Source of the DNA: Candidatus Thorarchaeota archaeon
GTDB lineage: Archaea > Asgardarchaeota > Thorarchaeia > Thorarchaeales > Thorarchaeaceae
Reading direction: 5' to 3'
Length of the DNA stretch: 13,581 bases
Assembly (NCBI GenBank): GCA_003345595.1
Contig: PRDI01000105.1
Span: 1 to 13,581, forward strand
In this document: positions 1 through 13,581 of the stretch, piece after piece
Layout of the letters: each line of letters opens with the position of its first letter
How positions within the stretch are numbered: position 1 is the first letter of the stretch
The notes under the pieces: generated by a model
What the model saw: only the letters and a program-made list of their open reading frames with translations
Databases searched by the model: none
What the model was told of the DNA's origin: nothing
Translations under genes and position numbers: made by a program

Positions 1-1
1 C

Positions 2-376
2 ACTGGGGCAGGGAATGAATCCATGTTCGAGAGAATGAATGGCACTGACGTTCAGCGCATTCAGTTCATGAATGACATGTCAGATGTTGCGCAGGGTTTC
101 TTCAGCTGGGTGGATCAGGCAGTGATAACTCTGCCCGGAGGAGCAACTGAGGCTGTCAACGTGACAGCTTCCTACATGCCCATGGGAATGGGTGTGGCTG
201 TATACTTGGCCTACCCCAACTTCGACAATGGAACACTGACCCACGATCCATCGATAGGCCTGTATGAGAGCGGAAACCCCATCACTACGACCCCCGATAA
301 CATGCCAATTGTCCTCGGGATTGGCTTGGTGGCAGCAGTTGCCATTGCAGTAGTCGTTCTCCGCAGAAAACAGTAA
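2..376 (+). CDS. C-terminal part of a secreted/surface protein with C-terminal membrane anchor (5'-truncated by window edge)
   Basis: The frame is open from position 2 (TGAGNES-M...), so the ATG at 23 is probably internal. It ends in HDPSIG, a Thr/Pro linker (PITTTP), a hydrophobic helix (IVLGIGLVAAVAIAVVVL) and a basic stop-transfer tail (RRKQ). N-X-S/T sequons: NES, NGT, NVT, NGT. Confidence 0.8.
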   Translation, partial: TGAGNESMFERMNGTDVQRIQFMNDMSDVAQGFFSWVDQAVITLPGGATEAVNVTASYMPMGMGVAVYLAYPNFDNGTLTHDPSIGLYESGNPITTTPDNMPIVLGIGLVAAVAIAVVVLRRKQ

Positions 377-383
377 CCCATAA

Positions 384-418
384 GGTGGTGGACTGTGTCC
401 ACTACCGTTTTTCTTTTT
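384..418 (+). terminator. Stem-loop plus T-tract terminator
   Basis: GGTGGTGGAC (384-393) pairs with GTCCACTACC (397-406) as a 10-bp stem with one G-U pair and a TGT loop. It is followed by TTTTTCTTTTT (408-418) and starts 8 nt after the stop codon. Confidence 0.75.
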
Positions 419-496
419 AACAGAACAATCCTGTACACGCAACAAGACGGATGACACGCTCCAGAGTCAATAAACGCGAAACGATAGTGATTGACG

Positions 497-1492
497 ATGA
501 AAGGTTTCCTGCTAGCTCTGACAATCATATCACTAGCAGTCCCGATTGCTCTGCCTCTTCAGGTTCAGGCCGCCGATACTGATAGTGTCCTTTTTGATCC
601 CGTGGACATTCGAGCAATTATGCACGAGAATACGAGCACTTCATTGATGGTCGATGCGCGGGCGAACAATGTAGGCTCGTTGTCCATGTCCTCACTCAGT
701 ATCGGCATTGAATCACTAGAGCTGGAGGTCATTGCTGTTCGGGTTGACAATGAAACAGCCAATGGAGAAACAATCCTGAGAGATGACTACACCGAGATTA
801 CAGTCACACTTCCCAAGGTTCTGGAAGCGAATTCATCTGTCTGGCTTCATCTAGCACTTGTAGCTAGCGATCTCCAATCACCTCTTGTCATTGCCCAAGA
901 TGCCAGCCATGTTAGTGGCGATTTCTTATTCTATGTCAGACCGCTTTCGGTATTTGCCAATTTTACGTTCACTGCAGTTCTTCCACCATATGCATCTCTA
1001 TCTAACGATTATGTAGTGACCCTCTTTCCTCACTCCGATTCCAATTTCACTGATGGCCAATCACTCATATTTGTTTGGGACGTGCCGCTGCTCCAGCCCG
1101 GTCAAGAACGAGTGTTCATAATCAAGTATCAACTTCCAAACATCTCCACAGTTCAAGCACAATCATCATTTCTTGGAAGTCTTCTCTACGGAGCATTGGG
1201 TGTCATAGCTGGGCTTGCTTTAGCATTCGGTGGCCCGAGAGTGATTGAACGGTTGAAACGCCTTGGAGCAGTGAAATACGTAGGAGTCACAGCTGAAGAA
1301 GAGGAGGTTCTGGCGACCATCCGGGAGAAAGGCGGCTCATGTACACAGAAAGAGCTTTACAGTCTTTTTGACATGTCACAGTCGAAGATGAGCCTGATTC
1401 TTACAAATCTTGAGCAGCGGGGTTTGATTCGAAGACTAAAGGAAGGACGGGAGAATGTGGTCCACCTGATGGAGCCCAAGCAAGCTGGCTAA
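497..1492 (+). CDS. Membrane-anchored winged-helix transcriptional regulator (COG2512-like: signal peptide, extracellular beta-rich domain, TM helix, C-terminal MarR-like wHTH)
   Basis: Signal-peptide-like MKGFLLALTIISLAVPIALPLQVQA (ATG 497 preferred over TTG 491). TM segment FLGSLLYGALGVIAGLALAFGG. C-terminal TAEEEEVLATIREKGGSCTQKELYSLFDMSQSKMSLILTNLEQRGLIRRLKEGRENVVHL is typical of this archaeal family. Confidence 0.85.
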   Translation: MKGFLLALTIISLAVPIALPLQVQAADTDSVLFDPVDIRAIMHENTSTSLMVDARANNVGSLSMSSLSIGIESLELEVIAVRVDNETANGETILRDDYTEITVTLPKVLEANSSVWLHLALVASDLQSPLVIAQDASHVSGDFLFYVRPLSVFANFTFTAVLPPYASLSNDYVVTLFPHSDSNFTDGQSLIFVWDVPLLQPGQERVFIIKYQLPNISTVQAQSSFLGSLLYGALGVIAGLALAFGGPRVIERLKRLGAVKYVGVTAEEEEVLATIREKGGSCTQKELYSLFDMSQSKMSLILTNLEQRGLIRRLKEGRENVVHLMEPKQAG

Positions 1493-1502
1493 GAGTCCAT
1501 CT

Positions 1503-2105
1503 TCACTCTTCGCCTTCAGGACCAAGTTTCTTTCCCGGGGGCAAGTCATCCATCAGCAGTCTTTCAGACTCAGCTTCTCTTACAGCCGCCGTGGCCTTAT
1601 CACCGCCAATGTTCTCCAAAGCGCCGGCTGCAGTCTGCCTGACGAACATCGAATCATCATGCAGGACACCTATCAGTGGCTCGACGGCTGCAGTGTCCCT
1701 CCTTTCACCGAGCTGGGCAGCAGCGAGAATGCGCACCATGTATCTGGAATCTCTGAGGCAGCTGATGAGTTGTGTTGTTGCACGTGGGTCGTCTATCCCC
1801 CCAAGACGTTCAATGGCACCAAGCGAAACCTGTTCGTCATCGCTCCGCACTTCGGCTGCAAGGTCATCGATGATGGAACCCTGATCTGCCAGACTTCGAC
1901 TGCCCCTTTCGGACATTAGCACTCTGTGTGAAGTGCCCTCCGTAGCTCTCTGTTTCTTGACGGGAGCCGGGGCAGTTCGGGGAGCCTTGGTCTTCTCCGC
2001 TTTTGCCACAGTCTTGGCGGGTCCTTTCCTTGTGCTTACCGCGGGAGCCCTGCTCTTTGTTTCGCCTTTCTTGTCACCCTTCTTGGCGCTTGACGCCTTT
2101 GGCAA
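1503..2105 (-). CDS. HEAT (PBS-lyase-like) repeat protein with Lys/Ala-rich disordered N-terminus
   Basis: Three HEAT-like repeats (AIERLGGIDDPRATTQLISCL; VRILAAAQLGERRDTAAVEPLIGVL; VRQTAAGALENIG). The start is placed at TTG 2105 (MPKASSAKK), with GGAG/GTGAG upstream. The ORF-track extension to 2204 looks non-coding. Confidence 0.8.
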   Translation of the reverse strand: MPKASSAKKGDKKGETKSRAPAVSTRKGPAKTVAKAEKTKAPRTAPAPVKKQRATEGTSHRVLMSERGSRSLADQGSIIDDLAAEVRSDDEQVSLGAIERLGGIDDPRATTQLISCLRDSRYMVRILAAAQLGERRDTAAVEPLIGVLHDDSMFVRQTAAGALENIGGDKATAAVREAESERLLMDDLPPGKKLGPEGEE

Positions 2106-2235
2106 CTCACTATCTCCAAGCCTTGATGAGGGCTCAATGTCGGTCCACAGTTGCTCTAATAAACAGTCTGAGTCCTCTTTGTCATAGCAAAAACGCCTTA
2201 ACACACTTCAGGATTTCGCGTGTCTGGTGACCTCC

Positions 2236-2655
2236 TTGCATGAGTTCTCTGCTGCCTGCTCCATCGTGGAGACTGTTGTAGAGGCAGCAAGGAGTCATGA
2301 TGTCAAGAGGGTCAAGGCTGTGAACATTGAGGTCGGTGAGTTCACATTCCTTCTTCCTGAACAGCTGCGTTTCAATTTTGAGATTGCAAGTCAGAAGACG
2401 ATCGCCGAGGGCGCAGAGCTGAACATTAGGATGGTGAAGGGGAGGCTGATCTGTCGTGACTGTGGGCACGAGGGCGAGGCACAAAGCCCTGATGAGGCTC
2501 TGGGTCCTGCCGCCATGTTTGCACCGATGAAGTGCACCAAGTGCGGTAGCAGCGCAACTACAATCACTGGTGGCAAGGAGTTTCTAATAGCAGATATCGA
2601 GGCAGAAGTTGCGGCTCCCGTCGAGAAACAAAGGCCTAAACCAAAACCGCATTGA
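2236..2655 (+). CDS. hypA: Hydrogenase maturation nickel metallochaperone HypA
   Basis: The N-terminal MHE Ni-binding motif requires a start at TTG 2236, which has GGTGA at 2226-2230. Also present: VGEFTFLLPEQLRFNFE, two CxxC Zn motifs (CRDC, CTKC) and GGKEF. Confidence 0.95.
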   Translation: MHEFSAACSIVETVVEAARSHDVKRVKAVNIEVGEFTFLLPEQLRFNFEIASQKTIAEGAELNIRMVKGRLICRDCGHEGEAQSPDEALGPAAMFAPMKCTKCGSSATTITGGKEFLIADIEAEVAAPVEKQRPKPKPH

Positions 2656-3016
2656 GGATGCCGTCCTGCCCCGGGCGACTAGTGACCTTGGCACGACCTT
2701 TGGCTGTCTTGATGATCGTCCCTCGAGTTATGACCTTGCGCCGCTGGTAGTCTGTGTTTGACGGGTTCTTTTCAACATCCTGAATCTCGGCCCGGAATGT
2801 CTGGTTCTTTTTAGGGTCAGTGATGTTTACCATCTTCGCGCGCAATATTGGTCTCTTCTTGTTGTGAACGCCTTTGCTGTCGATTGTGCGCCTCTTGGGT
2901 TCACCGAGGAGTGTTTCTGTGGGGGAACGACCCATCTCCCACTTCCTCTTGCTCCTGAATTGCTTGATCTTTGCGCCAGTTGGCTTTCGACCAGACTTGC
3001 GATGCCATACGCCCAT
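2636..3016 (-). CDS. rps8e: 30S ribosomal protein S8e (eS8)
   Basis: RKPTGAK, KRKWEMGR, VITRGTII and AKVTSRPGQDGILNAVLV are hallmark eS8 motifs. 126 aa, with a GAGGT RBS upstream. Confidence 0.98.
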   Translation of the reverse strand: MGVWHRKSGRKPTGAKIKQFRSKRKWEMGRSPTETLLGEPKRRTIDSKGVHNKKRPILRAKMVNITDPKKNQTFRAEIQDVEKNPSNTDYQRRKVITRGTIIKTAKGRAKVTSRPGQDGILNAVLV

Positions 3017-3163
3017 ACTGACTACCTCTTGGCTTAGTCACTGACGCTCACTGTGAAGCAGTTTTAAGTCTTGCTCAGTGGCGGCGTTCAGGTCGTACTG
3101 AACATCTCCTTCAAATACGACGAACAGGCACATGACTATTGCAGTCTGGATGGAGGCCGCCAC

Positions 3164-4177
3164 ATGCCAAAGATAGAATCCGCCCACGGTGCTGGTGGGA
3201 GAGTGATGCAGAGTCTGCTGAAGGAAGTGATTATCCCCTCCTTTGGGCTTAGGAAGATTGGGAGCATAGGTCTGGATGAGATGGATGACGGAGCGACACT
3301 GCAAGCGAATGGTGCAGGCCTCATAATAACCGCGGATGCGCACACAGTTCAACCGCTCTTCTTTCCAGGTGGCAACATCGGCACCCTTGCTGCCTGTGGT
3401 ACAATCAATGACTTAGCTGTCATGGGCGCTAGGCCCATCGCAATGACAAACACGATAGTGATAGAGGAGGGCTTCGAGATTGAGACACTCCATGAGATTC
3501 TGAAGTCATTGAACGCCGTCATCGAACCGCTTGAGGTCGCGATGATTGCTGGCGACACGAAGGTCATGCCGAGAGGAACTCTTGATGGCCTTGTGATGTC
3601 CACATCTGGCGTCGGCACAGTATATCTGGACTCCCCGGTTCCAGACAGCGGCGTCAAGGCCGACGATGACATAATTGTCACTGGACCGATTGGGGATCAC
3701 GGGACTGCATTGCTGGCTCACAGAGAGGGACTCAAGTTTGAAACCGATTTGGTAAGTGACGTGGCTCCTCTCTGGGAACCGATACGTGACTGTCTTGACG
3801 TCGGGGGCGTACACGCAATGAAAGACCCGACTCGCGGTGGAACTGCAGTTGCCCTGAATGAGTTCGCATCCAAGTCGAGAGTCGAGGTTGAGTTGGATGA
3901 GGGCCGCGTGCCTGTCCGTCCTGCCGTTCGCTCCCTGTGTGACATTCTGGGTCTGGAACCTCTCCACATAAGCTGCGAAGGTCGAGCAGTTATGGCAACA
4001 GACCCCTCAGTGACCAGTGACATATTACAGGTTCTATCAGAACACAAGACGACCCGGGATGCATGTGTTATTGGCAAGGCTCACAGGGGTGTTGGAAGAG
4101 TGCTACTGAAGACGGCGATAGGGGGTAGAAAGGTCCTACAAGTGCCCTACGGAGAACCGGTGCCCAGAGTCTGCTAA
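3164..4177 (+). CDS. hypE: Hydrogenase carbamoyl dehydratase HypE
   Basis: AHGAGG, DDGA, FFPGGNIGTLAACGTINDLAVMGA, GDTKV, MKDPTRGG and the terminal PRVC with the catalytic C-terminal Cys. Start at ATG 3164 with GGAGG at 3152-3156. The upstream 31 codons in the ORF track are an extension. Confidence 0.97.
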   Translation: MPKIESAHGAGGRVMQSLLKEVIIPSFGLRKIGSIGLDEMDDGATLQANGAGLIITADAHTVQPLFFPGGNIGTLAACGTINDLAVMGARPIAMTNTIVIEEGFEIETLHEILKSLNAVIEPLEVAMIAGDTKVMPRGTLDGLVMSTSGVGTVYLDSPVPDSGVKADDDIIVTGPIGDHGTALLAHREGLKFETDLVSDVAPLWEPIRDCLDVGGVHAMKDPTRGGTAVALNEFASKSRVEVELDEGRVPVRPAVRSLCDILGLEPLHISCEGRAVMATDPSVTSDILQVLSEHKTTRDACVIGKAHRGVGRVLLKTAIGGRKVLQVPYGEPVPRVC

Positions 4178-4292
4178 ATCAGATTTGAATCAGCTTCGGA
4201 CGATGTGGTTGCCGAATACTCTGAGGGCTGGGAACAATGACCCAAAACAAAGCGAGAGTTTGCCAGTCACATCTAGATCGTTTCTTCGTCTT

Positions 4293-4850
4293 CTAGGGTG
4301 TTTCCGGGTTCTCTTCTCCCTCTTGGTCCCCGGAAAGAATACGCTTCAGCTGGAATTTCAGTTGTGCCTTCAGTTTGACCTTGTCAGAATCAAGACCAAA
4401 GTAGTCGGAGAAGAGCTGAGTTGTCGTGAGCATCTTGCTCCGCCCTTCTGGTACAGCATCTATGAACTTCTTCTCCTCAAGTTCCTTCACATGGTCATAG
4501 ACATGAGTACCCCTCTGGACAACGAGGTCCGACTGTAAGATGGGCTGTTTGAGAGCAATGAAGACCAAGGTCTGAAGAGTACCAAACGAAAGGAGTCCAC
4601 CAGGTATGAGTTTTCCTACCCGAGTGGTCAGTTCGGGTTTCAGCTGCAACACATACCTCTCCCTCGGCAAGTCCACAACCTCCAATGCCCCACCTCGTTG
4701 GTGATACTCGAAATTCAGGTCATCCAGAAGCTTCTTCGCGGTAGACTCTGCCTTTCCAATGATGTCTGCTAGCTCCTGCAGTGTCATTGGTCTGCCCGCG
4801 ACATAAAGCGCCGCTTCAAGTGTCACCAGGTCCTCATTCACACATATCAC
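4293..4850 (-). CDS. scpB: SMC-Scp complex subunit ScpB (kite)
   Basis: LEAALYVAGRPMTLQEL, LQTLVFIALKQPILQSDLVVQRG, HVKELEEKKFI and TTQLFSDYFGL. GTG 4850 overlaps the scpA stop (GTGA). An alternative start is GTG 4841. Confidence 0.95.
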   Translation of the reverse strand: MICVNEDLVTLEAALYVAGRPMTLQELADIIGKAESTAKKLLDDLNFEYHQRGGALEVVDLPRERYVLQLKPELTTRVGKLIPGGLLSFGTLQTLVFIALKQPILQSDLVVQRGTHVYDHVKELEEKKFIDAVPEGRSKMLTTTQLFSDYFGLDSDKVKLKAQLKFQLKRILSGDQEGEENPETP

Positions 4851-5566
4851 CTAGACCTTACACGCGGCTTAATACCCTCTGAGGGCTTCTCCGTTTCTTC
4901 CGGCGGAGGTACTAGCTTGACCCATATTATGTCCTTCTTGTCCATCCAGAGGTCAATGAATGCTCTTGCATAGAGATGCAGCAGTGAGAAGAAGATGCGA
5001 ACTATCTCTCTTCGCGTGTTATTGACCAGCAGATCAGTGAATCTGACGACTTCACCCATTTTGACGATCTTGCTGATGTCTGCATATACGTCGGCGATGG
5101 TTTCCTCGATGTTCACCCGGGACGTATCCATGCTGAAAGACAGGGGTCCTGCCTCTGATTTTCCGTGCCGCGACTGAGGAATTGGCCGTTCTCTTATGCC
5201 CTTGCTCAGAACTCGGTCCATTGCCATGAGCAGTTCCTGCAGGGTTACTCTTCTGTTTGTGAGCCTGAATGGCGGAAGTATCTGGGGGATAGCGAGTTCC
5301 TCTTCCTCCTCACCTACTTCAGGAGGAATCAGGCCAAGTTCCAAGAGGTCTCTAGTCTTCTTCATGAAGATGACTGATGCAGAATAGAGCGCGTTTCCTG
5401 AAACTCGGAAGTCAATGTCCCCCATCCTTCTCATTTCTTGCAGGAAGCCTGCAACCAGCTTCCCGACATCCACGTTCCAAGGTTCGATGTTGTCCAGCTG
5501 AAGAACATCAGTGAGGAGGATGTAGGGTGGCGACGCCCAGAAGGGCGTATCATCACTCGTGCTCAC
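4847..5566 (-). CDS. scpA: Segregation and condensation protein A (kleisin)
   Basis: IEPWNVDV, DFRVSGNALYSAS, RRVTLQELL and C-terminal wHTH IVRIFFSLLHL. It lies between smc and scpB with GTGA overlaps. Confidence 0.93.
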   Translation of the reverse strand: MSTSDDTPFWASPPYILLTDVLQLDNIEPWNVDVGKLVAGFLQEMRRMGDIDFRVSGNALYSASVIFMKKTRDLLELGLIPPEVGEEEEELAIPQILPPFRLTNRRVTLQELLMAMDRVLSKGIRERPIPQSRHGKSEAGPLSFSMDTSRVNIEETIADVYADISKIVKMGEVVRFTDLLVNNTRREIVRIFFSLLHLYARAFIDLWMDKKDIIWVKLVPPPEETEKPSEGIKPRVRSR

Positions 5567-8500
5567 GCTGACTCAGCCACCTCCTGAAGGTCCACTGAAA
5601 CAATCCTGGATATGCCATCTTGGTTTGACACGCCAATGAGCATGTCCGCTTTTCGCACGGTGGTGTCCCTGAGCGACACCACTATGAACTGGGAGTTCTT
5701 GGACATTTCTGATATCAACAGTGCGACGTTGTGCGCATTGACATCGTCCAGGGCCGCGTCTATCTCATCAAAGACATAGAAGCTTGCGGGGTTGTGCATT
5801 TGAATGGCGAAGATCAATGCCAGTCCCGTGAGTGTCTTCTCTCCGCCGCTCATCGCATCAAGAGAAACCAGTTCTTTGCCTGCAGGTTTAGATCTGACAG
5901 TTATGCCCCCCATCAGCGGGTGTTCAGCATTCTCTAGCATCAGGTTTGCCTCGCCGTCTGGCGAGAGCTTGGCAAACACCTTCGAGAAGTTGTCTGCAAT
6001 ATCGTTGTATACTTGGAGGAATTTCTGGGTCTTTTCTTTCTCCAGCTCCTCCATGAACGACAGGATCTCCTTGTGTTCCTTCTCAAGCTGCGTCTTCTTC
6101 TCGACAATCTCGTCGTATCTGTCTTTTTCAGTATCATAATCCGTGAGCGACTTCAGGTTGACTGGACCCATTGCCTCAAGTTCTCTCTCAATCTCTTTGA
6201 TCTTCTCTTCAAGGTCCTCGATCGCTTTGGCAGTCAGCTCACGTTGCCCCGCTCTCTTCTCGAGCTCTGTTTCCACATCGCTCATCGTGGCTAGCTGGGC
6301 AGTGAGTCCGACCAAGTCGGTTTCAAGGCGCGAGCGTTCTACTTGGAGCCGGTAGACGGCTTTCTCGTTTCCAGTTTGTGACTCCTTGATTTCTTCCTGC
6401 TTCAGCCTGAGGTTTCTGATGGTTTCTTTCAGTTTCAGCTGCCGTACTCGCTTATCTTTGACTGCGGTGTCGATCTGTTCTCTCTCTGACTTCAGTTTGA
6501 GGAAATCGCTCTCTTTTGCCCTAAGGTCTGCCTCAATAGATGTAGCATCCTCTTCCAGACTCGGCAATACTGCCTCCAGTGACGCGATTCGGAGTTCCAG
6601 TTCTACTGACTTGGGCAAGTATCTCTCTTGAATCGAAACTCTCAGTGCGGAGGTTTCAGTCCGAATCCTCTCGTGGTTTCGCTTGTGCTGTTCTAGGACT
6701 TCCTTCAGATCTCTCAAGTCCTGATTCAACTTGCCCGTGCCTGACTTCGCCAGTATTTCGTTGCACTGGTCTCTTTGTTCTCTGACTCTTTCTCTCTGAG
6801 CAGTGAGCTCCTCATCTCGAGTCCTGAGCTCGGATATCTGCTTCTCCAGTTCCTCAATTGTGACTCTTGCCTTGTCAGTCTTCTCTTTCAGTTTCTCTGC
6901 TTTTTGTTCCCTGTCCCTGAGTTTCTCCTCTAGGCCCTTCAGTTCCAACCCGTCCCTGTAATTCCGCTTAGAAATGTCTTCAATCTCGCGGTCAAGTGCC
7001 CTTTTCCTGCTCAGGAGCTCTTCCTGCTGTTCTTTCAACTCAGACAGGATGTCCTCAAGGCCCTTGAGGCGTGAAATCAGGTCTGGGCTTGTGTCCTCCT
7101 CTTGAAGTGAGAGCCCCGTTGAATCTCTATGGAAGTGTCCTCCAGTGATGAGTCCTGAGCGTTCTACCAAGTCGCCCTCCAACGAAACCGCTCTACAGTT
7201 GTCGAAACCCACGGCCTTTGCGGTATCGAAGTCCTTGGTCACAAGTGTGTCCGAAAACACGAACTCAAAGGCCGGACGCATCTTCGGGTTAAAGGTCACA
7301 AGGTCCAGTGCATAGCCTATCACGCCCTCTCTCTGTGGCTTCCGACTCGGTCTTCGTGTCTTTATCCTGTTGAGTGGGATGAACGAGGCCCGTCCTACTC
7401 GCTCTTTCTTAAGCACCTCAATACATCGGGTGGCCACATCCTCATTCTCTACGACTATGTGGGACAGTCTGTTACCCGCCGCTACCTGCATGGCTGTGGC
7501 ATAGTCCGGGTTTATGACCCCCAGTTCTGCAACTGTGCCGTAGACCCCGTCAATCTCTCCCTTGTCGCGTAGTTCAAGCACTCTGGCCAAGGCTCTCCGG
7601 CGTTTCAAGAACGTCTCTTCGGCCTCTCTCAATGCATCCTGACGAGCCTGCAGCTTAATCAGTTCTTCCTTTGTCGAGGCAACGAGCTTGCTACTCTCAC
7701 TCACCTGCGCGTCCACTGTGGCAAGTTGCCTCTCAGTATCCTCAAGTTCCTGCCGCCTTCCAACTTCGGACTCATGCAGTTTCTGAAGGGCTGTAGTCTT
7801 TGCCGGGACGATGAATCTGAGTTCTAGCAGTTCCTCGTCTGTCTTCTTCGTGGAATCTTCAGCATCACGTAACTCCTCGTACGTGAGCCCCAATTCCTTA
7901 CTATCTGACCTTATGGTAGACCTGATTTCAGTCACACCCTCATCGAGGTGTGCCATCTGTGTGTTGAGGTCCTGAAGCCTTAGAGTGGCTTCATAGTATG
8001 CAGACTGCTCTTTCTCAAGAAGACCCTCGAGTCGTGCAATGTCAGTTGAGCACTCCAGAATCTCCTTGTCAAGACTCTCAAGTTCGAGTTGCTTCTCCTT
8101 GGTGCCATGTTCCGCAGCGGTCATTTGGTCTTTCGTGGAACTCAGCTGTTTCTCAAGCGCGTCCCGTTCTTGTCTGGTTCTGTCATAATCACTCTTTGCA
8201 CGATCGAGCTTGCTCCGAAAGTGTTCAACCTCTGCAGTCATGGTACCATACTGCTCAGAAACTCTTGAGGCGTCACCGCCGGTTATCAGGTCGATCTCCT
8301 GTTCTATTTCTCCGATTTCGGACTCGGTCTTGGCCATGTCTGCTTCGACCTTGGTCAGCTGCTTGGCAAACCTCTCAGCATCTGCGGCTCGCTCTGCAAG
8401 TGTTTCGTCTATCGTAGTTGTCCGGTTCTTGGACTTGATGACTGTCCAAGTCAAGCTCTCAATTCTGATCTGCTGTATCTGATCACGTAGACCGGTGTAA

Positions 8501-9153
8501 CGGAGGGCGTCTTTCCTCTCCGCTTCCAGACGCTCCAGCTGATGACGACGTTCTTGAAGCTGTGTTTCGACCTTGCCTAGGTTGGTTTCACTCTCTGCAA
8601 GCTTCTTGAGTGCTTTCTCTTTCTGCTCGTCATAGGCTGATATGCCTGCAATCTCCTCAATGAGCTTCCGTCGTTCAATTGGGCTGACTTTGACCATCTG
8701 GGCAATCTCGCCTTGGAGTACAAGATTGTAGCCGTTTGGGTCGACACCTATGCCGCCGAGGATGTCTATGACCGCCGCACGGGTGACCATCTTGCCGTTT
8801 ATCCTGCAAACCGACTTACCAGATTCGTCCAGCTCTCTCTCAACAACGACTCTATCGGCGTCAATCTGCAGTTTTCTGTCCCTGTTATTGAAGCAGAGCT
8901 CCACAATAGCTGACTTGGCCTTTGGAGGCATGTCTGGTTTAGGTGGAGTATAGAGCAGCTCCGAGAAGACATTAGCACGCAACGTCTTGGCACTCAGCTG
9001 CCCGAGCACGAAAAGAATCGCATCAATCACGTTGGACTTGCCTGACCCGTTCGGCCCGACGATGCATGTGAAGCCAGGGCTCAGGTTAATCGTGACGGTG
9101 TCCCGGCCAAATGACTTGAAGCCTTTGCATACTAGCTTCTCGATGTGAACCAA
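5563..9153 (-). CDS. smc: Chromosome segregation protein SMC
   Basis: GFKSFG, Walker A GPNGSGKSN, Q-loop VLQG, long coiled coils, hinge (GVYGTVAEL...GRASFIPL...LEGDLVERSGLITGG), signature MSGGEK and Walker B/D-loop YVFDEIDAALD. 1196 aa, TTG start. Confidence 0.99.
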   Translation of the reverse strand: MVHIEKLVCKGFKSFGRDTVTINLSPGFTCIVGPNGSGKSNVIDAILFVLGQLSAKTLRANVFSELLYTPPKPDMPPKAKSAIVELCFNNRDRKLQIDADRVVVERELDESGKSVCRINGKMVTRAAVIDILGGIGVDPNGYNLVLQGEIAQMVKVSPIERRKLIEEIAGISAYDEQKEKALKKLAESETNLGKVETQLQERRHQLERLEAERKDALRYTGLRDQIQQIRIESLTWTVIKSKNRTTTIDETLAERAADAERFAKQLTKVEADMAKTESEIGEIEQEIDLITGGDASRVSEQYGTMTAEVEHFRSKLDRAKSDYDRTRQERDALEKQLSSTKDQMTAAEHGTKEKQLELESLDKEILECSTDIARLEGLLEKEQSAYYEATLRLQDLNTQMAHLDEGVTEIRSTIRSDSKELGLTYEELRDAEDSTKKTDEELLELRFIVPAKTTALQKLHESEVGRRQELEDTERQLATVDAQVSESSKLVASTKEELIKLQARQDALREAEETFLKRRRALARVLELRDKGEIDGVYGTVAELGVINPDYATAMQVAAGNRLSHIVVENEDVATRCIEVLKKERVGRASFIPLNRIKTRRPSRKPQREGVIGYALDLVTFNPKMRPAFEFVFSDTLVTKDFDTAKAVGFDNCRAVSLEGDLVERSGLITGGHFHRDSTGLSLQEEDTSPDLISRLKGLEDILSELKEQQEELLSRKRALDREIEDISKRNYRDGLELKGLEEKLRDREQKAEKLKEKTDKARVTIEELEKQISELRTRDEELTAQRERVREQRDQCNEILAKSGTGKLNQDLRDLKEVLEQHKRNHERIRTETSALRVSIQERYLPKSVELELRIASLEAVLPSLEEDATSIEADLRAKESDFLKLKSEREQIDTAVKDKRVRQLKLKETIRNLRLKQEEIKESQTGNEKAVYRLQVERSRLETDLVGLTAQLATMSDVETELEKRAGQRELTAKAIEDLEEKIKEIERELEAMGPVNLKSLTDYDTEKDRYDEIVEKKTQLEKEHKEILSFMEELEKEKTQKFLQVYNDIADNFSKVFAKLSPDGEANLMLENAEHPLMGGITVRSKPAGKELVSLDAMSGGEKTLTGLALIFAIQMHNPASFYVFDEIDAALDDVNAHNVALLISEMSKNSQFIVVSLRDTTVRKADMLIGVSNQDGISRIVSVDLQEVAESA

Positions 9154-9347
9154 GGCACCATCCCTTCCGACTTCCTAGATGGCCATTTCTGGGCAGAGGC
9201 GTGTCTGACTATTATCTGGGTGATACGTGACACTAAATACGGTTGGTATGACGGTGGTAATACCACGAATGATACCCACGTATTCCAATCTTAGCGAATC
9301 CGCTTACATAAAGCTACAAAAAGATAGCTCTGGGACCTACCTTCCCA

Positions 9348-9716
9348 TCAGGCCTTGACCATCGACATGAGCGCCCGTTTGAGTGCGATTCTGAGAAGGC
9401 CCATTGACTCTTTCGCGCCTTCTCCAGCGATTGCAGCAAGGACTAGTTGTACGTCACCCAAGACTATGACATATCCCTTGTCCGATGCGATACTGATTTC
9501 CTTCAGACTGCCTTTGTCAACCGCGCTGACTAGTTGCGACGAGTTGGCAGATATCTTGGCGATCAGCGATGCAACGTCCGTGTGCTTGATGCCTGCCGTA
9601 ACGGTGTGACCGAACAACACCTTGCCCTTGTCATCACAGACCACGATGCCCTGTATGTCAGCATTCGCCGCCATGGTCTGCGCGACGACTGACTCTATCT
9701 TGGCCTTGTCCACCAT
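9348..9716 (-). CDS. Roadblock/LC7 domain protein
   Basis: Helix followed by IQGIVVCDDKGKVL, a helix, then GSLKEISIASDKGYVIV-LVLAAIA and a final helix (MGLLRIALKRA), which fits the Roadblock alpha-beta pattern. Start at ATG 9716 with GGAGG upstream; 122 aa. Confidence 0.85.
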   Translation of the reverse strand: MVDKAKIESVVAQTMAANADIQGIVVCDDKGKVLFGHTVTAGIKHTDVASLIAKISANSSQLVSAVDKGSLKEISIASDKGYVIVLGDVQLVLAAIAGEGAKESMGLLRIALKRALMSMVKA

Positions 9717-9771
9717 CGTGACAGTCCTCCGAAGAGTTTCGCCTAATATCATCAACTAGAGGGCTCTGAGC

Positions 9772-9786
9772 TGTTTATATCTTCTG
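9772..9786 (-). promoter_or_regulatory. Candidate archaeal TATA box for the minus-strand Roadblock gene
   Basis: The minus strand reads CAGAAGATATAAACA, with TATAAA (9779-9774) about 60 nt upstream of ATG 9716 in an otherwise GC-balanced region. Confidence 0.35.
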
Positions 9787-10033
9787 TGCCGACATCTTGA
9801 GATGGCAGAGTTCTCCTCTTACTCCAATTCTCATGATGCTGCGTGACGTTCATTGTGAGTTCGAGTGATCTGGACGCAGGAGTCTCCTAATCCGGGGTCG
9901 GCACTTGGGCCTATGTCCTACACGTCTGTTCGGTTTGTGATTCTTCGATATACAGAAGCGGAAACATCAGCAATTGACTTAAAGCACAATGGGCCGCCCC
10001 TGATTGGCAACAGTCTTCTGAGGAATAGTATCG

Positions 10034-11665
10034 ATGCCCATGCTTAGGACCAGTTCAGAGGCCTTTCCAGCCTCAAGAGACATGATTAGCGAGATCCCGT
10101 ATGTCCTGCGTGTTGAGTTCAGAGACCTAGCACGCGACGTAACAAAAATCACAGGAATACCAATCACATGTCACAAGTGTAACGGTTTTCTGATGAGCGC
10201 AGATCAGATTGTTGAGGACAGGAAGGTCGGGAAGCACTTCGTCTGCCCCTTCTGTGGCACTTTGAACATGATTGCAGGTGAAGTAGTCCTTGCTGGCTCT
10301 GACACGGATTTCATCATCAAGCCAGGTCCAGACAAGACCGAAACCACAACCACTGCAGCCACCACTGCGGGCGGTAGGTCATTTCTGGCCGTGATTGATG
10401 TGTCCGGCTCAATGGCTGGAGCCAATCTGGCAGCAGTGAAGAGGAGCCTGACCACCTCTGTTGAAAGCCTAGCTGCGAACTCTCCCGACACGTTGTTCGG
10501 ATTGATAGAGTTTGAGAGTTCTGTTCTGTTTCGCAATATGGAAACTGGTGAGGCGGTGCAGCTTCCAAGAGAGTCCTTTGCGAGCTTCGAAACCATCACT
10601 GAAGCCGCACGAAGACTCATGGACCGAATCAAGCTCATCAAGGTGGGAGGAAATGCTGGACCTCTGAAGCGTCACATCAATGCCCTGAGAGAGCAGGGCG
10701 GGACAGCTCTTGGTCCTGCGGTAGCCATGGCGTGTGTCATTGCCAAGCACCGAGGTGTAGGCAGGGTGGTCCTTCTCACAGACGGACTTGCGAACGAAGG
10801 CATTGGTGCTCTTGAGGGCTATCAGGTCACTCCTGGAAACAAGTACTATGAAGACCTAGGGCGTTTGTTCAAAGACAATGGCACAGCGATTGATGTAGTT
10901 GGGATCGCCACTGGTGCAGGGATGGAGCTGAAAACATTGGGCCTGATGCCTGAAGCCACAGGTGGCCAGATGTATTATGTCACTCCAAATGAGCTGGACA
11001 AGAGCCTGTCGGAGCTAGCGGGAGCATCGTTGCTTGGCCGCGATGTCCAAGTTCGGCTTCTTACTCCATCAGGCGTGAAAGTCAAGGACGCTTCAGGCGT
11101 ATCAAGAGCCGTTGTAGACGAACTTAGGACTAAGAGCGAAAGCAGGATAGGGGTTGTGGGTGAGAATCACGAGCTCTATTTCGAGGTGGAGCCAGAGAGC
11201 ACGCTCAAGGCTAAGGAAGTCCCAATTCAGGTGCAGGTCGAATACACTGACCAAGACGGATCCAGACGAATGCGCACTTTCACTAAGAAGCTGCAGGTCA
11301 CTTCAGATGAGAAAGAGTTGGTCAAGACAATGGACCCGACAATCGGCGCCACTTTCGTTGTCCAGAAGGCTGGAGAGGAGGCCTTAGGTGGTGGTCGTGC
11401 CGCTGGCATGAGTCGGATTGCCAGTTACAGGGCTGCAATGAAGAAGAAGGCCAAGGCCGCGCCAGCGCCGGTACAGGCGAAGCTGCAGAGAGCCGATGAT
11501 GCGCTTGCCACAGAAGAGGAGAACATGGAACGTCAGGAAGCAGCAGTGGGCAGAGCACGAGCTGGAGCGCCATCAGCTGCAGCAGATCAAGCAGTAACTG
11601 AGAACTTGGCCCAAATGAGGAAAGCATCCAAGGCTCTATTTGGCGATGAAGAGGATGAGAAGTAG
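10034..11665 (+). CDS. Sec23/Sec24-like zinc finger + vWA (trunk) + beta-sandwich protein
   Basis: PITCHKCNGFL...FVCPFCGTLN (C46, C49, C71, C74) fits the Sec23/24 Zn-finger pattern PxxCxxC...CxFCxxxN. The vWA domain has IDVSGSM, GGTALGPA, VVLLTDGLANEG and EATGGQMY. It is followed by beta-rich VQVRLL...IQVQVEYTDQDGSRRMRTFT, which resembles the Sec23/24 beta-sandwich, and an Ala-rich helical tail. Confidence 0.85.
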   Translation: MPMLRTSSEAFPASRDMISEIPYVLRVEFRDLARDVTKITGIPITCHKCNGFLMSADQIVEDRKVGKHFVCPFCGTLNMIAGEVVLAGSDTDFIIKPGPDKTETTTTAATTAGGRSFLAVIDVSGSMAGANLAAVKRSLTTSVESLAANSPDTLFGLIEFESSVLFRNMETGEAVQLPRESFASFETITEAARRLMDRIKLIKVGGNAGPLKRHINALREQGGTALGPAVAMACVIAKHRGVGRVVLLTDGLANEGIGALEGYQVTPGNKYYEDLGRLFKDNGTAIDVVGIATGAGMELKTLGLMPEATGGQMYYVTPNELDKSLSELAGASLLGRDVQVRLLTPSGVKVKDASGVSRAVVDELRTKSESRIGVVGENHELYFEVEPESTLKAKEVPIQVQVEYTDQDGSRRMRTFTKKLQVTSDEKELVKTMDPTIGATFVVQKAGEEALGGGRAAGMSRIASYRAAMKKKAKAAPAPVQAKLQRADDALATEEENMERQEAAVGRARAGAPSAAADQAVTENLAQMRKASKALFGDEEDEK

Positions 11666-11892
11666 GTTCTCGATGAGTCCTCTCCTCCTTGTGGCTGCAT
11701 GGTTCGCCGCGAAACGAGTGTGTCTAGTCACGCATTGCCTGCGGCCCCTGTGCTAGTCAGAACATTGGCGCGGTCGGCATCTCAGAATGCGCAATTGGCC
11801 TGTTGAGAAGACCCTGTTGCCACAAGTCTCAAATACCCAAGCGTGGCGTAGAAATGCTAAATGCACAATTGACAGCAGCGGGGATTCTACAG

Positions 11893-12192
11893 TTGGTTAG
11901 CCAGGACAAACTCCGATCGATTCTCTCCAAAATCAAGGCGCAAGGGGGAGTCCGAGGAGTTGTTGTCACAAACATGGAAGGCTTGCCACTTAGCAGTGAT
12001 CTAGACCCCGAAACGACTGAAGCTGTCGCCGCCATAATAACCTCCCTCGTGGGCAAGGCGCTCGATGCAGTGAGAGAACTCCGAGAGGGGTCTCTGTCAT
12101 TCCTGACTCTCGATACATCTAAGGGTCAGATTAACATAGCACCCGACGTGAAAGAGGGGTTGATATTAGTAGTCCTGAAGAAACCGAGCTGA
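11893..12192 (+). CDS. Roadblock/LC7 protein, dynein light chain roadblock (DYNLRB)-like
   Basis: 99 aa from TTG 11893 (MVSQDKLRSIL), with GGVRGVVVTNMEGLPLSS, KALDAVREL, LSFLTL and IAPD. The ORF-track extension to 11803 is probably not translated. Confidence 0.88.
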   Translation: MVSQDKLRSILSKIKAQGGVRGVVVTNMEGLPLSSDLDPETTEAVAAIITSLVGKALDAVRELREGSLSFLTLDTSKGQINIAPDVKEGLILVVLKKPS

Positions 12193-12207
12193 AAGGAGAA
12201 CGATGAC

Positions 12208-12675
12208 ATGAGCGATCCAAAGGTCTTCGACAAGATCCTCACTGAGATCATCCGCCAAGACAAGGGCATAAAGAAGGTAATCCTTGTGGACAAGACTGGG
12301 CTGACAATTGCAAACGTGAGCAAGCTCAGCTACTTTCCGATTGACACAGATTCAATAGGTGCGATTGCGAGCGCAGTGTTTTGCGCCAGCGAGGAACAGG
12401 GGAAGAACCTACAGATCGGGGAGCTTGAGATTGTCACCTCCGAGTTCTCAGAAGGTAAGATATTCGCCTCTGCATGCGGCAAGGGTGTTCTTTGTGTTGT
12501 TTCCGAGTCTGAGGTGAACATTGGCCTTATCCGGCTCATCATGAAGAAGCAGGGTGTTCAGCTCGCAGAAGAGTTGGAGAAGTTCTTGGCAGTCGAACCC
12601 ACAGCACCATCAAAGGGCAAGGAGCTGGATGAAGAGGATCTGAAGTCTGCTCTGGCAGAGCTCGAAAAGGTGTGA
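12208..12675 (+). CDS. Roadblock/LC7 (MglB-like) protein with acidic C-terminal helix
   Basis: GIKKVILVDKTGLTI, IGAIASAVFCAS, VNIGLIRL, then a linker and ELDEEDLKSALAELEKV. GGAG RBS at 12195-12198. Confidence 0.9.
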   Translation: MSDPKVFDKILTEIIRQDKGIKKVILVDKTGLTIANVSKLSYFPIDTDSIGAIASAVFCASEEQGKNLQIGELEIVTSEFSEGKIFASACGKGVLCVVSESEVNIGLIRLIMKKQGVQLAEELEKFLAVEPTAPSKGKELDEEDLKSALAELEKV

Positions 12676-12732
12676 GCCCTCGCTGGTGGCCGGAACTGAC
12701 CTGTCAAGTCGGCTCGTGTCTACTTGACGGAC

Positions 12733-12746
12733 AAAGGCTTTTATGA
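12733..12746 (+). promoter_or_regulatory. Candidate BRE/TATA promoter upstream of the GTPase gene
   Basis: AAAGGC followed by TTTTATGA in the 247-bp gap between the Roadblock and GTPase genes. Confidence 0.35.
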
Positions 12747-12922
12747 GAGTACAATGTTACCACAGCCAGTTACCCGATTTGGGATGCCCGGCTCGGGAAC
12801 TGATACTTGGCTCTCAGAGCATGAGAATTGCCCCGTGGCACGTACTCTCACACTGGTGGTGTTTCTGCGCCACCATGGCGGGGACGGTCCACAAGAACAG
12901 CATAGCACCGAGGTGTTGAAAC

Positions 12923-13486
12923 GTGCGCAAGGATGACAAGGGCAGAATTCATCTCAAGCTGGTGTTCTATGGTCCGAGCCTAGGCGGCAAGACGACTGCG
13001 CTTCGTTGGCTGTACGGAAAGGTCGAGGGTCTCCAGAAGGGAGAGTTTACGGCAATCGAAGATGAAACAAACCGCACCCTGTTCTTTGACTACGTACCGA
13101 TGAGCGCAGGAGGTCGTGTCCTCTTTGACGTGTTCACTGTTGCAGGACAGAAGCGACACAGACACCAGAGGAAGGTTGTGCTCCAAGGGACTGACGGGAT
13201 ACTGTTCGTTGCGGACTCATCTCCCGACCAGCGAGAGGAGAATGTTGAGAGCTTCGAGGAATTGAAGCTCTTCTTAGGTGATGTACTGGGCCGTGATATT
13301 CCCATTGTAGTCATGCTGAACAAGCGTGACCTGCCCAACAGGATGTCTCGTGATGAGATGCTTGATCTACTGGGACTCGGTGGTAACGTACCGATTTACG
13401 AAACCATCGCCGTCCAGGGCGTAGGAGTTAAAAGAGCCTTCCAGGCCATAGCACGGGAAGTCATCCTTAAGAGAATGTACAAGTGA
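12923..13486 (+). CDS. MglA-family small GTPase (Ras superfamily)
   Basis: G1 YGPSLGGKTT, G2 RTLFFD, MglA-type G3 TVAGQ (no DxxG), DGILFVADS, G4 NKRD and G5 ETIAVQG. GTG start with GAGGTG at 12910-12915. Confidence 0.95.
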   Translation: MRKDDKGRIHLKLVFYGPSLGGKTTALRWLYGKVEGLQKGEFTAIEDETNRTLFFDYVPMSAGGRVLFDVFTVAGQKRHRHQRKVVLQGTDGILFVADSSPDQREENVESFEELKLFLGDVLGRDIPIVVMLNKRDLPNRMSRDEMLDLLGLGGNVPIYETIAVQGVGVKRAFQAIAREVILKRMYK

Positions 13487-13505
13487 ATGCACCTAGGTGA
13501 GTCTG

Positions 13506-13581
13506 ATGAGCGAGTCGCGGGGCGATACACTCGAGGGAGTCCTGAACGAGCTGCAAGGCAGTATTCCCGAGATTGAGGCCT
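13506..13581 (+). CDS. Probable Roadblock/LC7 protein, N-terminus only (3'-truncated by window edge)
   Basis: AGGTGAG RBS at 13495-13501 and ATG 13506, giving MSESRGDTLEGVLNELQGSIPEIEA. This matches the first helix and entry into the first strand of Roadblock domains. Only 25 codons are visible. Confidence 0.65.
   Translation, partial: MSESRGDTLEGVLNELQGSIPEIEA

Follow-up and report, generated by a model that had tools for sequence, protein, structure and literature searches.

A Sec23/24-like gene probably inserted into a conserved Asgard MglA/Roadblock gene cluster within one Thorarchaeota family

The window analysed here comprises positions 1-13,581 of contig PRDI01000105.1, and its own Thorarchaeota family is designated f1 (Thor family). 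All six genes that a first-pass annotation had placed at 9348-13581 were found there: four Roadblock genes (RoblA to RoblD), a gene for a Sec23/24-like protein (Sec23L) and one for an MglA-type small GTPase. The genes and promoter-like elements are the following:

4293-9153, minus strand: scpB (4293-4850), scpA (4847-5566) and smc (5563-9153), neighbours of RoblA, assigned by Pfam
9348-9716, minus strand: RoblA, fourth Roadblock paralogue, 122 aa (Pfam, orthologues, AF2 model)
9773-9784, minus strand: TATA-like element 5' of RoblA, GAAGATATAAAC on the minus strand (motif conservation)
9976-9985, plus strand: TATA-like element GACTTAAAGC, about 49 nt ahead of the ATG of Sec23L, predicted promoter
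10034-11665, plus strand: Sec23L, Sec23/24-like protein, 543 aa (Pfam, AF2, Foldseek, profile)
11786-11837, plus strand: RoblB upstream elements, AATGCGCAATT (11786-11796) and CCACAAGTCTCAAATACC (11820-11837), 17-34 nt before the ATG
11854-12192, plus strand: RoblB, short DYNLRB/LC7-like Roadblock, 112 aa (Pfam, PDB, dynein roadblock matches)
12208-12675, plus strand: RoblC, MglB-type Roadblock with C-terminal extension, 155 aa (Pfam, MglB match)
12731-12747, plus strand: TATA-like element ACAAAGGCTTTTATGAG ahead of MglA, implying a long leader (motif conservation)
12923-13486, plus strand: MglA-type small GTPase, 187 aa (PDB MglA match, conserved residues)
13497-13581, plus strand: RoblD, first 28 codons of a protein of 126 aa (PDB matches)

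The open frame of RoblA extends to 9755, and comparison with orthologue lengths makes the ATG at 9716 the likely true start. Its match to Pfam Robl_LC7 is borderline (23.1 bits, cut-off 23); seven or more families have an orthologue, 117-129 aa in length, and the AF2 model (pLDDT 84) resembles solved Roadblock and MglB structures, the top Foldseek matches being the MK-D1 Roadblock2 and Roadblock3 structures and MglB (TMq 0.77-0.86). RoblB starts with the ATG at 11854, not at 11893, and matches Robl_LC7 (57 bits), LAMTOR5 (28.8 bits), PDB 7f8f (E 1e-23) and human and fly dynein roadblock (E 1e-13 to 5e-12). RoblC (Robl_LC7, 42 bits) aligns with Myxococcus xanthus MglB over residues 13-149, the C-terminal extension included (E 8e-7). 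The earlier description of RoblB as DYNLRB-like (human DYNLRB, E about 1e-13) and of RoblC as MglB-like was thus correct. RoblC begins 15 nt past RoblB, a gap that with few exceptions measures 0-26 nt across the Thor loci, and the junction is bridged by one RNA-library contig (11868-12404). RoblD is incomplete solely through the contig end: a complete 126-aa gene is present on an overlapping contig of the same genome (G000:C7:984-1364), and the part within the window is 100% identical to the start of a further full gene (L001:11458-11838). The protein matches Roadblocks from Thor SMTZ1-45 (7f8m, E 2.5e-24) and MK-D1 (Roadblock3, 9jue, E 1.7e-17). The six-gene arrangement is not due to chance: each of 40 related Thorarchaeota loci repeats it as far as the contigs reach.

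Sec23L consists of a Zn finger, a vWA/trunk domain with complete MIDAS motif, a beta-sandwich and a helical domain. Sec23_trunk (36.7 bits) and Sec23_BS (33.7 bits) pass the Pfam thresholds, while zf-Sec23_Sec24 stays under the cut-off (19.8 bits). Residues C46, C49, C71, C74, D122-x-S124-x-S126, T224 and D250 are invariant among 27 Asgard homologues. The AF2 model (pLDDT 88, pTM 0.89) retrieves Sec24/Sec23 at E 1e-29 to 1e-25 in Foldseek, and profile searches against the PDB yield Sec24 (5e-18) and Sec23 (2e-6). The same domain order is found in Sec23/Sec24 of the COPII coat (PDB 1m2o, 1m2v; TMq 0.62-0.73). Sec23L differs from these in its size (543 aa versus about 770-930), in its complete MIDAS, the last Asp of which is missing from yeast Sec24 in the alignment, and in its neighbouring GTPase, which is of the MglA type and not Sar1/Arf. 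Neither Pfam nor the AF2 model revealed a gelsolin domain in Sec23L, and a Sec23-type arginine finger is therefore absent. Asgard Sec23-like proteins of this type have already been published (PMC11914678), and the reported tests of Asgard Sec23-like proteins with an Asgard Arf gave weak, nucleotide-independent outcomes.

The GTPase finds MglA as its best PDB match (E 1e-38; best Arf 1e-12). In the alignment R51 takes the position of the MglA arginine finger and TVAGQ that of TVPGQ, and the P-loop, NKRD, R51, T72 and Q76 show little or no variation among 24 orthologues; identity across f1 is 91-100%. Alignments and orthologue comparison gave no indication of a Sar1/Arf amphipathic N-terminus. 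The closest known system is MglA-MglB(-MglC) of M. xanthus and Thermus thermophilus (PDB 3t12, 6izw, 6h5b, 6hjh), which shares with the Thor cluster a GTPase with Thr for Asp in G3 (TVAGQ in the window) and a switch-I arginine, as well as an MglB-like Roadblock with C-terminal extension near the GTPase; the extra Roadblock paralogues recall MglC. In contrast to that system, the Thor cluster comprises four distinct Roadblock paralogues, each with cross-family Asgard orthologues, in a fixed divergent order; its host is an archaeon for which neither a gliding nor a type-IV-pilus target is known, and RomR/RomX were not seen with it. The Asgard cluster, for which a switch role is suggested by analogy, also often adjoins smc-scpAB. 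The presence of several different Roadblocks serving one GTPase system would be reminiscent of Ragulator-Rag (LAMTOR1-5 with RagA/C), and RoblB and RoblC show weak Pfam matches to LAMTOR5 and MAPKK1_Int (MP1). However, a LAMTOR1-like wrap is missing from the Thor cluster, its hetero-oligomer is putative, and the GTPase is MglA-type, not Rag-type, and devoid of a C-terminal Roadblock domain.

At least nine Asgard families share the order RoblA<-|->RoblB-RoblC-MglA-RoblD without Sec23L. It often has smc-scpA-scpB next to it, and these genes adjoin RoblA in f1, f2, f14 and f16. This bears out the proposal of a conserved module made up of multiple Roadblocks and an MglA-type GTPase. The Sec23L-free order was found in f2, f6, f14, f16, f30 and f33 and in genome G315 of f1, while f4 and f15 carry it minus RoblA; f4, f6, f9, f11, f15 and f33 gave no Sec23L match, yet the cluster is wholly or partly present in them. 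Judged by gene order, the ancestral cluster is one in which RoblA is directly divergent from RoblB with no Sec23L between them. MglA-type GTPases (E <= 1e-35) occur in 342 of 400 genomes as opposed to 147 of 400 for Sec23L.

Linkage was counted when Sec23L and MglA resided within 6 kb in genomes where both were listed. Sec23L sits between RoblA and RoblB in 61 of 76 f1 genomes but in none of the 28 genomes from other families with both genes, all of which carry Sec23L and the cluster on separate contigs or 860 kb apart (G117). A set of 20 Sec23L loci lacks the Thor arrangement (that of G315 and 19 outside f1), and in 18 of these neither a Roadblock nor an MglA gene lies nearby. Such unlinked genes are largely what the first-pass annotation had named as speaking against its own proposal. 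A Roadblock-domain gene is close by in two unrelated loci (L079 of f19, L086 of f21), and a Rab/Ras-like GTPase is encoded 0.8 kb upstream of Sec23L in two loci from one f22 genus. In the Sec23L tree, f1 is monophyletic (100/99) with f2 as sister (96/94), and the relocated copy of G315 falls within f1 on a long branch, which fits vertical inheritance and a move into the cluster with later exit in G315. In G392 (96% complete), about 1.6 kb of Sec23L is gone in comparison with its congener G395 while the flanks are 90-92% identical; all five cluster genes remained intact after this clean deletion. G389 (98% complete) contains RoblB-RoblC-MglA-RoblD, and its genome yielded no Sec23L match. The adjacency is retained across the sampled f1 genera, with Sec23L identities to the window of 47 to 94%. 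As the whole 17-kb block is equally kept in f1, including unrelated smc-scpAB, uppS and acd, the preserved adjacency carries little functional weight. One insertion followed by retention accounts for it, a pattern that is also expected under selection for co-location.

Upstream elements point in a similar direction. The TATA-like element of RoblA stands at a constant distance from its gene in Thor loci and is also found in G315, where Sec23L does not occupy this site. Sec23L is preceded by GAGG (10020-10023), and a ACTTAAAAC-type motif plus TTTTGGAGG are kept 5' of it in most Thor loci. Few of the Thor loci examined lack either RoblB element, and both are kept in G315 (L092), where RoblA and RoblB are directly divergent, suggesting an independent promoter for RoblB. 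GAGGTG is located at 12910 ahead of MglA, a CACAAAGGCTTTTATTAGAC-type motif is kept 5' of this gene in Thor loci, and the RoblC-MglA spacer varies from 111 to 3767 nt and carries unrelated inserted genes in other genomes. Sec23L, RoblB and MglA thus each have their own conserved promoter-like element, although read-through co-transcription may occur.

The stretch probably combines two separate things, an old Asgard GTPase switch and a Sec23/24-like adaptor that was inserted in the ancestor of f1. The first-pass annotation had instead proposed that the six genes encode one system, in which MglA is under the control of a heteromeric Roadblock platform and, when GTP-bound, would recruit Sec23L as effector or scaffold; such a system might foreshadow the coupling of coats to GTPases. 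Eukaryotic Sec23 does serve a small GTPase as GAP and coat partner, and the frequent adjacency in f1, the fold match to Sec24/Sec23 (E 1e-29) and the few other Sec23L loci with Roadblock or Ras-like genes close by are in line with this idea. In the eukaryotic cpRAS-VWA proteins (CPRas1; Elias and Novotny 2008, PMC2430557), a putative Zn finger and a vWA/Sec23-24-trunk are joined to a Ras-family GTPase domain, a hint that Zn-finger/vWA modules can work with small GTPases. There, however, a fusion takes the place of a neighbourhood, and a circularly permuted Ras that of MglA; the likeness concerns domain make-up and implies no kinship of the vWA half to the Asgard protein. We consider the one-system proposal unlikely. 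The linkage arose once, in one family, within a block that is syntenic throughout, the neighbourhood survey having detected it in f1 only, and the role of Sec23L as effector or scaffold finds no support since Sec23L is unlinked in all 28 other-family genomes and its loss or relocation left the cluster in place. Sec23L-free families possess the cluster, and Sec23L has its own promoter-like element. It also lacks the gelsolin domain with its arginine finger, the GTPase provides an arginine finger itself and is devoid of the Sar1/Arf N-terminus, and the published Arf tests do not favour such coupling.

It is quite improbable that Sec23L is a MIDAS-dependent, possibly phosphorylation-controlled adaptor akin to ArnA-ArnB from Sulfolobus acidocaldarius archaellum regulation, merely co-regulated with the MglA switch through local chromatin or regulators and without direct binding. 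ArnB (PDB 8s05), which its depositors call an archaeal orthologue of the Sec23/24 core motif, matches the Sec23L fold (E 3.6e-15) with its MIDAS-bearing vWA domain, beta-sandwich and helical C-terminal part; the Zn finger that packs on it comes from ArnA (PMC12852372), and the pair acts as a signalling adaptor in archaea rather than as a coat. None of the MIDAS residues varies among the 27 Asgard homologues. On the other hand, ArnB is a far weaker match than Sec24 and Sec23 in fold and profile searches, the Sulfolobus Zn finger resides on a separate FHA protein while that of Sec23L is fused, and the Sulfolobus system is kinase-driven whereas Pfam identified neither an FHA protein nor a kinase in the neighbourhood of Sec23L in the window. 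An assembly or binning artefact, conceivable for a fragmented genome (129 contigs, 83% complete) whose contig C7 overlaps the window end by about 1 kb, is for practical purposes refuted: many studies have assembled genomes independently, and 40 of these, the single-contig G320 and G368 among them, show the same order, while wetland DNA contigs cross the junctions.

According to the preferred reading of two separate things, Sec23L would be a vertically inherited Asgard adaptor gene that entered the RoblA/RoblB intergenic region in the f1 ancestor as its own transcription unit and stayed put mainly through synteny of the whole region. Its position is then not evidence for a role as GTPase effector or scaffold and, being confined to one Thorarchaeota family, does not show a primitive vesicle coat. 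In the old Asgard switch, a single MglA GTPase of bacterial type would work with four different Roadblock paralogues. If the mechanism resembles that of Myxococcus and Thermus, the arginine finger and the glutamine would both come from MglA itself, and a Roadblock dimer would position these residues for GTP hydrolysis; the MglB-like RoblC, which has the C-terminal helix, is the most likely core of this dimer. The remaining Asgard Roadblocks probably pair into additional homo- or heterodimers with a tuning or localising role in the switch, like that of MglC towards MglB.

The six genes around which the first-pass annotation was built, RoblA on the minus strand and, on the plus strand, the Sec23/24-like gene, RoblB, RoblC, the GTPase gene and a RoblD cut by the contig end, lie where it had placed them:

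4293-9153, minus strand: smc, scpA and scpB, conserved neighbours to the left of RoblA
9348-9755 (likely start 9716), minus strand: RoblA, Roadblock protein
10034-11665, plus strand: Sec23L, Sec23/24-like protein of 543 aa
11854-12192, plus strand: RoblB, Roadblock protein
12208-12675, plus strand: RoblC, MglB-like Roadblock protein
12923-13486, plus strand: MglA GTPase of 187 aa
13497-13581, plus strand: first 28 codons of RoblD, cut solely by the contig end

Farther left, beyond smc-scpAB, follow genes for a HypE/AIR-synthase-like protein, ribosomal protein S8e, HypA, a HEAT-repeat protein and a MarR-like regulator. The full 126-aa RoblD is encoded on contig C7 of the same assembly, which begins inside the window and overlaps it from base 12515 (12515-13581 correspond to G000:C7:1-1067, about 1.07 kb, with letters differing at the very end); because of this overlap the MglA gene was counted twice in the window's genome. 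A further open reading frame, orf70 (12724-12936), was rejected as a gene because it resides inside the MglA leader, has no credible Pfam match and is conserved in the nearest relative only. An Rfam search of the whole window returned zero families.

Within the window's family (f1) the arrangement is highly stable. All 40 Thorarchaeota loci found with Sec23L follow, as far as their contigs extend, the order scpB-scpA-smc-RoblA, then, divergently transcribed, Sec23L-RoblB-RoblC-(spacer)-MglA-RoblD, and the adjacency of Sec23L and the cluster is kept across the sampled genera. In genome-wide searches, 104 genomes listed both Sec23L and MglA (76 from f1 and 28 from other families); in 61 of the f1 genomes the two genes share a contig and are no more than 6 kb apart, the remainder being mostly accounted for by contig breaks. 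This conservation says little about function because an entire 17-kb block is syntenic throughout f1, unrelated genes included, with the smc operon upstream and uppS-like and acetyl-CoA synthetase genes downstream.

The first-pass annotation had read the linkage as a sign of one system, in which a Roadblock platform controls the GTPase and the Sec23/24-like protein acts as effector or scaffold, a possible precursor of coat/GTPase coupling. When the neighbourhoods of Sec23L orthologues were surveyed, linkage to the cluster proved to be confined to f1. Ten other Asgard families contain Sec23-like homologues, with 26-41% identity. The 20 examined loci that lack the Thor arrangement comprise 19 of other families and that of genome G315 from f1; in 18 of them, neither a Roadblock nor an MglA gene is present within about 8 kb. 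Of the proposed system, the MglA/Roadblock module stands as a conserved unit, its gene order recurring in many families, but membership of Sec23L is not supported: in all 28 non-f1 genomes listing both genes, Sec23L and MglA are unlinked, either on separate contigs or, in the closed genome G117, 860 kb apart. No recurrent partner of Sec23L was found outside Thorarchaeota, where neighbours vary by family and include genes for beta-lactamase-like, PHO4 transporter, Nre, alcohol dehydrogenase and T2SS-F-like proteins.

Conversely, the cluster with RoblA divergent from RoblB-RoblC-MglA-RoblD is present without a Sec23-like gene in the sister family f2, in families f6, f14, f16, f30 and f33 and also in G315. 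It lacks RoblA as well as a Sec23-like gene in f4 and f15 and is partial, again without a Sec23-like gene, in f7, f9 and f11. Searches of f4, f6, f9, f11, f15 and f33, which carry the cluster or part of it, yielded no Sec23-like hit. An MglA-type GTPase (E <= 1e-35) is encoded in 342 of the 400 genomes of the phylum. The cluster is thus widespread yet not universal, as MglA stands alone in f13, f21, f22 and f29; in the last three (loci L117, L118, L119 and L121) there is no Roadblock gene within 5 kb of the best MglA homologue. This agrees with the report that GTPase genes of strain MK-D1 seldom form operons with Roadblock genes (PMC10933270). Genes smc-scpA-scpB are located directly beside RoblA in four families (f1, f2, f14 and f16; window 4293-9716, L091, L092, L095, L103, L107 and L109), an adjacency conserved more widely than that of the cluster and Sec23L.

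In a maximum-likelihood tree of Sec23-like proteins, f1 forms a single clade (100/99) whose sister is the second family in the order (96/94), and the protein of G315 falls within f1 on a long branch. On the basis of this topology Sec23L has been vertically inherited. Only its place appears to have changed, into the RoblA/RoblB intergenic region in the f1 ancestor and out again in G315, and its adjacency to the older cluster is probably the product of a single, family-specific relocation. The gene has also been lost from the site. Compared with its congener G395, genome G392 (96% complete) has cleanly lost about 1.6 kb, a deletion that takes the promoter region and all of Sec23L except the last 30-40 codons, while the flanks are 90-92% identical and the five cluster genes are all intact; no other Sec23-like hit was obtained in a search of this genome. 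The deletion (L113:6950-7640 compared with L061) represents a natural knock-out. Genome G389 (98% complete) likewise contains RoblB-RoblC-MglA-RoblD and yielded no Sec23-like hit.

Conserved elements in the intergenic regions are:

9773-9784: TATA-like element of RoblA
9976-9985: TATA-like element of Sec23L
11786-11796: AATGCGCAA motif before the TATA-like element of RoblB
11820-11837: TATA-like element of RoblB
12731-12747: TATA-like element of MglA

The TATA-like elements of RoblA and RoblB are both found in the short RoblA/RoblB intergenic region of G315, from which Sec23L is absent. This fits a history in which Sec23L, together with a promoter of its own, was inserted between the two elements. 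A candidate binding site for a regulator is the near-palindromic sequence AATGCGCAA(A/T)T, which precedes RoblB by about 60 nt in G315 and in almost every Thor locus examined. RoblB and RoblC are separated by 0-26 nt and MglA and RoblD by 3-19 nt in most loci; the transcription units are inferred from the motifs. The RoblC-MglA spacer ranges from 111 to 3767 nt among loci and, depending on the genome, contains genes for TetR plus a methyltransferase, a NosD-like beta-helix protein, an arrestin/Vps26-like protein or a Zn-ribbon protein. It is an insertion hot spot (window 12676-12922; L004:10823-11812 on the minus strand, L014, L030, L031 and L011), and the arrestin/Vps26-like gene, of a eukaryote-like family, sits in the nearest other genus-level relative. 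Contigs from one wetland metatranscriptome run cover parts of Sec23L, bridge the RoblB-RoblC junction and include the MglA leader and gene from a relative (38 mismatches); they prove only that these sequences were present in the RNA library. RoblA and the gap between Sec23L and RoblB are uncovered, which we do not take as evidence for separate transcripts because contigs reveal neither where a transcript ends nor that it is absent, and some of the library may be carried-over DNA.

The window's GTPase is an MglA and neither an Arf nor a Sar1: its nearest solved relatives are MglA proteins (E about 1e-38, 136 bits), clearly apart from Arf, Ras and Rab, with the best Arf match at 1.2e-12. MglA proteins carry the G3 motif T-x-x-G-Q, with Thr in place of the Asp of other Ras-like GTPases and with the catalytic Gln. 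The TVAGQ of the window's protein aligns with TVPGQ of Myxococcus xanthus MglA, and its R51 in NRTLFFD aligns with DRTLFFD of the same protein, i.e. with the intrinsic switch I arginine finger (R53 there). All of the 24 Asgard orthologues compared keep T72, Q76 and R51. In the window's family (L001-L040) MglA identity is 91-100%, and in other classes it is still 57-67%; in the window's family, SMC shows 60-67% and Sec23L 54-93% identity if the near-identical L001 and L004 are left out. The constraint on MglA is unusually strong for a small GTPase.

RoblC, which matches Myxococcus MglB (E 8e-7, residues 13-149, C-terminal extension included), is encoded 247 nt upstream of MglA, and RoblD 10 nt downstream. 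The Roadblock fold has the order alpha-beta-beta-alpha-beta-beta-beta(-alpha). With Pfam PF03259, RoblA scores weakest (23.1 bits, against 57.2 for RoblB and 42.2 for RoblC), and its model (pLDDT 84) matches the structures of MK-D1 Roadblock2 and Roadblock3 and MglB with TMq of 0.77-0.86. RoblB matches dynein light chain roadblock and a short solved Asgard Roadblock (7f8f), and RoblD the solved Roadblock of Thor SMTZ1-45 (7f8m, E 2.5e-24) and MK-D1 Roadblock3 (9jue). In the Ragulator platform, two Roadblock heterodimers are wrapped by LAMTOR1 and bind the Roadblock domains of Rag GTPases. MglA of the window differs from these GTPases in having no C-terminal Roadblock domain, and no LAMTOR1-like gene was recognised by Pfam among the window's genes. 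The conserved functional unit would be a switch of the MglA/MglB type to which four Roadblock paralogues lend elaboration.

The Sec23/24-like gene encodes a known type of Asgard protein, lodged within the cluster in one family. Like Sec23 and Sec24 of the COPII inner coat, Sec23L has the order Zn finger, trunk (vWA), beta-sandwich and helical domain. Trunk (36.7 bits) and beta-sandwich (33.7 bits) pass the Pfam cut-off; the Zn finger (19.8 bits) stays below it and has four Cys that are invariant in 27 Asgard homologues. Foldseek with the Sec23L model (pLDDT 88, pTM 0.89, helices at 435-528) returned Sec24/Sec23 as best matches (E 1e-29 to 1e-25, TMq 0.62-0.73, 514-652 columns), followed by Sulfolobus ArnB (8s05_A, E 3.6e-15), and a profile of the 27 homologues matched Sec24 at 5e-18 and Sec23 at 2e-6. 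In Sec23, a C-terminal gelsolin-like domain supplies the arginine finger and contributes to the interface with Sar1. Sec23L differs in that this domain has no Pfam match and the protein stops at residue 543, past the helical domain. Proteins of the Sec23L type have already been published, and the gelsolin domain is reported to be missing from all Asgard Sec23-like proteins (PMC11914678). The adjoining GTPase is of the MglA type, whereas COPII works with a GTPase of the Sar1/Arf type and an outer layer of Sec13/31.

With ArnB, Sec23L shares a vWA domain with MIDAS, a beta-sandwich and a helical C-terminal part. The MIDAS is complete (D122, S124, S126, T224 and D250, invariant in the 27 homologues); in the profile alignment, yeast Sec24 retains D-x-S-x-S and Thr and not the last Asp. 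In the ArnA-ArnB system a Zn finger docks on the ArnB-type vWA adaptor, with an FHA partner and control by a Ser/Thr kinase or phosphatase. Here the window differs, as Pfam found neither FHA nor kinase domains among its genes. Many of the 27 aligned proteins end with a conserved K-x-L-F followed by acidic residues; that this tail might be the MIDAS ligand is a guess.

It is conceivable that, after landing in the cluster, Sec23L was functionally recruited by the MglA-Roadblock switch of f1, with GTP-bound MglA or a Roadblock dimer binding its MIDAS face. Eukaryotic Sec23 does partner a GTPase, and the adjacency persists throughout the sampled f1 genera. Furthermore, in some eukaryotes a Ras-like domain is fused with a module of Zn finger and vWA (Sec23/24 trunk) (PMC2430557), and a few unrelated Sec23L loci feature comparable neighbours. 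Locus L079 of family f19 encodes a 168-aa Roadblock-domain protein (L079:7316-7822) 210 nt upstream of Sec23L on the same strand, an independent and single case, and L086 also has a Roadblock-domain gene nearby. In one genus of f22, genes for an Rce1-like CAAX protease and a Rab/Ras-like GTPase (Pfam Ras, 152 bits) are situated directly upstream of Sec23L (L082:5837-7148 and L083:5885-7198), a pattern not found in other f22 genera; otherwise a Rab/Ras-like GTPase gene occurs near Sec23L only in f13, about 4 kb off. With tens of small-GTPase candidates per genome, this proximity may be due to chance. Such associations are, however, sporadic in genomes rich in GTPase and Roadblock genes, and we regard recruitment as improbable compared with relocation of Sec23L into an older cluster. 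If true, it would constitute a natural lineage-specific wiring of a small GTPase to a Sec24-like cargo/coat adaptor.

If Asgard archaea had a GTPase wired to a Sec23/24-like protein, this would be relevant to the origins of vesicle coats, but gene position cannot carry such a claim because the adjacency appears to stem from one relocation, specific to a single family, into a cluster that is older. Within the papers searchable, neither the Sec23L-MglA adjacency nor the five-gene cluster arrangement was found described. The lasting interest resides in the older cluster itself, in which an MglA of bacterial type is joined by a fixed set of four Roadblock paralogues. Conserved in several Asgard classes, often beside smc-scpAB, it provides a tractable model for studying how GTPases came under the control of Roadblock dimers at a time before Ragulator and dynein light chains existed.

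Follow-up and report, generated by a model that had tools for sequence, protein, structure and literature searches.

We conclude that the window analyzed here, a 13,581-nucleotide stretch of a Candidatus Thorarchaeota contig, encodes a protein (P0001) that is probably best read as a Thorarchaeota (Thor) member of the Sec23/24-like family: a gelsolin-less core with an intact MIDAS that would serve as a docking scaffold, whose nearest eukaryotic relatives are CPRas1/VWFA proteins and whose gene appears to have been inserted into an older locus. The gene (10034–11665, forward strand, stop codon included) is an intact open reading frame of 543 codons, and it is real far beyond chance because 42 of the 43 genomes sampled from the same family carry orthologues of approximately 70% identity. 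Its product matches more than 100 Thor proteins over the full length with 68–92% identity. The orthologue from Thorarchaeota SMTZ1-45 carries the name 'SEC24 family transport protein', and such named Thor proteins are approximately 69–70% identical to P0001. A Sec23-like gene was found in 75 of 201 genomes, in one copy per genome. The sequence shows neither a hydrophobic N-terminus nor a signal peptide, and the protein is most likely soluble and cytosolic.

Orthologues of P0001 have been published as the Asgard 'Sec23-like' proteins; P0001 is their Thorarchaeota representative, and the object itself is thus already known. These proteins are described in the accessible text of PMC11914678 (Nat Commun 2025) as having all Sec23 domains except gelsolin, and their predicted structure is reported there to retrieve Sec23/24 from the PDB. 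Relative to that text, our analysis adds the conservation of the MIDAS, the kinship with CPRas1, and the positional history of the gene.

P0001 has the Sec23 domain order and ends before the gelsolin domain

The AlphaFold2 model of P0001, built from a 150-sequence alignment, had a pLDDT of 94.8 and a pTM of 0.93. When the model was searched with Foldseek, a check that the first-pass annotation had proposed, the best matches were all Sec24 and Sec23 (E 1e-29 to 1e-24), and VIA aligned about 490 of the 543 residues with Z scores of 29.6 against Sec24A and 29.4 against Sec23A. Pfam returned Sec23_trunk above its cut-off (4.4e-9) and Sec23_BS barely above (5.6e-8), together with VWA and VWA_2, while zf-Sec23_Sec24 fell below (7.9e-4).

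All domains are given on the forward strand. The chain opens with strands in the secondary structure of the model (residues 1–40, 10034–10153), where the VIA alignment starts from model residue 1 and Sec23A residue 13; the corresponding N-terminal strands of Sec23/24 contribute to the beta-barrel. The zinc finger follows (residues 43–81, 10160–10276; C46, C49, C71, and C74); its Pfam match is the one below cut-off, its four cysteines are near-invariant among 125–131 homologues, and the family profile matches the isolated Sec23A zinc finger (2yrc). A Thr/Ser- and acid-rich linker of sequence TETTTTAATTAGG (residues 97–115, 10322–10378; pLDDT 58–77, falling below 50 at 110–112) is assigned as disordered from its composition and low pLDDT, and it contains the sole low-confidence stretch of the model (residues 101–115). 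The trunk or vWA domain (residues 116–331, 10379–11026) is supported by Pfam Sec23_trunk and VWA and by structural alignments, and the beta-sandwich (residues 332–424, 11027–11305) by Pfam Sec23_BS, the model, and VIA. The last element, identified by VIA, is a helical domain with an acidic C-terminal end and no gelsolin after it (residues 425–543, 11306–11662). The VIA alignment reaches model residues 537–542, equivalent to Sec23A 617–629 and Sec24A 940–945, and the gelsolin domain of Sec23A starts, as we take it from published domain boundaries, just beyond residue ∼617–621. In the AlphaFold2 model and the PDB alignments, no gelsolin domain was found in P0001, whose chain ends with the helical domain.

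The first-pass annotation, made from the letters alone, had described a zinc finger, a Thr-rich linker, a vWA domain with a complete MIDAS, a beta-sandwich, and no room for gelsolin. That outline stands, as does its numbering of the four cysteines, of D122, S124, and S126 in IDVSGSM, of T224 in GGTALG, and of D250 in LTDG, but what it called a short helical tail is a full helical domain (∼425–540). The order of zinc finger, trunk, beta-sandwich/barrel, and helical domain is that of Sec23 with gelsolin missing, which is how the accessible text of PMC11914678 defines the Sec23-like proteins.

This architecture bears directly on GAP activity, and here the reasoning of the first-pass annotation is supported. 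It had expected no classical Sec23 GAP function. The catalytic arginine of Sec23, the GAP of Sar1, sits in the C-terminal gelsolin-like domain. Because P0001 lacks the domain that bears this residue, it has no Sec23-style arginine finger and cannot be a Sec23-type GAP. The same point has already been made in PMC11914678, whose accessible text further reports that the residues of the Sar1-contact surface are missing in Asgard Sec23-like proteins and that co-immunoprecipitation of three of these proteins with an Asgard Arf was weak and did not respond to nucleotide state.

The MIDAS is intact and strongly constrained

The five MIDAS residues of P0001 are all present. The D122-V-S124-G-S126 motif (10397–10411) retains the aspartate in 131 of 131 homologues, the first serine in 132 of 134, and the second in 131 of 134; Thr224 in GGTALGPA (10703–10705) is threonine in 146 of 146, and Asp250 in LLTDGLAN (10781–10783) is aspartate in 147 of 147. 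Sec24A reads FDVSHNA, QSALGPAL, and FQTQ at the aligned sites, with serine in place of Thr224 and glutamine in place of Asp250, so that the second serine, the threonine, and the aspartate (three of the five residues) are lost. Sec24A is the one COPII protein compared here; the MIDAS of Sec23 is presumably degenerate as well. Across ∼130–147 homologues, both the MIDAS and the zinc finger are near-invariant in the Asgard and the CPRas1-like groups alike. The complete MIDAS proposed from the sequence alone is therefore not only present but under strong constraint across the homologues, and degenerate in Sec24A.

We postulate that P0001 would act as a rigid, MIDAS-dependent docking scaffold. By analogy with the general behavior of vWA/MIDAS domains, from which we infer this mechanism, D122, S124, S126, T224, and D250 would hold Mg2+ or Mn2+, and a partner protein would complete the coordination of the metal through a side chain that is either acidic or phosphorylated.

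CPRas1/VWFA proteins score as the nearest eukaryotic relatives

The first-pass annotation had pointed out a resemblance to CPRas1, and that resemblance is real. In a homologue search with 982 representative matches, phmmer gave direct matches between P0001 and CPRas1-like proteins of animals and Amoebozoa (E 1e-33, 133 bits), while Sec24 reached ∼20 bits pairwise. One such match, P0164, is named 'circularly permutated Ras protein 1-like [Diadema setosum]' (E 1.3e-33); P0164, P0177, and P0234, which are CPRas1-like by name or amoebozoan by origin, carry Ras, zf-Sec23_Sec24, Sec23_trunk, and Sec23_BS domains. The family consensus (IDxSGSM, TALGPAL, CTDGLANxG) matches the motifs that the first-pass annotation listed. 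Aligning the Asgard profile with the eukaryotic one in hhalign gave E 4e-79 across 444 columns, and in the protein Atlas one of the nearest clusters is a CPRas1 cluster. COPII proteins also matched at the profile level: the family profile scored 1.3e-27 against Sec24A (zinc finger, trunk, and beta-sandwich) and 4e-13 against Sec23A, and an Asgard-only profile scored 89.8 bits against yeast Sec24, 37 against Sec23, and 47.5 against ArnB.

In each of two trees, a single branch with a support of 100 separates an Asgard clan, which holds all sequences from Asgard genomes, from a eukaryotic clan, and the proteins that bear the cpRAS domain form a nested subclade of the latter. Absence of gelsolin across the eukaryotic alignment was judged by the lengths of the C-terminal tails. 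The 'Asgard' clan includes two sequences labeled as bacterial MAGs. On the P0147 contig, the neighbors are metabolic genes, uninformative as to whether the source is a bacterium or an archaeon.

By sequence, then, the nearest eukaryotic kin of P0001 appear to be the CPRas1/'VWFA' proteins rather than COPII Sec23/24, a placement that is based on scores (133 versus ∼20 bits, and the profile scores) and not on a rooted phylogeny; if Sec23/24 evolved fast, the same pattern could arise. We found no paper that links the Asgard Sec23-like family to CPRas1.

The gene appears to be an insertion into an older Roadblock/MglA cluster

Upstream of P0001 lies a divergent Roadblock/LC7 gene (P0006, 9348–9755, reverse strand; Pfam Robl_LC7), which adjoins SMC in Thor, Hermod, and Frey genomes. 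Beyond it, on the same strand, are SMC (5563–9153), ScpA (4847–5566), and ScpB (4293–4850), assigned over 4293–9153 by Pfam, translation, and synteny. Downstream, on the forward strand, follow a short Roadblock/LC7 gene (P0003, 11803–12192; Robl_LC7 1.4e-15), an MglB-like Roadblock gene (P0004, 12208–12675; Robl_LC7 6.8e-11 and a weak NCBIfam MglB match), and a small GTPase gene (P0005, 12923–13486). The last belongs to the MglA family: its G3 motif is TVAGQ, and phmmer scored it at 136 bits (E 1e-38) against Myxococcus and Thermus MglA versus 51 bits against Arf4. P0003 itself probably starts with the ATG at 11851 or further downstream; a conserved promoter-like element, TTGCCACAAGTCT (11817–11829, forward strand), lies upstream and is kept in Thor genomes both with and without the Sec23-like gene. 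In one wetland metatranscriptome, near-identical contigs fall inside the Sec23-like gene and one bridges the two downstream Roadblock genes, with 11159–11730 uncovered; contigs from an RNA library are weak evidence that the genes are expressed.

Of 23 loci examined in the Thor family, 22 keep the order Sec23-like, Roadblock, Roadblock, GTPase, perhaps because selection favors linkage to the GTPase cluster. However, the Roadblock-Roadblock-MglA array also stands beside SMC-ScpAB without the Sec23-like gene in three genomes (one from Hermod, one from Frey, and G055 from the Thor family), each of which has its Sec23-like gene elsewhere. Because the cluster exists without the gene, we suggest that an older Roadblock/MglA cluster linked to SMC acquired the gene in most Thor genomes, by insertion between two of its divergently oriented Roadblock genes. 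In seven non-Thor families, an all-against-all comparison of the open reading frames around the homologues found no neighbor shared across families, and no conserved GTPase neighbor was found in the other Asgard families. The first-pass annotation had taken the eukaryotic fusion and this neighborhood together as signs of an ancient vWA-GTPase partnership. That step is not supported: the neighbor is of the MglA family and not Ras, the array exists without the gene, GTPase neighbors are not conserved elsewhere, and the cpRAS fusion is nested within the eukaryotic clan. Since the GTPases are not orthologous, the clusters can lack the gene, and the fusion is nested, fusion and neighborhood are better explained as two late and independent events. 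A functional tie between P0001 and the adjacent GTPase is possible.

Such a tie is the core of an alternative that we consider unlikely, in which P0001 is a forerunner of the COPII coat or an effector, the MglA-type GTPase recruits or switches it, the Roadblock proteins are GAP or GEF, and the outcome is membrane shaping or coat assembly. It draws on the fold common to P0001 and the COPII inner coat, on the gene order in the Thor loci, on one f9 genome (L030) in which the homologue has a different small GTPase as its neighbor, and on the fact that relatives of the scaffold became linked to GTPases twice in eukaryotes, by the Sec23–Sar1 contact and by the cpRAS fusion. The missing gelsolin domain with its catalytic arginine, the MglA-type identity of the GTPase, and the single copy per genome, hence no pair of the Sec23/Sec24 type, all count against it, as do the weak, nucleotide-insensitive Arf interactions reported in the accessible text of PMC11914678. 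The cluster moreover is unchanged in the three genomes in which it lacks the gene, was present in five of five genomes tested versus 75 of 201 for the Sec23-like gene, and has its own conserved upstream element.

Other archaeal and bacterial vWA proteins fit P0001 less well

A second alternative, which we think distinctly doubtful, is a phospho-switch like that of Sulfolobus ArnA/ArnB, with the MIDAS core as in those proteins and phosphorylation of the Thr-rich linker controlling the complex. ArnB, deposited as an 'archaeal ortholog of the Sec23/24 core motif' (8s05), matches the model with Z 25.8 over 364 residues (8s05_A) and the Asgard profile with the 47.5 bits given above, and ArnB, according to PMC12852372, retains a MIDAS and relies on numerous phospho-Thr sites and on a partner with a zinc finger. 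The Thr/Ser-acid composition of the linker is preserved in 120 Thor orthologues but absent from other Asgard lineages. The zinc finger of P0001 is in cis, Pfam detected no FHA protein or kinase gene in the window, and Sec23/24 match better (∼490 versus 364 residues).

That P0001 is a generic prokaryotic vWA protein of the YfbK/VIT/BatA type with incidental Sec23/24 Pfam matches is extremely improbable: the model also aligns with bacterial vWA 4fx5 and with ITIH1 (Z 22–23), and NCBI labels many orthologues merely 'VWA domain-containing protein', but the two structural matches span just ∼320–370 residues without the zinc finger, the best sequence and structure matches are all Sec24/Sec23 at full length, Pfam reports no VIT domain, and no signal peptide is visible. 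The profile matches, the Foldseek search, and the VIA alignments refute this identity; P0001 does not group with generic bacterial vWA proteins, and its zinc finger and beta-sandwich superpose on Sec23/24, a point on which the first-pass annotation had staked its reading.

Discussion

The Sec23/24 homologues of Thorarchaeota are regularly counted among the eukaryotic signature proteins and taken as a hint that the archaeal ancestor of eukaryotes had a vesicle coat. Should CPRas1/VWFA proteins prove to be their nearest eukaryotic kin, and should the archaeal proteins use a conserved metal site no longer present in Sec24A, COPII would be an unsafe guide to their function, and the family would open a way into a eukaryotic protein family that is unstudied and probably of LECA age. 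The apparent origin of the Thor 'coat plus GTPase switch' cluster by insertion into an older Roadblock/MglA cluster likewise tempers claims based on neighborhood. Under the docking-scaffold reading that we prefer, COPII Sec23/24 would be the more divergent relative, with gelsolin present and the MIDAS degenerate at least in Sec24A. Which state is ancestral, the MIDAS-bearing and gelsolin-less one or that of COPII, is a matter of inference. As a tentative extension, the Asgard homologues might be the prokaryotic counterpart of a third branch of LECA age, the CPRas1/VWFA proteins, which kept the ancestral design; COPII would then be derived, having gained gelsolin and lost the MIDAS, and the pairings with GTPases would echo an old GTPase-regulated docking role. 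The pairings meant are the Thor gene order (MglA type), the eukaryotic fusion (Ras type), and the COPII GAP contact (Sar1).

Compared with known systems, P0001 shares with Sec23/24 one multidomain fold (∼490 residues, Z ∼29.5) and significant profile similarity, although pairwise similarity is very low (20 bits). It differs from them in lacking the gelsolin-like domain and hence the arginine finger, from Sec24A in its intact MIDAS, and from COPII, with its Sec23/Sec24 pair, in being encoded by a single gene per genome. ArnB is like P0001 in its vWA domain with MIDAS, beta-sandwich, and helical bundle; unlike P0001, it has no zinc finger of its own, which ArnA supplies in trans, and works with an FHA domain and kinases. 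With CPRas1 and the cpRAS-less 'VWFA' proteins (Elias & Novotny 2008, PMC2430557), P0001 shares the four-cysteine zinc finger, a vWA domain with IDxSGSM, TALGPAL, and TDGLANxG, the beta-sandwich, the helical end, the absence of gelsolin, and the highest eukaryotic similarity found. Unlike CPRas1, it has no cpRAS GTPase domain (Pfam detected no GTPase, and just 45 residues precede the zinc finger). The Asgard type has a median of 43 residues before the zinc finger versus 137 in CPRas1/VWFA with their long N-terminal extension; P0001 also lacks the ∼40-residue insert that these carry after the MIDAS motif, and it falls outside their clan in both trees. Set against the Asgard Sec23-like proteins, as the accessible text of PMC11914678 presents them, P0001 is an orthologous member with no essential difference.

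The Sec23-like protein is modeled as a Sec23/24 protein without the gelsolin domain

The best protein matches of the window come from Candidatus Thorarchaeota MAGs, and the window is Asgard-archaeal. The Sec23-like gene (10034-11665, + strand) is an intact ORF encoding 543 residues. Its product exceeds the Pfam cut-offs for Sec23_trunk (4.4e-9) and Sec23_BS (5.6e-8), also matches VWA/VWA_2, and matches zf-Sec23_Sec24 under the cut-off (7.9e-4). We found the zinc-finger cysteines (C46, C49, C71, and C74), the MIDAS (D122, S124, and S126; T224 in GGTALGPA; D250 in LLTDG), and the linker (TETTTTAATTAGG) where the first-pass annotation had placed them. No signal peptide was seen in the sequence, suggesting that the protein is cytosolic.

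An AlphaFold model based on alignment A1 (150 representative homologues) had a pLDDT of 94.8 and a pTM of 0.93 and was uncertain only at the linker (residues 101-115). In a Foldseek search of the PDB, the highest-ranking matches were exclusively Sec24 and Sec23 chains (E 2e-29 to 2e-23, TM 0.62-0.71), with the bacterial vWA protein 4fx5 (7.5e-17) and ArnB (8s05, 4.6e-15, titled 'archaeal ortholog of the Sec23/24 core motif') ranked lower. The model thus superposes on Sec23/Sec24; a failure to do so, named earlier as the outcome contrary to this kinship, was not seen. By VIA-align, Sec24A and Sec23A reached Z scores of 29.6 and 29.4, respectively, over 486-498 aligned residues, ArnB reached 25.8 over 364, and 4fx5 reached 22.6 over 369. 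Model residues 1-539 align with Sec23A 13-617/621, and from published domain boundaries we take residue 617/621 to lie directly before the start of the gelsolin domain. The model thus contains all Sec23/24 domains minus gelsolin. Model and superpositions uphold the proposed Sec23/24-like architecture without gelsolin, and the supposed 'short helical tail' is in fact a complete helical domain by VIA-align to Sec23A. We consider it very probable that the protein belongs to the Asgard Sec23/24-like family.

Thor homologues of Sec23/24 were reportedly first described by Zaremba-Niedzwiedzka et al. in 2017, and a 69%-identical orthologue in Thorarchaeota SMTZ1-45 bears the name 'SEC24 family transport protein'. 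The protein matches exactly what a Nat Commun 2025 paper (PMC11914678) describes, and is in that sense already known: all Asgard Sec23-like proteins share the building blocks of Sec23 and their order, but have no gelsolin domain with its GAP residue and are missing Sar1-contact residues; they retrieve Sec23 by Foldseek and co-precipitate with an Asgard Arf only weakly and independently of nucleotide.

The MIDAS is nearly invariant in the family

Among the A1 homologues, the MIDAS residues are retained in 131/131 (D122), 132/134 (S124), 131/134 (S126), 146/146 (T224), and 147/147 (D250), and the four zinc-finger cysteines are conserved as strongly across the 150 representatives. Human Sec24A, aligned to the family profile with HMMER, reads FDVSHNA, QSALGPAL, and FQTQ-LPTLG at the MIDAS sites, with the second Ser, the Thr, and the Asp substituted; the Sec23 MIDAS is presumably more degenerate still. 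This near-invariance, together with the Sec24A replacements, argues that the MIDAS is under strong constraint in the Asgard/CPRas1-type family and was lost in Sec24A. The site would be ancestral, because ArnB retains a MIDAS (PMC12852372).

Eukaryotic CPRas1/VWFA proteins are close relatives

An exhaustive phmmer search with the Sec23-like protein against 1.84 billion cluster representatives returned 982 matches, 610 of them at E<=1e-10. After archaeal proteins of ~520-560 aa, the list continues with many proteins of 600-950 aa whose C-terminal halves match query residues ~130-470 (E 1e-33 to 1e-22). Matches include P0164 ('circularly permutated Ras protein 1-like [Diadema setosum]', E 1.3e-33), the identically named nemertean P0177, and P0234 from the amoebozoan Pyxidicula, and Pfam finds Ras (two stretches), zf-Sec23_Sec24, Sec23_trunk, and Sec23_BS on the CPRas1-like matches. 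The family also has members in Entamoeba, Planopodium, choanoflagellates, and the stramenopile Platysulcus; in the protein Atlas, clusters from ciliates and chordates join them, one named CPRas1. The family consensus (IDxSGSM / GxTALGPAL / LCTDGLANxG) and these matches bear out the resemblance to CPRas1 motifs proposed in the first-pass annotation. The zinc finger, the VWA/'Sec23 trunk', and cpRAS-less relatives were already noted by Elias & Novotny (PMC2430557); our literature search found no paper joining cpRAS and Asgard.

Pairwise, the Sec23-like protein scores ~20 bits against any Sec24. An Asgard-only profile scored 89.8 bits against yeast Sec24, 87.6 against Sec24A, 47.5 against ArnB, and 37 against Sec23, while a profile of eukaryotic CPRas1/VWFA proteins (zinc finger and vWA module, with or without cpRAS) scored 73 bits against Sec24A and 56 against yeast Sec24; ArnB was detected by the Asgard group alone. 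The two profiles matched each other at E 4e-79 over 444 columns. By these scores, the Asgard proteins look like the least-derived form, near CPRas1/VWFA. Past the beta-sandwich, proteins of the eukaryotic clan continue for a median of 134 residues vs 115 in Asgard; the eukaryotic clan likewise has no room for gelsolin, and the few long-tailed members scanned gave no gelsolin match.

Two domain combinations stood out. In a transcriptome of the choanoflagellate Acanthoeca spectabilis, P0181/P0276 join an Actin domain (Pfam 1.3e-70) to the Sec24-like vWA module, which could be a true fusion or a chimeric transcript. P0180 (1089 aa, metagenome), which belongs to the eukaryotic clan, has Kelch and ankyrin repeats C-terminal to the module.

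We built trees with FastTree (144 rows) and IQ-TREE (LG+C20+F+G4 PMSF, quick search, 71 rows), both unrooted and with Sec23/24 and ArnB outside the rows. In both, one branch with support 100 splits all Asgard-genome sequences (families f1, f2, f9, f12, f16, f19, f24, and f27) from all named eukaryotic ones. The cpRAS-bearing proteins form a single subclade (support 92) deep within the eukaryotic clan, adjoining cpRAS-less Entamoeba proteins. P0143 and P0147 carry bacterial-MAG labels (Eremiobacterota, Armatimonadetes) yet nest within the Asgard clan, which could reflect horizontal transfer or mis-binning; around L053 6001-7569, on the 40.8-kb Armatimonadetes contig, the flanking genes are metabolic and non-diagnostic.

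The Sec23-like gene occurs in a subset of Asgard families and is usually single-copy

The gene was matched in 75 of the 201 sampled genomes of the phylum: 42/43 in its own family (f1), 13/19 in f12 (members named Hermodarchaeia), 6/6 in f19 (Freyarchaeota), 4/5 in f16, 3/3 in f27, 3/40 in f9, 1/3 in f24, 1/1 in f2, and 1/7 in f14 (a weak, partial match), with none in the remaining 18 families. Nearly every genome with the gene has one copy.

Gene order points to insertion into an older Roadblock/MglA cluster

In the window, ScpB, ScpA, SMC, and a Roadblock gene lie on the - strand; next, on the + strand, comes the Sec23-like gene, trailed by a short Roadblock, then an MglB-like Roadblock, and last a small GTPase. 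The GTPase (12923-13486) belongs to the MglA family: it scores 136 bits (E 1e-38) against Myxococcus/Thermus MglA vs 51 bits against Arf4, and its switch II reads TVAGQ. This order is kept in 22/23 Thor-family loci examined. Across 14 loci from seven other families, neither a Roadblock gene nor an orthologous GTPase lies within ~5 kb of the Sec23-like gene, and no neighbour is conserved across families. One f9 genome has a different small GTPase directly upstream (L030 4138-4809; Pfam Arf 1e-8, Ras 4e-8), not an MglA orthologue.

GTPase orthologues occur in clusters without the Sec23-like gene in one Frey genome (62% identical), one Hermod genome (61%), and the Thor-family genome G055 (93%). 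These clusters read AIR-synthase-like, ScpB, ScpA, SMC, Roadblock, then divergent Roadblock, Roadblock, and GTPase, with ~250 bp between the two divergent Roadblock genes in G055; the Sec23-like gene is on another contig or, in the closed Frey chromosome, 860 kb off. Immediately 5' of the short Roadblock gene lies a promoter-like element, TTGCCACAAGTCT (11817-11829), conserved in Thor genomes with the insertion present or not. The insertion-free clusters and the retained element argue, from gene order, that the Roadblock/MglA cluster is the older unit and that the Sec23-like gene entered the divergent Roadblock intergenic region within the Thor family. In most Asgard lineages, the cluster functions with no Sec23-like gene in it, and the insertion result weakens the 'GTPase-switch/coat module' interpretation of the entire stretch.

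The AIR-synthase-like-to-GTPase cluster (3071-13486; L049, L050, and L051) is collinear in three Asgard families (Thor, Hermod, and Frey), a long-lived tie of chromosome-condensation genes to a Roadblock/MglA polarity-type module; L052 (f16) has the Roadblock-Roadblock-GTPase portion. Conservation of the MglA-type GTPase is unusually strong, with 91-99% identity between Thor genera vs 54-70% for their Sec23-like proteins, and ~61% even in Hermod/Frey genomes. Relatives have a fourth Roadblock-like ORF 3' of the GTPase (L034 8383-8763; L052 8655-8903), a position past the window's 3' end (13581). At the 5' end of the short Roadblock ORF (11803-11892), the listed TTG start overlaps TTGCCACAAGTCT; ATG 11851 stands ~20-30 nt downstream of the A/T-rich stretch 'CTCAAATA', a spacing that would fit a leaderless archaeal transcript, and 11868 is the first position of an RNA contig. 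A small ORF (2636-3016, - strand) adjoining the AIR-synthase-like gene is conserved and keeps its position, with 74% identity in G055 and 49% in a Frey genome. A 117-aa ORF (4185-4538, + strand) runs antisense to ScpB; it matches nothing but the corresponding antisense frame of G055 and is unlikely to be a real gene.

A single wetland metatranscriptome contains contigs (near-)identical to 10308-10458, 10664-10874, and 10929-11153, and another contig (11868-12404) spanning both downstream Roadblock genes, a slight indication that the locus is expressed.

A docking role is proposed, and an ancient GTPase partnership is not established

The first-pass annotation had read the eukaryotic fusion and the neighbourhood here as signs of an ancient vWA-GTPase partnership. 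This idea was not borne out: the two involve non-orthologous GTPases. In eukaryotes, the module is fused to a Ras-family domain, and this within a nested subclade; the Thor MglA-type neighbour was gained through lineage-specific insertion. Thus, the cpRAS fusion and the Thor linkage are independent events and no proof of ancient partnership. We regard it as unlikely that the protein and the neighbouring GTPase are directly linked.

Our analysis establishes the fold, the missing GAP domain, the complete, conserved MIDAS and zinc finger, and the single copy per genome. By analogy with other vWA domains, the protein could serve as a rigid docking platform on which the MIDAS-bound metal would capture a partner protein by one of its acidic or phosphorylated residues; we lean modestly toward such MIDAS-dependent docking as its mode of action. 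The Thr/Ser- and acid-rich linker is specific to Thor and may be regulatory or merely flexible.

Repeated association of this scaffold with small GTPases, through Sar1 contact, the cpRAS fusion, the Thor gene order, and one f9 neighbour, offers a lead. Separately, in an f27 genome, a 107-aa ORF (L028 16125-16331; G190:C84:20825-21031) ~10 kb from the full-length Sec23-like gene matches its N-terminal strands and zinc finger only (35% identity, residues 7-75), a stand-alone zinc-finger piece reminiscent of the ArnA-in-trans arrangement.

Follow-up and report, generated by a model that had tools for sequence, protein, structure and literature searches.

DYNLRB is one of the few subunits of dynein with clear prokaryotic relatives. 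In dynein, the face of DYNLRB that is left free by the lack of helix a3 is occupied by a helix of the dynein intermediate chain (PDB 3L9K, 6F1Z). The closest described protein is Odin-RBLC7 of Odinarchaeota LCB_4 (OLS18093.1), the structure of which (PDB 7F8F) was solved by molecular replacement with Drosophila DYNLRB and revealed a homodimer without a3 (Tran, Akil, Senju, Robinson 2024, Commun Biol 7:273, PMC10933270). For this short Asgard Roadblock, an open helix-binding site has been proposed in the same study (PMC10933270). The structural idea of the original prediction, the open helix site, is thus already in print. The paper contains no specific DYNLRB sequence phylogeny, family distribution or gene-neighbourhood survey; for MK-D1, it states that genes for GTPases and for Roadblocks do not, as a rule, share operons (PMC10933270). 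In their preprint, Liu et al. (bioRxiv 10.1101/2020.10.19.343400, later Nature 2021) assign three Roadblock/longin and two GTPase families to the Asgard core; the operon that they describe, Roadblock-Rab-DENN, is a different one. In the literature searched, no paper names DYNLRB and Asgard together. The RBLC7 kind of protein is known and structurally solved, and our work adds the phylogeny relative to DYNLRB, the start codon, the distribution and the cluster context rather than a new kind of system.

The window analysed here is a stretch of 13,581 nucleotides from a contig of a Thorarchaeota (Asgard) metagenome-assembled genome (2.7 Mb, 83% complete). It carries the genes for SMC, ScpA and ScpB on the minus strand, followed by these genes:

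9348 to 9755, minus strand: RBup, a divergently transcribed Roadblock that aligns with PDB 9JQ8 (MK-D1 Roadblock2) at E 6e-9
10034 to 11665, plus strand: a Sec23/24-like protein with a zinc finger, a vWA/trunk part and a beta-sandwich, as assigned by Pfam
11893 to 12192, plus strand: the short Roadblock (RBLC7 type), read from its open reading frame as 99 aa with a TTG start
12208 to 12675, plus strand: RBlong, an MglB-like long Roadblock of 155 aa that matches M. xanthus MglB at E 8e-7, tail included
12923 to 13486, plus strand: an MglA-type small GTPase of 187 aa, 730 nt downstream of the short Roadblock
13497 to 13581, plus strand: the 5' part of RB4, a fourth Roadblock, cut by the window end and complete on contig C7

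The RB4 gene, which begins in the window, runs on into contig C7 of this assembly (G000:C7:1035-1286), and the two contigs therefore abut; a complete RB4 is seen at L001:7605-7985 (126 aa). An Rfam scan of the window returned no RNA family. The open reading frame at 12724-12936 (70 aa), in the spacer between RBlong and the GTPase, is conserved in the two nearest genomes only and has no Pfam match; it is probably no gene.

The short Roadblock is a clear member of its superfamily: it matches Pfam Robl_LC7 (PF03259) with 58.3 bits (cut-off 23), covering profile positions 5-90 of 91. In the AlphaFold2 model, calculated from a 27-row alignment (pLDDT 89.5), helix a1 (residues 4-16) is followed by strands b1 (20-27) and b2 (32-35), helix a2 (39-62) and strands b3-b5 (71-96). 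The final element is the strand at 90-96 of the 99 residues, and a3 is lacking, in agreement with the claim that the C-terminal helix is missing. The face formed by a2 and the sheet is kept. In a Foldseek search with this model, 7F8F was the top hit, followed by DYNLRB chains (TM 0.8-0.9), long Roadblocks and LAMTOR5/2. The other two complete Roadblocks had been said to possess the extra helix: the model of RBlong contains a3, and for RBup a C-terminal helix is suggested by its sequence and the 9JQ8 alignment. Among database gene calls, most relatives of the short Roadblock have 96-99 aa, and a search for longer, fused forms yielded none at E<=1e-5, which is weak evidence. The protein and Odin-RBLC7 are orthologues, with 55% identity (phmmer E 5e-24) and the same truncated fold (Foldseek rmsd 1.1 A), and the window protein represents the Asgard short Roadblock family (RBLC7) in Thorarchaeota. 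The same genome encodes another, divergent short Roadblock (about 105 aa; G000:C58:18997-19227, minus strand), which likewise stops after strand 5 (..IRIAPQDEFILVTM..) and sits on a long branch on the RBLC7 and DYNLRB side of the tree described below.

Sequence searches, profile comparison, structure and phylogeny all place the short Roadblock with DYNLRB, apart from its Roadblock paralogues. First, in a phmmer search against all PDB chains, 7F8F ranked first (E 5e-24), and the DYNLRB/LC7 proteins of human, mouse, fly, Chlamydomonas, trypanosomatids and Tetrahymena came second, with E values from 2e-13 to 1e-5. The human, mouse and Drosophila proteins align over the full length (E 2e-13 to 4e-12, and 2e-13 for human DYNLRB1). 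After DYNLRB came long archaeal Roadblocks (7e-5, 3e-4) and then LAMTOR2 (0.02), and MglB was absent from the matches at E<=10. The motif pairs quoted in the original prediction, GVQGIIVVNTEGIPIKS / GVRGVVVTNMEGLPLSS, KARSTVRD / KALDAVRE, LTFL / LSFL and IMVAPD / INIAPD, are all found in the alignment with human DYNLRB1. Second, just 253 of 1.84 billion representative proteins reached E<=1e-3 in a phmmer search. The best 150 of these 253 comprise about 25 archaeal short Roadblocks, and the remainder are almost all eukaryotic DYNLRB proteins with DYNLRB motifs; ordinary archaeal long Roadblocks are first seen near E 1e-5. The match to DYNLRB is far beyond chance. Third, the alignment of Asgard short Roadblocks compared by hhalign with a DYNLRB alignment gave E 1e-30 at 38% identity, versus E 4e-7 and 22% identity for the alignment of the neighbouring RBlong.

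Finally, a maximum likelihood tree (86 rows, 101 columns, LG+C20+F+G4) separates the Asgard short Roadblocks together with eukaryotic DYNLRB from all other Roadblocks in the tree, with UFBoot 100 and SH-aLRT 98. The other side of this split holds RBlong, RBup, RB4, six further Roadblocks of the window genome and two ordinary archaeal Roadblocks, and neither LAMTOR nor bacterial MglB rows are part of the tree. The tree is built from short proteins, its bootstrap has not fully settled, and its DYNLRB rows and library representatives were chosen for their similarity with the query. A quick tree of 140 rows agrees with the split. Eukaryotic DYNLRB is monophyletic (100/99), with a stem of 0.65 changes per site, and arises within an unresolved comb of Asgard sequences, among which the window protein falls, outside of the eukaryotic clade. 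As the branching inside the joint group is unresolved, "ancestor of DYNLRB" and "sister of DYNLRB" are not separable. Taken together, the PDB and library searches, hhalign and the tree uphold the proposal that the protein is DYNLRB-like, and nearer to DYNLRB than to other prokaryotic Roadblocks, the three paralogues of the cluster included. The window protein is the closest prokaryotic relative of eukaryotic DYNLRB, and RBLC7 is either the source of eukaryotic DYNLRB or its sister family.

By all four measures (sequence, profile, structure, tree), DYNLRB1/2 (LC7, km23) is the family closest to the short Roadblock. Length and fold are the same, and over the full length the short Roadblock is 31-37% identical to light chains of known structure and up to about 40% identical to library representatives. 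A difference lies in the gene context, which in the case of the short Roadblock consists of an MglA-type GTPase and Roadblock paralogues. With profiles for the dynein heavy chain (Dynein_heavy) and intermediate chain (Dynein_IC2), no match was found in the 83% complete window genome, in line with the assumption that dynein is not present; the controls of this search were prokaryotes and contained no positive. The Ragulator subunits LAMTOR4 and LAMTOR5 share the architecture without a3 and occur together with long Roadblocks near a small GTPase. However, their similarity to the short Roadblock is far weaker than that of DYNLRB, and the GTPase in the window is of the MglA type, not a Rag. LAMTOR5 is reached with 29.8 bits in Pfam (cut-off 27), beneath the far stronger Robl_LC7/DYNLRB signal, and HBXIP/LAMTOR5 was matched in Foldseek at E 2e-5.

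Two properties of the neighbouring genes link the cluster to the MglA/MglB(/MglC) polarity switch of Myxococcus xanthus and Thermus thermophilus: the GTPase is of the MglA type and RBlong of the MglB type. The GTPase matches M. xanthus and T. thermophilus MglA at E 1e-38 as compared to 1e-12 for Arf, and it carries the TVAGQ and RTLFFD motifs. The additional Roadblock paralogues beside RBlong are reminiscent of MglC beside MglB, but the Asgard cluster has four Roadblock paralogues as opposed to one or two in the bacteria. The short Roadblock resembles MglB in being encoded near an mglA-type gene; it differs from MglB in the lack of a3 and of any MglB match in the PDB search, and the features of MglB are found in RBlong instead. 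The RBlong gene starts 15 nt past the stop codon of the short Roadblock and has its own AAGGAGA. Its model shows a3 at residues 105-128, a disordered linker and a terminal helix at 142-154; the linker varies in length and sequence, and the terminal helix, which ends ..LKSALAELEKV, has an end of the type ..L(K/E)xAL(x)ELE(K/R)x that is kept across the phylum. RBlong is 55-91% identical across the phylum, and 53 columns are invariant among 17 sequences that represent 11 families. The Myxococcus counterpart of the terminal helix binds MglA. For a Thorarchaeota pair, AlphaFold3 is reported not to have predicted such binding (PMC13408092, 2026). RB4 resembles Thor-RB (7F8M) and MK-D1 Roadblock3 (9JUE); these two and 9JQ8 all crystallised as homodimers. 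The Arco/Dip GTPase oscillator of Haloferax, considered as a relative of the GTPase module, is unrelated, with a SepF-like regulator and no Roadblock (bioRxiv 10.64898/2026.07.23.738820).

It had been considered that the groove might be filled by a translated N-terminal extension of the short Roadblock, with a start at 11803 or 11854. Comparison of 49 Thorarchaeota species speaks against this idea. In 47 of them, TTG or GTG is present at the aligned position of 11893, and in many, in-frame stops occur directly upstream, within a few codons. The ATG at 11854 is found in the closest relatives only, and 5 of the 13 codon positions that follow it differ in the relative L002, in which the mature protein is 95% identical. 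Moreover, a motif resembling a Shine-Dalgarno sequence, conserved as GCGRGGAT 8-12 nt before the start in most Thorarchaeota loci, lies inside the supposed extension. The extension is not conserved as coding sequence, most species have stops there, and we reject it; the short Roadblock starts at the TTG. Since the extension is not translated, the groove is not self-occupied. The upstream region contains these elements:

11786 to 11794, plus strand: the AATGCGCAA motif, which lies about 100 nt ahead of the short Roadblock and is conserved in nearly all Thorarchaeota loci
11820 to 11851, plus strand: a conserved non-coding block, CCACAAGTCTCAAATACCC..GGCGTAG, also written CCACAAGTCT(A/C)AAATA..GGCGTAG, 45-75 nt before the start
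11878 to 11885, plus strand: the Shine-Dalgarno-like GCGGGGAT, with the core GGGGA at 11880-11884, 8 nt before the TTG

In an alignment of about 46 Thorarchaeota upstream regions, the block at 11820 to 11851 has a TATA-like CTAAAATA in most relatives and is probably an archaeal promoter, judging from the sequence. The AATGCGCAA motif may be a regulator site. Both elements are kept in nearly all Thorarchaeota loci, in the stretch that separates the Sec23/24-like gene from the short Roadblock. A probable promoter and regulator site at this place would imply that transcription of the Roadblock operon is separate from that of the Sec23/24-like gene.

Three metagenomic relatives had contexts that were short or differed too much to be informative, and we used a survey of whole genomes instead. 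Of 400 genomes of the phylum, 364 yielded an orthologue of the short Roadblock in a six-frame search, most of them a single copy. It is present in 30 of the 33 families sampled; among the Thorarchaeota, 83 of 85 genomes have it. The named members of its match clusters are from Thor-, Heimdall-, Hod-, Borr- and Promethearchaeota only. Across Thorarchaeota, the short Roadblock is 76-99% identical, versus 57-69% for SMC, and the non-Thorarchaeota matches listed share 41-59% identity. In the 49 Thorarchaeota loci described below, the short Roadblock (78-99%), RBlong (85-100%) and the GTPase (91-99%) are highly conserved, and the Sec23/24-like protein has 51-93% identity. The constraint on the GTPase, where SMC is at 57-69%, is unusual for a prokaryotic small GTPase.

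In about 35 of 49 Thorarchaeota loci, the order is as in the window: SMC and RBup on the one strand, and divergent from them the Sec23/24-like gene, the short Roadblock, RBlong and, after a spacer of 0.2 to 4 kb, the GTPase. Many of the remaining loci are interrupted by contig ends. The Sec23/24-like gene is present in most of the 49 loci and in none of the 25 loci outside of Thorarchaeota; its insertion next to RBup and upstream of the short Roadblock is specific to Thorarchaeota, and it does not belong to the conserved core. In those 25 loci, RBup and the short Roadblock are 150-350 nt apart where they are adjacent, and over the whole phylum no neighbour of the short Roadblock is more constant than RBup. 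By family (f numbers), the arrangements in these 25 loci (and, in the first line, also in f1) are:

RBup, divergent from short Roadblock, RBlong, MglA-like GTPase and RB4: families f1, f2, f6, f14, f16, f30
Short Roadblock, RBlong, MglA-like GTPase and RB4, with no RBup beside: f4, f15
Co-directional cluster order without an adjacent GTPase: f28, f29
Short Roadblock followed by the GTPase (in f9 then by RB4): f8, f9
Short Roadblock divergent from the neighbouring GTPase: f10
Short Roadblock with RBlong: f13
Short Roadblock with RBup and RB4: f17, f19
RBup as the sole adjacent cluster gene: f21, f22, f23
A tandem pair of short Roadblocks: f11, f12 and a Hodarchaeales contig

The adjacency of the short Roadblock and an MglA-type GTPase is conserved in 11 families. 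Genomes of f21 to f23 carry RBlong and the GTPase at other sites; the GTPase is 47-57% identical, and for RBlong the best match reaches 64-73% identity in f21 and f22 and 39% in f23. The sampled genomes of f24, f26 and f27 have kept an MglA-like protein (E 1e-58), and neither an RBLC7 nor an RBlong orthologue was found in them; this co-absence probably reflects only one or a few events in related, incomplete genomes. The Odin-type locus (L060), which belongs to another class, encodes a protein almost identical to Odin-RBLC7 at the same cluster position as the window gene, but its MglA-like gene lies elsewhere in the genome and no Sec23/24-like gene adjoins RBLC7. SMC-ScpA adjoins RBup (window 5563-9755) not only in Thorarchaeota but also in five or more further Asgard families (L054, L059, L060, L062, L064), so that genes for chromosome condensation are conserved neighbours of the GTPase/Roadblock cluster.

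The tie to DYNLRB, the near-universal presence and the gene order with an MglA-type GTPase and three further Roadblocks provide a concrete and testable setting for the role of this light chain before dynein, and the cluster placement points to a GTPase-regulatory one. We consider it rather probable that the short Roadblock is a dimeric accessory platform of a Roadblock-regulated MglA-type GTPase switch, and not a motor subunit. By orthology with 7F8F and DYNLRB, the protein would dimerise, and the dimer face beside helix 1, the site of a3 in long Roadblocks, would be open to a helix of another protein. Judging from the gene context, its working partners may be the products of the cluster: the MglB-like RBlong, the MglA-type GTPase and the two further Roadblocks. 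The short Roadblock would then act as an accessory or scaffold subunit of the switch, like MglC beside MglB or LAMTOR4/5 in Ragulator. The 15-nt gap to RBlong with its own Shine-Dalgarno sequence, together with the promoter-like block and AATGCGCAA upstream in Thorarchaeota, suggests that the short Roadblock and RBlong may be made from one transcription unit. Some points speak against the proposed role: clustering within one phylum is partly shared descent, the cluster is dissolved in f22, the largest family sampled, and MK-D1 GTPases are generally not encoded in operons with Roadblocks (PMC10933270).

The short Roadblock might itself be the MglB-like GTPase-activating platform, with the a2 face of the homodimer binding the MglA-type GTPase and the open face serving localisation only. 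This is an unlikely reading, even though the a2/sheet face is retained and in f8 and f9 the MglA-like gene follows RBLC7 without an intervening long Roadblock (in f10, the neighbours are divergent): the bona fide MglB-like RBlong, conserved phylum-wide, is the more obvious regulator, and the PDB search with the short Roadblock retrieves no MglB.

If the short Roadblock is an accessory platform, the question arises which helix would bind to its open face. The original prediction had named the tail of RBlong and the C-terminal helix of the vWA protein, which is the Sec23/24-like protein. The latter can be ruled out as the general partner, since its gene occurs at this position in Thorarchaeota only and the conserved promoter-like block precedes the short Roadblock. 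Two distractions, the N-terminal extension and the Sec23/24-like neighbour as general partner, are thus removed. At most, the Sec23/24-like tail would be an extra ligand specific to this lineage. We think it very improbable that, in Thorarchaeota only, the open face binds this C-terminal helix and thereby couples a coat-like protein to the GTPase module. What favours such a coupling is the position of the gene directly upstream in most Thorarchaeota loci surveyed and the conserved tail motif DEAFTxxLAQM(K/R)(R/K)SSKxLF with its acidic end; yet the gene is missing from the cluster in 25 of 25 loci outside of Thorarchaeota, where the short Roadblock is equally constrained, the promoter-like block divides the two genes, and the Sec23/24-like protein is far less conserved than the Roadblocks and the GTPase. 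The complete C-terminus (11560-11665) reads APSxAADEAFTxxLAQM(K/R)(R/K)SSKxLF, then an acidic end, and is conserved within Thorarchaeota; from its sequence, the terminal motif is likely an amphipathic helix.

In the conserved core, the best candidate for the ligand is the terminal helix of RBlong. In a complex prediction of two short Roadblocks with RBlong residues 124-155, the ipSAE values were 0.03 and 0.02 (mark 0.32), a result obtained without controls that neither supports nor opposes this candidate. It is tempting to speculate that DYNLRB descends directly from the short Roadblock and that the latter ancestrally docked its face lacking a3 on a short, conserved helix of a partner in an MglA/MglB-type switch, with the terminal helix of RBlong again as the best docking candidate. 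We give this reading little chance of being correct; if it were true, the helix-in-groove mode of the dynein intermediate chain would have been inherited from a GTPase-regulating complex.

The homodimer assumed for the accessory platform is deduced from an orthologue that was expressed alone, and a heterodimer with a paralogue is possible. In its strict form, the short Roadblock would be an obligate heterodimer with RBup or RBlong, as known from LAMTOR4/5 or LC7a/LC7b; in the version with RBlong, the extra helix of the latter would fill the empty site of the short subunit within one dimer. Several observations are consistent with such a pairing: RBup is adjacent in 12 of the non-Thorarchaeota families surveyed, including ones in which the rest of the cluster is dispersed, just 15 nt separate the short Roadblock and RBlong, tandem pairs of short Roadblocks occur in Hodarchaeales-type genomes, and the LAMTOR5 score exceeds the Pfam cut-off. 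However, Odin-RBLC7, the RBup-like MK-D1 Roadblock2 and Roadblock3 all crystallise as homodimers, and DYNLRB is a homodimer too, and we regard an obligate heterodimer as rather doubtful. In the Hodarchaeales-type genomes (f11, f12), the two tandem copies are different from each other (L052:6001-6717, L084:6980-7663), which suggests, by analogy to LAMTOR4/5 or LC7a/LC7b, that they may form a heterodimeric pair. At L052, the tandem short Roadblocks lie downstream of a gene for a 463-aa V4R-domain protein.
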